From the IMG/VR virus record IMGVR_UViG_3300038415_000320: a DNA stretch of 64,000 bases; one strand, given 5' to 3'. Positions 1 through 64,000 of the stretch are shown here, piece after piece. Position 1 is the first letter of the stretch. Each line of letters opens with the position of its first letter. A program made the translations under genes and the position numbers. The notes beneath the pieces were generated by a model. It was not told the origin of the DNA. It worked only from the letters and a program-made list of their open reading frames with translations, and searched no databases. The DNA comes from an uncultured virus (IMG/VR IMGVR_UViG_3300038415_000320). Taxonomy: Duplodnaviria; Heunggongvirae; Uroviricota; Caudoviricetes.

Positions 1-127
1 TGGTGTCTGCCTGTGGAGGGATTGCTGCCCGAGGGCTCCCGTCGAAGCAGGAAACTGAAGGTAAAACTGCGTGTTCCACGTCGTTAGCCTTTGGAAAAGC
101 ACCTCCCTTCAGGGAGGTGTTGTTTAC
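1..127 (+). mobile_element. Right end of an IS200/IS605-family (tnpB) element, including the reRNA/omegaRNA scaffold region
   Basis: GCCTGTGGAG...GAAGCAGGAA motifs typical of tnpB 3' ends, then the subterminal hairpin AAGCACCTCCC-TTCA-GGGAGGTG ending in TTTAC at 127. Confidence 0.75.
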
Positions 128-176
128 TGTTGATCACCTTAAGGCTGCCTACTTGCACCTTGGTGGAACACTTTAA
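3..176 (+). CDS. tnpB: TnpB C-terminal tail (5'-partial at the window edge)
   Basis: Frame reads VSACGG...PSKQE..., the typical TnpB tail overlapping the reRNA; stop at 174-176. Confidence 0.6.
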   Translation: MSACGGIAARGLPSKQETEGKTACSTSLAFGKAPPFREVLFTVDHLKAAYLHLGGTL

Positions 177-183
177 AAATCGT

Positions 184-1014
184 TTAAGATGCTGCTCGAA
201 CTGCAGCGTCTGATAGCAAATCGTGGAAGGCGAAGCCATTGGGTGCTCGGCCGGTGGACATCTGCCACTTGTCGATGAGCACCATCCACATTTCATCACA
301 GCACTGCTCTTGCCAAGGCATGTCCCAGTAGGTTGCCTGACCCCAGGAGTTGCCGCCATTGATGGCAGGAGACGGTTTGCAGCACCAGATGCAGTGACCT
401 CCCCAAGTGCCAGGTCCCTTGCCTGCTGGGAAGCCTCCCTTGGGAACCGACCAGAACTGGCGGCCTTTCGAGTCTACCTGCCCTTGGGCTGTCAGAGGCA
501 AGCGGAAGCCGCCGATGGTGCCACAGCCGAGCCAGGAGGCCAAGGCGACCTCGGTAGGGTCGTTCCAGTTCACGGAAGCGTAGGCCACGGCTTTAGTGCC
601 ATAAAGCCCCAGCAGCTTCCAGATTTTGAGCATGACGCGTATGTTAAAACCGTTGTCGAACAGCTTGGAGCTGATTTTGTAGCCCCCTATGGCATAGGCG
701 TCGATCACCATCTGAGGGGTAACGGTGATGGGCTGGCCTGTCTGCTGACCGACCATTTTCACCATGTGGCCGGGGCCTGAGAATACGCAGCAACCGGCGT
801 AGTTGTTCGCCAATGGATCTACATCTGGAGTTGGTAGGGAGCCAGCTGGTGTGGGGAAAGCATCCCAATCATGTGCCAAGGGACAGGATTCTGAGGCGAT
901 GAGCTTCGACTTGTCGATATAGTTTGAGAGTTTCAAGTCTCTGGTATCAAGCTCGAAAGGCAACTTTCCAAGCGGCAGTTTGCACCAGTCGGCCAGGTTG
1001 AAAGAGGAGGTCAT
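184..1014 (-). CDS. Papain-like (C1-type) cysteine peptidase, phage type
   Basis: NNYAGCCV (catalytic Cys), WGGHCI (His), NSWG (Asn); ATGA coupling with the upstream gene. Confidence 0.7.
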   Translation of the reverse strand: MTSSFNLADWCKLPLGKLPFELDTRDLKLSNYIDKSKLIASESCPLAHDWDAFPTPAGSLPTPDVDPLANNYAGCCVFSGPGHMVKMVGQQTGQPITVTPQMVIDAYAIGGYKISSKLFDNGFNIRVMLKIWKLLGLYGTKAVAYASVNWNDPTEVALASWLGCGTIGGFRLPLTAQGQVDSKGRQFWSVPKGGFPAGKGPGTWGGHCIWCCKPSPAINGGNSWGQATYWDMPWQEQCCDEMWMVLIDKWQMSTGRAPNGFAFHDLLSDAAVRAAS

Positions 1015-1397
1015 CGTCGCACTCCGATTTGATGATCGAAGATCCATTTGTTAGCGCGACCGGCAGCAGCTTGCACCTGGGAAGTGGCAGTTTTCATTGC
1101 GATATCGTGTTGCCACGTCATGTTCAAGTTGACCAGCGAGCAGACAATAACATCGCGAGTTAAACTGTCGGCTGCTGCAACCATACAAGCGTCGATCGGT
1201 GAATAACCGTCACAGCAGTGCTGAACACTTAATGTGGCTTGTCCTTGCTGTTCTGAAATCGAGACGTCACTGCAATCAGCTCGATATTGGGCAAAAATGT
1301 CGGGAGTGATAACAGTAGCTGGCGGTATTGGCCCCGGAGTTGGTAGGGGAGCACAGCTAAAAACCCAAACAATAATCAAAAGCCAGAAATTTCGCAT
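1011..1397 (-). CDS. Putative lipoprotein
   Basis: Hydrophobic N-terminus ending VFSC (lipobox-like), Pro-rich linker, several Cys. Confidence 0.5.
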   Translation of the reverse strand: MRNFWLLIIVWVFSCAPLPTPGPIPPATVITPDIFAQYRADCSDVSISEQQGQATLSVQHCCDGYSPIDACMVAAADSLTRDVIVCSLVNLNMTWQHDIAMKTATSQVQAAAGRANKWIFDHQIGVRR

Positions 1398-1410
1398 GGA
1401 GAAAGAAATT

Positions 1411-2367
1411 CTAGATGTTCACGTTAATGGGCAGTCCCACCACAGCATCCTGATCGGCCACAAAGACATTGACTGCCGTTGGGGCTGGAGTTCCAGCTGT
1501 GATGATAGGCTGGCCCGGTTGTGGACCTGTTGAAACGTCAATAGTGCCTTCGTTTCCTAGAGCTTGAGCAGCATTTGGGACGAATCCTTGAGGAGGCGGC
1601 TGAATGACAACATCAAGAGTAGGACTACTTGTACGACTTATGTCTTGTGCTCCTTCGCGTTGAACATCTAACACGAAGGTGTCTCCTATTACTGGCAGGG
1701 TTAGAGTGGGCACCGAAGGGTCATTTGGATCTGATTGATCAACGACCACAAAGTTGGTGCTGAAGCTCGTAATGGTGCGCGTAGCCCCATGATCTGTTGC
1801 CGTAAGGGTGTCGTCTGAAAAGACAATCTGACGTCCTAAAATCGAGACGGGGTAGGAAGTCAGCGCAGGTGGAGCAACTGATAAGGCATACCGAGTTGTG
1901 GTTGGTCCGGCCGGATTCCATAAATTGTTGGCATCATAAACACCAGTGATCACACAAAGAACAGTGGTTTCCTCGGAGTTGTTCGTCTGGATGCTATCAG
2001 CTGGACCTACAACTAAGAACTCTCCAGGCGTTACAAAACGCTTGCCGGCTGCCGGGTTCATTGGATCTACATAGACCCAGGTTCCCTGGCCAATGCATTG
2101 AGAATCAACACTTATTTCTGATGCAAAAGGGATCGGAGATGCTAGTACCGCGCCACCGGTTGGTACTTGAGTGACACGTACTTCAGCCGGGGTTGGAAAA
2201 ACTGAAGCTTCAACCCCGTTTGCAGCCGGTGGATAGCCCTGGTCGCCTGCCTCAGTAAGCTCATCGCGCTGCTCGGGAGTGGCTAGTCGAATGCTGTTGT
2301 TTGGATCTGGATTCCCATAGACCTCATCGGCTACATTGACAATGCCAGGGTTGGTTACATCAGCCAT
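1411..2367 (-). CDS. Acidic Pro/Thr/Val-rich protein, putative virion structural protein
   Basis: 318-aa ORF with a GGAG RBS, beta-rich composition, in the structural cluster. Confidence 0.5.
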   Translation of the reverse strand: MADVTNPGIVNVADEVYGNPDPNNSIRLATPEQRDELTEAGDQGYPPAANGVEASVFPTPAEVRVTQVPTGGAVLASPIPFASEISVDSQCIGQGTWVYVDPMNPAAGKRFVTPGEFLVVGPADSIQTNNSEETTVLCVITGVYDANNLWNPAGPTTTRYALSVAPPALTSYPVSILGRQIVFSDDTLTATDHGATRTITSFSTNFVVVDQSDPNDPSVPTLTLPVIGDTFVLDVQREGAQDISRTSSPTLDVVIQPPPQGFVPNAAQALGNEGTIDVSTGPQPGQPIITAGTPAPTAVNVFVADQDAVVGLPINVNI

Positions 2368-2376
2368 GGGGCTCCT

Positions 2377-2637
2377 CTACACACGAGCGTTGATATTGTT
2401 GGATAGACACTTGAGCGTGCCGTACGCGATGAGTACCCCACCTGTAATCATTGCAATCTTTACTGGTTTAGGAACGGTCTTGTAAACCATCAGAAGCGAT
2501 GAGGTTCCAGACTTCACACTGTCCGAAAGGTCGCTTCCACACACGTCGACTGTTGAATCTTCCCGAGAGAAGCTTCGCGGGCTACTATTCAAAAACAGAT
2601 CGTGTGCCATAGAATATCCCATGCCTATCCGGTTCAT
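2377..2637 (-). CDS. Small protein with a C-terminal hydrophobic segment
   Basis: GGAGG RBS before MNRIGMG; the start is uncertain (the ORF extends to 2886). Confidence 0.45.
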   Translation of the reverse strand: MNRIGMGYSMAHDLFLNSSPRSFSREDSTVDVCGSDLSDSVKSGTSSLLMVYKTVPKPVKIAMITGGVLIAYGTLKCLSNNINARV

Positions 2638-2842
2638 ACACCTAAACTCCTCCAACGAACGCCACGTCTGTGAAACTAGGGTGTTTACAATCTGCGTCGT
2701 ACAACTCGGCGTAGGTGAGGCTTTCGGTATTTGAGCCGATGCCCAAGATCGAACGGAAGCTGTTGAACGGATAAGCATGGTTGATTCCTTGCCTATCTGG
2801 TTGACACCTTTAAGATTAAAACGAGCTTGTCCATCGGAATGA

Positions 2843-3235
2843 TTATTCTGGAATTGAATACCGAGGATGATCGGGACGTGGTTCAAGAATCAAGAAGTAG
2901 GTTGCTGTGTTGGGATTTCGTTTTGAGTACAGGGTTAAGAGTGGTTTCTTATCGAGGTTCGTCATGGACATCCACTTATCTACTATTTTCTTGTAAGGAG
3001 GGAGCAGTCGTTTGTACTCGTCGTCTGTGACGAGCAGGGGCTCGTGATAGTAGGGTTCGGTGGATCCACGCTTCCGTGACTCATCGATATTCTTGTTGAT
3101 CCGGTTTGTTTCGATCATGTGGTCTTGTAGGGACTTCACAATGGTCTGGTTGAGAACTTTTTGCTTGTCGCTCACGCTGACTTCGTTGTCGCCGAGAATT
3201 TCGTGTCGTCCCATAGAATCGGTTTTCAAGTACAT
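2843..3235 (-). CDS. Hypothetical virion-associated protein, N-terminal paralog of 4345..4731
   Basis: MYLKTDSMGRHEILGDNEVS vs MFLKTDSLGHHELLDDGEVC. Confidence 0.6.
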   Translation of the reverse strand: MYLKTDSMGRHEILGDNEVSVSDKQKVLNQTIVKSLQDHMIETNRINKNIDESRKRGSTEPYYHEPLLVTDDEYKRLLPPYKKIVDKWMSMTNLDKKPLLTLYSKRNPNTATYFLILEPRPDHPRYSIPE

Positions 3236-3291
3236 TAGAGTTCTCCCATTGAATTGACGGGGTGTGTGAGCCGGATAAGCATGGAATATCC

Positions 3292-4272
3292 TTAGTGTTT
3301 GGCGTATCCCATCAATCGGGACAACTCGCCTTGCTCACTACTTGTTAGGAACTTGCGTTCTTCACGAGACCAACCAATGACGGCATCGACATCGAACTCG
3401 CCATCGCCAAGGAGGATCTCGTTGGTCAGGTAGGCCCCCATTTCGGCATCTCCGTAGCGCATGACACCTTCGAGTGTATCACCACGCTTGGCCATCAAGT
3501 CGACCACTTTCTTGTCGAGCTTGACTGCAATGCCGCCGTTGTAGCCAGAGGGTTTCTCTGGATCTACAACCATGACTTCAGGGGCCTTGGCGAATTTGAT
3601 GATGACCGGAGCGGTTCCATCCTTGAGCTTGTTGGCCATGTCGGCGTCATGGAACTCCTTTTCCTTGCCCATGCCGAGCACCAACGATGGATCTTCAAGT
3701 CGACCGTCTGGTAGATAGGTGAGAGCGTGATAGTGGTAGTTCCCTTGGGGACCACGACGCCATTTCGCAAACGGTTTCGCTCGAATGCCGCCTTTGACCT
3801 TCGACCATCCCGACCAGTCTGCCTGTCCAGACAGTGGTACAGGGGCGCCAGGCTCAGCAGGCTGCGGATAGCGGGGGTCTGCGACCTCGGTCTTGCCAGG
3901 CTTGCCTGGGAAGGGGCGCTCGTAATGGAAGGGCAGCTCGCGAAGCTCGGCGACTCTATAACACGCCAGGTCTTCACAATCGGCCCAGATGCCTGGGTAG
4001 ATCCCTTTGCCCATGGTACCCATGAGCAGCGAGGGTACATCCGGCCAAATCTCGGTGCCTTTTTCAGTTTCATAGTGAAGGCCTGAGCGATAGACCGAGG
4101 GATAGTTGTTAGGCACCAGACCGCGTTGTTTGAATGCCTCGAACTGTTGGAAATGGGTCTGGTTGACGCGGCAAAGGCCTTCCATTAGGAACAGCATCCT
4201 CTTTTGGGACCAGATCTGATCCCAATCGCCTCGAAACATCTGGCAGCGGAAGACAATGTTCGGCATCCCCAT
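3292..4272 (-). CDS. Transglutaminase-like cysteine protease (putative virion maturation protease)
   Basis: WADCEDLAC..AEL (Cys), YHYHAL (His), PDGRLEDPS.VLGM (Asp) triad pattern. Confidence 0.65.
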   Translation of the reverse strand: MGMPNIVFRCQMFRGDWDQIWSQKRMLFLMEGLCRVNQTHFQQFEAFKQRGLVPNNYPSVYRSGLHYETEKGTEIWPDVPSLLMGTMGKGIYPGIWADCEDLACYRVAELRELPFHYERPFPGKPGKTEVADPRYPQPAEPGAPVPLSGQADWSGWSKVKGGIRAKPFAKWRRGPQGNYHYHALTYLPDGRLEDPSLVLGMGKEKEFHDADMANKLKDGTAPVIIKFAKAPEVMVVDPEKPSGYNGGIAVKLDKKVVDLMAKRGDTLEGVMRYGDAEMGAYLTNEILLGDGEFDVDAVIGWSREERKFLTSSEQGELSRLMGYAKH

Positions 4273-4344
4273 GGTAGTGATCCTTATTGCGTTAGGTAAG
4301 CAGTGTTATTGATCGCTGACTGAGTTGACATCTACAGACGAGAA

Positions 4345-4731
4345 CTATGACTTGTTAGCTAACCGATTTTTCGATCGGAGGTTATTCAGACAGTAGTCCA
4401 TGTACATCATAAATCTCGTGACGACTTTTTGAACTGCGTAGGGACCAGGAAATTCTTTTAATACTCGACTGGCTGTTCCTTGAGGAGCGTTTTCTTTGGC
4501 AGCCATTTGGTACAACCAGGCAGTGTCTTTGCTGGTGAGAGGATTCACAAACGTCTTGTCAGTAGCAATGGTCTCGTTGTAGGACTTGTCGAATGAACCG
4601 GCAAGGTCGAGGAAATGATTGTATTCACTAGTGGTTAGATAGGTGAAGGCTTGGTGAGGATCATCACCAGAACACACCTCACCGTCGTCCAACAATTCAT
4701 GATGACCTAGACTGTCAGTTTTTAAAAACAT
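4345..4731 (-). CDS. Hypothetical virion-associated protein, N-terminal paralog of 2843..3235
   Basis: Shared M[FY]LKTDS.G.HE.L N-terminus. Confidence 0.6.
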   Translation of the reverse strand: MFLKTDSLGHHELLDDGEVCSGDDPHQAFTYLTTSEYNHFLDLAGSFDKSYNETIATDKTFVNPLTSKDTAWLYQMAAKENAPQGTASRVLKEFPGPYAVQKVVTRFMMYMDYCLNNLRSKNRLANKS

Positions 4732-4895
4732 CGCACCTATCTTCTTGGTAATAGCGTTTATCGGTAGCCAAACACCAACTGTCTGAGAGTCTATGGAGCC
4801 GCTTGTGACTCATCTGCAAGCACATCAACATGAGACTCTTTCTGCCAGGAGCCAAAGCTCAACTAGCGAAAACTATCGGGGGTTTTTCAGAAAGG

Positions 4896-4943
4896 TAGCC
4901 CCCAGAGCCGGACAAACCCACCCATGTCACGGCTCTGGGGCTA
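4896..4943 (-). terminator. Strong stem-loop downstream of the small structural genes
   Basis: TAGCCCCCAGAGCCG-GACA...TGTC-A-CGGCTCTGGGGCTA inverted repeat. Confidence 0.5.
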
Positions 4944-5001
4944 TTCAATTGTCGGACTACAGGCGGGAGGATCGCCTGATAACTTCTACGAAGGCGCACT
5001 T

Positions 5002-5340
5002 CTACGAAGGCGCACCCTGCGGAGGCGTGATGATGGTTCGGAGGATGAGGATGTCGAAATCTCCATCCGCCAACGTTGCTCCCTTGTACATTTCCACGAC
5101 TTTGGTCGCAGGGTCACTATCTCCTACAGTGGCTGACATCTGGCCGGTACCATGAGGTTGCACGAAGATGAGATCTCTATTTACATTTTGAGTCTTATTG
5201 GCAGGAAGGATGACATTGTAAACGCCAGCCCCTGTTCTTGTAGTTGTCACGCCACAGTTGATGTTGGCTGAAGTGCCATCACTAGCAACTTCAGCATAGG
5301 CAACAATGGCGAGACCTGCCAAGTCAAATAGTGTGTTCAT
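5002..5340 (-). CDS. Small beta-rich virion protein (paralog of 5368..5751)
   Basis: MNTLFD.AGLAIVAYAEV..GTS and G.TLADG.F..LILRT are shared with the neighbour. Confidence 0.7.
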   Translation of the reverse strand: MNTLFDLAGLAIVAYAEVASDGTSANINCGVTTTRTGAGVYNVILPANKTQNVNRDLIFVQPHGTGQMSATVGDSDPATKVVEMYKGATLADGDFDILILRTIITPPQGAPS

Positions 5341-5367
5341 CTTCGTTGCCTCCGAGGATGCCAGTTG

Positions 5368-5751
5368 TTAGGTAGCAGTGTTGCCCGCAGGCGTTGGCAG
5401 GACAGTGCGGAGGATCAAAACCGAGAACTGTCCATCAGCCAGCGTTCCACCGGTGTAGACGTTCACCAAGAAGGTGCCGCTACCATCCGAATTGGGGATG
5501 TTGGTTGGATCTGCGGTGACAAACGTTGCACTCAGTCCAATCGGATTGACAATGACCAAATCGCGCGGGTACTGACCAGCAACGGCGGGGCCTTGAACCT
5601 TGCCCGATGGAAGAGTGATAGCGTATTGACCAGTGGTGTTGGGCACCTTGGCAGTGCCGATGCCACTGTTAAGTGATGGTGAGGTGCCGTTTGCAAGAAC
5701 TTCTGCATAGGCAACAATGGCCAGACCGGCCGAGTCGAATAGAGTATTCAT
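5368..5751 (-). CDS. Small beta-rich virion protein (paralog of 5002..5340)
   Basis: Strong AAGGAG RBS; tandem paralog. Confidence 0.7.
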   Translation of the reverse strand: MNTLFDSAGLAIVAYAEVLANGTSPSLNSGIGTAKVPNTTGQYAITLPSGKVQGPAVAGQYPRDLVIVNPIGLSATFVTADPTNIPNSDGSGTFLVNVYTGGTLADGQFSVLILRTVLPTPAGNTAT

Positions 5752-5793
5752 CTTGATTTCTCCTTGAAGGCGTTTATTGAAGAAGTGGTATCC

Positions 5794-5824
5794 TCATCAG
5801 GGGAGTGTTGATTTCCCCTGATGA
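5794..5824 (-). terminator. Stem-loop directly downstream of the candidate capsid gene
   Basis: TCATCAGGGGA-GTGTTGATT-TCCCCTGATGA, perfect 11-bp stem. Confidence 0.5.
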
Positions 5825-5838
5825 AGCTACCGGATGAA

Positions 5839-6441
5839 CTACTCGACGGCAGGACCGACGAGACCGCCCTGGAAGTTGCGGGGCTGAGGATTCTGGTTCG
5901 TCACAGAGATCGTCACGAACATCGAGATCTGAGCAGTGTCCATCTTCAGACGGACGCCAAACGCGTTCTCAGTGAACATGACGGCCGGCAGTGCACCAGT
6001 CGAAACGAGCTGGCTGTTCTTACCAACCTTGATGTCGGTGATGAGGAAGTCCACCGCGATGTTCGAGGGGACAACGAGACGCTCAGGACGGAAGATGACC
6101 TGGGGCTGAACGTTGATGTTCGCTGAGCTGTTGCCGGCTACCGAGGTGCTGCCGAGACCGAGAGCGTACTCACGCGAGCTGCGGGGCGAGACAGATCGCA
6201 GTAGCGATCCAGCGGCCACGCGGCGACGAAGCAGGTCACGAGCCATCGCCTGCTTCTTGGCATTGCTCTTTCGCTTGAGCACTGCTCCGAGAATATCGTC
6301 CCCAGAATTGTCGTCACCCACGAAGGCTCCAGCATCGTCGCCAGCTTCATCGCCATCGAGCAAATCACCGAGGATTTCGGTGGTCTCGAAGCCGAGAGAG
6401 TCATCGCCATCGAGCAGGTCGCCGTACATGTCTTTAACCAT
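5839..6441 (-). CDS. Candidate major capsid protein: acidic N-terminal region, basic helix, then a ~110-aa beta-sandwich (single jelly-roll-like) domain
   Basis: Alternating beta-strand pattern (FRPERLVV, FLITDIKVGKNSQL, VTISVTN, FQGGLVG); AAAGGA RBS; downstream hairpin; the fold is inferred, not computed. Confidence 0.55.
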   Translation of the reverse strand: MVKDMYGDLLDGDDSLGFETTEILGDLLDGDEAGDDAGAFVGDDNSGDDILGAVLKRKSNAKKQAMARDLLRRRVAAGSLLRSVSPRSSREYALGLGSTSVAGNSSANINVQPQVIFRPERLVVPSNIAVDFLITDIKVGKNSQLVSTGALPAVMFTENAFGVRLKMDTAQISMFVTISVTNQNPQPRNFQGGLVGPAVE

Positions 6442-6532
6442 TGTGTTTCCTTTTGTTGACTGGTTATTAGCCAGATTGAGATGTGATTTTTTGTTTCAAC
6501 TAACTAGTAAGGTATTTCAGGGACGGGCTGAA

Positions 6533-7000
6533 CTATTCAGCACGAACCAAGGATGCTAGCTCCTTGTCCGCAATCGTTGAGCCGCCAGCCGGAGCCTTGG
6601 CATCACCGAGCATCCCGGACATTCCCTTAGTGAGAGAGCCCGTGGAAGCCCACCGTTCACCCACGCGGTAGCCCGTTGTGGTGAAGAACGACGCCAAGGC
6701 GCCATCTCCCACAGCGTGCAGGTGGTGAGCATACGGTCGCGCGAACCCGAAGAGGCCGAGGATATGGAATCCCGCACCGGCCAAGAGATCAACCGGAAGT
6801 CCGAATGCCGTCAAACCACCCGACGCCTTGAACTTGCCTTGCAGCACGCCGAAGGTGAAGGATGAGAATGCGATTTCCGAAGCGCGAACGGTCTTCAGTT
6901 CCCGCGACAAGACGCTGTCGGCGCCTCGAAGCATGCTGCGAGCACCGTCTCGGTAGCTCCCAAATCGCGACATGATACTTCCGCTGCCAAGTTTCAACAT
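6533..7000 (-). CDS. Gly/Ala-rich membrane protein (putative internal-membrane virion protein)
   Basis: AGGAG RBS before MLKLGSG; 2-3 hydrophobic segments; directly upstream of the capsid candidate. Confidence 0.55.
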   Translation of the reverse strand: MLKLGSGSIMSRFGSYRDGARSMLRGADSVLSRELKTVRASEIAFSSFTFGVLQGKFKASGGLTAFGLPVDLLAGAGFHILGLFGFARPYAHHLHAVGDGALASFFTTTGYRVGERWASTGSLTKGMSGMLGDAKAPAGGSTIADKELASLVRAE

Positions 7001-7171
7001 GAGTAGATCTCCTATGGTCTGAGTTTCCGAGGCCACGGCCCCGATCTGATTTTTAAGCCCACTCGTGGGCCACATAGAAATTCTACCAGTGTCACGTAGT
7101 GCGAAACTGTATTCCCTTAATAGCGAAATTTGAGACTTAAAAATGTCTTTTCTTCGAGGATTTCGGTGGTT

Positions 7172-7285
7172 GATATTCGCAATTCGCGAATGTAGGAGCG
7201 ACGGGGAACAGTGAAAAATGAAGCTTGTGTGACGTATAAGACACGCTCTTTTTCATCGTTGCTAAATTCGCGAATTGCGAATATC
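7172..7285. promoter_or_regulatory. Pair of palindromic operators (ATTCGC-N5-GCGAAT) forming a perfect 20-bp inverted repeat
   Basis: GATATTCGCAATTCGCGAAT (7172-7191) and ATTCGCGAATTGCGAATATC (7266-7285) lie in the divergent intergenic region. Confidence 0.7.
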
Positions 7286-7296
7286 TTCACTGCACG

Positions 7297-7854
7297 ATGT
7301 TGAAGGCTCCCACACTGAAGGCTCAAGATGTTCTCGTGGCGTGCAAGCTATTTGCACTTGGCGAGTCCAGCTGGACGTACACGAGTGTGGCCACCGCAGT
7401 TGAGATCTCAGTCAGTGAGGTGCACGACGCGCTCAAACGCTGCCGAGCCGCTCAGTTGGTGGTGCCGATGCGCGATACAGAGGTCGTCTCTAAGAAGCAC
7501 TTCTACGATCTACTCGTGTTTGCCGTTCCCCGGATTTTCTATGCTGTGCGCGGTAGCTTAGACATGGGCTGGGTTACAGGGGCACATCTGCCTACACTAC
7601 TACCTGAATTCGATGGACTTCGACCGGGCTCATTAAAGGATGGCCTGCCTCTGGTGTGGCCCGATTCAAAGGGTACAACGCGCGGTGAGACCTTGCTTCC
7701 CATCTATCCGACGGTCCCTGAGGCGGCACGTAAAGATGAAGCCCTATATGAGATGCTGGCGCTGCTCGACGTTGTTCGGTTGGGAGATCACAAGTACAAA
7801 AAGAAGGCGATGGAACTTCTCGCGAAGAGAATCTTCGGGAAAGCGATAGACTGA
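7297..7854 (+). CDS. Winged-HTH protein resembling AbiEi-like/type IV TA antitoxins; no partner toxin
   Basis: LK.QDVLV..KL, IS.SEV...L.R HTH, VWP...G..RG, P.YPTVP.A...D..LYE.LAL.D..R.G. Confidence 0.65.
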   Translation: MLKAPTLKAQDVLVACKLFALGESSWTYTSVATAVEISVSEVHDALKRCRAAQLVVPMRDTEVVSKKHFYDLLVFAVPRIFYAVRGSLDMGWVTGAHLPTLLPEFDGLRPGSLKDGLPLVWPDSKGTTRGETLLPIYPTVPEAARKDEALYEMLALLDVVRLGDHKYKKKAMELLAKRIFGKAID

Positions 7855-7891
7855 AGTAACTGCCAATCATTGGTGGTGAAAGGACTTTCCC

Positions 7892-8875
7892 ATGGTTATC
7901 AAGCTGAACATAAATACGGTATTAGGGATCTTAGGAGGTCTCGGGGTGTTTGCCCCTGATGTTGCATTTGTTGCTGCTTTTCTAGCCCGACAACATGTGA
8001 GCTGGCTGATTTATCCCGCAAAGGTTTTGGGCTTTTTGGCAGCATTTTTTGCGGCGGCCCCACTTGCAGTACCGAAGCTTAGGGCCTTTTTGGCGCTATT
8101 CAAGATGGCGACGCCCATAGGATCTGTGGTCGCTCCCATGGCTGTCAAAGATTCCCAAATAACTGGCGAATCCAAGTATCTGACCGGCGGCTCGGCGATT
8201 GCGGCGAAAGATCTTGCGAACTTAACGTCGGACATGTCCGGACATAACAAGGAGGCGGGCTTTATCGATCTAGAGTCATTGGTAATAATACTGAGTCTCG
8301 CTTGTTTTTTTCTTGCTACGCTGACTTGGACGATCTTAGCGCCCAAGATTGCGAGAGGTGGTGAGATAGCGGGATCGTCTCCGATCAGTTTAATAGACGG
8401 TGGTGCTCCTCTTGTGGGGACTGTGCCGGTTGTTCAAGTTCCCATGCAAATGGCTATTCCAACGTTGCCCGAGACCCAGCCGATTGTCGCGAGTACCAAA
8501 CCTGTTGCAAGGTTTTCATATGATTCCAAATATGGAGCGTGCAAAGGCAACTGGTGTTTAGCTCCCGCCTTGGCAGTTCAAGTAGTCCAGTATGTACCTT
8601 CGACAGGTGGCACCATGGAAGGGGTAGGTTTTACAGGTGGCTATGGGGTGGTCTGGCACACGTTTATTGATTTGGGGCTATCCTTGCACGGAGGCTTCCA
8701 GAAATCGAATGACAAGCCATTCACTGCTCAAGGTATAGCATTGTTCAATGTTGCCAACTATGTATCGTTTGGGCCTGGCTTTCTGATGCTAGGACAATCG
8801 AATGGTCCCGCCAAGTTTCAGTTGACCCTCAATTTCGGTGGCAGCTGGATACCGGGGCTTACAACTTCAAACTAG
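7892..8875 (+). CDS. Multi-TM membrane protein with a C-terminal beta-rich domain
   Basis: Several hydrophobic segments in the N-terminal half; amphipathic beta strands at the C-terminus. Confidence 0.55.
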   Translation: MVIKLNINTVLGILGGLGVFAPDVAFVAAFLARQHVSWLIYPAKVLGFLAAFFAAAPLAVPKLRAFLALFKMATPIGSVVAPMAVKDSQITGESKYLTGGSAIAAKDLANLTSDMSGHNKEAGFIDLESLVIILSLACFFLATLTWTILAPKIARGGEIAGSSPISLIDGGAPLVGTVPVVQVPMQMAIPTLPETQPIVASTKPVARFSYDSKYGACKGNWCLAPALAVQVVQYVPSTGGTMEGVGFTGGYGVVWHTFIDLGLSLHGGFQKSNDKPFTAQGIALFNVANYVSFGPGFLMLGQSNGPAKFQLTLNFGGSWIPGLTTSN

Positions 8876-8990
8876 AGAGATTTGCAGGAGTGCCATTATG
8901 AGACAGACATTTCATCTTCCAACAATGTCGATATTGATGAAGCCTGCAAGCCTCGGCGTTTATGAGTCGGACTATTCTTTTGAGAAAAAT

Positions 8991-9249
8991 AGAGGCTTGA
9001 GGAAATGAATGGCGCCTCATCGACCTCGAAAGGTCCTATGTAGATCTAGGGCTGGCCTTTTATGGAGGCTTCCAGAAATCAAGTGATAAGCCTTTCACCG
9101 CTCAAATCTTATCAATGTTCAATGTAGCAAACTACGTATCCTTCGGACCCGGTGTTCAGGTGCCAGGACAATCGAGCGGTCCTACTAAATATCGGCTGAT
9201 CATTGGCTTTGCTGCCAACTGGATACCGGGGCTGACAGGTTCGAAGTAG
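8991..9249 (+). pseudogene. Chimeric remnant: a 48-bp copy of 9850-9897 followed by a diverged copy of the last ~68 codons of 7892..8875
   Basis: Direct nucleotide similarity; DLGLAFYGGFQKS...WIPGLTGSK* is open but has no start. Confidence 0.7.
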
Positions 9250-9281
9250 AAGAGACGCTCTCAGATCAAAGGAGTCTTACA

Positions 9282-10247
9282 GTGATACAATTCTTTTCTC
9301 TGGCCATGAAACCACAAACTGTCGATAACAATGGGTATCACCCTGGACTTTTTGATCTCGAATATATCTTCGGAGAAATAGCTAGCAGACAGGTGTTTGT
9401 TCCGACGATCTTACATTTGAAGGTCGTTGGAAAGGGAACCTTAACTCTTGAAGGTGTTAAGGTTGGGGACGCCAATTTAACCTTCAATCGACTAGATACA
9501 CCTGAAGAGAGTAGGTCGTACGGTTTGTCAGCGGTATTTCTACGGAACCATCAAAAGGTCGTTATTAGAGTTAAAAGTCCGGGAGAACCTAAAACGATAA
9601 CGGGACAGCTCGATGGTCTGCTCATGTCTTTAGAGGATGTTGGTACTTTCGATGATGCTGACGCTTTCACGGCGGAACGATTTTTGAATTCAGTCGTTTG
9701 TGCCAACTCTACAGAGAAACCAAGCAGAGTTAAATGGTTCAAAAACACTCTGAATAACCATCCTATTCGAACTGAGTTGTCACAAGCGATTATCGATCTG
9801 ATCAAGGTCTGCGCTTTTCCAGTTCGAGTGATGTTAGAGCTGACATCCAAGAGGCTTGAGGAAATGAATGGTGCCTCATCGACCTCGAAAGGTCCTACAC
9901 AGAACTTTCTTGTTCAGTTTGAAAAGACAAAAATTACAAAGGGGATGACGGCAAATATTTGCTATCATTCGCTAGTGAGTTTCAGGCCTATGTGTCTGGA
10001 GATCCCCAGAGCGATTCGGGAGTATTTTCAGATCATTGACATCAGAGTGGGCAAAAACTCTCAGTTGCTATCAGCCGTTCCGATTCCAGCGACCGTCTTT
10101 TCCAAGGAAGATGGCACTCCCGTCCTTCTGAAGATGGACGTTGCGAAGCCAGGTTATGATATTGTATTGTCCGTAACAAACGTTGACAGCATCGACCGAG
10201 AATTTGAGGCTACAATGTTTGGTCAAGTTGAGGAACGGTATCCATGA
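9282..10247 (+). CDS. Protein with a C-terminal (and probably a degenerate N-terminal) copy of the capsid-like beta-sandwich domain
   Basis: FRPMCLEIP...FQIIDIRVGKNSQL...LKMDVA...LSVTN matches 5839..6441. Confidence 0.7.
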   Translation: MIQFFSLAMKPQTVDNNGYHPGLFDLEYIFGEIASRQVFVPTILHLKVVGKGTLTLEGVKVGDANLTFNRLDTPEESRSYGLSAVFLRNHQKVVIRVKSPGEPKTITGQLDGLLMSLEDVGTFDDADAFTAERFLNSVVCANSTEKPSRVKWFKNTLNNHPIRTELSQAIIDLIKVCAFPVRVMLELTSKRLEEMNGASSTSKGPTQNFLVQFEKTKITKGMTANICYHSLVSFRPMCLEIPRAIREYFQIIDIRVGKNSQLLSAVPIPATVFSKEDGTPVLLKMDVAKPGYDIVLSVTNVDSIDREFEATMFGQVEERYP

Positions 10248-10690
10248 GTGAAGCTGGTATCGTTATGACTGAGCCGTGCGAGCAGGTTGTCTTCGATGTA
10301 GGCTATCTAGGCGAGCTAGATGACCTACCAAGGTATTGCTTGGAGGCGCTGGCCTTATTGGAGATGCTCGAACAGTTAGGCTTCGCGTCAGAAGAGCTAT
10401 GTTTTGCTCTTTTGTCAGACGGTCTGTATTGGATGGTGATGGTCCATGAAGCCAGAGCTATCGAGCTATTGGATGGCGACACGATCTATCCTATTAAGGC
10501 CGTTGACATGCCGAAGGGCCTGCAGCTTCGAGAAATCTACATGGCGATGATCAAGGCAGCCACCAGGTGGGGCAGGGCAGGGGCGGCTAGCCGTCGAGCC
10601 GTGTTGACAGCCTCCAAGGTCCGAAGTCGAGAAGGTGCCCTCAAGGTCGAGCTATCGAGCCTGGAGCTATTACCGGAGCCGCGGAACTGA
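10244..10690 (+). CDS. Hypothetical protein
   Basis: ATGA-coupled 148-aa ORF. Confidence 0.55.
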   Translation: MSEAGIVMTEPCEQVVFDVGYLGELDDLPRYCLEALALLEMLEQLGFASEELCFALLSDGLYWMVMVHEARAIELLDGDTIYPIKAVDMPKGLQLREIYMAMIKAATRWGRAGAASRRAVLTASKVRSREGALKVELSSLELLPEPRN

Positions 10691-10721
10691 TCTGCCTAAA
10701 AATCGAAAGTTCAAGACACAA

Positions 10722-11978
10722 ATGAATAATAGATTATACAGTTCCATTGTTGCGCTTCGAGATCCAATGGATTTCTGTACTGACAAAAGGCCCACGGTAT
10801 CCTTAGTGATCTTGGCAAGATCTGAAGGACTTGAAAACACTCAACTTATGCGTGAGGTTGTTCCTCACGTAGATGAGGTAATAGTCATCGCGGTTGATAT
10901 CTCTAGGAGTACCATTGATTCTTGGAAGACCCATCCCGCAATGTCAGGCAAAGTTTCCATAATAGAGGTTAATGATTCAAGCCACCCTGAACTATATTTT
11001 AAAGATGAGGCTGGGACCTATAGTACAGGGGAGCCATTGTTTGGTGAGGCCTTCAAAGGACCGTTCTCAGGACAAAACATCATTGCCGACTGGTCTAAGG
11101 TATGTAATTTAGGGTGGAAGCGCTGCACGCAGGAGTGGCGTTTGTTCGTAGATAGCGACGAAGAATTATCCGACGGGTTGTATATTAGCAGTGTTTGCTG
11201 GCAATTGAATAGTCATGGCATTGAGTCAGGCAGTGTTCTTAATAGGCGATCTATCTGGGGTTTCGCCGATTCTCGAAAGGGTCAGATAACAACGTGTCGA
11301 CTAGCTAAAAATGGGATCCTCACGAGTTGGGTTGGGGAGGCGCGAGAATCTCTTGAATGTAGCCGCAAGATGGCCATAATCGATGGATCGCTAAGAATTA
11401 GGCAGAGCGATTCGGTCTTTAGCCTCGACGCGCAGCTCAATTATTTCAAGACGTTGTATGCTAATGCTCGGGCCAACAATTGGAACATCGCACCGTGCAA
11501 TCTTCTTTATATAGCGCAGTTATCAGAGCTAGCTGGCATGCCAGCTTTTGCTGATCAAGCTATATCAACTTATTTGGACTCTTCGCTGTATACCGAAGAG
11601 AGAGCCTGGGCATGCGCGTTGAGAGGCCAACAATTTGAACGAGTGGCTAACTATGAACAAGCATCTGTCTGGTATGAGAGATCTTTGGCTGAACACCCTG
11701 GATTCAAATCAGCCTATCGACTTTGTCGCAGTCGACATCAGGAACGCATGTGGGATAAATGTCTAGACGCCTTCTGGCGAGGGATTGAGAACAATTTTTT
11801 CGTGCACACAGTCGACGATGGAGCTGAGAGTCAAGAACTGTCGCTTATTCTGGCAATATCGGCCCTCACTCAACTTGGTCGAAAGTCTGAGGCTAGAGAG
11901 TATTATCAGATTCTTCAACAGTTCTTTCCCGGTAACATGGCCATTATTCGAATGGGAGAACAGTTAAACTGCAAATGA
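10722..11978 (+). CDS. GT2-like glycosyltransferase with C-terminal TPR repeats
   Basis: VDEVIV, W...CN...W.LFVDSDE (DxD), TPR-like helices; paralog of 48174 and 54530. Confidence 0.7.
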   Translation: MNNRLYSSIVALRDPMDFCTDKRPTVSLVILARSEGLENTQLMREVVPHVDEVIVIAVDISRSTIDSWKTHPAMSGKVSIIEVNDSSHPELYFKDEAGTYSTGEPLFGEAFKGPFSGQNIIADWSKVCNLGWKRCTQEWRLFVDSDEELSDGLYISSVCWQLNSHGIESGSVLNRRSIWGFADSRKGQITTCRLAKNGILTSWVGEARESLECSRKMAIIDGSLRIRQSDSVFSLDAQLNYFKTLYANARANNWNIAPCNLLYIAQLSELAGMPAFADQAISTYLDSSLYTEERAWACALRGQQFERVANYEQASVWYERSLAEHPGFKSAYRLCRSRHQERMWDKCLDAFWRGIENNFFVHTVDDGAESQELSLILAISALTQLGRKSEAREYYQILQQFFPGNMAIIRMGEQLNCK

Positions 11979-12817
11979 TTATCGCACTACAGTATTGCGA
12001 AGGTGACATGGAGCAGACCATGTCGTTGGCTAGATTGCTAGCAGATATCCAGCCGGGATATCGAGACGATGTGTTGCTAGCGTTAGTCTGTCAGCCAAAC
12101 ACTCCAATGACTGCCTTGATGGAAAAGACAATTGTTCATTGCTCTCGGCGTTTTCCCGTGGAGCATGTAGTGTCTCCCTTAGGTGCTAAGGGTCATCCGG
12201 AAGGATGCACGTTTTTGTGGGCTGGGACCATGAAACATTACTACGACCTGTTCAAGAGCGGCCAGTGTAAGCACACGGCTATTATGACCTTGGACGGTGG
12301 TGATGGGGTGCCATTACATCTGAATTGGCTGGACTTGGTTATAAACGAACATGCCTTTACACTGGCCTCATCTAAGCTGATCACTGGATCTCCATATTGG
12401 CTGGGAGGCTGTCCTTTGCACCTTAACCCGAATTCGGTGTTTGAATTTTCAGTGCTTGATAAGACAACATTTATCACCGACATTCCTCGCTTCAATGGCT
12501 CCTTACTAAGCCACTTTGACATCTACCATCGCCGCGACATGGTAGCTAACGCATCACTGTCAACTATTGTGCATACAGATTGGCGTGGAGCGGGAAATAA
12601 AATCTCAATGGAGCTTATGAGGGAGCGAGCCGGAAGATCAATTTGGCTTCATGGTTACAAGGACAAATGTCTCTATTGGACCGCTCGACAGTATCTGTTC
12701 GGATCTGATTTAGTTCGTCCCGTACTGCAACGTTACGACGCCTCCCATCTTTATATAGAAGAGGCAATTCGGCATAGGTCAAATCACTCTCCACAGCCGT
12801 TCGCCAAGAATAGCTGA
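11975..12817 (+). CDS. Hypothetical protein, possibly GT-A fold
   Basis: Coupled to the GT gene; acidic TLDGGDGVP motif; C-terminal WLHG.KD. Confidence 0.45.
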   Translation: MIIALQYCEGDMEQTMSLARLLADIQPGYRDDVLLALVCQPNTPMTALMEKTIVHCSRRFPVEHVVSPLGAKGHPEGCTFLWAGTMKHYYDLFKSGQCKHTAIMTLDGGDGVPLHLNWLDLVINEHAFTLASSKLITGSPYWLGGCPLHLNPNSVFEFSVLDKTTFITDIPRFNGSLLSHFDIYHRRDMVANASLSTIVHTDWRGAGNKISMELMRERAGRSIWLHGYKDKCLYWTARQYLFGSDLVRPVLQRYDASHLYIEEAIRHRSNHSPQPFAKNS

Positions 12818-12907
12818 GGAATTCTCTGAGGCGATGATTGTTCTCGACATTGACATTGAGGCCCAATCGTTAATACCGAATATTTAGTGTGAGATAAAGG
12901 ATTCAAC

Positions 12908-13975
12908 ATGTACTGTTCCAATCCCTTTGAGCGAATGGAAATAAAGGCCGATGGCAGTGTCTATTGTTGTTGCGAAGGATGGCTGCCCACCTCTTTAGGA
13001 AATATCTTAACGGATAATCTGGATGAAATCTGGAACGGCCAATCCGCCAGATCTATTCGCGGAAGTATTACTGATCAGAGTTTTCGCTATTGTCGCTCTT
13101 GCCCATTCTTGCCATTAGGAGGCGGCCCAGTTGTAAACGATAAGCCTCGCTCAGAATCTGATGGTTTGATTAAGACGTTGAAACTGGATTACGATCAATC
13201 CTGTAATCTAACTTGTCCGAGTTGTCGAGTTTTACACTCCAGAGACTTTGTGGATGTGGCCAAGGTAAAGAGCATCCACCAGGCCATGCTTGACAGTGGT
13301 GTGTTGAGACGAACTTCCAAGTTATATGTTACGGGCTCCGGAGATCCATTTGCATCTGATCTCTATTGGAATTTTCTAAGATCTCTTCCGACGATCGAGC
13401 ATCACAATGACATGACAATTTTCCTACACACAAATGGGTTATTGTTTGACAGGCGTCATTGGGAGGAATTGGGCAGCACACGAGATCTGATCACAGAGGT
13501 TGGCATCTCAGTTGATGCCGCTTCGGAGCCTACCTATAGAACAAACCGAGGAGCCTCATGGGAGAAATTATGGTCTAACATCGATTTTATCAACGACCTG
13601 AAGGCCAATGGTCGAAATCTCATGCTAGGAATGTTCTATACCATACAAGCCAACAACTTCATGGAGACCATCCCATTTGTGCGCATGGCATTCAACTATG
13701 GAGCAGCCTGGATTTCTATAACAGCTCTACGTAATTGGGGTACATATACTCCAGACGATTATCAAAGTCGAGCAGTTCATCTTCCATCGCATCCAATGTA
13801 TTCGGCATTCCGAGCGATGATTTCAGACCCGTATTTGACATCAAATCGCCGTGTGATTCTTGACTCGTTTAATCCTGAATATACCAGACAGCAACATATC
13901 ATTAACCCCAGAGCCACACTACCCTCCGAGGTTATCCAGCACATTCAAACAGAGGGACGATATGTTGATTCCTAA
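12908..13975 (+). CDS. Radical SAM protein with an N-terminal SPASM-like domain
   Basis: CNLTCPSC, GSGDPF, TNG; N-terminal C..PF...CC...GN...IW. Confidence 0.85.
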   Translation: MYCSNPFERMEIKADGSVYCCCEGWLPTSLGNILTDNLDEIWNGQSARSIRGSITDQSFRYCRSCPFLPLGGGPVVNDKPRSESDGLIKTLKLDYDQSCNLTCPSCRVLHSRDFVDVAKVKSIHQAMLDSGVLRRTSKLYVTGSGDPFASDLYWNFLRSLPTIEHHNDMTIFLHTNGLLFDRRHWEELGSTRDLITEVGISVDAASEPTYRTNRGASWEKLWSNIDFINDLKANGRNLMLGMFYTIQANNFMETIPFVRMAFNYGAAWISITALRNWGTYTPDDYQSRAVHLPSHPMYSAFRAMISDPYLTSNRRVILDSFNPEYTRQQHIINPRATLPSEVIQHIQTEGRYVDS

Positions 13976-14684
13976 AACGTTCCATTATGTCTGGCTGGGA
14001 ACAATGCCGATGCACCCACTTATGATCGAGTGGCAGCTAAAAATGACTTCCTTACATCCTGACTGGGAGGTGCGTGTTTGGCGAGAAGATTTATCCTTAA
14101 CGAATGCATTTCTGACTAGCAACGATGAGTTGATTGAATGTCGGCACGCTCCGTATCTTGCACAGTGCCCGACTTATGCTAAACGCTCAGATGTGTGGCG
14201 ATACGAAATACTTGAACAAAAGGGTGGGGTATATCTTGATACTGACTTTGAACCCATCAAAAATTTTGAGCCCATTCTGAGTGACAAAACAGCCTTCGCT
14301 GGCTTGTGTGAGACTCGGTATGGCTGGAGCGACGATTGTCCTAAAGGCAGTATCAAACTAGAGGTTGGCTGTTCGATTGTTGGATGTGTGCCCCATCATC
14401 CTTGGATCCAGGAGCTAGTCGATGGCATTCCGAATCAGAGTGCTATTGAACCTTTGTCTTTAGCTTTTCCGTACATTACAGAATCTGTGAAGAAACACCC
14501 TGAAGTCCATTGTTTTCCAACTGAGACTTTTTACCCTGTGACCTGGGACAAATATGCTCTAGGAGGTCGCAGATCGCTACGTAAAGAAACCCTTCCAGCT
14601 GGTACATATGCAGCTCATCGCTGGTCTAGTAATTGGTTTGGTAATGGACTCAAACCACTATTAACAGACGCTGCCAGTAAATAA
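13962..14684 (+). CDS. Glycosyltransferase family 32 (OCH1-like, DXD)
   Basis: IPKTFHYVWLG, SDVWRYEIL..GGVYLDTD. Confidence 0.85.
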   Translation: MLIPKTFHYVWLGTMPMHPLMIEWQLKMTSLHPDWEVRVWREDLSLTNAFLTSNDELIECRHAPYLAQCPTYAKRSDVWRYEILEQKGGVYLDTDFEPIKNFEPILSDKTAFAGLCETRYGWSDDCPKGSIKLEVGCSIVGCVPHHPWIQELVDGIPNQSAIEPLSLAFPYITESVKKHPEVHCFPTETFYPVTWDKYALGGRRSLRKETLPAGTYAAHRWSSNWFGNGLKPLLTDAASK

Positions 14685-14700
14685 ACAAGATTTAAGACTG

Positions 14701-14723
14701 TTTGGTTGGGCGCGCCGACCAAA
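14701..14723. terminator. Hairpin between convergent genes
   Basis: TTTGGTTGG-GCGCG-CCGACCAAA. Confidence 0.45.
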
Positions 14724-14740
14724 TGCTCAACCACAACACA

Positions 14741-15757
14741 TCACTCAAATACTCGCCTCTCCGATGGTCCTATTATTAGATTATCATCCCTAACAAAACC
14801 TGGCATGTCATCAATTATCCCGAAATTCCTAGGTGTAACACCCGACCATTTAGAATAAGTATGCACTGGCGTGCTAAACACTTTGGCAAAAAATGAGTTT
14901 CCATAGCAGAACTGACAATACTCATTTTCGATATTGTCATTAAACCAGGGCTCACTCAGCATGGATAGGTAACGATCGTCGTCTTGGTCTAATTGAACGA
15001 CCTCATCGACGACGTCATCTAGTGATGGGTAATCATTGCAGTTAATGAAGCTTTTAGGGTTAAATTCTCTGGCAATCAAAGGATTGCCCCAGTATATGGG
15101 CAAACTATTGATTTTCATGGGAGCGACGATCTTTTCGGTGGTGTATCCGGGATAGCGAGAATTCTCAAAAGCGATACTGAACTTATAAGGCGTAATGAAT
15201 TCTAGTTTTCCACGGGGACCAGCTAGTCCAGGCGCAGCTCGATAGCCCATGTTGTTGAACACGCTACCGGCAGAGTCTACGGGCTTGTAGGCGGACAGTT
15301 TCCGATAAAACAAAAGCCTTGTTTGTGCTTCATTGTTGCTGCAAATGAAACTACTGAACCGAGTTTTGGATTTCAGAATGGCCTCGGGATTAAAACTCGC
15401 AGTCTTTACTAACTCGCCTGGAACAAGGTCCTTAACATAGTTAGGCAGTCGTAGATGGCGAGGCTCATCCGCCAGATAGTCAAATGATACGGCGTAGTCG
15501 CAGTTTGAAAAATTCGGTCGGAAATTCTCATCAGTAAACCAGATCTTAACGCAGTGGTCGTACCGAGGATGGGCGTGTTCAAATCCGATCACGGAATAGA
15601 ATAGATAATCTGGCTCATCAACGATTTCTAGGTTGAAGTGTGGACGAAGACGCGTAAGTATGTAGTTATTGGGGAGATAGGACCAGCTTGGATAGCAATC
15701 AACAAATTTTATCCTATGAGTTGCCACAGCACCTAGAATGCTAATGAGATCTCGCAT
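14741..15757 (-). CDS. Glycosyltransferase family 10 (alpha-1,3/4-fucosyltransferase-like)
   Basis: YKFSIAFENS..PGYTTEKI...PIYWG, FNPKSFIN. Confidence 0.9.
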   Translation of the reverse strand: MRDLISILGAVATHRIKFVDCYPSWSYLPNNYILTRLRPHFNLEIVDEPDYLFYSVIGFEHAHPRYDHCVKIWFTDENFRPNFSNCDYAVSFDYLADEPRHLRLPNYVKDLVPGELVKTASFNPEAILKSKTRFSSFICSNNEAQTRLLFYRKLSAYKPVDSAGSVFNNMGYRAAPGLAGPRGKLEFITPYKFSIAFENSRYPGYTTEKIVAPMKINSLPIYWGNPLIAREFNPKSFINCNDYPSLDDVVDEVVQLDQDDDRYLSMLSEPWFNDNIENEYCQFCYGNSFFAKVFSTPVHTYSKWSGVTPRNFGIIDDMPGFVRDDNLIIGPSERRVFE

Positions 15758-15792
15758 GACAGTCAAGCAAGCGCATAGAGGTTAGGAGACCC

Positions 15793-16764
15793 ATGTACTG
15801 CCATAGGCCATTTTCACAGTTATACATTGACGAGCAGGGAGACTGTCATCTGTGTTGTCCTTTCTGGATCGACAAACCAGCTGGGAACCTATTCCAGACC
15901 CCCTTGATGGAGATCTGGAGAGGTTCAGAAGCTACCTCGATTAGAGAGTCAATTTCAGATCAGAGCTTCAGGTATTGCGGCAATTGTCGAAATCGTCAGA
16001 CCATCGAGGCGTCTCCTCGACCATACAGTTTAGATGTGATCGACTCTCTAACATTGAGTTATGATCCGTCGTGCAACCTGCAGTGTCCCAGCTGTCGCGG
16101 CTCCTCTAGACTGCCATCTGCTAAGGCCATAGAGATTCACCGTCGGGTGCTTGATTCTGGTGTGCTCGAACATTCACGATGTCTGACAATGCTTGGCAGT
16201 GGCGATCCGTTTGCTTCAAAGCTAACCCGAGACTTGATGAGCCAACTGCCACAACTTAAGCATCATCCTCAGCTTGAGCTGTGCCTACAGACCAATGGTA
16301 TACTATTCACACCTGAGCGACTGACTGAAATACTGTCCAATGGACTCAAAATTCGCCGGGTATTGGTCTCGATCGATGCTGCCACCCCAGAAACCTACAG
16401 CAAGCTTCGTGGAGGCCAGTGGAATGTACTTATGACCAACATTTGCAACCTCCGAGAGCACAACATTCCTCTGCAGCTTAATTTTGTGGTGCAAGAAGAT
16501 AACTACAAGGAGATAGTAGCTTTTGTGGAGCTGAGTCGGAACTTGGGGGCTCTTATAGTTTATTTTTCGGCACTAGAGAACTGGGGACAATTCTCAAAGG
16601 AAGAGTACGAAAAAGTCGCTGTTCATCTACGATCGCATCCGCACAACAAAGACCTTCACGATTTATTGTGGAGTCTTAATTGGTGGGAGCGCCGCTCTCC
16701 GATCATAAACATAAGCAGCCTGTCCAGCTTGTTTCAAAAGGAAACAACATGCAATTGTCCCTAG
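15793..16764 (+). CDS. Radical SAM/SPASM protein (paralog of 12908..13975)
   Basis: CNLQCPSC, GSGDPF, TNG, ISDQSFRYC. Confidence 0.85.
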   Translation: MYCHRPFSQLYIDEQGDCHLCCPFWIDKPAGNLFQTPLMEIWRGSEATSIRESISDQSFRYCGNCRNRQTIEASPRPYSLDVIDSLTLSYDPSCNLQCPSCRGSSRLPSAKAIEIHRRVLDSGVLEHSRCLTMLGSGDPFASKLTRDLMSQLPQLKHHPQLELCLQTNGILFTPERLTEILSNGLKIRRVLVSIDAATPETYSKLRGGQWNVLMTNICNLREHNIPLQLNFVVQEDNYKEIVAFVELSRNLGALIVYFSALENWGQFSKEEYEKVAVHLRSHPHNKDLHDLLWSLNWWERRSPIINISSLSSLFQKETTCNCP

Positions 16765-17471
16765 CTACAGGGTGTATGAACCGATCGGCGAGCTTGCGCT
16801 GGGCATTGCCGAGTTGGCTGGCTCAGCCGGAAGTTGAAGAGATCGTCCTTGTTGACTGGGGCTCCAGCTCGCCGCTTCATTTAGATCTGGCCGACTTCAC
16901 AGATGTTCGAATTCGATTCATTCAGGTTGAAGGCCCTCGATATTGGTGCGCCGCCCGCTGCCACAACATTGAGATCATAGCTGCTTCCGGCGAGAACCTG
17001 CTGCGCATCGACTCCGATGTTCAGATTACCCCCAAATTCTTCGAGAGACATCCACTTGAAAGAGATGATCTGTTCTGGACCACGTCTTGGGATCACTGCA
17101 GCGGCAATGACTGCCACTTGTACGGCACTGTCTACTCCCGACGCAAAAATTTCTTGCTCGTTAATGGCTACAATGAACGCCTGCAGTCCTATGGCTTTGA
17201 AGACGATGACATCTACCATCGTATGCTCGCGGCTGGACTTAAACGAGGATCCGCCGATGGCTCGACAATGAAGCATCTACCCCATGATGAAGCCAGTCGA
17301 CTTTGCCACATTTCGCCCGAATTCGCTGTGGAAACTGAGTTGCAAGGTATCATGAAGAATAACCAGATTTCAATTGATCAGCCTTGGAACTCCCATAGCG
17401 ACCATATGACCAGTTGGCATATTACACAGGCCTCGCCGAACCTCTGGCTTTATCGGACAGCGGACTCGTAG
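16749..17471 (+). CDS. GT2/GT7-type (galactosyltransferase-like) glycosyltransferase
   Basis: VLVDWGS, IDSD, VNGYNE...YGFEDDD. Confidence 0.8.
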   Translation: MQLSLATGCMNRSASLRWALPSWLAQPEVEEIVLVDWGSSSPLHLDLADFTDVRIRFIQVEGPRYWCAARCHNIEIIAASGENLLRIDSDVQITPKFFERHPLERDDLFWTTSWDHCSGNDCHLYGTVYSRRKNFLLVNGYNERLQSYGFEDDDIYHRMLAAGLKRGSADGSTMKHLPHDEASRLCHISPEFAVETELQGIMKNNQISIDQPWNSHSDHMTSWHITQASPNLWLYRTADS

Positions 17472-17482
17472 TTTTCAGCCCT

Positions 17483-18487
17483 TCATGGAACAACCCATCC
17501 TCCACTTTTTGACGATCGAAATATAGCCTCAATCACCCGAGCATTGGCAGCTGAATCCTCCAGTGGAATTGGAGCCGGTGTCGAGTTTTGAATGGACTGG
17601 CAGAACATGTTACACATGTGCTCCCACTGATTGCATCGGGGCAGCTCAATAATTTCGTCTCGGTATTCACTGCCTATGCGAGTTCGGATCGTAAGCTCTG
17701 TGGGAGAGGAATGGCTCATCGTCCATGGATCGCTCATAACCAGACTAGCTCGCTCCCCTATAATCTCAAGTGATTGATGCGAAGCCGATCTCGTTGAACA
17801 TGTGAAAATTGATCGTCCTTGATCAAAGTCCATAATCACGGTCGAATGCTTGTCCACCCGAAATCTTAAATCGTAGTCGAGTAGTCCCATTACCCTTGTA
17901 GGTTCTCGCTCATAGAGAAAGCGAGACATCGTGATTGGATAGAACCCTAGATCTAAAAGACTGCCCCCTCCCATCTCTGCCTGATTTCGAATATCGTCCT
18001 CCGAATCGTTGTAGTTGCTGAAGCTTCCAATAATAGCCCTCAGCGGTCCTAGCCGGTCTTCTCTTACTAGATCTCGGGCTCTGAGCCACCTCGGACAGGT
18101 GAGTGTCATGGCAGCTTCTTGAACAATGAGTCCTGTCTTGTCTCGAAGTGCGATGAGCTGGTCAACTTCAGCAGCCTTCAATGCCAAGGGCTTTTCACAC
18201 AGGACATGCTTTCCAGATTCAAGTGCCTTGGCGGCCCACTGCACATGCATATGGTTCGGTAATGGTACGTAGACGGCTTCAACTTTTGGATCGGCCAACA
18301 ACTCCAGATAAGACCCATACGCACTCTGTACTTTGAACCTACTCGCCCACGCTACCGACTTGTCGAGAGATCGTGATGCTATGGCTACAATGTGACCCGT
18401 CTCGCTGGCCTGCATGGAGGGAATCATCATGTCTGTGGCAAACTTGGAGGTGCCTAGTATGCCCCAACCGATTTTGGAGTTGCTCAT
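17483..18487 (-). CDS. Gfo/Idh/MocA family oxidoreductase
   Basis: WGILG, AVYVPLPN..H, GKHVLCEKP, GGGSLLDLG.Y. Confidence 0.9.
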   Translation of the reverse strand: MSNSKIGWGILGTSKFATDMMIPSMQASETGHIVAIASRSLDKSVAWASRFKVQSAYGSYLELLADPKVEAVYVPLPNHMHVQWAAKALESGKHVLCEKPLALKAAEVDQLIALRDKTGLIVQEAAMTLTCPRWLRARDLVREDRLGPLRAIIGSFSNYNDSEDDIRNQAEMGGGSLLDLGFYPITMSRFLYEREPTRVMGLLDYDLRFRVDKHSTVIMDFDQGRSIFTCSTRSASHQSLEIIGERASLVMSDPWTMSHSSPTELTIRTRIGSEYRDEIIELPRCNQWEHMCNMFCQSIQNSTPAPIPLEDSAANARVIEAIFRSSKSGGWVVP

Positions 18488-18520
18488 GCACGTATTGTGC
18501 CCTATTCTGCTTAGCTAGTC

Positions 18521-19330
18521 ATGCTTGATGTCAACTCGCGACTAGAAGTTCATCTGGTGGACGGATGCAATCTGCGATGCCAGGGCTGCAATCACTTTTC
18601 AGATCTTACTAAGCTCGGTATAAAGTCATTAGACGAAATGGCTTCTCAGCTGGAACCTTGGAGTCGCCGAATTGCAATTCAAGAACTGAGCCTTCTAGGG
18701 GGCGAGCCGACTCTAAATCCCGATCTGATTGCCATAATAGAACTGAGCCGGCGACTCTTCCCCGAAACTCCTATATCCATATTGACCAATGGCTTTTTAT
18801 TGGACAGACATGCTGGACTAGAGTCTTGTTTGAAACAGGCGGGTGTGAAACTCAACGTGTCTGTTCATGAAAACTCTCAGAACTATCGCGACAGGTTTCA
18901 GTCCACGGTCGATTTGCTCGCCCGATGGAAAAGATACGGCGTAAAAGTAGAAGTGTGGGATACATGGCAGCGCTGGACCGATGCTTATATCGGATCTCGT
19001 GAAGAGCTTAGACCTTTCGCGCATGGCAACCAGGCTGCCGCGTGGAGTTCGTGCAAGATAATCAACTACAAGTTTGCTCAGCTCAGAAACGGTTGCATTT
19101 GGAAGTGCCCGCTAGTGGCTTATTTACCGCTGGTCAAGGAAGAAAAGCCGGAGCTGGACAGTCGATGGGCTCCGGTCTTTGCTTACCAACCCTTAAAACC
19201 TTCCGCCTCCGATCTGGAGATCTCCGAGTTTTTTGCGCGAAAAGATGAATTTGTTTGTAGCTGCTGTCCTGTTAATCCTCCCGTATATGAGTATAACGGG
19301 CACAGTCCTCTTTTTTCGTCAAGGAGATAG
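18521..19330 (+). CDS. Radical SAM protein
   Basis: CNLRCQGC, GGEP, TNG, WKCP. Confidence 0.85.
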   Translation: MLDVNSRLEVHLVDGCNLRCQGCNHFSDLTKLGIKSLDEMASQLEPWSRRIAIQELSLLGGEPTLNPDLIAIIELSRRLFPETPISILTNGFLLDRHAGLESCLKQAGVKLNVSVHENSQNYRDRFQSTVDLLARWKRYGVKVEVWDTWQRWTDAYIGSREELRPFAHGNQAAAWSSCKIINYKFAQLRNGCIWKCPLVAYLPLVKEEKPELDSRWAPVFAYQPLKPSASDLEISEFFARKDEFVCSCCPVNPPVYEYNGHSPLFSSRR

Positions 19331-19335
19331 TTGGC

Positions 19336-20142
19336 ATGATAGCCATTGATACCCGTTTAGAGATTCATCTAAGCGAGAGTTGTAATCTTCGCTGTCGAGG
19401 ATGTACTCACTTCTCAGATCTCCTCACGGGGGGTGTAAAATCACTCGCCGAGGTGTCGGCCCAACTCGAACCCTGGAGTCGTCGAATCTCTGTTAAGGAG
19501 GTCGTTTTATTGGGAGGCGAACCCGCACTCAATCCAGATCTGACGAATATCATAAACCTTAGCCGATCTTTGTTTCCTGAGACCCCGATCGTGATCTTAA
19601 CCAACGGATTTCTACTTTCCAAACACGAGGGATTGGCCGAGTGCCTGCTGAAAAATCGCGTGCAGCTTGGGGTGTCCGTCCACGAGAACACTCCAGCCTA
19701 TCGAGCCAAGATCCAACCAGCACTAGACTTGCTATCCCAATGGCAACGCATGGGCATCGTGCTTGAGGTGTGGAACACCTGGCAATGCTGGACTAAGCCG
19801 TATGTCGACTCGCCTGATGGACCTGTACCGTTTAGTGATAATAACAAGTATGCAGCCTGGTCAGCATGCAATGTTCCGGCTCGTAAATGTGCACAACTAA
19901 GAGACAATTGTGTCTGGAAATGTCCACTAGTCGCTTACATGCCGTTAGTCTGTAAGAAGCTGCCGAAGATAGCATCCCAATGGCCTGAATTGCATAATTA
20001 TCAGCCTCTGCGACTTTCAGCGACTGACAATGAAATCGTCGATTTTTTTGCCAGGGGAGCCGAGGACGTTTGTAAATACTGCTCTATTCTCCCCGAGAAA
20101 ACAGAGTATCAAGACAGTAGCTTCAGCGATCTGATTAAGTAG
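19336..20142 (+). CDS. Radical SAM protein (tandem paralog of 18521..19330)
   Basis: CNLRCRGC, GGEP, TNG, WKCPLVAY. Confidence 0.85.
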   Translation: MIAIDTRLEIHLSESCNLRCRGCTHFSDLLTGGVKSLAEVSAQLEPWSRRISVKEVVLLGGEPALNPDLTNIINLSRSLFPETPIVILTNGFLLSKHEGLAECLLKNRVQLGVSVHENTPAYRAKIQPALDLLSQWQRMGIVLEVWNTWQCWTKPYVDSPDGPVPFSDNNKYAAWSACNVPARKCAQLRDNCVWKCPLVAYMPLVCKKLPKIASQWPELHNYQPLRLSATDNEIVDFFARGAEDVCKYCSILPEKTEYQDSSFSDLIK

Positions 20143-20164
20143 CGCATTAACCAAGGTATTTCAC

Positions 20165-21613
20165 ATGCGACCTATGGACCAAATGAATATCGTAGATATC
20201 GATGTCACAACTCGATGCTGTCACCAGTGCTCTGGATGTACCCGAATGGTGGGACATGTCCCTATAAGGGATATGGATCTCCCAACATTCAAAAAGGCGG
20301 TTGATTCTCTGGACGATCATCCGGGAATGATCGGTATCATAGGAGGCGAACCGCTTCTGTGGCCTCATATCGAAGTTGCGTCAGAGTACCTACTTCAAAA
20401 AACCAAGGATTCTCCGCAACAGAATCCTCCTTGCCAGCCGATAAACGACTTGCCTGGCTTTCTATCACGACATTACGGCGATATTCACAAGCGTCGAGGT
20501 CTTTGGACCTCCCTGCCTCCGAACTCTATTCTACATTGGGAGCAGCTTTTAGACACCTATCAGTTTCTTTGCGTGAATACCCATGAGAATGCTGGCCTGC
20601 ACCAACAGTTTTTGGTGGCTAGCGGCGAGCTGCCTCTCCCTAGCCAGCAACGGGCTGCCATGATCCAAGACTGCTGGGTGAACAAGTATTGGTCCTGCTC
20701 TATCACGCCCCAGGGCTGCTGGCCTTGCGAGATCATGGGCTCCCTAGCCCATGCCTTCGAAGGCCCTGGCCCGACGCAAGGCTGGCCAATTGAGAAGGGA
20801 TGGTGGAAGCGTCAGCCTGAGGACTGGGGAGATATGCTGAAATGGTGCGACATCTGTGGCGCTGCCATGGATGTGCCCAGGTTGAGGTCCACTGACAAGA
20901 CTGAAATCGTGTCAGCTGCAAACTACGATCGGCTAGTAAAAATAGGGAGCCGAAAATTGGCTCAAGGGAATGTTCGAATTTTTGATACAGCCCATTACGA
21001 TTGTTCTGTTTACCAGACAGACAAGTACATAGATTGGTACTTGCCCACAACCAATAATCAAGCAGATATCTCGGCTCGAATGAAACCGACAAACAATAAC
21101 CTCAAGCCCAAGAAAATCGAATGTGTGGTGCTCTGCACTGAAGCACATATCTTGACCGACAACTGGCTCTCGGGAATTAAATCATTAATGGACAATGTCG
21201 TGATTGTATCAAGCGCGACCAACATCGATAACTCAGAAGCTGCCACAAAGCATGGGGTATCATTTCTTGTAAGTTCAGGACTCTTGATTAACGACGTTTT
21301 GTCGTTGTCCATATGTAAAGATTGGCTCCTAATTGTGGAAGGAGGAGCCCTAATACCTCATAATTTCAAGAAGATGTTCAATAGCCACATCTGGAATCCT
21401 GGCACGCTCTACAGGGCGAATGTGCTCGTCGAGGATAACTGTTCCAGATCTGAAAAACGCAAATTGGCTCTTTTTCAATTTTTCAACCTTGAAGCGCACT
21501 TCTTGCGCGAAACTCGTGCGGATGATTGGTCTTTTTTCTCTTCTGATTTTACAATTGACAATCCATTGTCCCTACTGTGGCCAGCAAACAAGCAATGCCT
21601 ATTAGATTTTTGA
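20165..21613 (+). CDS. Radical SAM protein with a C-terminal degenerate GT-like region
   Basis: CCHQCSGC, IGIIGGEP, CW...WS...T..G..PCE. Confidence 0.75.
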   Translation: MRPMDQMNIVDIDVTTRCCHQCSGCTRMVGHVPIRDMDLPTFKKAVDSLDDHPGMIGIIGGEPLLWPHIEVASEYLLQKTKDSPQQNPPCQPINDLPGFLSRHYGDIHKRRGLWTSLPPNSILHWEQLLDTYQFLCVNTHENAGLHQQFLVASGELPLPSQQRAAMIQDCWVNKYWSCSITPQGCWPCEIMGSLAHAFEGPGPTQGWPIEKGWWKRQPEDWGDMLKWCDICGAAMDVPRLRSTDKTEIVSAANYDRLVKIGSRKLAQGNVRIFDTAHYDCSVYQTDKYIDWYLPTTNNQADISARMKPTNNNLKPKKIECVVLCTEAHILTDNWLSGIKSLMDNVVIVSSATNIDNSEAATKHGVSFLVSSGLLINDVLSLSICKDWLLIVEGGALIPHNFKKMFNSHIWNPGTLYRANVLVEDNCSRSEKRKLALFQFFNLEAHFLRETRADDWSFFSSDFTIDNPLSLLWPANKQCLLDF

Positions 21614-21663
21614 GTACTTTCGACTCGGCTCTTAACAATCATTTTTAAGAAAAAGGTGAAGCT

Positions 21664-22470
21664 GTGAGTGATATAGCTGATCAATTAGCTAGTTATTACG
21701 ATCACGTGGGGTGGCAGACTATTGATGGCATTACCACCGACCGACGACTCTGGGTTGACAGTCGTCAATGTGCCTATGAATACATGCAGAGAGCGAATCG
21801 TAAGATTCGGTCTCATATGCCCGCCACAGGCGAGAGATTACTTGACATAGGATGTGGTCCCATGGAGGACCCAGACTATGTAGAACTGTCCAAAGGATTT
21901 GCCCAACGACACTGCTCTGATGTCTCTGCCGTAGCTTTGGAAGCGGCTCAACGGCAGATAGGATCTCACGGAGTTTTCTATCACGGCGACTTCTCTACTC
22001 TCTTGCTTACTCCAGGGTCATTCGACTGTGTTCTCTGTATTCACAGCTTGTACCATTTCGAGGCAAGTCGACAAGAAGAGGCAGTACGCAAGATGCTCCG
22101 TCTAGTCCGAATGAATGCCCCGGTTCTTATTGCATATAAGCATAATGACTCCTTGCTCGATCAATTACCGGAAATCAGGTCGTTTTTTGAAGTGCTAGGA
22201 CAAGGGTTAAGCTCTCAGCCAGCTCCTGATGATACTCCACTGTATGCACACACAAACCCGCTCTCATGGTGGAAGAGATTCGAAGATATCGCTGAACTGA
22301 TGATTTATCCATTGCACACCTTCGACGTCCATGAGCAGCGAGTTCTTTTTTCGGATGACGAGAACGGTCGAGCTGGATTCTCGCTACTCGCTGACTTGGA
22401 AGACCGATATCCCGATCTCTTCACTCAGATCGGAAAATACTGTCTCATTCGCTTGCTGCGCACAGCGTAG
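21664..22470 (+). CDS. Class I SAM-dependent methyltransferase
   Basis: LLDIGCGP, GDF, FDCV..IH.LYH. Confidence 0.85.
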   Translation: MSDIADQLASYYDHVGWQTIDGITTDRRLWVDSRQCAYEYMQRANRKIRSHMPATGERLLDIGCGPMEDPDYVELSKGFAQRHCSDVSAVALEAAQRQIGSHGVFYHGDFSTLLLTPGSFDCVLCIHSLYHFEASRQEEAVRKMLRLVRMNAPVLIAYKHNDSLLDQLPEIRSFFEVLGQGLSSQPAPDDTPLYAHTNPLSWWKRFEDIAELMIYPLHTFDVHEQRVLFSDDENGRAGFSLLADLEDRYPDLFTQIGKYCLIRLLRTA

Positions 22471-23479
22471 CCGAGAGATTCCGGTTACTGTGTCCAATGG
22501 CGCAAAGCCGATTACATGAAACCATGGCGCTTCGCTGTTCGTTGGCGTCCCAGAAGCGTTTTAAATCTCCGCGAACTTGATACTTGACAGGCGCAAAGTT
22601 GCTAAAACTATAGCAGTGCCCAATTTCGCCATAGAGCCCAACTACCAAGTTGCGCTCATAGCAATTACAGATATGTTCACTAGTTCGCGGGGCTCCTGAC
22701 CAGCCCCGATTCAAATTGTCTCGTCCTTGCAAGTCAGCATAGTATCGACAAAACTGAGAAATCCAAAGCGGATTAAGATGTAGCTTAAATTCCAAGTTGC
22801 AGTAATTCAACTCCTCGCGCATTTTTTCAACATCAACCTGCGAGTAACTAGCGAAAAAATCATCGGGCGGCGTTTTTCCTGAATGAACTCCAAACGATGG
22901 TTGCAGTCCATTGACTTTGAGTTTGTTTGCTCCTAATTCGCGCAACACAAGCTGATAGAGTTGTCGCAGTTTGTTGTAAGTGACAGAGGTTAACAGTACC
23001 ATAACGTTTATGCGGGATTCTTTGAGCCCGAGTCTAGTCCTGGCAGCCACTAGTCGTTGCACGGCTAGGACTACTGTATCATAGGAGCCCTGACGACCTC
23101 GAATCTTGTCGTGTTCCTCCGGAATGGAACTATCCAGAGACAGTGTAAGCTCGTGTGGTCCGCGCAAGAGTAAATCGGCTGCTCGGTCGTCGGAATGCAC
23201 GCCATAACCGTTGGTAGCGTTGAAGATCTTCAATCCGTGGGATCGAGCGGCTTGGCATACTCCAATGTAGCGCTCGTATTCGAGCATGGGCTCGCCGCCA
23301 CAGATTACAACCTTGCCGGACGGGTTCAGCTCGGCAAACTCGGAAATGATTCCCGCCATCGTTTCTACGGCGATCCTTTTTGGATCTCTCCTAGTGTCGG
23401 ACATCCAAAAAAGACAGTGTTGGCATCTCAGGTTGCATTCACTGCCTACATGCAGAAAGAGAAATCCGGGAGGGTTCAT
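22445..23479 (-). CDS. Radical SAM protein
   Basis: CNLRCQHC, GGEP, TNG, SLD....HD.IRG. Confidence 0.85.
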   Translation of the reverse strand: MNPPGFLFLHVGSECNLRCQHCLFWMSDTRRDPKRIAVETMAGIISEFAELNPSGKVVICGGEPMLEYERYIGVCQAARSHGLKIFNATNGYGVHSDDRAADLLLRGPHELTLSLDSSIPEEHDKIRGRQGSYDTVVLAVQRLVAARTRLGLKESRINVMVLLTSVTYNKLRQLYQLVLRELGANKLKVNGLQPSFGVHSGKTPPDDFFASYSQVDVEKMREELNYCNLEFKLHLNPLWISQFCRYYADLQGRDNLNRGWSGAPRTSEHICNCYERNLVVGLYGEIGHCYSFSNFAPVKYQVRGDLKRFWDANEQRSAMVSCNRLCAIGHSNRNLSATLCAASE

Positions 23480-24381
23480 ATTATTTCCTTTCCTCGTTCT
23501 TCAATCATGCGATGGAGACGACACTGTCGCAGTATTCTATTTGCCACGCGTTCGGCATTTTCAAGAGTTCCACCTGGTAATTCTGAAGTGAGCTTTCCAT
23601 CTAGAAGTTCTTGTCGATACCTTTTGTTCATGGCTGGAATCGTCACGTCGATAACAAGGCCATCCAGGTCTATAGCCACGAATTGACTTGGCCGCGGCTT
23701 GCTGAGAAAGACTTTGATATTGTCATTTCCGGTCTGGCCTTTGACAATGAAAACCTGATCTCCGTATCCAGCCCGGATAAGTTCATGAGTTCGTTTGACA
23801 TGTTCATTTACCGCAGCTTCGACACCTCCGCCCTGGTCGAAATAGTCGTCGAAGACAATGATTCCGCCGGGGACTAAGCTGTCATACAGATGATTCAAAC
23901 AATCTCTAACCCCGTAATACATATCGCAGTCGATATGAATGCAGCTGATCGGTACCGGACACTTACCCGTCATGGTCTTATTGAACCATCCAGCGACAAT
24001 ATCGATGTCTCCAGCTACTCCATGTTGTTCTAAAGTAGCTCTCACAGCTCCTTCAGAATGGATCATATGACCTGGTCGATAATGCTCCGTTTCAACAGTT
24101 GCTCTTTCGTTGGGCAATCCCTCGAAACTGTCATAAGCTCGAACCCGACGACCTGTAGTCCTTAAAACCTTCGCCATCATGATCGTGATGCCGCCTCTGA
24201 AGATACCGCATTCAACCCCGGCTCCCAGCGGTGGTGAGGCCAGTATCGCATCATAGACCAGTTGAGCCTTGTATCGATGCAGGAGCGTGATTGGAGCTAC
24301 TGTCGGCCAGAGATCATCAAAAGTGGGAACCGAAGTCAAAGACGCGTCGCTCATTTTTTTTCGATTATGACCCGTAGCCAC
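23476..24381 (-). CDS. TylF/NovP-family sugar O-methyltransferase
   Basis: VECG.FRGG, YDSFEGLP, GWF..T, HIDCD.Y, GG.IVFDDY. Confidence 0.85.
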   Translation of the reverse strand: MATGHNRKKMSDASLTSVPTFDDLWPTVAPITLLHRYKAQLVYDAILASPPLGAGVECGIFRGGITIMMAKVLRTTGRRVRAYDSFEGLPNERATVETEHYRPGHMIHSEGAVRATLEQHGVAGDIDIVAGWFNKTMTGKCPVPISCIHIDCDMYYGVRDCLNHLYDSLVPGGIIVFDDYFDQGGGVEAAVNEHVKRTHELIRAGYGDQVFIVKGQTGNDNIKVFLSKPRPSQFVAIDLDGLVIDVTIPAMNKRYRQELLDGKLTSELPGGTLENAERVANRILRQCRLHRMIEERGKEII

Positions 24382-24483
24382 ACGGGTGGCTAGTTCTTTA
24401 TTGGCTCAACTGTTCAGACATCAAAAAAATGCTTCTTATCGGGAAAGCAACTGAGCTAGACTCCTATTTGAGAACCCCCAATC

Positions 24484-25434
24484 ATGAGCTGCGACAAATT
24501 CTGTGAAGGATACCGTCCACTCTCGGCCTGGGATGCTGATCGTGAGATCCAAGCATGCGAGCCTTTCACACCACCTCATTACTGTACTCGAAAGCAGTCA
24601 AGCCGAACGGTACTTGATTTCTACTATGAGCATCGATCGATTGAGCTGCATCCGCCCTCAAAGCATCACGATCTTGTTGTCATGACGGCGTGCCGACCTC
24701 TAGGTTTAACCCTGGAAAAAACATTACTGTCTCTAAAATCGGCTGGGTCTGAACGCTGGCAAGGCAATACCATTGTTTCATCGGATGGTTTGTGTTCTCC
24801 TTTCAATCGAGATTCGATTTGGGAGAGCTACGAGCAAAACCCAGCGAAAGGATCAGCTCTCGCGTTTATCCAGACCCTTAAGAGGGTCTTGAGCATGAAT
24901 CCAGATCTCGACTATCTTACGATCGTCGAGGATGATGTGGAGCTGTGCAAAAACGCTTTGGACTACATTGCCCAGGTGACTATTCCCCACGATGCGAGTT
25001 TTTTGTCGTGGTTTACTTATCCATATGACTTTTCCGGTCTTGAACGGCGTCCCAACTATCAGGTTAGTCCAGCCCGAGAAAGTATCCCTCTAGCGACGCT
25101 TGCTTGTAGGCCCTCTAGATTTTTTGTCCTTAATCAGGTCTGTACGTACTCACGTCGAACTCTCGACCGTCTATTGACATGCCCACACATCACGGACGGC
25201 TGGCCCCAGAGAAACGGCCATGATGAAATGCCTGCCTGGGCGTTGGGAGATGAGTTGTACGCCACTCATTTACCAATCTTGGCTCAGCACACTGGGGGAC
25301 TCAATTCGGCCGTTACGCTTTCTCGCAAACCCCTAGATAGCGAATCTAATGATCCTCAGGCCGGAGAACGAACATCCCCCCTCTATGTCGGCGCTAACTT
25401 CGATGCTCTCTGCTTGCTCGATACCGACATTTGA
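24484..25434 (+). CDS. Putative GT-A glycosyltransferase
   Basis: TIVEDDV motif, P.LAQH.G. Confidence 0.6.
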   Translation: MSCDKFCEGYRPLSAWDADREIQACEPFTPPHYCTRKQSSRTVLDFYYEHRSIELHPPSKHHDLVVMTACRPLGLTLEKTLLSLKSAGSERWQGNTIVSSDGLCSPFNRDSIWESYEQNPAKGSALAFIQTLKRVLSMNPDLDYLTIVEDDVELCKNALDYIAQVTIPHDASFLSWFTYPYDFSGLERRPNYQVSPARESIPLATLACRPSRFFVLNQVCTYSRRTLDRLLTCPHITDGWPQRNGHDEMPAWALGDELYATHLPILAQHTGGLNSAVTLSRKPLDSESNDPQAGERTSPLYVGANFDALCLLDTDI

Positions 25435-25448
25435 CAAGAGATCTAATA

Positions 25449-26015
25449 ATGGAACGCAAGTTCACTATCGACTGGTTTTATCACAAGATTCCGGCCTGGA
25501 ATGAGCACATTGTGCCTCGCTTCAAAGATCTGCCGGATGTCAGGTGGTTAGAGATTGGCGTTTACGAAGGAAGGTCCGCCTTTTGGGCTCTCGACAATGT
25601 TCTGCAAGGACCAGGCGCCTTGTTGTATTGTCTTGATCGATTTAGCCCAGATGTTCCCTATCTTAGTCTCTGGGCTCCCAACTTGGATTATGAAGCGGTG
25701 TTTGATGCCAATGCCGACGGCGATCTAAGAGTTGTTAAGCTCAAGGGACGAAGCCAAGAGATCCTTCCTACTATCAAAGAGCTGAAATTACATGGTGCTC
25801 ACATTGATGGCGATCATAGCAAGTCCGTCATACTTCTTGAAGCCGGTTTGGTTTGGGATATGTTACTTCCTGGAGGGGTCTTGGTTTTCGATGACTATGG
25901 TTACGAACCAATGCCCGAAGCTAAAGAAGCGATTGATGAGTTCTTAGCAAAACCAGAAGTTCATCATCAGGTACTGTTTAAAGGTTTTCAAGCCATCGTT
26001 CTCAAGCTGGAGTGA
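25449..26015 (+). CDS. Class I SAM methyltransferase (Methyltransf_24-like)
   Basis: LEIG.YEGRS, HIDGDH, GGVLVFDDY. Confidence 0.85.
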   Translation: MERKFTIDWFYHKIPAWNEHIVPRFKDLPDVRWLEIGVYEGRSAFWALDNVLQGPGALLYCLDRFSPDVPYLSLWAPNLDYEAVFDANADGDLRVVKLKGRSQEILPTIKELKLHGAHIDGDHSKSVILLEAGLVWDMLLPGGVLVFDDYGYEPMPEAKEAIDEFLAKPEVHHQVLFKGFQAIVLKLE

Positions 26016-26122
26016 CCTGATGACTTCCATGTGGGTTGGTGTCAGCCACCTGACAAAATATGGGTCGATATGGTATGCTTAGATCTTCTGATCTGACAAC
26101 CTCTGATCTAAAAAGGTGACTC

Positions 26123-26485
26123 ATGGCTAATCTTCTACATGTTACGTCTTTTGACTTGGCAGCTCTTCAAGCTACTGGTTGGACCTACGAGGCGGATTTC
26201 ATTCTGACCCCTGCCTTGCCAGCCACAAGTGTGGTACTGGGCGCTCAGATCACAACGACCGAAGCCCTTGCGGGTCCTGATCTTGTGGCTGCAAGAGCAG
26301 AGGTCAACCTGTACTCTGGTCCAGCAACGATTTCAAACATGTCGGCCGACCTCATGACACTCGGTTCCTATAACAGCGGTAATCAAGTCTATCGGCTGCA
26401 AGTGTATGTGACAGGTTGTATGATGCAAAGTCTGACAGCTGGCGCCTTGACGGTTACGTTGTTTTACGAAGACTACACAGCTTAG
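26123..26485 (+). CDS. Small acidic beta-rich protein, putative virion protein
   Basis: Thr/Ala-rich, ends LTAGALTVTLFY; AAGG RBS. Confidence 0.5.
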   Translation: MANLLHVTSFDLAALQATGWTYEADFILTPALPATSVVLGAQITTTEALAGPDLVAARAEVNLYSGPATISNMSADLMTLGSYNSGNQVYRLQVYVTGCMMQSLTAGALTVTLFYEDYTA

Positions 26486-26498
26486 TCGACTGCCGATC

Positions 26499-27521
26499 AT
26501 GATAGTTGGCTATTCGCCAAAGCACGATCGCCCAATACAGATCGGATTCCTAGGATTCCATAAACTGTGGGATCCGATCTGGAATCCGATCACGATTTCT
26601 CTAGCCCATCGGTACAGCCTCGATGTGTCGTCCAGCTGTTCAGACGGTCATTTGGAACCCATCCCCGAGGTTTTGTTCACCTCAGTTTTTGAAGCAGGGG
26701 GCCTCACGATGCAGAAACGATGGTGTCACTCTGGTGCCATTGGTTCAGCATCGGAGAGGCCACTTTACCTCGACCGTCGTTATGCCCAGTCCCTCAAGAT
26801 CTACACGAGCGATGAGTGTGTACCGCCTCCGTGGGATGAGTGTGATTACGCCATGTCGTATTCGCACGAGCAAGATCATCGACATCTGCGTCTTCCCGTG
26901 TATGTGGGAGGCCTTCGATTCTTGCTTGATTTGCCCTGGATTAGAGAGGGCAGAATGCGTTTTCCTAACTTGTCGCTCTCAAAGAGACACACCAGTAATT
27001 GGGATCAGATCTTTGCGCTTAAAACCCGATTCTGCAACTTCGTTTACACCAACGCACAGGTGCCTGAACGAAACGATTTCTGCTGTCTTTTATCTAGGTA
27101 TAAGAAGGTCGATTGTGGAGGGACCGTCCTGAACAACATTGGATCCCTCGTAGCAGAGAAGCAGCCATTTCTGGAAAACTACAAGTTCACCATTGCCTTT
27201 GAAAACCGATCGTGCCCCGGCTATGTGACAGAGAAACTTGTAGATCCAATGATAGCTCGCAGCGTTCCTGTTTATTGGGGTAGTCCGACCCTTGACCAGG
27301 ACTTCAACCCGCAAAGCATCGTAGTCGCGACAGGTAGAAAGATGTCAGATGTTGTAGGCGAGATTATAGCACTTGACAAAGATGACTCGGCCTATATAGC
27401 GAAAATGCAAACTCCCTGGTTCCATGGAGATGTAATGAATCGTTATTGCAGTGTTGACTATGTCGCTGATTTCTTTGAGAGAATTCTTACTGAGCAAAAA
27501 CGATCACGGGTAATGGATTAG
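26499..27521 (+). CDS. Glycosyltransferase family 10 (second fucosyltransferase-like paralog)
   Basis: YKFTIAFEN..PGYVTEKL...PVYWG. Confidence 0.9.
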   Translation: MIVGYSPKHDRPIQIGFLGFHKLWDPIWNPITISLAHRYSLDVSSSCSDGHLEPIPEVLFTSVFEAGGLTMQKRWCHSGAIGSASERPLYLDRRYAQSLKIYTSDECVPPPWDECDYAMSYSHEQDHRHLRLPVYVGGLRFLLDLPWIREGRMRFPNLSLSKRHTSNWDQIFALKTRFCNFVYTNAQVPERNDFCCLLSRYKKVDCGGTVLNNIGSLVAEKQPFLENYKFTIAFENRSCPGYVTEKLVDPMIARSVPVYWGSPTLDQDFNPQSIVVATGRKMSDVVGEIIALDKDDSAYIAKMQTPWFHGDVMNRYCSVDYVADFFERILTEQKRSRVMD

Positions 27522-27531
27522 CAAGGCTTTT

Positions 27532-28173
27532 ATGCGAATTTATACCTGTTATTCGGATAGTCATCTGCCCATGGTATCGGAATTTCTCCTGCCATCGGTC
27601 CCCGAGGGATTCGACCTATGCCTGAGACACATAGCCCAATCGTGTCCTACAGGCAATTACGGCGATTCCGGATGGAGTAAGGCCATGGCCGACAAGGAGC
27701 GGATGATTTTGAAAGCCATCGAGACTGAGCAGGATACCTTCATCGTGTGTGATGCCGATATTGCATTCTACGATTTGAATCCAAACGAAATCGCAGCGGC
27801 TGAAACAACTGTGTCTTTCGCTCTCGACTGTCCCCTCGTAGATGCTGAACCGCCTAGCTATTGTGCTGGTTTCGCCGTGATAAAACCCTGTCAGCTGTCT
27901 CACGAGCTATACACCATCGTACTGGACAACCTTGCAAAGATCGGGCGTGAACAGCCAGCCTTAACGGGAGTAGCACTCCCCAACATGCTGGCTCGACATC
28001 CCAAGGATTTCCACGTCGCATACTTGCCTTCCGAGCGCTACTGGAACAAGACCCATCCCAGAACCTCTCAAAAACTGGCTGTTCATCATGCGAACTGGGT
28101 GATTGGAATCCCGGCCAAGCTAGCCGAACTCAGAAGGGTCAGAGATCTTGAGTTGACGTCTGGTTGGCCTTAA
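27532..28173 (+). CDS. Nucleotide-diphospho-sugar transferase (GT77-like)
   Basis: IVCDADI, CAGF, EQ.AL, HHANW..G...K. Confidence 0.75.
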   Translation: MRIYTCYSDSHLPMVSEFLLPSVPEGFDLCLRHIAQSCPTGNYGDSGWSKAMADKERMILKAIETEQDTFIVCDADIAFYDLNPNEIAAAETTVSFALDCPLVDAEPPSYCAGFAVIKPCQLSHELYTIVLDNLAKIGREQPALTGVALPNMLARHPKDFHVAYLPSERYWNKTHPRTSQKLAVHHANWVIGIPAKLAELRRVRDLELTSGWP

Positions 28174-28741
28174 TCTTAAAAATAAATCTGGGTTCGTATC
28201 CGGGCCGGGTTGGATAGCCGACATAGATGCCATAGCACTGGTAGTTAGACAGGCCCACCTCGAAGTTTTCAATAGCAGTCATGCAGATTCTTTCAACAAT
28301 CACGTCGATCTTTATTGAAAGCTCTTTTTCGGATGTCTTATACAGTTGGCTGTTGTATAAAATCGTCTGCAGCACCGGAGGTTTTCGATGTTGGATTAGA
28401 GGCCTGAGTTGGACTCCAACAGCATCATCCGAAGTAAAAACAAGTTGAGCTCGAAGCCATTCGGAAATCTTACGTTTAACACCTTCATCGATTTCACCCC
28501 TCCGTTGAGCAACAGCTGTTTCAGTAGGCGGCAAAATGGGACCAGCAAAAGCCAGCAATTTGTGATCGTTTACAGAGAAAACCTCGCCATCCCAGAAAAC
28601 AGAATCAGGCGCAATAGGCGACGTTTTCCCAAGGCAGGAATAGACTCGCACAATAGTCTCATATTCACCGCCGGATAGGGACCGTGAACATTTAGCCCAG
28701 TAGAAACCTTCAACGAGGGGTCGATCGGTTGTGTATTTCAT
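28139..28741 (-). CDS. Hypothetical protein
   Basis: Coupled ORF in the minus-strand array; P..EGFYW phage-type N-terminus. Confidence 0.5.
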   Translation of the reverse strand: MKYTTDRPLVEGFYWAKCSRSLSGGEYETIVRVYSCLGKTSPIAPDSVFWDGEVFSVNDHKLLAFAGPILPPTETAVAQRRGEIDEGVKRKISEWLRAQLVFTSDDAVGVQLRPLIQHRKPPVLQTILYNSQLYKTSEKELSIKIDVIVERICMTAIENFEVGLSNYQCYGIYVGYPTRPGYEPRFIFKIKANQTSTQDL

Positions 28742-29022
28742 TCGGACTTGCCTCTTAAGTAGCCCAATCCGCCATAGACTCGTTGACCAAACCAAGCATT
28801 GAAATAGGTCAGCTCGGCCAACGCGACTTGGTAGTCGAGCGTTGGTGTTTGCAGCTCACTAGCCATGTCGCGATCGGACACTTGCAATAATGATTTCTTA
28901 AGTAGCGCAAGGATCATCTCTCGATACTGAGTGATGATCTCTTCATACTTTGGATCGGTATCTGACAAGACTCGCTGAGCCTCATCGAAGGTGAAACAAA
29001 GCTGGGGCATTTGAATTTTCAT
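28738..29022 (-). CDS. Hypothetical protein
   Basis: ORF in the co-oriented array. Confidence 0.5.
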   Translation of the reverse strand: MKIQMPQLCFTFDEAQRVLSDTDPKYEEIITQYREMILALLKKSLLQVSDRDMASELQTPTLDYQVALAELTYFNAWFGQRVYGGLGYLRGKSE

Positions 29023-29067
29023 GCTGTGATCTTTCTTCAACTAGATACTTGACATGGTGAGGGCCTG

Positions 29068-29439
29068 TCAAGCGTCAGTTGTCATGATGATTAGGTCAAA
29101 TGAGCAGTCCCGCTGGTTACAGTTTGAATCTGTTGTCACAATGTAAACCAAACAAGACTTCCCGCATGGGCATATTTCATGAGCAACTTGTGCGAACATC
29201 CGTCGATAATGAGGACGGACAAAGGGTGTCACTTGTGTGGTTAGTACCTGGACCCCTGGCTTTAAGATCATCTTGTACAGTCCCATAGAACGTCTTTCTA
29301 GAGACTCTACTTTCAGATCTGTCTTGCGGTCGCGCTTATAACTACCGTCAGCCTCGACCTGCAAGGCAATCACGTTTGCACCTGCCAACATGAACCGTTG
29401 TGAAGCGCTCTTTGTCGGCTTCGATTTTTTAGTGGTCAT
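29068..29439 (-). CDS. Divergent homolog of the small beta-rich proteins at 5002 and 5368
   Basis: V.ADGS, R..G.Y..IL, D..FD..I pattern. Confidence 0.45.
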   Translation of the reverse strand: MTTKKSKPTKSASQRFMLAGANVIALQVEADGSYKRDRKTDLKVESLERRSMGLYKMILKPGVQVLTTQVTPFVRPHYRRMFAQVAHEICPCGKSCLVYIVTTDSNCNQRDCSFDLIIMTTDA

Positions 29440-29454
29440 CAGATTCCTGCCTTT

Positions 29455-29826
29455 CTAGAAACCTTCACAGCTCTCAACCTCAAGAAGAGGCTCGGTGTCA
29501 TCGGCCGGGCTCGCTACCCAAGCAGGCTCAGGCCCCACGCGCCACGTCTTCGCCGAGACGGCGTAGTAGACCTTTTCATTGAACGACAGCCAGGCCAGCA
29601 TGTGGCGAATCATCGAGCCTGAGTGACTCTGGCAGCGCCCCCAGTCGACGATCTCATGGATGGTATGGGGGTGCTGCCGGCAATAGCGGAGCAAGGGCGC
29701 AGTGAGCAGCTGCCAGCTCGGGTCGCTGACTGGGGGAACATGGTCTACCGTATGGCCGGCATAAGCAGTTATCATAGCAATTGGTCGGTGTCCCTTCTGC
29801 CCATAAAAATACACGAGTTGTTGCAT
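29455..29826 (-). CDS. Hypothetical protein
   Basis: ORF in the co-oriented array. Confidence 0.5.
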   Translation of the reverse strand: MQQLVYFYGQKGHRPIAMITAYAGHTVDHVPPVSDPSWQLLTAPLLRYCRQHPHTIHEIVDWGRCQSHSGSMIRHMLAWLSFNEKVYYAVSAKTWRVGPEPAWVASPADDTEPLLEVESCEGF

Positions 29827-29827
29827 C

Positions 29828-30118
29828 CTACTTTTCCTTGTTGGCAAGATTCCAACGATTGAGAACCCCAACCAGGCTGTTCCAATGGGTTTGGATTCGA
29901 GGTCCTCTGTGATGGTCTCCCAACAAGTCCAGCAATGCTTCAATATGGGGAATTGCCTTACTAGTACAACTTGGACACCACCAGCCAGTCGTACAGTCAA
30001 TACGAATGGTAGGTTCGTAGCCTGAGTCTTTTATCAGAGTCCCCATGTTGCTAATAGTAGCGTTGTGATTAGACAGAACAGTCTCAGCGCCACACCCCTG
30101 ACACGTTAGCGTGGTCAT
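29828..30118 (-). CDS. Small Zn-finger protein
   Basis: CQGC...CPSC. Confidence 0.5.
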   Translation of the reverse strand: MTTLTCQGCGAETVLSNHNATISNMGTLIKDSGYEPTIRIDCTTGWWCPSCTSKAIPHIEALLDLLGDHHRGPRIQTHWNSLVGVLNRWNLANKEK

Positions 30119-30390
30119 TTCGTCTTGCTCGCCCTCTTCTTTTTGGGAAACTTGCCTATCCACCCACAGTGATAACACCTGGCCTGCGGGCAGGGGCTAT
30201 CTAGCGAGTCACCATGGTCATTGGGCGTGTCATGGTCGCATTCGCACAAGAACCCGGAACAGTTGCCTCCAATGAGTATGCACTTATTGCGAACTTCGAC
30301 GCTGTGGCCTTGGCAGCCAAAAGGACCTATCCCACAACGAGGGCATTTCCAGGGTATCAACTTTATTTTTCTTGACACGATAACGCTCAA
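30115..30390 (-). CDS. Cys-rich small protein
   Basis: CPRC, CEC, CYHC. Confidence 0.5.
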   Translation of the reverse strand: MSVIVSRKIKLIPWKCPRCGIGPFGCQGHSVEVRNKCILIGGNCSGFLCECDHDTPNDHGDSLDSPCPQARCYHCGWIGKFPKKKRASKTK

Positions 30391-30773
30391 TAGGGTGGAT
30401 GGGTTGAAAAGGTGGCCCGCTCCCTAATGAGAACCGACGTTAGATCTTCCACTTTTCGTTCGAGGACATGCGCTATAACAGCATAACGACCTGGCACTCG
30501 GTCGCGCAATAGTCGAATGTACTGCTGGTCTGGTAGAAAGAACACCACATCGCACAAGGTAACTCTCACCGTCGCTTTGAAAGCGGCGTCGGCGTGGCGG
30601 ACGAGACCTTCAGCAGCCTCAACTAGATTTTCATTAGCCGCATGTTCGGGACTGTACACGTGTAGCTTCGAACATAAAGCCTCCCAATAGTGATCAGCCA
30701 AACAGAGCTGGGGGAACAGGCTTAAGACGCGACGAAGCGTTGCACTTTCGACGTTAAACTCAACGACGTACAT
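30387..30773 (-). CDS. Hypothetical protein
   Basis: ORF coupled to both neighbours. Confidence 0.45.
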   Translation of the reverse strand: MYVVEFNVESATLRRVLSLFPQLCLADHYWEALCSKLHVYSPEHAANENLVEAAEGLVRHADAAFKATVRVTLCDVVFFLPDQQYIRLLRDRVPGRYAVIAHVLERKVEDLTSVLIRERATFSTHPPY

Positions 30774-30774
30774 A

Positions 30775-31254
30775 TCAACCCCCATTCGTTGGATGATCGG
30801 GAATAGAGCTACTAATAGCCACTCCTGCACAAGGCAACTTGCCCAGCTCCACCTCCAGATTCTCAATTTCATCTTTGAGGCTGGCCCATTCGGAATGAAA
30901 AAAGCGCAAAAGCTTGGCAGCTCGTCCGTAATGTCCCACTCTAGGCGCTCCAATATCGTGCTCAGTGGTCACCACATATTCAATCTCCTGGCCGTCAAGC
31001 CATTGCAGTAGCTCTTTAAGACCGGGAGATTGTTCTCGACTCCTAGGTGCCTCGGCCGAGACAGGAAGTCCATTAGGTGTTGATAGTCCAGCGCTCTCAG
31101 CCAGTCGGTTGAGCGAGGCGGCAATTGTTGCTTGATGTTGTGAAATTAGCTCTGGAGCCGAGTGGGCAATGCTGTTGGCGGTTGCTCGCAGAATGGCAAA
31201 TTCTTGCTCCCAGGCAGAGCCTCCGATTTTTTGATTACTTGCTGGACGGTTCAT
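30775..31254 (-). CDS. Hypothetical protein (paralog of 38557..38958)
   Basis: QEFAI.RAT, HQATIAASLNRLA, REQSPGLKELLQWLD, HYGRAAKLLRFFHSEW are shared. Confidence 0.75.
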   Translation of the reverse strand: MNRPASNQKIGGSAWEQEFAILRATANSIAHSAPELISQHQATIAASLNRLAESAGLSTPNGLPVSAEAPRSREQSPGLKELLQWLDGQEIEYVVTTEHDIGAPRVGHYGRAAKLLRFFHSEWASLKDEIENLEVELGKLPCAGVAISSSIPDHPTNGG

Positions 31255-31335
31255 TGTTTTCACTTTCAGTTGAAGGCCATGTCCCAAAAAGCATCCGCAA
31301 TGATTCCGTTCCGAAGAGTTCGGCGATGGCTGTCG

Positions 31336-31659
31336 CTAATGAACTGCCCAAAAAGAGACTACTAACAAAACAATGGACGCAAGTAGTCGCCAGTTGATAG
31401 CGGCCCACCAAGTTGAATCTGATGGCTTTGACAAGTCTTCGTCTTCAACATCCCGAGACGATGGACGATCGACGATACTGTAAGATCGCGACACCGCCAG
31501 CCGCCAGACACCAAAGAAAACGATCACCGCATAGGGACCGTAGGGAGCACATCCAAACGCGACATAGATCACCAAGGACAGAATCGCAACTTGAGCCGCA
31601 AAGGTTGGATCTGCCTTCGCTGCTTCTGATGCTTCATCGGATGTCTTCTCGTTACACAT
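31336..31659 (-). CDS. Small membrane protein (paralog of 40513..40839)
   Basis: DPTF..QVA.L.L.I.VAFGC..YGPYAVIVFFG.WRLAVS. Confidence 0.75.
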   Translation of the reverse strand: MCNEKTSDEASEAAKADPTFAAQVAILSLVIYVAFGCAPYGPYAVIVFFGVWRLAVSRSYSIVDRPSSRDVEDEDLSKPSDSTWWAAINWRLLASIVLLVVSFWAVH

Positions 31660-31732
31660 GATTCGTCCTCGCCAGTTTCTTGGATGATTCTGCTCGCCTC
31701 GAAACAAAGAGTCAAGTGTCTTTTTGAGAAGA

Positions 31733-31830
31733 TCAGGAATACCCAAATCCCAAAGCTATCAAGTCGTTGATACTCACCGGGCCGCCCCCTTGAACTAGCT
31801 TGTACAGCTCCATAGCGTCATCTTGTTTTC
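31733..31830 (-). pseudogene. 3' remnant of a paralog of 40904..41194, cut by the IS605 insertion
   Basis: QDDAMELYKLVQGGGPVSINDLIALGFGYS* vs QDDAIDLYELVRGGGPVYIKDLLSLGFGYS. Confidence 0.7.
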
Positions 31831-31849
31831 CGCGCTGAAACCCCTCCCT

Positions 31850-32278
31850 TTAGGGAGGGGAGGAAGCGCGTCCTCTTTGTTGTTCCACGTACCGTTTGAC
31901 AACTTCCAGGGGAGCCCCTCCGCACGAAACGGCACAGTACGAAGGGGACCAAAAATGTTCTCCCCAGGTCTTCTCGGCAACTTCAGGCAGCGCCGCCGCT
32001 CGAAGCATACGAGCCGAGACCCCTTTCAGGGAGTTGACCAAGGTGGAGAGTGCTACCTTGGGCGGGTATGCGACGAGCAGGTGGACGTGGTCGTTCTCGA
32101 AGCCTGCTTCCTTGAGCTCGCACTCGAAGTCGGTGCATACCGTGATCCAGGCGGTTCGAAGCACGTCGAAGACTCGCTGCGAGATAACTCTCTTCCTGTA
32201 CTTCGGTACGAAGACCAAGTGAGCGGTGAGACAAAAAACTACATGGCGCCCGGTTCGAAAGTCGCTTGACGGTAGCAT
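31850..32278 (-). CDS. tnpA: IS200/IS605 Y1 HUH transposase TnpA
   Basis: HLVFVPKYR, DHVHLL (HUH), LKGVSAR, FWSPSY, YVEQQ. Confidence 0.95.
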   Translation of the reverse strand: MLPSSDFRTGRHVVFCLTAHLVFVPKYRKRVISQRVFDVLRTAWITVCTDFECELKEAGFENDHVHLLVAYPPKVALSTLVNSLKGVSARMLRAAALPEVAEKTWGEHFWSPSYCAVSCGGAPLEVVKRYVEQQRGRASSPP

Positions 32279-32300
32279 AGACCAAGTATAAACTAGACCT

Positions 32301-32588
32301 GTGCTCGTTAGCAAGGGTTTTCGATTTAGGATCTACCCAACCAGGGAGCAGGCTGCCACCTTGGTTCGTTGGGAGAGCACCTTGCGGTTCTTGTGGAACA
32401 TCGCCAACGAGCAGCGGTTGATCGGGCTTGCCCGTCCTCGAGGTGAGAAGAAGTACGTCACAGCGTTCGATCAGATCAACGAGTTGACTGGCTTGAGAGC
32501 TGAGTTTCCTTGGATCGCCGAGGTTCCCCGCAACGTGTGTGCTCAGTTGCTCACGGAGCTGGACGCTGCTTGGCAACGATGTTTTTTT
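32301..32588 (+). pseudogene. tnpB: TnpB N-terminal fragment (HTH/WED start), RuvC deleted
   Basis: GFRFRIYPT.EQ, RFLWN, L..LD.AWQRCF, after which homology switches to the duplicated sRNA block. Confidence 0.85.
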
Positions 32589-32601
32589 GTGGACTGCCAC
32601 C

Positions 32602-32696
32602 AAAAGCAAAAGCCCTCCTTTTGGGAGGGCTTTGCTTCTCTGGATTCCAGCCTTACCAGAGATGGCGTTTTCTATGTTCTTCGGCGAGGAAGAATT
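32602..32696 (-). ncRNA. Candidate ~95-nt small RNA, copy 1
   Basis: Own promoter TTGTCA-N17-TAATTT (32703-32731), two hairpins and an intrinsic terminator; near-identical to 42159-42254. Confidence 0.6.
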
Positions 32697-32736
32697 GCTG
32701 TCAAATTACACTGGCTTCCAGACGATGACAAGTGCC

Positions 32737-33372
32737 TTACGCCCAAAATCGTGTATCGGGTACGCCTGGCACCCACACCAGTCGTCGACCTTCATTGATT
32801 CGCCTAGCTGCAATGTCATCTGAGCTAAAACGGTACTCAGGATATTTCTCTGGGTCTTGCAGATAAAGCTGATGATTGCGGTCTTGCGCCTTCGGGGCGT
32901 CCCATTGCTTCGCTCCGTCCGTGAAATCCTCCACCCTTCCCGCTTGGATTGCCTCTGCTAGCTGCAAGGTCTTCGCCGTTGGGGAATGGCTAGTAGCGGC
33001 GTATCGGCCGGCCTGAGACCCGAAACGGCCGTTGCCATCCCATCGCTTGGAATGCAAAAGCAAACTCGGAATCTTGTAACGATTCTTCTTGACAGCGTTC
33101 CAAATTGCCAGCCCAACCGCTAGTCGGCCCTTGTCAATCTTCTCTTCCGACTGCATACACGACGCCATGGCGTAGATTTCGAGCGGATACCCCGAGACTC
33201 GGGCCAGCCCAGCCGGACTTGCCTCAACGACGCCACGGACGTTCACCACGTGCAATCGAGTCTCGATCTTTGGATCTAAAAGCCTTCGAGTGCCGCTGAA
33301 GAGCGATGCAATGCCCAAGGCTGCTACTGAGCCGAGTCCTAGCAATAACCATTTCGGTTTATGATCTTCCAT
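32737..33372 (-). CDS. Membrane-anchored cell-wall hydrolase-like (SleB/Hydrolase_2-like) protein, copy 1
   Basis: N-terminal TM; MA.C..SE....LAVG.AI.N; D.T.GA..W. Confidence 0.55.
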   Translation of the reverse strand: MEDHKPKWLLLGLGSVAALGIASLFSGTRRLLDPKIETRLHVVNVRGVVEASPAGLARVSGYPLEIYAMASCMQSEEKIDKGRLAVGLAIWNAVKKNRYKIPSLLLHSKRWDGNGRFGSQAGRYAATSHSPTAKTLQLAEAIQAGRVEDFTDGAKQWDAPKAQDRNHQLYLQDPEKYPEYRFSSDDIAARRINEGRRLVWVPGVPDTRFWA

Positions 33373-33384
33373 AAAAGCCTCTCT

Positions 33385-34215
33385 CTAAGCGATCGCTCTC
33401 CAGATCCCATCAGCACGGCCCGCTTGCTTGAGAGCCGCCACCGTATGAGGCCCCGGAATGCCATCAGGAACTTCTATTCCCACCAGCGACTGCCGCTGCT
33501 TCCACTTTGCAATATCATCGTAGTGGGCAAAATCGATTCGCTCAGCGCCAGCTGTTTCCAGAGCATCCATGATGGCATCGCCTGGATCCCCTTCTCCGCG
33601 GGCAGCTGTCAAATCTCGATGCCCAACAATACCCACAACATCCGATAAAGGCGTGCCAGTCTGCTGAGATGCCACAAACCGAGCGATCGGATGTCCATTG
33701 TAGGCCATTGGGACCTGACGTTGAATTGCCGTAGGCATGAGAGCACACAAAGACAAAGCCAACTTCGCCGCATGTGCGATCTGACTTGCATACAGCTCGG
33801 CTTTCCCATGTCCCTGCACGACTTCAATGCCTACTGACGTTCCATTGGCGGCCTGCGCATGGTAGGCCGCCTGCGTGACCAAGTCAGCACAGCAGTAGAT
33901 ACGACCATCAAAATCTATGATGATATGAGCACCTCCCGGCCGAGCTGTATCTGCAGTCCAAGATCCAACAATGCGCTCACCAGCTTTCGAGGACGGGCCA
34001 AATCCCGGCAAGAGGGTCTGAGGTCGCAGGTCAGAGCCTCCAGGAATACCACCTGTCGTGTGCATCACGATCAGTTGAATTGCATGCCTCTCACGAGCAT
34101 TGCGCCATCGAACATCGCCCGGCGCAAGTGCCAAGGCAGGATTGTCAAGAAAATTCTCGATGTCGAATCCCGGCATCGATACTGCTTTGCCTTCGAGAAT
34201 AAGTCCTGTACCCAT
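33385..34215 (-). CDS. N-acetylmuramoyl-L-alanine amidase (endolysin) with a C-terminal PG-binding motif, copy 1
   Basis: IVMHTT, AH..ID.DG, AYHA...N..SVGIE, GH.D, DPG, DGIPGP.T. Confidence 0.85.
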   Translation of the reverse strand: MGTGLILEGKAVSMPGFDIENFLDNPALALAPGDVRWRNARERHAIQLIVMHTTGGIPGGSDLRPQTLLPGFGPSSKAGERIVGSWTADTARPGGAHIIIDFDGRIYCCADLVTQAAYHAQAANGTSVGIEVVQGHGKAELYASQIAHAAKLALSLCALMPTAIQRQVPMAYNGHPIARFVASQQTGTPLSDVVGIVGHRDLTAARGEGDPGDAIMDALETAGAERIDFAHYDDIAKWKQRQSLVGIEVPDGIPGPHTVAALKQAGRADGIWRAIA

Positions 34216-34283
34216 GCAAATTAGGATACTCGCAAGTCGTCAAGATTGCACCTTTCGAAGTCCACCTGGGTAGAAGCCGAAAG

Positions 34284-34451
34284 TCACACCCGAAGGATCC
34301 ACATGATCAGGCGTTCCCACCAAGGAAAGTGCTCATTCACATCTATGTCGCCGTACAGCCGAGTGTGATAACCCGAGACCTTGCGACGCTCACGCTCCCG
34401 CTCCCAATAAGAGCCGCGCCGTTTTCTTCGCCGATACTTTTTAGGTTGCGT
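34284..34451 (-). pseudogene. Small basic protein paralog of 43840..44001 with the start changed to ACG
   Basis: QPKKYRRRKRR...HFPWWERLI.WILRV*. Confidence 0.55.
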
Positions 34452-34529
34452 GAGAACCTCGTTTCATCTGCTCCGGCAAAACATCAGGATGCCGTTTACA
34501 TTTGCGGACTTCGCTCAAGAGTGTAGTCG

Positions 34530-36443
34530 GTCTCAAGTACAAAGCCCCTGAGCAGGCGCTTCGATGACCCCGAGTACTATCTATTGGTTTGTGTGTCAGC
34601 CGTCTCAAGAACAAAGCCCCTGAGCAGGCTCTTCAATTTGGTTTTTGAGACGATAATCCGTTGAGTTGCTCTGGTCTCAAGAACAAAGCCCCTGAGCAGG
34701 CTCTTCAATTTCTCCGCCGAGTCGCGGTCTCTGGCCCACAGCTCGTCTCAAGTCTCAAGAACAAAGCCCCTGAGCAGGCTCTTCAATCTGCGTCTTGCAG
34801 TCAGCATCGATAGCTTTTCCCGTGGTCTCAAGAACAAAGCCCCTGAGCAGGCTCTTCAATGTCGAATCCGCCTCGGCGAGAGCGAGACGGACGCCTAGTC
34901 TCAAGTCTCAAGAACAAAGCCCCTGAGCAGGCTCTTCAATCTGCGAAGTCCACACTCATTGGTCATGGTCTCAAGAACAAAGCCCCTGAGCAGGCTCTTC
35001 AATATGGCCATAATTGCCGCCATGCAGCTGGCGACTGAATCGTCTCAAGAACAAAGCCCCTGAGCAGGCTCTTCGATCGCCTTTGACGCTCTCTTCAATG
35101 GTCCCACTGACAAGGGTCTCAAGAACAAAGCCCCTGAGCAGGCTCTTCGATCCCTACTGACCAGCTCTCCATTCGTGGGCCGTAGGGTCTCAAGAACAAA
35201 GCCCCTGAGCAGGCTCTTCGATGTCTCATCGAGCGTGTAGGGCGTGGCCCAGAAGGTAGTCTCAAGAACAAAGCCCCTGAGCAGGCTCTTCGATTCGCTT
35301 GTCTCGTGCCTGTTCCATGCACATTTCCCGTGTCTCAAGAACAAAGCCCCTGAGCAGGCTCTTCGATCCAAGGCTGCCGGAGTGCCCGTGGAGTTCATCC
35401 GCGTCTCAAGAACAAAGCCCCTGAGCAGGCTCTTCGATATGTGGCACAAACGCCACGAAGTGACACGAGCGCGCCACGTCTCAAGAACAAAGCCCCTGAG
35501 CAGGCTCTTCGATCTCTCCATTCGTGGGCCGTAGGGTCTCAAGAACAAAGCCCCTGAGCAGGCTCTTCGATGTCTCATCGAGCGTGTAGGGCGTGGCCCA
35601 GAAGGTAGTCTCAAGAACAAAGCCCCTGAGCAGGCTCTTCGATGTCTACCGTATCTTCTGGACCGTGCCCGTTGTCGGGTCTCAAGAACAAAGCCCCTGA
35701 GCAGGCTCTTCGATCCGGACGCTTAGCCGGACGGGCTCCCGTCGGGAAGTCTCAAGAACAAAGCCCCTGAGCAGGCTCTTCGATCGACTAACTTTTGGAG
35801 GGCGGGGAGATTGGACCTAGTCTGTCTCAAGAACAAAGCCCCTGAGCAGGCTCTTCGATATGTGGCACAAACGCCACGAAGTGACACGAGCGCGCCACGT
35901 CTCAAGAACAAAGCCCCTGAGCAGGCTCTTCGATAGCTTGCCCGACGCCTCGTCAAACGCGAGCTGCTCGTGTCTCAAGAACAAAGCCCCTGAGCAGGCT
36001 CTTCGATGCCAAGGACTTCGGTGACGCCTTCTGGCAGGCATGTGGTCTCAAGAACAAAGCCCCTGAGCAGGCTCTTCGATGCAAATTTCACATCCTTTCG
36101 CTGCTAATAGCATCCTGTCTCAAGAACAAAGCCCCTGAGCAGGCTCTTCGATTTCAAAATGCTCGCCGCAGAGTCGAGGCTAGAAGCAGCGTCTCAAGAA
36201 CAAAGCCCCTGAGCAGGCTCTTCGATTTGCTACGGTATCTGGCCGTGAGCTGAACATCGAGAAGTCTCAAGAACAAAGCCCCTGAGCAGGCTCTTCGATT
36301 CATGTAGGGCTGAGTGGAGCCGTTGACACCATGGAAGTCTCAAGAACAAAGCCCCTGAGCAGGCTCTTCGATGAGGACGAGCATTTCCACAGCGGTCCAG
36401 CACACATGTCTCAAGAACAAAGCCCCTGAGCAGGCTCTTCGAT
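34530..36443 (-). CRISPR. CRISPR array: 27 repeats of 36 bp and 26 spacers (mostly 34-39 bp)
   Basis: Repeat on + is GTCTCAAGAACAAAGCCCCTGAGCAGGCTCTTCGAT (crRNA sense ATCGAAGAGCCTGCTCAGGGGCTTTGTTCTTGAGAC, internal hairpin); degenerate terminal repeat at 34530. Confidence 0.98.
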
Positions 36444-36562
36444 AGCTCTCCCAATATCTATTTGGTTGTCAATAGGTTACAGACTACATTGCGAGCGGTT
36501 CGAAACGAACGAGAAATCAAGATTGTAACTACCTGATTTACCTGGAAGCAATCAACTCATTA
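36444..36562 (-). promoter_or_regulatory. CRISPR leader with IHF-like sites
   Basis: AT-richer region between cas12 and the first repeat; AATCAGGTAGTTA (36526-36538, minus) fits WATCARNNNNTTR. Confidence 0.5.
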
Positions 36563-38491
36563 CTACGCCGCTCGATTGGTCCTTCGAGATCGCAGCCAAG
36601 CTCCCAACAGATTCATGCTCGCGTTGTAGTCCTGATCCCAAGTCTTGCCACACTTCTCTTGGCAGGTATGCACGATGGCCGGAGCTGCATCCCACTTGGA
36701 GTGCTTATCCTTTTCTTGATGACATGCATGACAGTCTTGCGTGGTATACGCAGCAGGGAGCTTCCACAACGTCGAACGCCACGCCGAGCAAGCTGAGGCA
36801 ATAGCTTGCCGAAACTCACTGATTGCCGACATAACCCGATTGTGTCGTTGAGTCTGGGGGTTATCGTCGTCCTCTTCGGGCTGAGCATTCTCCACGATCT
36901 TAGCCAGCTTGAAATCTTCCAGCAACACGTTGTGAGCACTTCGAGCTAAGTCCAAGCCAACATGACGAAAGAAGTTCTTGCGTTCGCCCATCGCCTTAGC
37001 TCGCTCGTTTGTTTCCCACTCATAGAGGTGAAGGAATTGTCGGCGCCATGCAGTCATCTCCTCGTAGATGAGCGTATCGCCCGCAAACCTTCGCCGACCC
37101 CATTCTCTCACGTTCCAGGCGAGGTTCTTGGAGGAGCGCGACTGAGCTAAAAACTGGAAGGTATCTTGGAACCAGGCCGGAAGAATGGGCTTGTTGAGAC
37201 CAATCCATTCCATGAGCCGATCTTGAATGGCATTGAATGCATCATCTTCCTTGCCTCGCAACGAGTCCGCGTGTTTGAGCTTCTCGACGATAGACGTCGG
37301 CAGTAAGATCTCCTTGCGATTGCCCGCAGTATCGACCAGATACGCGATTCGGAGCACATTCTTCTCACGCACTCTCCATCCCACATCGACGGCAATGGCT
37401 TCCATTCGATCGGCGACAGCTATCTTCTGTTCGAAGGAGGGAGCCTCGATGATCAACTGCAGATGATAGATCTCATGGGTGCCCAGCATCTTCTTTCGGA
37501 TCCAAGCCCACTTGATAATGCCATCAGCCGGGAGCTGCCGGTGCATCGTCACTTTGCACTCCATCCAGATCGGAGCATTTTTGGGAGTGCTGCCGATACG
37601 CATCTTCATGGTGGTTCGAGCAGCTCGACGACGATCGCCACGCCTTGTGGATGCGGCCTGATAGGCAATTTCGGGAGGTACCACAATCTGAAGCCTCGTA
37701 TCGTCAGCCAAGCCACTGATCGGCAAGCCACGGTTCTCTGGCGTTTTCTGAGCGTAACGGTCTTGTTTCATCTTTAGAAGACGCTCGGCAAACGATTCCA
37801 CAACCTTCGATTTCTTGCCCAGTTCTTTTGTCATCGCACGCAGTCGTTTTTGTTCGCTGGCAATGTGCTTGCCCGATGCTACCATCTCCTCGCTCAGGTT
37901 TTTGCCTTGCAGCTGCAAGCCAATCCGACCACTGTTGTCCCATGGATGAATCTTTGGATCTCGCTCCGCGTTTTTGGCGGCTTGCAATTCTTGGACAACC
38001 AGGGCTCGTGTACCCCAGGTCAGCCCTCGCGCTGCATAATCATCAAGAATTGCCTTTGTAGCAGCCTTTGCCACCTCGTCGGCTTCCTTGCCCACCGCCA
38101 CCAAACCTAGATCGCCACTCACCTTCTTCGCGGCGATCTTTAGGAACACATCCTGTTTCTTCAGCTCAGCATTCAATGCCGCGACTCGGGCGTTTTGCTC
38201 GGGCGTCTCTACGCGGGTGCGACTCTTCTGCCGAATGAGTTTGATTTCCTCCCGCACAGCATCGCGCTGTTTTTTCAGTTCGAGGTATGGCTGCTCGACA
38301 ACTGCATACTCGGGCAATGTCGACCTGTAGGCTCTGAAGGTGTAACGACGCTCCAGCTCAACCGCCACCAAATCGTTATGACAAGAATACCGCATCCGAT
38401 ATTGGAGGTCGACATCCTCCATCGGAGATGTAATCTCCGTTATTCGGAAAGACCAAATGCGGGTTGGATCTTCAGTTGATTTTCTGACCAT
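36563..38491 (-). CDS. cas12m: Type V CRISPR effector, Cas12m (V-U1/C2c4)-like, 642 aa
   Basis: RuvC-I AVD369VGWR, RuvC-II LLE525DF, Zn ribbon C587/C590/C610/C614, RuvC-III DQD621YNA; L.WGT, WD.SG.I..QLQ, MRIGS, MHR.LP.D motifs; adjacent array. Confidence 0.85.
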   Translation of the reverse strand: MVRKSTEDPTRIWSFRITEITSPMEDVDLQYRMRYSCHNDLVAVELERRYTFRAYRSTLPEYAVVEQPYLELKKQRDAVREEIKLIRQKSRTRVETPEQNARVAALNAELKKQDVFLKIAAKKVSGDLGLVAVGKEADEVAKAATKAILDDYAARGLTWGTRALVVQELQAAKNAERDPKIHPWDNSGRIGLQLQGKNLSEEMVASGKHIASEQKRLRAMTKELGKKSKVVESFAERLLKMKQDRYAQKTPENRGLPISGLADDTRLQIVVPPEIAYQAASTRRGDRRRAARTTMKMRIGSTPKNAPIWMECKVTMHRQLPADGIIKWAWIRKKMLGTHEIYHLQLIIEAPSFEQKIAVADRMEAIAVDVGWRVREKNVLRIAYLVDTAGNRKEILLPTSIVEKLKHADSLRGKEDDAFNAIQDRLMEWIGLNKPILPAWFQDTFQFLAQSRSSKNLAWNVREWGRRRFAGDTLIYEEMTAWRRQFLHLYEWETNERAKAMGERKNFFRHVGLDLARSAHNVLLEDFKLAKIVENAQPEEDDDNPQTQRHNRVMSAISEFRQAIASACSAWRSTLWKLPAAYTTQDCHACHQEKDKHSKWDAAPAIVHTCQEKCGKTWDQDYNASMNLLGAWLRSRRTNRAA

Positions 38492-38556
38492 AGAAACTCC
38501 TTTTCAGTTAATACACTTGCAACTTGGCGAAGTAACGCTTCTTCACCTGGGCGAGG

Positions 38557-38958
38557 TCACATGTGCAGGTCTGCTAGTCTTGACCATTCGGAATGGAAGA
38601 ATCTCAGTAATTTGGCAGCTCGTCCGTAGTGACTAACCACTGGAGCCCCTATCGCGTGTTCGTTGACTACCTCATAGTCTGCTTCTTGCGCATCCAGCCA
38701 TTGTAGCAACTCTTTGAGGCCAGGCGACTGCTCACGGGTCATTGGCTCCTCAGATGAACTGTTTGTGGAAGTACCACCAGCAATTTTTAGACCCGCTCCC
38801 ATGGCCAATCTATTAAGAGAAGCCGCAATTGTAGCTTGGTGCTGAGGAATCATCTCAGGTGCCGCTCGGAGTATGGCGTCGTAGGTAGCTCGAATAATTG
38901 CAAACTCTTGTTGTAACGACAAGTAGTCGAATTTTCGATCGCCAGCTGGTAGTGTCAT
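38557..38958 (-). CDS. Hypothetical protein (paralog of 30775..31254)
   Basis: Shared motifs; GGAGG RBS. Confidence 0.75.
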   Translation of the reverse strand: MTLPAGDRKFDYLSLQQEFAIIRATYDAILRAAPEMIPQHQATIAASLNRLAMGAGLKIAGGTSTNSSSEEPMTREQSPGLKELLQWLDAQEADYEVVNEHAIGAPVVSHYGRAAKLLRFFHSEWSRLADLHM

Positions 38959-38987
38959 AGTTTTTCTCCTCCAGTAAATAGACGCGT

Positions 38988-39200
38988 CTAGGAAAGCTTA
39001 TCCAATGATAATGACCTGAGAAGTTCTTGAATGGCCGCCACCAAGGAAGATTCCTTCGAGCTTCCCACAAATACGCCCAGGTGATGAGCCACAACAAAGA
39101 ACTCGCCATTTGTATTCGAGCGAATTGTGAATTCAAGCCCTGGGGAGGTCAATAAGGCTTGCTCAAGAGCTTTTACTACAATAACACTCGGGGCCATCAT
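38988..39200 (-). CDS. Hypothetical protein
   Basis: Coupled small ORF. Confidence 0.45.
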   Translation of the reverse strand: MMAPSVIVVKALEQALLTSPGLEFTIRSNTNGEFFVVAHHLGVFVGSSKESSLVAAIQELLRSLSLDKLS

Positions 39201-39382
39201 TTTGATTTATCCTCAACTGAGGGTTCAAGGTTGTTCGGTATGGGAGGTTCTGAAAGAGCAATGGAATCGGCGTCCTCGTAAATAATTCGGCAGCCTCGAC
39301 GTAGTTCTTTTCGTATAAACTCTCGACGCTGCTTCTCAAACTCGGCGAACTGATCAGCCAGGCGTTCAATCATGGTTGACAT
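39197..39382 (-). CDS. Hypothetical protein
   Basis: Coupled small ORF. Confidence 0.45.
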   Translation of the reverse strand: MSTMIERLADQFAEFEKQRREFIRKELRRGCRIIYEDADSIALSEPPIPNNLEPSVEDKSK

Positions 39383-39795
39383 GTTGATGCCTTGGCGATC
39401 TCATCTTTTACCATTTCGCCAAACAGAATAAACTGATTTGGATCGCAATGGTGAAGTCGCACTGGATTCGAATTGTCCGTAAGCGGAAAGTCACCATCGT
39501 GCCAGACTAGGCATTCAAAACAGCCGCTCTCTCGACCGCCCTCAGTAAGATCTATGCCCACCCAGCACTTGACGGTATATCCCCCTATTTGAGGGTACCA
39601 GCTTGCGATCCATCGCCGGCCATCGACTACTACAGCCGCCCGAACACGAATTTGTTCATCGGTAGGAGCCTGCAACGGTTCAGATGGTCCATTGGTGGAG
39701 CCGTCACACACCAGAACACCCACGAACTCATCGTCACAATCGATTGTCCGCCGATCTAACTCATCGTCATAGGTTCGCGTGGATGAAAACGACAT
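39370..39795 (-). CDS. Hypothetical phage protein
   Basis: ORF in the array; WYPQ.GGY..K, CF...VWHDG.FP. Confidence 0.55.
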   Translation of the reverse strand: MSFSSTRTYDDELDRRTIDCDDEFVGVLVCDGSTNGPSEPLQAPTDEQIRVRAAVVVDGRRWIASWYPQIGGYTVKCWVGIDLTEGGRESGCFECLVWHDGDFPLTDNSNPVRLHHCDPNQFILFGEMVKDEIAKASTCQP

Positions 39796-39800
39796 TAGAG

Positions 39801-40205
39801 CTATGCTCCTCTCATTATATTAGCTAGTTCGCGGTCGGCAATGCAAGGTTCTCCATAAGCATCGGCAGTCGGGTCTAACCGCTTCACCATGTCTGCTTTA
39901 ACTAGAGCCGCATAAGCCCTACCGATGATCTGAAGGCTGTTTCGGTATGCCTGTGAGTAATTGCCAGATCCGCGGCAGACAAACTCGTGGCAAGAAAAAT
40001 ATAAATCGCCCACGAATATTCCCTGATCGCTGTAATTTTCACAATTCATCACCGCACACCTCCGGCGACCCTTGAGTTCCAGTGTCGGACAATGATGAAC
40101 CAGTTTCATACAGTCCATACAAAAACCATTCATGGTCTTGGCCGACAACCGCATCTTCTTGTTACAGTTGGGGCAGTGCTTGTGAGATTGACAACTGCAC
40201 TTCAT
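39801..40205 (-). CDS. Cys-rich hypothetical protein
   Basis: Multiple CxxC. Confidence 0.5.
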   Translation of the reverse strand: MKCSCQSHKHCPNCNKKMRLSAKTMNGFCMDCMKLVHHCPTLELKGRRRCAVMNCENYSDQGIFVGDLYFSCHEFVCRGSGNYSQAYRNSLQIIGRAYAALVKADMVKRLDPTADAYGEPCIADRELANIMRGA

Positions 40206-40516
40206 GACTCTCCACTCCTGTAGGGACTAAAAGGAAGATTCCACAAATGATTTACTAGCTCAGGGAGCAATGAATTGTCAGACAAGTATGTCTTGACCGG
40301 CACAGGTCGGGTTGAGCCTACGAACCGAGCCATTCGAGCAACACAGATCAGCACGTGCACATGGAACCACGCGGCTGGTGTGCCTTTTGCGATGACTGCC
40401 CTCTGCCACGGCTGAAGAACATTGGTGAACCACTCCTCAAAACTGGCAGGTGCTATCACAAAGATGATCTCGCGATTTTCTCCGAAGGGTTCACAATTGT
40501 CGATTGCGTAAATCAT
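40202..40516 (-). CDS. Hypothetical protein
   Basis: ATGA-coupled start MIYAIDN. Confidence 0.45.
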   Translation of the reverse strand: MIYAIDNCEPFGENREIIFVIAPASFEEWFTNVLQPWQRAVIAKGTPAAWFHVHVLICVARMARFVGSTRPVPVKTYLSDNSLLPELVNHLWNLPFSPYRSGES

Positions 40517-40839
40517 CTTGCTCCAATCCAAAATGCAACTGCCAGCAGAATAATTGCCGCCAGTATCCGCCACTTGAACCATCTACATAGATCTGACAAG
40601 TCGGCATCAGCTACCTTTTTGACTTCTGAATCACAAGCTGGTGGGCGATCTACGATGCTTTGCGACCCGGATACCGCCAATCTCCAGATTCCAAAGAAAA
40701 CGATCACCGCGTAGGGACCATAACTCTCACACCCAAACGCGACATGAATTATCAACGCCAGCACTGCGACCTGCACCACAAAGGTTGGATCTACCGATAC
40801 CTGGTCATCTGTGATATCGGATGGTTTTTGATCGTTCAT
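40513..40839 (-). CDS. Small membrane protein (paralog of 31336..31659)
   Basis: Shared TM segments. Confidence 0.75.
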   Translation of the reverse strand: MNDQKPSDITDDQVSVDPTFVVQVAVLALIIHVAFGCESYGPYAVIVFFGIWRLAVSGSQSIVDRPPACDSEVKKVADADLSDLCRWFKWRILAAIILLAVAFWIGAR

Positions 40840-40903
40840 GTCTCGTCCTCGCCGGTAACTTGAATGATTCTGCTCGCCCCAAAACAAAGAGTCAAGTATC
40901 TTT

Positions 40904-41194
40904 TTAAGATGGCCCAGAGTAGCCGAATCCCAGGCTTAACAGGTCTTTTATGTACACCGGACCGCCTCCTCGAACCAGCTCGTACAGGTCTATTGCGTCA
41001 TCCTGCTCTGACGCTACAAAATCCCGCTCCATTCCCAAGTTGCAATCGGCCTCCATCACGACTTGGAAGCCGAGCTGATCGGCAAACTTGTAAAGCGTCA
41101 GCCAAGCGTACCCCTCTTGTCCAAGGGCTATCCGCGAAGTCCGCAAGGTTTGCTTGTCACTAGCCGGCCGAACTGTGAGTGTCACCTTTGACAT
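40904..41194 (-). CDS. Hypothetical protein, probably from a leaderless or very short-leader mRNA
   Basis: ATG 7 nt after the TAGAAT -10 box; paralog remnant at 31733. Confidence 0.65.
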   Translation of the reverse strand: MSKVTLTVRPASDKQTLRTSRIALGQEGYAWLTLYKFADQLGFQVVMEADCNLGMERDFVASEQDDAIDLYELVRGGGPVYIKDLLSLGFGYSGPS

Positions 41195-41589
41195 ATTTAT
41201 AATTCTAATCGCCAAGAACAAAGAGTCAAGCACGCAATTTTAAAAGATGAAAATCAGATCTCGACGTCGTCGTTCGTTGCGATCCATTTTTTTGAGCCCT
41301 TCTCCAGGCCAGCCCCTCCTCAGGGCTGACTAGGGATAGGGCACCGTGGATTCAATCTCCAGGCCAGATAGTCGCCAACAACCATAGTTTTTACTCGCGA
41401 ACTAGGCATGGCGAGACAATCGGGACAGGGCATGGGCCGCCGCATTTGCGAAACTCCGCAGGGTGATGATAGTAGAAGTTGAAGGCTGAAATGATCACCC
41501 ACGCAGCGACGATGCACCAAGCGGAAACCAAAACTTCCAGTGTGGATAGCTGAGACCAAATATTTTTGAATCGAACAAGCATAAAAACC

Positions 41590-41997
41590 ATTGTGACATC
41601 CCAAGAACAAGGAATCAAGTGGAGAAAAAATCAATGCCGACAAGGTTGAAAAGACGCTCTCGGGCATTCGTCCGTTATGACGTCAATCCCACCGAATAGT
41701 TGCTTTGTTGGGAGTTATTGCAACGCACGTGCCAGTGCGTAATTTTGAGTCTGTTGTTTTGTAGCTAACGCGCGCTCCAAGGGACACAGCGATCGGGACA
41801 CCACCAGCGGCCTGGTATCGCGCTACATGCAGCACACGTTCGCCTCTGGGTGTCGCCCAGTAGGCCAGTCCGACCACCATTTCGTTTTTCTCTCTTTTGT
41901 TTGCCATGGCTGAGCTCTAGCCGATATTGTGACATCCTAAGAACGAGGAGTCAAGTAGAAAAATTCAATGCCGACAAGACTGGAACGCCGCTCTTGG
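41590..41997. repeat. ~72-bp imperfect direct repeats (41590-41664, 41926-41997) carrying a promoter and flanking a 74-aa gene
   Basis: ATTGTGACATCC.AAGAAC..G..TCAAGT.GA.AAA..TCAATGCCGACAAG...CGCTCT. Confidence 0.7.
41683..41907 (-). CDS. Small hypothetical protein
   Basis: 74-aa ORF behind the repeated promoter. Confidence 0.5.
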   Translation of the reverse strand: MANKREKNEMVVGLAYWATPRGERVLHVARYQAAGGVPIAVSLGARVSYKTTDSKLRTGTCVAITPNKATIRWD

Positions 41998-42158
41998 CCA
42001 AGAAATCAACTACTCGCGAACATGTCACCTCGTGTACTTTAAAGCCGTCAAGGCCGCCAGCAGAGCCGGCATAGCGGCTCGATCTTTTTCTCTATTGGCC
42101 GCCTGCTTGCTTGTAATCAATCGCTCCAGAGTCAAGTTGTTTTTTCGGGGACCTCTCC

Positions 42159-42254
42159 AAAAACAAAAGCCCTCCTTTTGGGAGGGCTCTTGCTTCTCTG
42201 GATTCCAGCCTTACCAGAGGTGGCGTTTTCTATGTTCTTCGTCGAGGAAGAATT
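42159..42254 (-). ncRNA. Candidate ~95-nt small RNA, copy 2
   Basis: Promoter TTGTCA-N17-TAGTTT (42261-42289), same hairpins and terminator as copy 1. Confidence 0.6.
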
Positions 42255-42294
42255 AACTTGAAACTACACCACACGATCGACGGTGACAAGCCCC

Positions 42295-42930
42295 CTAGGC
42301 CCAGAATCTTGTCTCTGGTACACCAGGCACCCAGATCATCCGTCGCCCCTCGCTGATACGTCTCTTTGCAATATCGTCCGCACTGAATCGGTACTCAGGA
42401 TATGCCTCGGGGTCTTGCAGATAAAGCCGATGATTGTGGTCTTGCACTCGCGGAGCATCCCATTGCTTCGCTCCTCCCGTGATGTCCTCCACTCGCCCCG
42501 CTTGGATCGCCTCTGCTAGCTGCAAGGTCTTCGCCGTTGGGGGATGGCTGGTAGCAGCATACCGACCGGCCTGGGAACCGAATCGGCCCTTACCGTCCCA
42601 CCTCTTGGAGTGCAAAAGCAAACTCGGAATCTTGTAACGATTCTTCTTGACAGCATTCCAAATAGCTAATCCAACCGCTAAACGGCCCCGGTTCGTCTTC
42701 TCCTCCGACTGCATACACGAGGCCATGGCGTAGATTTCAAGCGGATACCCCGAAGCCCGAGCCAAACCGACCGGGCTCGCCTCGACCACCCCGCGATCAT
42801 TCACCATGTGCAATCGCGTTTCGATCGTAGGCTCGAACAGCTTTCGAGAGCCACTAAAGAGCGAGGCGAGACCTACAGCAGCGGCCGAGCCGAGCCCAAT
42901 CAGCCACCATTTTTTGCTGTGCTCTTCCAT
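42295..42930 (-). CDS. Membrane-anchored cell-wall hydrolase-like protein, copy 2
   Basis: Close paralog of 32737..33372. Confidence 0.55.
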   Translation of the reverse strand: MEEHSKKWWLIGLGSAAAVGLASLFSGSRKLFEPTIETRLHMVNDRGVVEASPVGLARASGYPLEIYAMASCMQSEEKTNRGRLAVGLAIWNAVKKNRYKIPSLLLHSKRWDGKGRFGSQAGRYAATSHPPTAKTLQLAEAIQAGRVEDITGGAKQWDAPRVQDHNHRLYLQDPEAYPEYRFSADDIAKRRISEGRRMIWVPGVPETRFWA

Positions 42931-42938
42931 GACTAGCC

Positions 42939-43769
42939 TCAAGAAATAGCTCTCCAAATACCTGCTGCTCGACCGGCTTGTTTGAGAGCTGCGACCGTTT
43001 GCGGACCTGGAATGCCATCAGGTACTGCAATCCCAACCAGAGACTGCCGCTGCTTCCAAGTCGCAATGTCTTCGTAGTAAGCAAAATCCAGTCGCTCGGC
43101 GCCTGCTGTCTCCAAGGCTGCCATGATGGCATCCCCTGGATCCCCTTCCCCGCGGCTGGCCGTTAGATCTCGATGCCCCACGATACCCACAACATCAGAC
43201 AGCGGAGTGCCCGTCTGTTGCGATGCCACAAACCGAGCTATCGGATGCCCGGTGTAAACGGTCGGTATCTGTCTTTGAATCGCTGTCGGCATGATCGCAC
43301 ATAGCTCCAAAACAAACTTCGCCGCCACAGCTAACTGACTTTCATATAGCTCGGCCTTTCCATGTCCCTGCACCACTTCGATGCCTACCGAAGGTCCATT
43401 GGCCGATTGCGCATGGTATGCCGCCTGTGTAATCAGGTCGGCACAGCAGTAGATACGACCGTCGAAATCTACGATGATATGAGCCCCACCAGGCCGGGTC
43501 GTATCTGCTGTCCACGAACCTACAATTCGCTCACCAGCCTTCGAGGAAGGACCAAATCCAGGCAAGATAGTCTGAGGCCGCAGGTCAGATCCTCCAGGGA
43601 TTCCACCGGTTGTGTGCATCACGATCAGTTGGATCGCATGCCGCTCACGAGCATTGCGCCATCGAACATCGCCATGCGCCAGCTCCAGCGAGGAATTGTC
43701 AAGATAATTCTCGATGTCGAATCCCGGCATCGATACAGCTTTGCCTTCGAGAATGAGTCCTGTGCCCAT
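42939..43769 (-). CDS. N-acetylmuramoyl-L-alanine amidase (endolysin), copy 2
   Basis: Close paralog of 33385..34215. Confidence 0.85.
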   Translation of the reverse strand: MGTGLILEGKAVSMPGFDIENYLDNSSLELAHGDVRWRNARERHAIQLIVMHTTGGIPGGSDLRPQTILPGFGPSSKAGERIVGSWTADTTRPGGAHIIVDFDGRIYCCADLITQAAYHAQSANGPSVGIEVVQGHGKAELYESQLAVAAKFVLELCAIMPTAIQRQIPTVYTGHPIARFVASQQTGTPLSDVVGIVGHRDLTASRGEGDPGDAIMAALETAGAERLDFAYYEDIATWKQRQSLVGIAVPDGIPGPQTVAALKQAGRAAGIWRAIS

Positions 43770-43839
43770 GACCGCTATGATACGCGCAAGTTGGCAATAT
43801 TGCACCTTTCAGCGGGGGCACCTGGGGAGAGACAGCTGC

Positions 43840-44001
43840 TCACACCCGAAGGATCCAACAGATCAGACGTTCCCACCATGGGAAGTGATCAGCCAAGTCC
43901 ACGTTGCCGTACAAGCGCTCATGATACCGATCGCCTTTTTGACTCGCTCGCTCCCAATACATGAGTCGACGCTTTCGTCGTCGATACTTTTTAGGCTGCA
44001 T
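43840..44001 (-). CDS. 53-aa basic protein (below the ORF-track cutoff)
   Basis: MQPKKYRRRKRR...FPWWERLICWILRV; frame conserved in the second copy. Confidence 0.6.
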   Translation of the reverse strand: MQPKKYRRRKRRLMYWERASQKGDRYHERLYGNVDLADHFPWWERLICWILRV

Positions 44002-44665
44002 GGAAACCTCGTTTCATCTGCTCCGGTAAAACCTTTGGCAGCTGCTTACTTTTACCAATCACACTCGCTTGAAACACTCTCGATCTCCACGTTTTGTTCT
44101 CGATCTTCAGGACAATTAGCTCGCCCGGCTTGGCAACATCAAAATGCAGGTTTAACTTCTCATTCTCGGTAAACAGTTGAGCTGGCATTCGCATGGGGGC
44201 GCAAGTGAACTGAGATTGACCTCCTATGACAATATCGTGTACCTGAAAGTAAATGCCTAAAACGACTGGAATCACAAACCTAGTTGGCTCGAACTCATTC
44301 GACATGAGTACCGACACGTCAACCACAGAGCGACGTTCAATGGTTGTCGATCCAAAACCGAATATAAAGTCTCTCTTGGTCTCCTTGTCTGCGACTAGAG
44401 AAGGACGATCATTTAGATCGCGAAATACAGCCTGATCTAGCTTTAGTCGCTCATAGGCATCGCATATGGACTGAAATCGCTGAGTGGCATCGGGCCGCTT
44501 ACTATGATCGGGATGTTCGAGCATAGCCAGTTCTCTATAAGCGCACCGGAGCTGACTAAATAACACTGGACCTTCCAGTCCAAGCGTATTCAAATCTCGT
44601 TGGGATTGCCGACTAATCAGACTCGATGGTGCTGAGGAGCTTTCTGAGCTAGAAAAACGACGCAT
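43991..44665 (-). CDS. J-domain (DnaJ-like) protein fused to the capsid-like beta-sandwich domain
   Basis: LGL...AYR.LA..EHPD...F..I..AYE.L, then FEPTRFVIP...FQVHDIVIGGQSQ...P..LFTEN...DVAKPG..I...IEN. Confidence 0.75.
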   Translation of the reverse strand: MRRFSSSESSSAPSSLISRQSQRDLNTLGLEGPVLFSQLRCAYRELAMLEHPDHSKRPDATQRFQSICDAYERLKLDQAVFRDLNDRPSLVADKETKRDFIFGFGSTTIERRSVVDVSVLMSNEFEPTRFVIPVVLGIYFQVHDIVIGGQSQFTCAPMRMPAQLFTENEKLNLHFDVAKPGELIVLKIENKTWRSRVFQASVIGKSKQLPKVLPEQMKRGFHAA

Positions 44666-44669
44666 GATT

Positions 44670-45692
44670 CTACTCCATCTGATGAATCGCAAAGACAACT
44701 TGCTCTCGCTTCGGAGCTTTAACAACTAGAGCGTTTTGCTGGGCAACATCCATCTTCTCCAGCTGATCGGTCGTTATGGTCTCTGGATCTACAACAAACT
44801 TAGAGCCCACCCTCACACCTTCGAGACAATAGAGCCTAGTATCATCTCTCCACCTGCAGGCCGGACCATCATCCGCATGAAACCGCCCCCTCTCGTCAAG
44901 CTTCATCAATTCGGGTCTCTCACTCGCAATGCAGAATTTAGGATGGGCGATCCAAGGTCCTGCCAACAACGACATTCTGGTATCCAATGACACTGAAGAC
45001 TGCACACAAAGGCCGGAATGTTCAAGATATTCTGTCACAGCCGGTATTCCCACCTGCAAATTGCCTCCACTCATCGAATCGAATGTGCTCCCCATTAAAT
45101 CCACAACTCCCTTTAGCCCCAGATTACTAATTGAAGATGACAGTCGATAAGTGGAAATGTCTTCTTCCGAACATATTCGAACTATCTTCTCTATTGAATC
45201 GCTCACTTTTTTGTTAGATATGAGAGATGCTAGACTGTCCACCATGACATCATCACTCTCAAAACAAGCACTTAACAATTCGATAGCCACATCTCTTGTA
45301 GAGTCGATAGCGAGTCTCAAGTAACAATCGGCAACGAACATTTCATCATAAATTATCGAGCAGGTATTGTTGATCTGGCCATTTCTAATTCGCATCCTGA
45401 TCTGTACTATCGACTCAGCATCCGATGGTCGCTTAGGTGCCAGACACAACGTTGACTTGTAAGACCAATAAGCCGTTAAAAGACCAGCAGCCACCATAGT
45501 CACCAATGGGGAGGGTGCAAACACCACATGTGATTCCAAAAAGTTTGACCATTCTCTTAAATCGCTTATCTGACGCGCCACCTTTCGAACCTCGTCCCGT
45601 TCAATCAGTCCCAAGGGCGATGCCGATCTTGCGTTTGCTTTCCACTTATTCAACAAGTCCGAAACCATCTTGGTATTATTCGTATCGTTCAT
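44670..45692 (-). CDS. Hypothetical protein with a C-terminal DUF6745-like domain
   Basis: ERP....D..GR.H..DGPA..W.D...Y...GV.V. Confidence 0.6.
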   Translation of the reverse strand: MNDTNNTKMVSDLLNKWKANARSASPLGLIERDEVRKVARQISDLREWSNFLESHVVFAPSPLVTMVAAGLLTAYWSYKSTLCLAPKRPSDAESIVQIRMRIRNGQINNTCSIIYDEMFVADCYLRLAIDSTRDVAIELLSACFESDDVMVDSLASLISNKKVSDSIEKIVRICSEEDISTYRLSSSISNLGLKGVVDLMGSTFDSMSGGNLQVGIPAVTEYLEHSGLCVQSSVSLDTRMSLLAGPWIAHPKFCIASERPELMKLDERGRFHADDGPACRWRDDTRLYCLEGVRVGSKFVVDPETITTDQLEKMDVAQQNALVVKAPKREQVVFAIHQME

Positions 45693-46927
45693 TGCAAACC
45701 CTCCTCGATGACAACGCTCTCTCCCCATTCGACTGGTTTCTTAAAGGTGTTCCCAATTAGCACCCATAAAACACTCACGCCTTTGGGAGGAGCTTCGGGT
45801 GCCGGACCATCACCATCGGTCAGTATGATAAGTAAGCTCGGGCGCGGTTTCAATTGCACTACTTTGTCCAATACAACTCGAAAATCTGTGCCTCCACCTC
45901 CCCGTAGACACGAAATCGCATCAGAAACGTTTCGTATTTTCTTGAGAGGTGCCTGCAATTCACAATCAAAATCCAGAAAAGTAGCTGATACGCCAATCGC
46001 TCGCAACACTCCACCTATCTCCGCCATGGCCATCTCGATTTGCTTCATGCTCATAGATCCAGAGGTATCTAACCCTATTGCAATTTGAGGCGTCCATCCT
46101 CTGAGCGATGGCAACAAAACATCTTCACTACCTAGAGATCGCCCTGCTGCACTCTGGCACATGTATCGACGACTCGGACGGCTCCAGGTATAGTCCACCT
46201 TCCCTTGTGATTGTCCGATCTCAGATCGGATGATCCTTCTGAGCTTGTCTCTCCAGTTGATTTTAGGCGGTCGAAGCTCACCATTAGCCCACTTGAGAAG
46301 ATCGCCTGGCACCGTTCCAGCCCCCTGACCAGCGTGCTCCACAATGGCTGCAGCCACCGCCTGTCTCACCCAGACAATATCAGCCTTGCTACGTCCCTCT
46401 TCAGTGCCCTCTGCAGGCTCGCCGTCAACTCGTTCTCCACCACTTCCACTTCCGCATCCTCCCTCGCAAACTACAGCGCAAATACTTCTTTCAAAGACTG
46501 GGAGCATCTCGTAATACTCTTCAGCCAAAAGACCGGGCATCAGCTTAAACCTACCAGGCAAACAAGGTGAGCCCGGAAGATAAGCCCGTTGCAAACTACT
46601 GTTAATCTCGCAGTCGCTAGCGATATTCCATCTATAACAATCAACCGCAGGGATACGATCTGATCGTTCCGCGTGATTTCTCAATAAATGCAGAAGCTCG
46701 TGAGCCAACACTTCGGCAAGTTGTCTTGCGTGGTAAGCAGCAAGAAACCTTGGATCTACAAGCAATATCCCATCTCTCGTCACAGCCATCGTTGCCGATG
46801 GAAGTTCGACGATCTTTCTTACCAGCATCGCAAGTCCAGACGAAAAGTACGGATAGGCTCTATAGGCCGACATAAAGGCTGCCGAAAGTGCCTCTTCACT
46901 CGTTAGATCAGACTCCACTATCAGCAC
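45689..46927 (-). CDS. DUF2201-type putative metallopeptidase plus VWA domain protein
   Basis: HELLH (HExxH), N.A.D.EIN, DTSGSM MIDAS, GGGGTDF, LTDG. Confidence 0.85.
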   Translation of the reverse strand: MLIVESDLTSEEALSAAFMSAYRAYPYFSSGLAMLVRKIVELPSATMAVTRDGILLVDPRFLAAYHARQLAEVLAHELLHLLRNHAERSDRIPAVDCYRWNIASDCEINSSLQRAYLPGSPCLPGRFKLMPGLLAEEYYEMLPVFERSICAVVCEGGCGSGSGGERVDGEPAEGTEEGRSKADIVWVRQAVAAAIVEHAGQGAGTVPGDLLKWANGELRPPKINWRDKLRRIIRSEIGQSQGKVDYTWSRPSRRYMCQSAAGRSLGSEDVLLPSLRGWTPQIAIGLDTSGSMSMKQIEMAMAEIGGVLRAIGVSATFLDFDCELQAPLKKIRNVSDAISCLRGGGGTDFRVVLDKVVQLKPRPSLLIILTDGDGPAPEAPPKGVSVLWVLIGNTFKKPVEWGESVVIEEGLQ

Positions 46928-48104
46928 CTGGGAAAATATTGACGGCTTTGAGCATGGAATGAAACCTTGTCAAAACAGCTTCGGCATCTTTGTTGAAGGT
47001 CTTGCCGTCGCGCTCTAGTCCTGATCCTCTGGAGCAGAGAAGCCTAACCGTAGGCCATACCACATCGGCCGCAGATTTCATGACATCACGAACTAGGCCC
47101 CAGAGCACAGCTGCACGCTCATGCCTTCGGAATGCGTTTTTAGGTACTACCAATCCACTGCAAGCCGCCAGCACCGCCATTGTACGATCTAGACGGCTCT
47201 TGTTGTGCTTGAAGGAAATGCGACCATCGAGCAGCTCAGCTGGATCTGGAAGATCTAAGTCGGTGATAAACTTCTTCAGCTCAACCATGGCTGCTAACCC
47301 AACAAAAGCTCCAATGTATCGTTCAGATTCCTCCTCGGTGAGCTTGTGAATCTGAGATGCCGCCATAGCTCGGGTCGCCATGGCCCACGTTCTCCTACTC
47401 GGCCATGGCAAACTCGCCTGCGGACTACCCGTCAATGGCTGCACATGCAACAAAGCCGGTCTTCGACTGATGAACGTGGAAACTATCCCTGCTGCTTTTG
47501 CATATTCAAACGACCATGCCGACAATACCCTCGATTGCTCAGTCCCAACATCCGCAACATGAAAGTCAACCGGCCCTTCCGAACTGTCTCCCACTAGCCA
47601 CTCCGACCACTCATCAGCATTGGGACCAGCCCAATCAGCCAACGTTCCAAATCGGTTGGCAAGCGGCATCGCTAAATCATATCCACCTGCCGCCTCGTCA
47701 ACACCATTTTGAGCGGCAAGTATTCGAACCGTAGAAGGCAGTCGATAGTTACCTACTACACGGTCCAATACAACCCTCAGTAGGGCAGCCTGCGTCGAGG
47801 GACTGCAAGTGTTGATCTCATCAAAAAATACTACCGAGTTTGGATGAACTGTCACTTCAGCAACCCAATCGGGAGGCGCATAACTAACAGCTCCATCCCG
47901 CACCACCGGCATACCCAAAAAATCAGTTGGATCTCTTAGACTCGCCAGGACAACCACCATGTGGAAGCCAGCCTTGGTTGCCACCTGAGTGATGATGTCT
48001 GTTTTCGCCGTGCCCGGACCACCAATTATCCGTATGGGCAGACCCCAAACAAATCGAGGACCAGGCGTAAACATGGACGCCTTCAAAATGTTCGCATCGC
48101 TCAT
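46908..48104 (-). CDS. MoxR-like AAA+ ATPase
   Basis: GGPGTAKT Walker A, FFDEIN Walker B, PLANRF, PS.RTW. Confidence 0.85.
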   Translation of the reverse strand: MSDANILKASMFTPGPRFVWGLPIRIIGGPGTAKTDIITQVATKAGFHMVVVLASLRDPTDFLGMPVVRDGAVSYAPPDWVAEVTVHPNSVVFFDEINTCSPSTQAALLRVVLDRVVGNYRLPSTVRILAAQNGVDEAAGGYDLAMPLANRFGTLADWAGPNADEWSEWLVGDSSEGPVDFHVADVGTEQSRVLSAWSFEYAKAAGIVSTFISRRPALLHVQPLTGSPQASLPWPSRRTWAMATRAMAASQIHKLTEEESERYIGAFVGLAAMVELKKFITDLDLPDPAELLDGRISFKHNKSRLDRTMAVLAACSGLVVPKNAFRRHERAAVLWGLVRDVMKSAADVVWPTVRLLCSRGSGLERDGKTFNKDAEAVLTRFHSMLKAVNIFPGADSGV

Positions 48105-48173
48105 CTATGACTGTCCTTCCATCGCCGTTTTTCTACTATTCAAGCTTTTTTACACCACTCGACCCCTCTAGAT

Positions 48174-49313
48174 CTAGACTTTTTCGAAGGAATTTGCTCG
48201 CCGTGAATCGTAAACCCGACGACTGGCCTCCACAGGTACATAGGAGCCGCGCGCTTGCAGCAGATGCAATGCCTTCTGTACGTCCTTATTAGGAATCAAA
48301 CAGGACATGGCTGTTTGCCGTCTACGCAGCGCCTCTCGCAACGAAGCTTGATAGTCACCTGTTCCAAGCTCGTACTGCATGAAACCCACTCGCATGGTCC
48401 CTCTCAACTCACCCATTTGACTTGCCAGCTCGAACTCTTGCAATGCCTCTGCTTTTTGGCCTAACCGATTGAAACATTCGCCTCGGATGTAATGAGCCCA
48501 GCCTAGCGCCATAGGATACCCATATGGATCTCCCAACACAGACATTGCAAACTCTGGATCTACAGCTACACCCTCATCCGCCAATGTGAGACGGATATGC
48601 CGATTAACAGTCTCTCCAGCCGCAAGCAGCCTCTCGTATTCGAGTAACAACACTTTGAAATTACGATAGGGCACTCGGATTCCAAGACCCTGAGAATCAC
48701 GCCAATCCCTGAAAAGCAAACCTGACTGAACTACAAGCTGATTAGATCCATCGATTAGGCGACCTGGAATATGCTCATGAAGCACTTGCTTGAATCGATA
48801 TTTTGGCAGGTTTCGCCAAAAGAAATGATGGGAAGTCACGTAGTCGATCATCCCATCAGTTACGATCTCATACATGCACATCAGGAAATCAATTTGAGAG
48901 TGCGCATCGAGCACCGATAGAGCTGGCAAAATGTTGTCCGGTCGAAGCACCTCATCATCAGCATCGATGCGCAGCACATACGTGCCCTGACACAAATCAA
49001 GCGATTGATTACGAGCTGTAGCCCAATCACGCAGCTGTGGTAGCCCCGTGAAAAAGACTGATGACGGAAACTTGAATCGAAATGCGGCTGGCTCGTCTCG
49101 AAAATACAGCTCAGGATGCGTCTCGGGCCGCAACAACACCGCCCTACAGCCGCAACGAAGCAGCTGGGAGAGCGATAAAATCGTCTCAGGCGTTCCATCA
49201 ACTGAACCTGTATCCGTAAAACAGATCTCATCGACGATACCCGCCAATGGCCGCAAGGCTCGGTCAAGCACCTTCGAACCATTGAGCACCATCATATGCA
49301 GGGAAAGTCGCAT
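48174..49313 (-). CDS. GT2-like glycosyltransferase with TPR
   Basis: VDEI...DTGSVDGT, W..ARN.SL, IDADD, LHE. Confidence 0.8.
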   Translation of the reverse strand: MRLSLHMMVLNGSKVLDRALRPLAGIVDEICFTDTGSVDGTPETILSLSQLLRCGCRAVLLRPETHPELYFRDEPAAFRFKFPSSVFFTGLPQLRDWATARNQSLDLCQGTYVLRIDADDEVLRPDNILPALSVLDAHSQIDFLMCMYEIVTDGMIDYVTSHHFFWRNLPKYRFKQVLHEHIPGRLIDGSNQLVVQSGLLFRDWRDSQGLGIRVPYRNFKVLLLEYERLLAAGETVNRHIRLTLADEGVAVDPEFAMSVLGDPYGYPMALGWAHYIRGECFNRLGQKAEALQEFELASQMGELRGTMRVGFMQYELGTGDYQASLREALRRRQTAMSCLIPNKDVQKALHLLQARGSYVPVEASRRVYDSRRANSFEKV

Positions 49314-49352
49314 GTCGGTTACTATCCCACAAGTGAGATGAGTTGTGAAGTC

Positions 49353-49652
49353 TTAGTCAGCTATTAGAAGATCGATGCCTCGGTTCACCACTTTTGGAGG
49401 TGGTGGAGCAGCTCCGTCTACCACTCGGGCTAACAACAACATGTCAGCTACTCGTATGTAGGTATCACCATACAAAGCACTCATTCGGCGTCCTGGTTTC
49501 ACACAAAAATCAGTTCCACAAATGCAACATGGCCAAGGTTCAAAATTTGTGCCCCTTGGGGAGTTGCATAGACAACCATCATCGACGTAAAGGTTCTCCA
49601 TAAGCAGTGGTTTGCCACAGCCCTTACATTTGGAGGGAATATTAAGACTCAT
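49353..49652 (-). CDS. Cys-rich hypothetical protein
   Basis: CKGC, DGC.CNSPRG. Confidence 0.5.
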   Translation of the reverse strand: MSLNIPSKCKGCGKPLLMENLYVDDGCLCNSPRGTNFEPWPCCICGTDFCVKPGRRMSALYGDTYIRVADMLLLARVVDGAAPPPPKVVNRGIDLLIAD

Positions 49653-50088
49653 TTAGATCTGACCTCCGTCCTCAGTGGGAACAACAGCTCGCGAGTTCAA
49701 ATAGTCGCGAAGCTGTAAGTAATTCTCTAAGACTACATGTTCGGCAAAGCCACTTGCCATAATAGACAAGAAAGCCGAAATGACGTGTTCGCGAGCATCG
49801 GCACCATCCAATAAGACCTACTAACGCTAGTATTGTGAGTACACTTACGCTAAAGACCTGAATATCTTTGCGAGCTTGGACAGTTGTCATTTAATCACAT
49901 CTTTCGTCGGTAGGCCCAGAGGAACGGTCTTGCTACTAACTCGGTAGCAGCACCATCGGTACCCACACAGGTTTCGAACAGTCCGACGGCGATCCCAAGA
50001 AAGATGAAAGGAACCGTCAAGCAAATCATCGCAGCGTAGTTTAGCTTTTTCATATTTAGATCTCTTGGTGGACGAGCCGCCATCACGA

Positions 50089-50691
50089 TCAAATTCTCCG
50101 CTCTGTCAATGCTCGATACACCTCATTATTATTGGAATCGTAGTCAAACCGAATCACCTGAGGATGGCTGTAGCCCTTGTTCCAAGGACGATCGGGCATG
50201 ATAACCAATCCTCGACGGCTCCATTCAAGCCACCTCACGATATATGGAGGCCAGTCATCTACTAACACCCTTCCATAGACGAGTCCTTTGTCCTCAGTCA
50301 ATGTCACCTGCACATCTTCAGGTAGATTTCGTCGGCACCACTCTAGCTTTTCGCCCCAGGCAGCCGAGTTCGTTCGTGGCCCCCTCGACAACACCATGAG
50401 GCGATAGCCAAGCTCTCTTGCCATCTGCAGAACCAGGAAACCGTCTTTCATCTTTGCAAGACCGCTCCAGAAACCTGGTTGCTGTTTGATCAAGCGCATC
50501 CGCGTCGCCATATGGGGCAGCTCGTCTTGCTCATACGGCATGGTATGAATTCGCTCCCCCGGCGCTGCTAGAGCGTTCAGCCCAACAACCATGGCACCAT
50601 CAAAATCCGCCAAGGTGCCATCTAAATCGAAAAGCGCAACCTTCTCAGACACCGGTTCCACTTCTGATGTTGTATCAATCCACTTGTCCAA
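50089..50691 (-). CDS. HAD-superfamily 5'(3')-deoxyribonucleotidase-like protein
   Basis: LFDLDGTLADF, K..W, K.LV.G.VLVDD, PWN. Confidence 0.8.
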   Translation of the reverse strand: MDKWIDTTSEVEPVSEKVALFDLDGTLADFDGAMVVGLNALAAPGERIHTMPYEQDELPHMATRMRLIKQQPGFWSGLAKMKDGFLVLQMARELGYRLMVLSRGPRTNSAAWGEKLEWCRRNLPEDVQVTLTEDKGLVYGRVLVDDWPPYIVRWLEWSRRGLVIMPDRPWNKGYSHPQVIRFDYDSNNNEVYRALTERRI

Positions 50692-50694
50692 ATT

Positions 50695-51411
50695 TCAATC
50701 TCCTTGCAACGTAAGACCATGCATATGATCGCTCTCAAGCAACTCAAATCGGCATATTCTGTGCTTGTGGCCAGTCTCATCTTTTCGCGTTTCCCCATCG
50801 CCCATTAGATCTAAGTCGGCAATGTGAAAGTGCTTATTATCAACTGTTGTTCGAAAGGAGACCCTTTTCTTGTTAGCTCTTTGATGCTCTTTCGTCACAG
50901 CTTTCAACTGATCTCTACTAGCAGCACATCCAGCTCGCACGACCCCAGCCTGGCCGGGCTTATCTTCTTCTGAGGGTACATATGGACTAGCCGATGTATC
51001 GTCATCGTTGGTCGCCATTACCGCAGGATCCAAGGAACACTCTTCCGTCTCAGTCGAATCGATAGATGAAGCAAAAACTTTCGTCGTTCCCTGCTTAGGC
51101 CGCCGCCTACGGAGACAGTCAATATCGTATCCGACTAAATGATCGGGCAGATCTGTACGTTGTACAATCTCAGCCCGAGAATAACCTTCAGCCACCAGGG
51201 AAGCCACCACAGCTTGGCGTTCGGCCCGTTGTTTCTGAGCGCTCTTAGATCCAGAGGCGGCTCCCAAGGCAGCCAACGCGCTGGCTCGAAACGCTGAAAG
51301 CTTCGTCTCAGCTTCAGCCAACTCAGCCTGCTTCGTTTTTACAGCTTGTTCAAGCAACTCTCGTTGCTGCTGTATGGCCGCCAAGATCGTATCTGGAGCT
51401 TCCATCTTCAC
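50695..51411 (-). CDS. Coiled-coil/HTH hypothetical protein
   Basis: N-terminal coiled coil, G.S..EI HTH-like segment, His-rich C-terminus. Confidence 0.5.
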   Translation of the reverse strand: MKMEAPDTILAAIQQQRELLEQAVKTKQAELAEAETKLSAFRASALAALGAASGSKSAQKQRAERQAVVASLVAEGYSRAEIVQRTDLPDHLVGYDIDCLRRRRPKQGTTKVFASSIDSTETEECSLDPAVMATNDDDTSASPYVPSEEDKPGQAGVVRAGCAASRDQLKAVTKEHQRANKKRVSFRTTVDNKHFHIADLDLMGDGETRKDETGHKHRICRFELLESDHMHGLTLQGD

Positions 51412-51635
51412 TCCTTAATCATTCTCATCCTGGCCAATTCAATCAGGCGATCTGCTTCATGCTGATCTACTCCCAAGAAACCGCCTAGCCCACAATCACC
51501 CGCTTGAATCTCCAGTACCCCTGCTAACATCCCTAGTCGAACAACATCATCCTTATGAAACGCATGCCGTTCCGTCCTGGAATGGCTGCTCACATATCTC
51601 AGAAACGTTTCATCATTCATGGATTCACAAGGCAT
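51408..51635 (-). CDS. Hypothetical protein
   Basis: Coupled small ORF. Confidence 0.45.
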   Translation of the reverse strand: MPCESMNDETFLRYVSSHSRTERHAFHKDDVVRLGMLAGVLEIQAGDCGLGGFLGVDQHEADRLIELARMRMIKE

Positions 51636-51689
51636 TTAACCCTCACTTGTAACAGTTAAAAACCGCGAGTGAAAGCGTAATAGACATGA

Positions 51690-52061
51690 TCATTTCACAA
51701 GACCTAGTTTCGGCTTAGACTTAGGGATAGGCGGACGCTCGCCATCCCAAGTGAAACCAACTACGGACTTCCATGGCACAAACGTCGGATAAGGCGTCCG
51801 TGAAAAACTCAAAGTAGCTGCCACACCCTCATCAGTTACAACCATGTCAGAAATAGGAACTGCCATGTCGAGTCCATATTCCAAACAGAGTACAGCTTTT
51901 CTATCCAGCCAGGCAGGCGTCTTGATATGATCAGGTAGTACGACTTCCCGATCGCAAACTACCGACAAACGAACCAAATAATAGTCAGCCAGCGCCTTCT
52001 CGAAAACATCTTTGTTAGATCTTCCTTTGGAAGGTCGCTCAGTTTCTTTACTAGTGCCCAA
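51690..52061 (-). CDS. SspB-like ClpXP adaptor (stringent starvation protein B family)
   Basis: V.LP, L.YG, I.D..V..EGV.ATLSFS.....FVPW..V and a C-terminal PKLGLVK tail. Confidence 0.7.
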   Translation of the reverse strand: MGTSKETERPSKGRSNKDVFEKALADYYLVRLSVVCDREVVLPDHIKTPAWLDRKAVLCLEYGLDMAVPISDMVVTDEGVAATLSFSRTPYPTFVPWKSVVGFTWDGERPPIPKSKPKLGLVK

Positions 52062-52323
52062 GTGCCGCCTCCAGTTTGTCAGCGAGTGTTCTTAAGACCT
52101 TGCCAACTTCCGTACTTTTCGAAAAAACATAGTCGCCACTCTTCAAACGGTCGAAGTCGTAGTGATCTATCCCCAGCGCTAGTCGAACTTGTTCCATCTG
52201 TTCCTTCAGCGATTCATTGTAAGCTATAAGCTCATCAACAAGTTTGTCCACTCGCTCGGCCTGAGCTGTCAGTGTGACAATCTTCTCCTTCTCGGATGGA
52301 ACAAGTCTCAACGGTTCATTCAT
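52051..52323 (-). CDS. Hypothetical coiled-coil protein
   Basis: Coupled ORF. Confidence 0.5.
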   Translation of the reverse strand: MNEPLRLVPSEKEKIVTLTAQAERVDKLVDELIAYNESLKEQMEQVRLALGIDHYDFDRLKSGDYVFSKSTEVGKVLRTLADKLEAALGH

Positions 52324-52340
52324 CGCTGATCTCCCTTGTC

Positions 52341-53114
52341 CTACTTGGCGCCCGGCACCGCCGCCTTGGCAGCTTCTTCGAAATAGGAAGCATCCTTGGC
52401 GGTTGATAGATCTAACTCGAAGTTGGGCATCGACCGATCGTGAAAATGTTCTTTGAATTCCTCATACTCGCGAGTAGTCAACCCGTATGAATTAGTCGAC
52501 GTCTCAGATGCCATCTCAGGATCCAAATCAGAAAAAAGTTGCTCGTATCCCACGTTACGAAGTGTTCGAATAAGATCGAGTTCCATACGAGAAAGCCGAG
52601 CACCGCAGACATCGTAGTCAATCCAAGCTTCATAGCAAATGGGCGCCACCCGTTTGAGCATACCGGCGATGATCACGCCGTACTGTTGGATCTCCCATTG
52701 CGCATGCGCATCCACCCGCAAGGTCAAAAAATGCAGCAGATTGTGCAAGTCGATCTTCCAGTACCACTGCGTGTAGGTCGACAGCGGTAAGTCAATCCGC
52801 GCCAGCTCCCGCGCAAAGTCATTCTGCGTTAGCCACAATAGACCTGACCAACCAGACCTTCGAAAAGTGTTCGTAGAGAGCTTAGCCCAATCCTGATCAA
52901 AAGCGTCGATGGCATACGCCTTCGGGTCGAAAGGCAACGGCCCCTCCGGCTCCGTACAAGGAGCAAAATAGTTCGGCGACTGGGTGTTCTCCGCTAACGC
53001 CGCCAGATCGAAGGTGATAGGCCCGAACCGCCCAACCAGAGCCGCCATCAAGTCGGCTTGAGTCTTGTAGTCCTGCTTCGAGTCGGGACCTGACGATACC
53101 CTGGCACCTCCCAT
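52341..53114 (-). CDS. Chimeric ORF: N-terminal half of a phage Dam-type N6-adenine MTase fused to the C-terminal half of ThyX
   Basis: QDYKT, FG...FDLAA..EN, DAF..DW, LLWL with no NPPY, then ARELARIDLPLSTYTQWYWKIDLHNLLHFL.LR.D.HAQ.EI. Confidence 0.75.
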   Translation of the reverse strand: MGGARVSSGPDSKQDYKTQADLMAALVGRFGPITFDLAALAENTQSPNYFAPCTEPEGPLPFDPKAYAIDAFDQDWAKLSTNTFRRSGWSGLLWLTQNDFARELARIDLPLSTYTQWYWKIDLHNLLHFLTLRVDAHAQWEIQQYGVIIAGMLKRVAPICYEAWIDYDVCGARLSRMELDLIRTLRNVGYEQLFSDLDPEMASETSTNSYGLTTREYEEFKEHFHDRSMPNFELDLSTAKDASYFEEAAKAAVPGAK

Positions 53115-53119
53115 ATCAG

Positions 53120-53554
53120 CTAGCTCCGACTCAGATGAATCGACGGTGTCACCAGCCGCGACCGTCGGGCCTTTTCAGCCTTCTCCATCTCGCGACATTC
53201 CTTCAGCTGGCCCATTAACATCTCCTTGGTCACTGGATCCCTCTCCACGTCGATAATCATCGTAGCGCGTACAAACACATGACCACCATCTGGATTGGTT
53301 GGAAACGGCATAACCTTGAAGAAGGTCTGCACTGCCATTCCACCTTCAGGTGACAGCAATGGCACCGTCTGACTCATAATCACACGAGCATTGAATAGCT
53401 CGACCGTGCAATGTGAATTACTGCGCAATGTCGTCAATACCTCAGTGGTATACAATCCTGCTGCCAACTGGCCAAAGATCATGTTCTGCAGTCCATTGTC
53501 GCTTACCAAGATCCATTCTTGGCTATCACTGCTCGTCTGCTGTTGTTCAATCAT
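53120..53554 (-). CDS. Hypothetical protein
   Basis: GGAGG RBS, 144-aa ORF. Confidence 0.55.
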   Translation of the reverse strand: MIEQQQTSSDSQEWILVSDNGLQNMIFGQLAAGLYTTEVLTTLRSNSHCTVELFNARVIMSQTVPLLSPEGGMAVQTFFKVMPFPTNPDGGHVFVRATMIIDVERDPVTKEMLMGQLKECREMEKAEKARRSRLVTPSIHLSRS

Positions 53555-53721
53555 CGTTCAATCCCTCCCGCTTTCGTTCTTGTTCTCTACATCTTCGACA
53601 TGTGCGCAAACCAAAAGTGCAAAGGACAGATTGACACTCTGTCCTTAGATCTCCTAAGAAGATCCCAACCCCCACCGCCAGAGCCTTCAACATCGCCAAG
53701 AAAGCCATTTCTCACCTGTTA

Positions 53722-54276
53722 CTAAGATCTCCGATCTCTCTGGGCTCGTCGCAGCCGGCGAACAATCTCTTTCGTCCGCCCTGTTAAATTGTCATCAGAG
53801 TTCAACGACTGCCCCATCAACACCGTCCGAAATGCCAAAACCTGAGCCGCATAAATCGGATTGCCTTCATTCCAATGAACCACAAAACTATGATTCTTGT
53901 GTTTTTTATCACACCAACGCTTCCACCTCGCCATCTTCTTTCCCGCCAACTCATAGATAGCTAAGGCATCCAAAGATTTGTCAGGTCGCTTTCCATTGGG
54001 CCACAAAAATCGAATTCCCATTGGGCATAAATCGGCTCCTATTTGCTTAGGAGGACGCTTGGCTATTGCGGGCGCAAAAACCTTAGCATCAACATCCTCG
54101 CGCATGTCGCATTCTTGAATATTGATGGCCACAAACCACATTGGATCTACATCGTTCTCTTGGGCTATCTTGTGAATCTGACTTGCGCGCTCTTGACACT
54201 TCTCCGGCGTCCATGCCGGACGCCCAAATACACCCGATGCCATGCATAGGGTTAGCGCTAGTGCTTCGATAGTCAT
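53722..54276 (-). CDS. Secreted lysozyme/SLT-like protein
   Basis: Signal-like N-terminus; I...A....VDP...VA....E motif. Confidence 0.45.
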   Translation of the reverse strand: MTIEALALTLCMASGVFGRPAWTPEKCQERASQIHKIAQENDVDPMWFVAINIQECDMREDVDAKVFAPAIAKRPPKQIGADLCPMGIRFLWPNGKRPDKSLDALAIYELAGKKMARWKRWCDKKHKNHSFVVHWNEGNPIYAAQVLAFRTVLMGQSLNSDDNLTGRTKEIVRRLRRAQRDRRS

Positions 54277-54286
54277 AAGTCACCTC

Positions 54287-54520
54287 TCATGGGTCTTGGT
54301 TTTTATTCAGCTCAATCCATAGTCGAGCCATGAATTCCTCTTTGTCACGGGTGGGCAGTTGTCGAACTCCAGCATTAACCAGACGTATCAAATCATCTGC
54401 TCGAAAAAGCGTCGTGCGAGCAACAGCGTCGACAATCTCATCCCGAGTCACTCCACGATCTTTTGTGTCGCTAAAAAATGCTCCTACCAACAGTTTAGGA
54501 CGATCTTCGTTGTTCCGCAT
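54287..54520 (-). CDS. Hypothetical protein
   Basis: ORF in the array. Confidence 0.45.
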   Translation of the reverse strand: MRNNEDRPKLLVGAFFSDTKDRGVTRDEIVDAVARTTLFRADDLIRLVNAGVRQLPTRDKEEFMARLWIELNKNQDP

Positions 54521-54529
54521 TCTCGACCT

Positions 54530-55831
54530 TTATTTAGCGGGCGACGGTTGTCGTGCTGCTGCCTTTGTCAACTCCTCATACAATGATTGAAGAGTCGTAT
54601 TCATAGGATGAGCTGCCAAAGCATCCTTGCAGAAAACTAGGCCTTCAGTGTATCGCCCCATCTTACGCAAGGCTACCGCCACTAAGATCTTAGTAGCGTC
54701 TTCAAACACCTGCCCATTATCGATCACTTGCAAAAAAGACTTGTTCGACATGCCCAAATAGTAAGCGTCAACTGTATCTCGCCACTTGCCCTCTTGAAAC
54801 AACGTCTTTGCAAGTCGAAATGCTGCCTTGCTACCAGGATGCACCCTCAAAGACTTCTGGTACCACTCGGAGGCTCCTGGAATGTCACCCTCGGCTTCAC
54901 AGATTTCCCCACACATGATACACGCCCAAGCCCTCTCCTCACACCACGTGGATTTCTCCAGATAGAGGTTAAGTGCTGCCTTCGCCAATCCAGGCATCGT
55001 CTCCTTGGACTCCATCGCCAAATAGATGAGCGTCCTCGGCGACACCTGCCAGCCCTTCAACCTGGCCTCACGATAGAGAACCTTGAAGTTCCTACCCACC
55101 GGCCGCAACCCTTCCCCCTGACTGTCCCGACGATCAACAACCCTCAAGTTGCCCTCAATGTGCGCCGTCGTGGCCTGCCCCTTCAAAACCTCGTGGACCC
55201 TTCCATGCCACTTGATGCTCGGGACATTGGCCGCCAGACGCTCGCGAAAAGCATCACTCTGCGAGTGACCTGCGGTCGTGGTCTGAAACTGATACCGAGT
55301 CGTCGCAAGCTCAATTCCTCGCTCTTCGAGCGCCAGACACAGGCCCGGAATGCTCTCTGGATCTTCAACCTCGTCATCAGCATCCAGAAAGAGCTTCCAT
55401 TCGGCTCTGCTGATCTCCCAGCCAAGATTACGAACTGCGGCCCAGTTCGCCAGCAACGGCTTGCCCGTAAACGGTCCCTCAAAACTCTCATTCGTTAAAG
55501 CCGACCCATATTGATAGGTCGCCCACTCATCCATAATGTAAAAACCTGGATGCGACTGAGCAGTCACCTCGACTACATCCAAAGACAGATCGTACTGCGC
55601 ACACTTCGCACGCAGCACTTCGATGGTTTTGTCGGTTGTATCGTTGACCACCGCTACCACAGCGTGGATGTACGGGCCAACATTGTCGATCAGTCGCCCT
55701 ACACAACTCTCGCCATTCTTGACCAATAAATGCAGCGCTACTGTGGGACAACGAGCGGTAATCAACTCCTCGGGACGAGCTAAAACAACCTCGCTCAGTA
55801 GCGGATTTTGTTCGAGCGACATCGTATCCAT
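54530..55831 (-). CDS. GT2-like glycosyltransferase with TPR repeats
   Basis: W..VRN.GW, W.LFLDADD, W.G.VHE.L, EERAWAC TPR region. Confidence 0.8.
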   Translation of the reverse strand: MDTMSLEQNPLLSEVVLARPEELITARCPTVALHLLVKNGESCVGRLIDNVGPYIHAVVAVVNDTTDKTIEVLRAKCAQYDLSLDVVEVTAQSHPGFYIMDEWATYQYGSALTNESFEGPFTGKPLLANWAAVRNLGWEISRAEWKLFLDADDEVEDPESIPGLCLALEERGIELATTRYQFQTTTAGHSQSDAFRERLAANVPSIKWHGRVHEVLKGQATTAHIEGNLRVVDRRDSQGEGLRPVGRNFKVLYREARLKGWQVSPRTLIYLAMESKETMPGLAKAALNLYLEKSTWCEERAWACIMCGEICEAEGDIPGASEWYQKSLRVHPGSKAAFRLAKTLFQEGKWRDTVDAYYLGMSNKSFLQVIDNGQVFEDATKILVAVALRKMGRYTEGLVFCKDALAAHPMNTTLQSLYEELTKAAARQPSPAK

Positions 55832-56022
55832 CGTTCCTCCTCAGACGTCTATCGATTGGGAGGTCGAAATTGCCCCAAAACGACGTCAATGGCAACCACC
55901 AAAACACGGTGACGGGCAGCAGTGTCAGCTCCAGGGAAATACCCAGCCTCGATGAACATCCCAGGTTGCCCCTAACTTCGACAACATGGCCCTTATGACT
56001 TATCATCCTTTCACATTCTGAC

Positions 56023-56604
56023 TCAGTATTTCCTGACTTCCCATACTACTGCATTTCTTCCAGGCGTGTCCCCGACACAATGGCTGAAAACTGAAAACTC
56101 CAAGACATGGGCTGGATACTTGTCAAGTAGCACTAGCCAGTCTTCATATGAAGATGGAGTCATCGCCATCCTCAATAAAAGATCGGCTCTAAGATTGTAA
56201 GCAGTTTCTGGAACCGCCTTTAAGGCGTCCCGCATGTGAAGTGGCTCTTTACTATAGTAAAGATAACTCCACACCGGCCGGTCTTCCATGACGAAGATGT
56301 CGTTCAAATATTCGCCTTGTAGGACAACTTCGTTCTTTGGCATCGCTTCATTAAGCATAATCCGATCGGTGGGGATTCCCAACAGACTCCAATCGGCAAT
56401 TACTGAAGCAACTTGGTCCGGTTTCAGGTCGTAAACACACGGACCGCCACCTTCCATCAGCGATCTTAATACTACCAACCCCGTAAAACCACTGGCTTGC
56501 CACTCGGCAATAGATCGCCAAGATCGTAACTTGTTGCCAAATGCCCCAGACTGCCACAATTGGTAGTTCTGTCGCTTGTTCAAAATGTCGACTGACTTGT
56601 TCAT
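56023..56604 (-). CDS. Hypothetical phage protein
   Basis: 193-aa ORF, G.FGN..R.W, EFS.F...G, WEVR.Y. Confidence 0.6.
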   Translation of the reverse strand: MNKSVDILNKRQNYQLWQSGAFGNKLRSWRSIAEWQASGFTGLVVLRSLMEGGGPCVYDLKPDQVASVIADWSLLGIPTDRIMLNEAMPKNEVVLQGEYLNDIFVMEDRPVWSYLYYSKEPLHMRDALKAVPETAYNLRADLLLRMAMTPSSYEDWLVLLDKYPAHVLEFSVFSHCVGDTPGRNAVVWEVRKY

Positions 56605-56903
56605 ATAATTTGCCCGTAGATGGCAGCTGCAAGCTTCTTCTCAGCGTCCTGTCGCAGAACGTTCAATGCCTGCATCACTCTCGTAGCCCGAGCTTTAAAA
56701 TCATCCGACGCGGACGGATTACGATCAGGACCGAAACACCTGGCATAATGCTGACAAGCACTCCTGAGAAGATCTTCGGGTGTGATCCCATCTTCGGACT
56801 TTAAATCTCCAAAAATCTGCTCGGGCTCCATAGCAGCTAAAATGACCTCCGAAGTCACAACACGCATTTTCGACTTGAACACTTCACACCTCAGCTCACA
56901 CAA
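56601..56903 (-). CDS. Degenerate J-domain-like protein (HPD changed to GPD)
   Basis: PE..FG, YA..FGPDRN, A......LN. Confidence 0.4.
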   Translation of the reverse strand: MCELRCEVFKSKMRVVTSEVILAAMEPEQIFGDLKSEDGITPEDLLRSACQHYARCFGPDRNPSASDDFKARATRVMQALNVLRQDAEKKLAAAIYGQII

Positions 56904-56918
56904 TAGTTTTAGAAACGT

Positions 56919-57215
56919 TCATGGCTTCTCTCGACAGCGTACAGCTGGATAGCGAACAATCGCTGCGGCCCCCATCAACATCATGAGATCTTTCGTTGCG
57001 GGTTTTCCCCGCGCAAAATCCTCAATTGCTTTCAACAAAAACGCAACATCCTCAGCTGCCGCTGCTTGATTCGCAAGATCTAAACCAGCACCTGACGATT
57101 CACTAGCACAAACTGAATCCGATTCATCGGATGACACTGCAGCCATGTACTTGGCAACTATCCCATCATTCGATTTTGGCATGACAGCCATATATCTGGC
57201 GACGATTGGATTCAT
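56919..57215 (-). CDS. Hypothetical protein with a short internal repeat
   Basis: IVARYMA / IVAKYMA. Confidence 0.5.
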   Translation of the reverse strand: MNPIVARYMAVMPKSNDGIVAKYMAAVSSDESDSVCASESSGAGLDLANQAAAAEDVAFLLKAIEDFARGKPATKDLMMLMGAAAIVRYPAVRCREKP

Positions 57216-57445
57216 GGCAACCCTTTCTTGAGCACCTTCAAGGTCTCCTTAACTGATACCCGCACCACACGCCAACCAAAACGAACCCCAACCTTCCAGT
57301 CCGGCAATGGATCGGGTGCTTCCATTGAAAACAACATCGGATAGGCTGCAGCCACCCCTAGCGAAATAGCCTTGTCAAGCCTATTCGCAATCTCATGTGC
57401 GTACAGCCGAATCCTGGATGCTTTGGAGCTTTCAATCGCCTTCAT
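57212..57445 (-). CDS. Hypothetical protein
   Basis: Promoter and RBS upstream. Confidence 0.5.
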   Translation of the reverse strand: MKAIESSKASRIRLYAHEIANRLDKAISLGVAAAYPMLFSMEAPDPLPDWKVGVRFGWRVVRVSVKETLKVLKKGLP

Positions 57446-57508
57446 GTTCCTCGCCTTAGATGAAATATGCTTTTACAACCCCTAGAATAAAGTGTCAAGC
57501 GCTAAAAA

Positions 57509-58681
57509 CTAGGAAAGTTTCATGCTCAACGGACGACCCTTTTGCACAAAACCCTCTGGTGGATTCTCTTGTAATACGACAGTCCCCTCCTCATCCTGAG
57601 GAGCCTCATCGGTTGAGTTATCCTCCTCTTCAACACTCTCTGTCGCCCCAAACGCCACAACAGCCGATGAATCGTCGTCAGCGCCTTTAGATTGCACTCC
57701 CAGAAGCTGTTTCTGAAGCTCTACCGGTCGAACTGCCGACTCTTCACCGCTCATCTCTGTAGGCACCTTATCTATAGCATCAGTTAACGACCCAACTCGC
57801 TCGCCTTGCTCTTTTTCTAGAGAAGTCGCCATCTCCGCATGCTCAGCTAACATCTTGGCAATCAACCGTTCATCAGCCGACATCTGACGCCTCATAAGCT
57901 CCGCCATCGAGGTATCAAGATTTTTCTTGCCGGCTCGCAGTAGACGCTCCAGCTCAAAGTAACTAGCTCCCATGCCACTTACCTTCACACAGATAGCCTC
58001 TGTATGAGAGGGGACTCGAAAATGATGGTAGAGTCTCATGGCCCACACCGACTCCAGCGCCTTGTAAAAGCCCCCCATGACCGTCGCCCTTGACGACAGA
58101 GGCGCATGCCGCCAATCTAGGCCATCATCGAACGCCTTCTCGTCGACCATCCCCCACGCCGACACAAACATCACCGTCGCAAGCCTGCCGCGTGGCGTAT
58201 AAGCCGTATACAAGGACTCGACAAAGTCAGGGTGTGCCCAGGTCTTGACCTTTAGCGACGCCAAAACGCGCTCCGTAGCCTCTCGCAAGGTCTCACCCGG
58301 CTGCACATCCGTGCCTGGCAAATCCAAAGTGCCATCATCCTCACGAGTTACCATCGCGAAATCATACGAGTTCGGCAACATGGGCTGGGCCTCTGAGTGA
58401 CAACCTTGCTCATCCTCGTTATTGTCCGACAGCCGAGCTATCGCCACGTACACACGAGAGATCTTCGTCATCGCAGATTCAGGATATTCAGGAGGCACTT
58501 CACCAGGCTCCTGACGCCACATGTAATGAGCTATCACCGCACAGGCTTCACAAATCCCTTGATTTTCTTTTCCCCGAACAAAAACCGAAATGCCCTTCTG
58601 ACAACACAACACACACTTCACCTCTGGATCTAACTGGAAGCTGTGATCCCATGGTGGATTGTAAGGCTTCTTGTCATCCAT
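57509..58681 (-). CDS. Zn-finger plus degenerate Nudix-like domain protein with an acidic tail
   Basis: CVLC...ICEAC; LPG..V.PGET..EA..R. Confidence 0.5.
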   Translation of the reverse strand: MDDKKPYNPPWDHSFQLDPEVKCVLCCQKGISVFVRGKENQGICEACAVIAHYMWRQEPGEVPPEYPESAMTKISRVYVAIARLSDNNEDEQGCHSEAQPMLPNSYDFAMVTREDDGTLDLPGTDVQPGETLREATERVLASLKVKTWAHPDFVESLYTAYTPRGRLATVMFVSAWGMVDEKAFDDGLDWRHAPLSSRATVMGGFYKALESVWAMRLYHHFRVPSHTEAICVKVSGMGASYFELERLLRAGKKNLDTSMAELMRRQMSADERLIAKMLAEHAEMATSLEKEQGERVGSLTDAIDKVPTEMSGEESAVRPVELQKQLLGVQSKGADDDSSAVVAFGATESVEEEDNSTDEAPQDEEGTVVLQENPPEGFVQKGRPLSMKLS

Positions 58682-59073
58682 CAGCTACCCCATCCATAAT
58701 CCTCTTCAGGCTTACCCCGCCGCTGCTTGTTGCTCTTGCTCCGAGGTCTCTGCTCGAACCGCCCCCCAGTCTCAGCTCTCGATGACTCCCGCGGAGCTAC
58801 GCGCCCCCCGCCCCCACTCGGCCGCGCATCCTTGGCCTCGTTTGCAAACAAGGTCCGTCCTTCACAAACAGCTCCAGTCAAGTCTCGAATCGCTTCGGCC
58901 GCAGCCTCTGGCGTCTCGAACTCGACAAACGCAAAACCACGAGATCGCTGAGTTTCACGATCTTCGATCACCTTGACCGATCGATAGGTAAAACCCAAAT
59001 CTGAAAGAAAATCACTCAGCTGCTCCGTTCGAACCGACCATGGCAAGTTGCCAACAAAAACCTTGTTCGTCAT
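58681..59073 (-). CDS. RRM (RNP-1) RNA-binding protein
   Basis: VFVGNL (RNP2), RGFAFVEF (RNP1), Gly/Arg-rich tail. Confidence 0.92.
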   Translation of the reverse strand: MTNKVFVGNLPWSVRTEQLSDFLSDLGFTYRSVKVIEDRETQRSRGFAFVEFETPEAAAEAIRDLTGAVCEGRTLFANEAKDARPSGGGGRVAPRESSRAETGGRFEQRPRSKSNKQRRGKPEEDYGWGS

Positions 59074-59384
59074 TTGCTTCCCTCAGTTGTCCCTTCTTGA
59101 GACCTCAATTTAGGCGTATACATACCATTTATCCCATTTTCAGGCGACACTTCACAGCCGCCCACTTCAAACACCCGAACTTCAATAACAGGCGGTTTAT
59201 AACACATCGCAAATAAAGCCGACGTTTGTTTCTTTTCAACCAACAGTTCATGATATTTAGACTCCATCTGCGCCCTGGTTGTTAGCCAATTCCATAGCTC
59301 CCAAGCATCATGAGCCGAGGCTATGTATTCACAGACAACTGTTTCCCTGGGGTCGATCCTTGACCATTTGACTAGGTATAACAC
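59070..59384 (-). CDS. Hypothetical protein
   Basis: Coupled ORF. Confidence 0.5.
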   Translation of the reverse strand: MLYLVKWSRIDPRETVVCEYIASAHDAWELWNWLTTRAQMESKYHELLVEKKQTSALFAMCYKPPVIEVRVFEVGGCEVSPENGINGMYTPKLRSQEGTTEGSK

Positions 59385-59418
59385 CGTTTAACTCCATCAT
59401 TTAAAGATCTCCCAATAA

Positions 59419-59841
59419 TCAATCATCGTCATCATCCTGTAGTATGGGCCGGCCTCTACCAGAAATCATACTTGGTTCATCTCTAACTCCTAATCGGCCC
59501 AATCGAGACCCTGTTGGCATACCAGTACCAAATCGACCCCTACTTGCCCCAGATGGTCTCGCTGGCGGCACATACTCGTCTGGATCTGCTCCTAACTTGT
59601 TCGCCCCCGAAATGCCCCTCAGATGATCCTTGAAACGCTTCGCCATTAAGCGGCGCTCAACATCAGGCGAGCCCGTCATGGACGCCGGCACTTTAAACGG
59701 TCCCGCACGCCTAGCACGTCCCAGAATGGACTTGGGCACAGACACTACCGGCTTATGCTGAAACAACTTGGCCACCACCTCCAAAGGACCAGCAGACAAG
59801 CCTTCTGCCACACGACCATTTCTGCCCGATTTAATAGCCAT
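59419..59841 (-). CDS. Basic Gly/Arg-rich hypothetical protein
   Basis: 140-aa ORF. Confidence 0.5.
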   Translation of the reverse strand: MAIKSGRNGRVAEGLSAGPLEVVAKLFQHKPVVSVPKSILGRARRAGPFKVPASMTGSPDVERRLMAKRFKDHLRGISGANKLGADPDEYVPPARPSGASRGRFGTGMPTGSRLGRLGVRDEPSMISGRGRPILQDDDDD

Positions 59842-59851
59842 CGCCTATCCC

Positions 59852-60310
59852 TCAAACAGCTACAAGATGACTCTTGCGCACAATAAACGGCGTTCGCTGT
59901 CCTCTCCTCACTGTGATCTCACCGGACGACAACACCTTCACTACCACCAGCTCATCTAAAAAACCTGGATCTTCTTTCAGCACCTTTTCAAAGGCCGTCT
60001 CATACTTGTCACGGTGCTTCGCTGCAACCGCAACCATTTGACCCTCGATATATACCAACGCTGATGATCGCCGAGGCGGAACAAACCTCGATGTCACGAG
60101 CGTATCAACCTCCGTTTTTAATCTAGCGATGTTCTGAATTATCGCTCCGGCAAGGCGCACCTGATCTGCCAACGATTCATCATCCTCCACCACCCACGAC
60201 AACAAACGAGAGTTCACAAGCGCTGCATGTCGCTCAAGCTTCAATACATTGCGCTGCAATCGAATAACAGGGGTACTACGTCGATATTGGGTTTTCGGAG
60301 AACGAGCCAT
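59852..60310 (-). CDS. Hypothetical protein
   Basis: 152-aa ORF with RBS. Confidence 0.55.
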   Translation of the reverse strand: MARSPKTQYRRSTPVIRLQRNVLKLERHAALVNSRLLSWVVEDDESLADQVRLAGAIIQNIARLKTEVDTLVTSRFVPPRRSSALVYIEGQMVAVAAKHRDKYETAFEKVLKEDPGFLDELVVVKVLSSGEITVRRGQRTPFIVRKSHLVAV

Positions 60311-60313
60311 TTA

Positions 60314-60613
60314 TCAATCCTTCTTCCTGGCTGGCACTAAAGAAATGAGACGAACAAGTTCGCTGACGTCAAACGGAGGTGGCTTGTTGCTTCCACTCTC
60401 CAGAAAACTCGACTCATCGCCATAATCCTTAAGCCGCTCATACAGAGCACGACTCAGCGTCTCCAAGGTAAGATCTCGACCAGTACGATCACAGATCACC
60501 TGTACATCACCGTCCTCGACCACCAAATCAGCAAGAGCAAGCATCGACAGATACTTGGTATCGCCCGTTCGATGCAACTTACGATTCACATACTTCTTGA
60601 CTTGAATTGGCAT
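60314..60613 (-). CDS. PhaR-type (PHA synthesis regulator) DNA-binding domain protein
   Basis: VKKY.NRKL......Y......L..LV......V.....G.DLT..TL. Confidence 0.75.
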   Translation of the reverse strand: MPIQVKKYVNRKLHRTGDTKYLSMLALADLVVEDGDVQVICDRTGRDLTLETLSRALYERLKDYGDESSFLESGSNKPPPFDVSELVRLISLVPARKKD

Positions 60614-60674
60614 TCGAGATTACTCACTTCCATGTTGAACGCTAACTACAGCCCCACTGAAACCTGATCAAATG

Positions 60675-60944
60675 TTAGTTTTTGAAAATCGAGTCGAAAT
60701 TTACACCAGAGACAGCAAGAATAGCATTAAATTCATTCCATGTTGACAACGCCTCACCGCCAGTTACCAAAAACTGTTGGTAAAGATACAGCATGCAATT
60801 GCGCACCTCTTGTAATCCTATCTCGGCTACAGCCTTCTTATAGGAGTCCTTAAAATGAGAAACCAAAAACTTCAAGTGGGAAACACACTTGACAAGATGA
60901 CCTCTCGCCATTTGAAAACTCTTGTAATCAGACTCGTCAAGCAA
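60675..60944 (-). CDS. Hypothetical protein
   Basis: ORF in the array. Confidence 0.4.
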   Translation of the reverse strand: MLDESDYKSFQMARGHLVKCVSHLKFLVSHFKDSYKKAVAEIGLQEVRNCMLYLYQQFLVTGGEALSTWNEFNAILAVSGVNFDSIFKN

Positions 60945-60947
60945 GGC

Positions 60948-61322
60948 CTACACACGATCGCCAACCACATCCGCTGGTGCCAACTCGCACACATTCAAAG
61001 TGTCCTTTACCCGTAGAGAGACCCTCGGCGCCAACTCAATAACCATATCCCGATACAAATGCATCTCGTCCACAGCATCCAAAACAGCAGCCGCTTGAAG
61101 ACGAAGAATCTGCTCATAGTAATAAACCACCGGAACAGTCAATACACTCGTTCCTTGCACCTCTTGATCGCCCGACGACTCGGCCGATGCTTCACTCTTC
61201 GTCGCCGGTTTATTGCTAGCACTCGGCTTATCGGAGCAATTCCGATCTGAACTGGCCTCCAATGGAGAACGTCCTAATCGACAAACCTTTGTTTTCTTCG
61301 ATGCACTCTTCATCTTCTTCAT
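60948..61322 (-). CDS. Hypothetical protein
   Basis: ORF with GGAG RBS. Confidence 0.5.
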   Translation of the reverse strand: MKKMKSASKKTKVCRLGRSPLEASSDRNCSDKPSASNKPATKSEASAESSGDQEVQGTSVLTVPVVYYYEQILRLQAAAVLDAVDEMHLYRDMVIELAPRVSLRVKDTLNVCELAPADVVGDRV

Positions 61323-61342
61323 GATCTTCTCCGATTTGTCAA

Positions 61343-61873
61343 TCAGCCCTGCGGCCCTCGCCTTGATTCAATCTCATCTTGCAACTCAGTCGCCAGTGTT
61401 CGACATTGCCTAATCACCGATCTGGTCGACTCCATAATGCCCTGAAACTTGTTCATCTTCGACGCCAGTGTATGCAAAATCACCACCACCTGACCCATCT
61501 CGTTCATAATCTCGACGTCTAAAGCTGGTGTTTGCACCGTCGCCGTCACACCAAACTGACCCGCTGAATACGTCTCAGCAATGCGAGTTAATCCCACATG
61601 AGATGGCAGCCCCGGCAAAACAGGTGGCGCATACGATGGAGAAACAATCGCTAGCTTCGTCGAAGATGCCACTGGAGAAGTAGCTGGAATAGACTCAGGC
61701 GCTGCTACCACCACCATGGCCCGCTCACAAGCCGCACAAGTAGCGGCTCCACGTGGTACCAATCGTTGACAGGCACGGCAAGCCAACTGTGGCGCAAATC
61801 CAGCCTTACACGATAGGCATTGATTAAAGCCATCAGGTACTTCGTTCTTACAAATTGAACAGAAAAGACTCAT
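61343..61873 (-). CDS. Double zinc-ribbon protein
   Basis: Four CxxC motifs, then a coiled coil. Confidence 0.6.
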   Translation of the reverse strand: MSLFCSICKNEVPDGFNQCLSCKAGFAPQLACRACQRLVPRGAATCAACERAMVVVAAPESIPATSPVASSTKLAIVSPSYAPPVLPGLPSHVGLTRIAETYSAGQFGVTATVQTPALDVEIMNEMGQVVVILHTLASKMNKFQGIMESTRSVIRQCRTLATELQDEIESRRGPQG

Positions 61874-61877
61874 GTTC

Positions 61878-62579
61878 CTACCTGCTCAACGGCCAAACCG
61901 CCGAACCCAAAACGGGCGATGATTCATACAGAGCCAACAAGTAGTCACGAGCTTCCTGATTCTCAGCCTCGATAATATAGCCTTCAGAAGTCGTCGCTGA
62001 GATACCAAGGCCTCCCATGCCACTGATCGAACGAATGGCCTTGGCTAGCGCAGCTTCATCGTAAGAACACTGCTCGATAAGCACCGCTAAGACAATGGAC
62101 AAATCGCCTTTGTGAATAACCCCCAGAGCCGCCAATGGATCTACCAACCACATCGCCAATAGTCGCAATTGATATCGCTTGAGCTGAGAAATCGTCTTTA
62201 CTTCTCGACTCGGCTCCGCCTCAAGATCTGTCATGGCCCATCCCTCGCGAGACAACACAGTCAAATACGAGGTCAGATCTTCAAGCTTGCAAACCTTCGC
62301 CACCGCATTCACCATCCACGGGTCGACCTTCTTTTGTTCGAAAAAGGCACCTCTCAACAATGAATCGATAATCTGCTGGTTTTTATCAGCATCAGCTGAT
62401 TCTTGATTTCGATACACAACAACTGCCATACCGTTGATTCTACCTTTCACGGTATACCGAATCCTCGGATCTGCAGTCTCATCCCAAAAAACCGACAGGT
62501 CTTCAGAATTGTACCGCAACTCCGTCGCCACTGAACGCAGCACTGACTCTGGATTGAAATCACTAGATACAATGGACAT
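61878..62579 (-). CDS. Hypothetical protein
   Basis: 233-aa ORF with AGGAG RBS. Confidence 0.55.
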   Translation of the reverse strand: MSIVSSDFNPESVLRSVATELRYNSEDLSVFWDETADPRIRYTVKGRINGMAVVVYRNQESADADKNQQIIDSLLRGAFFEQKKVDPWMVNAVAKVCKLEDLTSYLTVLSREGWAMTDLEAEPSREVKTISQLKRYQLRLLAMWLVDPLAALGVIHKGDLSIVLAVLIEQCSYDEAALAKAIRSISGMGGLGISATTSEGYIIEAENQEARDYLLALYESSPVLGSAVWPLSR

Positions 62580-62589
62580 GTGTTAGCTC

Positions 62590-63405
62590 CTACAACTTGA
62601 GGCGATCCCAATCGAGAGTGATCGCTTCTTTTATCGTTGGACTCAACTCAAACGTTTCCAAACTCTGATTGTATGACGCTGCCACGATCTTACCAACATG
62701 AAACCTAGACCTCAACCAAACCAGCGCTGTCTGAATCGAATCCTGCAAGCAATACCGACCTACACTCAGCTGGATGCTCTCCAGATCGCTGTTATGATCT
62801 GCTACTGAATCGTTGTAGATCTTCTCGATAGATGCCCCCGACATGTCCGTCTTCCCCGGCAGCCCCATCAAACGAGCTGCATCGTGAAGCTTCATCGGCC
62901 TCGTCGCTCCATAATCCGACAGAAAATCCATAAGGTCAAAATGACCTTCCGTCGAATACCGATAACGAACATCCTTGGTGGCATAGTACCAAGCACAAGC
63001 AATTCGATGCTTAAAGGATCGCATCGCAATCACCGGCAGATCGAAAGTTCGACCATTCCAGGTCACCAAATGAACATCCGGCGCCATCGCTCCCACAAAC
63101 GTCGATAACAATCGATGCTCATCAGCATCAAGTGCCACTAGATCGCGAGACCACCGACACTCTGAATAACACCTGAGATATTGATACTTGGGCGTCGCTC
63201 CCGGATCGAAAGACACATCCACATAACTAATCGCAACCACCCGCTGAGCATGCGGCGGTGGAAAAGCTTCAACCTTCACAAGCTCCATCCCACCCCCACC
63301 TCTTGATGCCTCAGGATGTATCGGCATCAACTTGTAGACCGGCTCCCCCGGCGTCCATACAAGAAAATCTGGAATCGTTTCAATATCCGTAATCCGAAAA
63401 ATCAT
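62590..63405 (-). CDS. PolB-related 3'-5' exonuclease (DEDDy)
   Basis: DIET, LVTWNG..FDLP, H.DL.D, YC..D. Confidence 0.85.
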   Translation of the reverse strand: MIFRITDIETIPDFLVWTPGEPVYKLMPIHPEASRGGGGMELVKVEAFPPPHAQRVVAISYVDVSFDPGATPKYQYLRCYSECRWSRDLVALDADEHRLLSTFVGAMAPDVHLVTWNGRTFDLPVIAMRSFKHRIACAWYYATKDVRYRYSTEGHFDLMDFLSDYGATRPMKLHDAARLMGLPGKTDMSGASIEKIYNDSVADHNSDLESIQLSVGRYCLQDSIQTALVWLRSRFHVGKIVAASYNQSLETFELSPTIKEAITLDWDRLKL

Positions 63406-63485
63406 CCAAACACACTTTCACCAAAAATAGATGGAGATGTTGAAAGCACTGATATGTTTTTACTCCTCAGGAACCAAAGTGTCAA

Positions 63486-63956
63486 CTACTCGTTTTTCGC
63501 TCTAGTGCCGGGCGTCGAAGCCGACGAGCCGTCTCTCAACCCATCCTCGTCTAGTAGCGGCAACTTTACCAACCGCCGAGCCAACTGATAACCCCGCCTG
63601 TATGCTCCATCATCCTCAGCGTTTTCCAGATCTAACCTTACCTTGCGAGGCGCATATTTAGACTTGACTTTTTCGCGATGCCGCTCAGAACCGTCTGTCT
63701 TCTCGGACCTCGCTAACACCAAACTCAACGATTGAGTCATCACCGCCGATGCCGGCAACTCCGACACTACTTTTCGGTCTGACTTCTTCCACGGCCACAA
63801 CTTCGAAAACAACCCTGCCTTTTCAGACTCTTCTGAAAATGTCTCCGGGACCGGTGATGGAGCCTCAGTCGTCTCACTCTTCGGCTCTCTCGCATTCCGC
63901 CTCTTCCTCCCAAACCGTTCAGGCTGTTGCTGCATCATCAGCTCGATGATAGCCAC
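63486..63956 (-). CDS. Hypothetical charged protein
   Basis: 156-aa ORF. Confidence 0.45.
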   Translation of the reverse strand: MAIIELMMQQQPERFGRKRRNAREPKSETTEAPSPVPETFSEESEKAGLFSKLWPWKKSDRKVVSELPASAVMTQSLSLVLARSEKTDGSERHREKVKSKYAPRKVRLDLENAEDDGAYRRGYQLARRLVKLPLLDEDGLRDGSSASTPGTRAKNE

Positions 63957-64000
63957 GGTAGCGCCCCGCCGAAATGAATCTAGATAAACCTCCGGAGGGG

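Follow-up and report, generated by a model that had tools for sequence, protein, structure and literature searches.

What does a CRISPR effector do when it stands beside a long array, on what looks like a phage, with no adaptation genes and an intact RuvC triad: does it cut its target, or does it only bind it? The question is raised by a locus in a 64-kb stretch of DNA from an uncultured virus (the window, below, means this whole stretch). The original prediction described the locus as a virus-borne, stand-alone Cas12m-like system whose canonical D-E-D triad may make it a nuclease. We favor a different answer, to which we give a probability of about 0.72: a stand-alone type V-M CRISPR-Cas12m locus that binds its target without cutting it, and whose mobile carrier is probably a large tailed peat phage.

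Anatomy of the locus, its array and its repeat RNA

In Table 1, we report the features of the locus and of its immediate surroundings. The predicted 642-aa ORF and the 27-repeat array adjoining it are both present, and the codons of D369, E525 and D621 and the four zinc-ribbon cysteines lie exactly where they had been placed. Read along the minus strand, the effector gene and its stop codon are followed by the 119-nt leader and then the array. We prefer the 642-aa start to the 619-aa call (P0002) because the N-terminal residues 8-20 are kept in orthologues. The motifs WD..G...QLQ, HR.LP, D.GWR and AWRR, part of the original case for Cas12m, occupy columns that hardly vary in an alignment of 40 family sequences, and the CCCC zinc ribbon is found in 38 of those 40 members and in 144/150 nearest representatives. 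The 58-aa insertion is present in 5/40 aligned family members and, among the 150 nearest representatives, only in the 50%-identity cluster of the window protein itself. An AF2 model predicts its two helices at residues 201-224 and 229-248 (pLDDT about 82-93). A promoter and terminator scan around the locus finds sites no more numerous than in shuffled sequences.

Table 1. Positions of the effector gene, the array and the flanking cassettes in the window.
Feature	Position	Strand	Remarks and evidence
Copy A of duplicated lysis-like cassette (211-aa ORF + Amidase_2 endolysin-like ORF)	32580..34482		flanks island; Amidase_2, PHROG endolysin matches
CRISPR array, 27 repeats of 36 nt + 26 spacers	34530..36443	minus (crRNA sense)	repeat finding
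Degenerate terminal repeat, 2 mismatches, leader-distal end	34530..34565	minus	repeat comparison
Leader, stop codon to first repeat, 119 nt	36444..36562	minus	sequence
cas12m-family effector gene, 642 aa (P0001)	36563..38491	minus	ORF
RuvC-III Asp codon D621	36629..36631	minus	D in 40/40 family members (a biased count: the surrounding motif had served as search pattern)
Four-Cys zinc ribbon C587, C590, C610, C614 (TNB domain)	36650..36733	minus	Pfam PF07282, E 1.2e-09
RuvC-II Glu codon E525	36917..36919	minus	E in 36/40 family members
RuvC-I Asp codon D369	37385..37387	minus	D in 8/8 close homologues, 39/40 family members
58-aa insertion, residues 196-253, predicted helical hairpin	37733..37906	minus	clade-specific
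Shine-Dalgarno-like AAGGAG, 5 nt before ATG at 38491	38497..38502	minus	from sequence
Copy B of the same lysis-like cassette, opposite side of island	42138..44032		80% identical to copy A

The spacers are 22-44 nt long, and 24 of the 26 are unique. A covariance model of the repeat matches all 27 copies at 38 bits, every one on the minus strand. The array is oriented by its degenerate repeat, which is at the end away from the leader; repeats 2-7 counted from that end each carry one change (CAAT for CGAT). The same gene-then-array order recurs in 29/60 metagenome loci, in 13/15 IMG/VR loci and in phage Rctr197k.

On the gene strand, the repeat folds as a 6-bp stem plus a 3-bp pseudoknot, with a 3' end ...GAGAC. 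Covariation supports this fold: in a comparison of 20 repeats, all taken from different loci, 92.8% of cells are paired, against 67.6% when shuffled and 24-47% with slid partners, and 8 of the 9 base pairs have changes on both sides. The repeat thus forms the stem plus pseudoknot handle ending in AC of the Cas12m family; for Cas12m2, PMC10442227 describes a crRNA with pseudoknot, stem and A(-2)C(-1).

The long array has been rearranged by recombination. Two of its spacers are duplicated, and one further spacer is a truncated copy of another. In a second sample, locus L004 has an identical leader, one spacer fewer and no new spacer. In the locus of a 65%-identity orthologue (L003), the last ~35 nt of the leader are conserved, and the spacers are entirely different. 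Contigs from four peat sequencing runs are broken or collapsed where the array lies and are uninformative on spacer turnover.

No adaptation gene accompanies the effector. The predicted absence of cas1, cas2 and cas4 from the window is confirmed: Cas1, Cas2 and Cas4 have no match among its 87 ORFs of 70 aa or more (Pfam) or among 90 ORFs (PADLOC). Nor is there an obvious tracrRNA, as had also been claimed, since within the 64 kb the longest repeat match outside the array is 11 nt, with no anti-repeat beyond that length, and no Rfam family or tRNA is found. There are no solitary repeats in the window outside the array; the covariance model finds only the 27 array copies. Type V-M loci are described as having arrays but no other cas genes (PMC10691335).

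In the mechanism that we propose, effector gene and array would be transcribed from the minus strand, and Cas12m would process the pre-crRNA itself, free of tracrRNA. Each crRNA would have a 5' handle taken from the repeat, with the pseudoknot and the stem and the end ...GAGAC, and then the guide. The complex would locate PAM-flanked double-stranded DNA, form an R-loop and remain bound, and the bound complex may block transcription or replication of a target (competing phages, plasmids or genes of the host) that stays uncut. For self-processing, PAM-dependent binding and the absence of cleavage, we lean on published relatives. Spacers would probably not be acquired by the locus itself, and its array would change mainly through recombination between repeats.

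Family of the effector and its relatives

By its sequence and its predicted structure, the effector belongs to the Cas12m (V-U1 / type V-M) family, as the original prediction had it. A phmmer search with the single sequence matches the PDB chain 23vw_A (“Cas12m”) at E 2.5e-60, GoCas12m (8pm4) at 7e-20, and Cas12m2 at 1e-13. With the 40-sequence family profile, four Cas12m structures are matched over the full length (4.6e-191 to 2.6e-82), while TnpB and Cas12f are matched only over ~140 C-terminal positions, at 1e-17 or weaker. The AF2 model (pLDDT 87.5) has the Cas12m fold, with WED, helical REC, a RuvC domain interrupted by a long helical insertion, and zinc finger. In Foldseek the model reaches TM scores of 0.72-0.79 with 8hhl and 8pm4, and of at most 0.43/0.62 with Cas12f. 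When the model is superposed on solved structures, the Cas12m chains are best (VIA Z 23.3-24.7, 475-552 residues aligned), followed by TnpB at 17.7 and Cas12f at 15.4 or less. In the phylogeny, the effector is nested within a large Cas12m radiation. This placement, with the C-terminal reach of the TnpB match, argues against the suggestion that the protein is an intermediate between TnpB and Cas12m. The relatives come from alignment-based scans; a single-protein scan of IMG/VR and a first scan of genome contigs returned none.

An automatic typer might instead call the effector type V-F (Cas12f), which we consider very improbable. The top PADLOC model is indeed PDLC01692, labelled “Cas12f, CAS-V-F” (2.1e-82 over residues 25-632), but the Cas12u1 (V-U1) model scores nearly the same (2.2e-79), the profile match of solved Cas12f chains is confined to positions ~441-569 (1e-10 to 1e-6), their structural Z falls well short of the 23-25 of Cas12m, and neither an anti-repeat nor a tracrRNA is found in the window. 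We read the full-length PADLOC match to Cas12f as a labelling issue.

Like IS200/IS605 TnpB, the window protein has a RuvC plus zinc-ribbon core (PF07282), and the VIA Z of 17.7 is to ISDra2 TnpB. The two differ in that sequence similarity is confined to the C-terminal third, and in that TnpB comes with an omega-RNA and transposon ends where the window locus has a CRISPR array. A match to the NCBIfam guided_TnpB family (2.7e-08) is below the family cutoff. That the effector is the TnpB of an adjacent insertion sequence is rejected by the 27-repeat array after the gene and by the C-terminal-only profile match. The TnpA near the window locus (31850-32314) has a tnpB fragment of its own, and no TnpA adjoins any relative amongst the loci compared.

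The best sequence match, 23vw_A (“CRISPR-associated DNA-binding protein Cas12m”, 577 aa, profile positions 13-565), shares with the window protein the D-E-D residues of the RuvC site and a WDQDYNA motif. It is 65 aa shorter and does not have the 58-aa insertion (query 196-253 is unaligned), which is in no tested Cas12m protein. The nearest tested relative is MsCas12m, a 536-aa protein of the Allomeiothermus/Meiothermus silvanus plasmid pMESIL02, with 29% identity over 58% of the window protein. Its D274/E429/D518 align with D369/E525/D621 and its array also follows the gene, but it is plasmid-borne and falls outside the window's clade in the tree. MsCas12m is reported to be tracr-independent and self-processing (PMC11013384). 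MmCas12m2 (8hhl, 8hio) and GoCas12m (8pm4) share the fold of the window protein at the TM scores given above (VIA Z 23.4-24.7, about 550 residues), and also the crRNA handle of pseudoknot, stem and terminal AC and the absence of other cas genes; they differ in being clade-2 H-D-D proteins of Actinomycete plasmids, with about 20-22% identity.

Two comparable loci are on phages. MvCas12m of myxophage MV-1, compared here by its description in a preprint (bioRxiv 10.64898/2026.09.14.751636), is a type V-M effector that keeps D-E-D (D305/E463/D555). Its locus is described as having no cas1, cas2, cas4 or tracrRNA and spacers without identifiable targets, and in the window likewise none of these genes, no obvious tracrRNA and no spacer target are found; the MV-1 locus has 610 aa and 8 spacers, compared with 642 aa and 26 spacers here. 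The virus Rctr197k (GenBank KX853510, Caudoviricetes, 197 kb) encodes a 622-aa D-E-D homologue with 28% identity to the window protein. Its array is on the same strand, 34 nt past the annotated gene, with a homologous 36-nt repeat that ends ...CTGAGAC. In the record the CRISPR is annotated, and the homologue is described only as “similar to transposase”. Unlike the window, Rctr197k has two arrays, the second a small one next to a further transposase-like gene.

The carrier element

The claim that the locus is virus-borne stands on gene content and finds nothing among structural genes. Pfam and PHROG matches in the window include two endolysin-like amidases, ThyX, a deoxynucleotidase, a PolB-type exonuclease, and an N4 gp25-like VWA protein (with matches in 367 phage records) together with an AAA partner; no Pfam family matches 58 of the 87 ORFs. 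Capsid, terminase, portal and tail have no match in the window, itself part of a longer contig (PHROG at E<=1e-5 for 88 ORFs and at E<=0.01 for 40 ORFs). The window is likely of viral origin, with a large tailed phage from peat as the probable source. Protein atlas look-ups on two window ORFs gave leads only.

The carrier could also be a plasmid, an integrated element or a bacterial chromosomal island, which would leave the mechanism unchanged. This is unlikely, though it has facts to recommend it. Type V-M is described as “strongly enriched in plasmids” (PMC11656645), none of the four structural families is matched in 64 kb, and the window includes a 15-kb cluster of radical-SAM, methyltransferase and glycosyltransferase genes and an IS200 TnpA. 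Against a non-viral carrier are the phage-like genes listed above, the large share of ORFs without a Pfam family, and the lack of any Pfam match to rep, par or tra families in the window. In addition, an 80-kb IMG/VR contig falls in the nearest outgroup clade, and relatives are encoded in 15 IMG/VR loci.

The RuvC triad, spacer targets and significance

The D-E-D triad had been put forward as what sets this protein apart from known Cas12m. As a distinction it fails: D-E-D clades are published, and D-E-D is the majority state among relatives. According to the Discussion of PMC10442227, clades 3 and 4 of the four Cas12m clades include D-E-D forms, so D-E-D does not exclude membership in V-M; the altered triads (H-D-D, N-D-D and similar), absent from the window protein, define clade 2 only. 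The triad is kept in 116/150 nearest 50%-identity representatives and in 36/40 aligned relatives, which implies selection on the RuvC pocket. What is selected could be an Mg-dependent site at which the non-target strand docks, as in Cas12m2, or catalytic activity. In the other 34/150 the triad is lost in varied ways, which suggests that the core function of the family is independent of catalysis.

Nuclease activity of the window effector is unlikely, since tested D-E-D Cas12m proteins bind DNA without cleaving it. Eight Cas12m proteins, four of them D-E-D, are covered in PMC11013384, which reports dsDNA cleavage for none; purified MsCas12m (D-E-D) is described there as cleaving neither target DNA or RNA in cis nor collateral substrates in trans. 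Conversion of H-D-D back to D-E-D did not restore cleavage, as reported in PMC10442227. The solved chain 23vw_A, also D/E/D, was deposited as a “DNA-binding protein”.

Against this record, a catalytic D-E-D site in the window clade, making the effector a compact, tracr-free DNA cutter or nicker and a phage weapon against competitors, has a poor chance. It would fit the intact D369, E525 and D621 and the retention of the triad in most near representatives, but not its repeated loss in others. The clade shares only 29-38% identity with proteins that have been tested or that lie beyond its own cluster, and it has a unique insertion; for the phage protein MvCas12m the preprint suggests nuclease activity from residues alone. 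More specifically, a phage-associated D-E-D branch might retain the triad for cutting, by nicking of the displaced strand or by cleavage under native conditions that the assays on MsCas12m and other proteins missed, and so amount to a tracr-free, self-processing phage-versus-phage nuclease; we give this a slender chance. Binding without cutting therefore remains our reading, as the behavior expected from the tested D-E-D proteins.

That the array targets other mobile elements is an assumption. The 26 spacers have no target in the window outside the array (best match 16/18 nt) nor in 61 loci compared, and blastn of the whole array finds none in 50,697 phage records and 72,556 plasmid records. 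Four of the 24 unique spacers, searched as exact 24-mers, have no match in IMG/VR, and neither does the exact 31-nt repeat core. In the reverse direction, the spacers of 46 arrays from related loci give only a 15-nt chance match to the window. The locus might instead regulate genes of its own element or of the host, in the manner of CRISPRi. A non-cutting binder can tolerate self targets, and the searches return no external target; yet no spacer matches the window outside the array, the window holds no solitary repeat, and an array of 26 spacers, wholly different from those of the 65% orthologue, resembles immune memory and not a fixed regulator. We find such gene control distinctly improbable.

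Cas12m clades with D-E-D, and phage-borne D-E-D Cas12m, are already known from PMC10442227 and the 2026 preprint. New are the clade-specific 58-aa helical insertion and the long array rearranged by recombination, in a locus whose effector shares no more than 38% identity with proteins beyond its own 50%-identity cluster. The insertion could alter contacts with DNA or with the R-loop. The practical value is modest: a compact putative DNA binder with a long natural array. If the D-E-D pocket were catalytic after all, it would reopen the question of why the tested D-E-D Cas12m proteins are inactive. If the locus is the non-cutting phage system that we propose, it would be one more divergent member of a growing set of phage-borne Cas12m loci, a set that supports the view that mobile elements deploy non-cutting CRISPR effectors against rivals.

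Locus anatomy and family of the effector

The original prediction described an effector ORF directly beside a 27-repeat array, with no cas1, cas2 or cas4 and no obvious tracrRNA, and this observation is confirmed. Both features are present (see table), and the codons for D369, E525 and D621 and for the four zinc-ribbon cysteines sit exactly where they were placed. Cas1, Cas2 and Cas4 families have no match in the window, either with Pfam (87 ORFs of at least 70 aa) or with PADLOC (90 ORFs). As for a tracrRNA, no match to the repeat elsewhere in the window exceeds 11 nt, and a repeat covariance model, run unfiltered on both strands, picks up the 27 array copies alone (38 bits), the best non-array match reaching 13.6 bits (E 0.6). 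An AAGGAG lies 5 nt 5' of the effector ATG, and because the orthologues conserve the first 20 residues, we favour the 642-aa start over the public 619-aa gene call.

Features of the Cas12m locus, its surroundings and the phage-like gene content
Feature	Coordinates	Strand	Basis or remark
Effector ORF, 642 aa	36563-38491	-	ORF call
CRISPR array, 27 x 36-nt repeat, 26 spacers (22-44 nt; 24 unique)	34530-36443		
Leader, 119 nt	36444-36562	-	
IS200-type Y1 TnpA, intact	31850-32314	-	Pfam 6.4e-38
TnpB fragment, first ~95 aa (HTH_OrfB_IS605)	32301-~32580	+	back to back with TnpA
Two Amidase_2 endolysin-like genes			phage-like content
N4 gp25-like VWA protein and AAA partner			VWA matched in 367 phage records
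ThyX, deoxynucleotidase, PolB-type exonuclease			phage-like content

Pfam recognises only a C-terminal Cas12f1-like TNB domain in the effector, and NCBIfam only TnpB matches below threshold. Searched as a single sequence against solved structures (phmmer), the effector matches 23vw_A, a 'CRISPR-associated DNA-binding protein Cas12m', at E 2.5e-60, followed by GoCas12m (8pm4, 7e-20), 'UnCas12m4a' (1.6e-14) and Cas12m2 (1e-13). A 40-member family profile matches these four structures over the full length (4.6e-191 to 2.6e-82), while its matches to TnpB, Fanzor and Cas12f are confined to the last ~140 positions. The PADLOC model Cas12u1, named for the old V-U1 type, finds the effector at 2.2e-79. 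Another PADLOC model, labelled Cas12f, also matches it at full length (2.1e-82), which we read as a labelling matter. The AlphaFold2 model (40-sequence alignment; mean pLDDT 87.5, pTM 0.79) has Cas12m2 and GoCas12m as its top Foldseek matches (TM 0.72-0.79), with Cas12f well below. Superposition with VIA-align, a check that had been proposed, gives Z of 23.3-24.7 for Cas12m (475-552 residues aligned) versus 17.7 for TnpB and at most 15.4 for Cas12f. The full-length profile match and the fold ranking uphold the predicted type V-U1/Cas12m assignment, and the locus is a genuine stand-alone type V-M CRISPR-Cas12m.

A HMMER scan of 1.84 billion representatives returns 3075 relatives at E<=1e-3, 2465 at E<=1e-10 and 1183 at E<=1e-30, so the family is large. 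The window's own cluster holds one other representative only (64% identity), and the next nearest is at 38%. The maximum-likelihood tree has 50 rows, 40 from the family and 10 added (five MAG proteins, four plasmid proteins and the protein of Virus Rctr197k, KX853510), and it is midpoint rooted without an outgroup. In it the effector falls among Cas12m relatives; the five close orthologues form one clade with 100% support, which sits within metagenomic and IMG/VR sequences (first L009, next L008 and L063 from an 80-kb viral contig). MsCas12m, the D-E-D plasmid protein of A. silvanus, and a Mycobacterium H-D-D plasmid protein are outside that clade. Nothing points to the suggested intermediate between TnpB and Cas12m, the effector being nested within this midpoint-rooted, outgroup-free Cas12m tree. 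A 58-aa insertion (residues 196-253) is confidently predicted by AlphaFold2 as a helical hairpin. Only 5 of the 40 relatives in the alignment carry it, and of the 150 nearest representatives (50% identity) none outside the window's own cluster does; 23vw_A is without it (phmmer alignment).

Repeat structure, crRNA strand and array history

Read on the gene strand, the repeat has ...CTTGAGAC at its 3' end. The repeats beside relatives at 19 other loci, Rctr197k included, align readily with it, and we propose a structure with two elements: a 6-bp stem closed two bases from the 3' end, and a 3-bp pseudoknot in which an upstream GCC pairs with the stem loop. Over the 20 repeats, 92.8% of the cells for stem and pseudoknot are paired, compared with 67.6% in shuffles and 24-47% with slid partners, and eight of the nine pairs have changes on both sides. 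The Cas12m2 crRNA, as described in PMC10442227, has a pseudoknot, a stem and a terminal A(-2)C(-1), and the window repeat fold agrees with it in all three.

The gene-then-array order recurs in 29 of 60 metagenome loci (in the rest, the sequence often stops just past the gene), in 13 of 15 IMG/VR loci and in Rctr197k. This recurrent order, the position of the array directly after the gene and the degenerate repeat at its far end place the crRNA on the minus strand, with the leader between gene and array. The last ~35 nt of the leader are common to the window (36444-36480) and to the 65%-identity orthologue locus L003 (3805-3841), reading GTAAC.TATTGACAAC..AATAGAT.TTGG; the remainder is not conserved between the two. 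This conserved end, which adjoins the first repeat, may serve as a promoter element or as a signal at the leader-repeat junction.

Counting from the leader, spacer 8 equals spacer 14, spacer 12 equals spacer 17, and spacer 13 (22 nt) is a truncated copy of the 35-nt spacer 18, corresponding to its first part, indicating that a block of the array was duplicated by recombination. Spacers 22 and 24 reach 44 and 42 nt because they start with a 7-nt copy of the repeat 3' end, TTGAGAC. In L004, a contig of a second sample, the first 12 units keep the window order with spacer 6 missing and no new leader-side spacer. The L003 repeat has its 3' 31 nt in common with the window repeat, and none of its four spacers is found in the window array. 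Spacer GC is 0.58 (window, 0.50). Searches of the window, of phage and plasmid collections and of related loci gave no spacer target, and neither did IMG/VR for four spacer 24-mers.

The D-E-D triad and probable silencing without cutting

The D-E-D triad (residues at RuvC-I, -II and -III) had been set against the H-D-D of the characterised MmCas12m, a contrast that is out of date. PMC10442227 sorts Cas12m into four clades with triads HEK/HQK (clade 1), HDD (2), DED/NED (3) and DED/DND/NED (4), and reports that cleavage was not regained when HDD was changed to DED. In PMC11013384, dsDNA cleavage was detected for none of eight Cas12m tested, four of them D-E-D; purified MsCas12m and GoCas12m cut no target DNA, RNA or collateral substrates; MsCas12m D274A retained pre-crRNA processing; and plasmid interference was seen for TfCas12m and GoCas12m. 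In our alignment D274, E429 and D518 of the A. silvanus plasmid protein occupy the columns of D369, E525 and D621, so this D-E-D protein of PMC11013384 sits on the window's triad columns. 23vw_A also has D, E and D at the three positions (phmmer alignment).

D-E-D is found in 36 of the 40 aligned relatives, a set whose search patterns held the RuvC-III motif, which biases the D621 count, and in 116 of the 150 nearest representatives from the unbiased HMMER scan. It is the common state within the family. The other 34 representatives carry many differing substitutions, and these varied losses fit the 'gradual inactivation' described for V-M (PMC10691335). Repeated loss of the triad argues that the family can dispense with catalysis, and its retention by the majority argues that the pocket still does something, such as docking the displaced strand in a Mg-dependent manner, as Cas12m2 does. 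Most likely, the locus would silence by crRNA-guided binding of DNA and would not cut it.

Genomic setting and bearer

Two diverged direct copies of a lysis-like cassette flank the island (copy A, 32580-34482, and copy B, 42138-44032; also 31462-31822 and 40642-41002), with 80% and 75% identity. Each comprises an Amidase_2 endolysin-like ORF, a 211/220-aa ORF, a small membrane-like ORF and a 133/170-aa ORF. The pair points to tandem duplication of a segment around the island, or to related elements having recombined there. The TnpB fragment stops where homology to the second cassette copy restarts; together with TnpA it is an IS200/IS605 remnant in cassette copy A, unrelated to the Cas12m gene.

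The claim that the locus is virus-borne is favoured by the phage-like genes, but capsid, portal, terminase and tail families have no match in the window, 40 unannotated ORFs searched at E<=0.01 included. Families of rep, par and tra genes are likewise unmatched in the window. The window has a long co-directional gene block, and 58 of its 87 ORFs are without any Pfam family. The relatives of the effector favour a virus too: they occur at 15 loci in IMG/VR, where the contigs reach 202 kb, and orthologues at 64-67% identity lie on 140- and 282-kb contigs. In GenBank phage Rctr197k the gene has no label beyond 'similar to transposase', and an annotated CRISPR comes after it. PMC11656645 describes V-M as plasmid-enriched and encoded by some prophages, and a September 2026 preprint (10.64898/2026.09.14.751636) reports a myxophage D-E-D Cas12m with an array, claimed as the first in a phage, at a locus without cas1, cas2, cas4 or tracrRNA. 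We put the chance that the window is viral at about three in four.

Several other observations concern this material. In Rctr197k (930-2333 and 2571-2825), a second small array with a different repeat lies just 3' of another, 467-aa 'transposase-like protein'; the Cas12m-like gene and its 1.5-kb array follow ~5.5 kb downstream. Between 12908 and 27521 the window has a ~15-kb cluster. Pfam recognises six of its ORFs as radical-SAM, of which two carry SPASM, and a seventh matches weakly, short of the cutoff; with them are four methyltransferase-like ORFs (two with TylF as top match), two GT10 fucosyltransferases and a GFO/IDH/MocA oxidoreductase. The cluster resembles a module for modifying sugars or glycans and, if the element is a phage, would be unusual cargo. 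A 185-aa ORF (7297-7851, +) matches the PADLOC candidate defence model PDC-M21A (E 2.1e-27). An RRM_1 RNA-recognition-motif protein (58681-59073, -; E 2.3e-19) and a PHB_acc_N DNA-binding domain protein (60314-60613, -; E 3.2e-11) both have unannotated small ORFs as neighbours. The window sequence is found in peat and wetland metagenomes from several studies, and contigs from four peat runs are interrupted or collapsed at the array. A 2025 peat run (X6) holds a variant of the gene over 36815-38600, a few percent diverged (24 differing letters in 776 bases of the best-covered piece). It has lost 3 nt in frame at 37428 and carries other sequence past the far end of the array, so related strains coexist in that habitat.

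A D-E-D triad, no adaptation genes, no tracrRNA and a mobile-element setting have all been described previously for V-M. The window Cas12m locus is a divergent, probably phage-borne member, and the features of its own are the 58-aa insertion, the comparatively long, rearranged array and the seat between two diverged copies of a lysis-like cassette.
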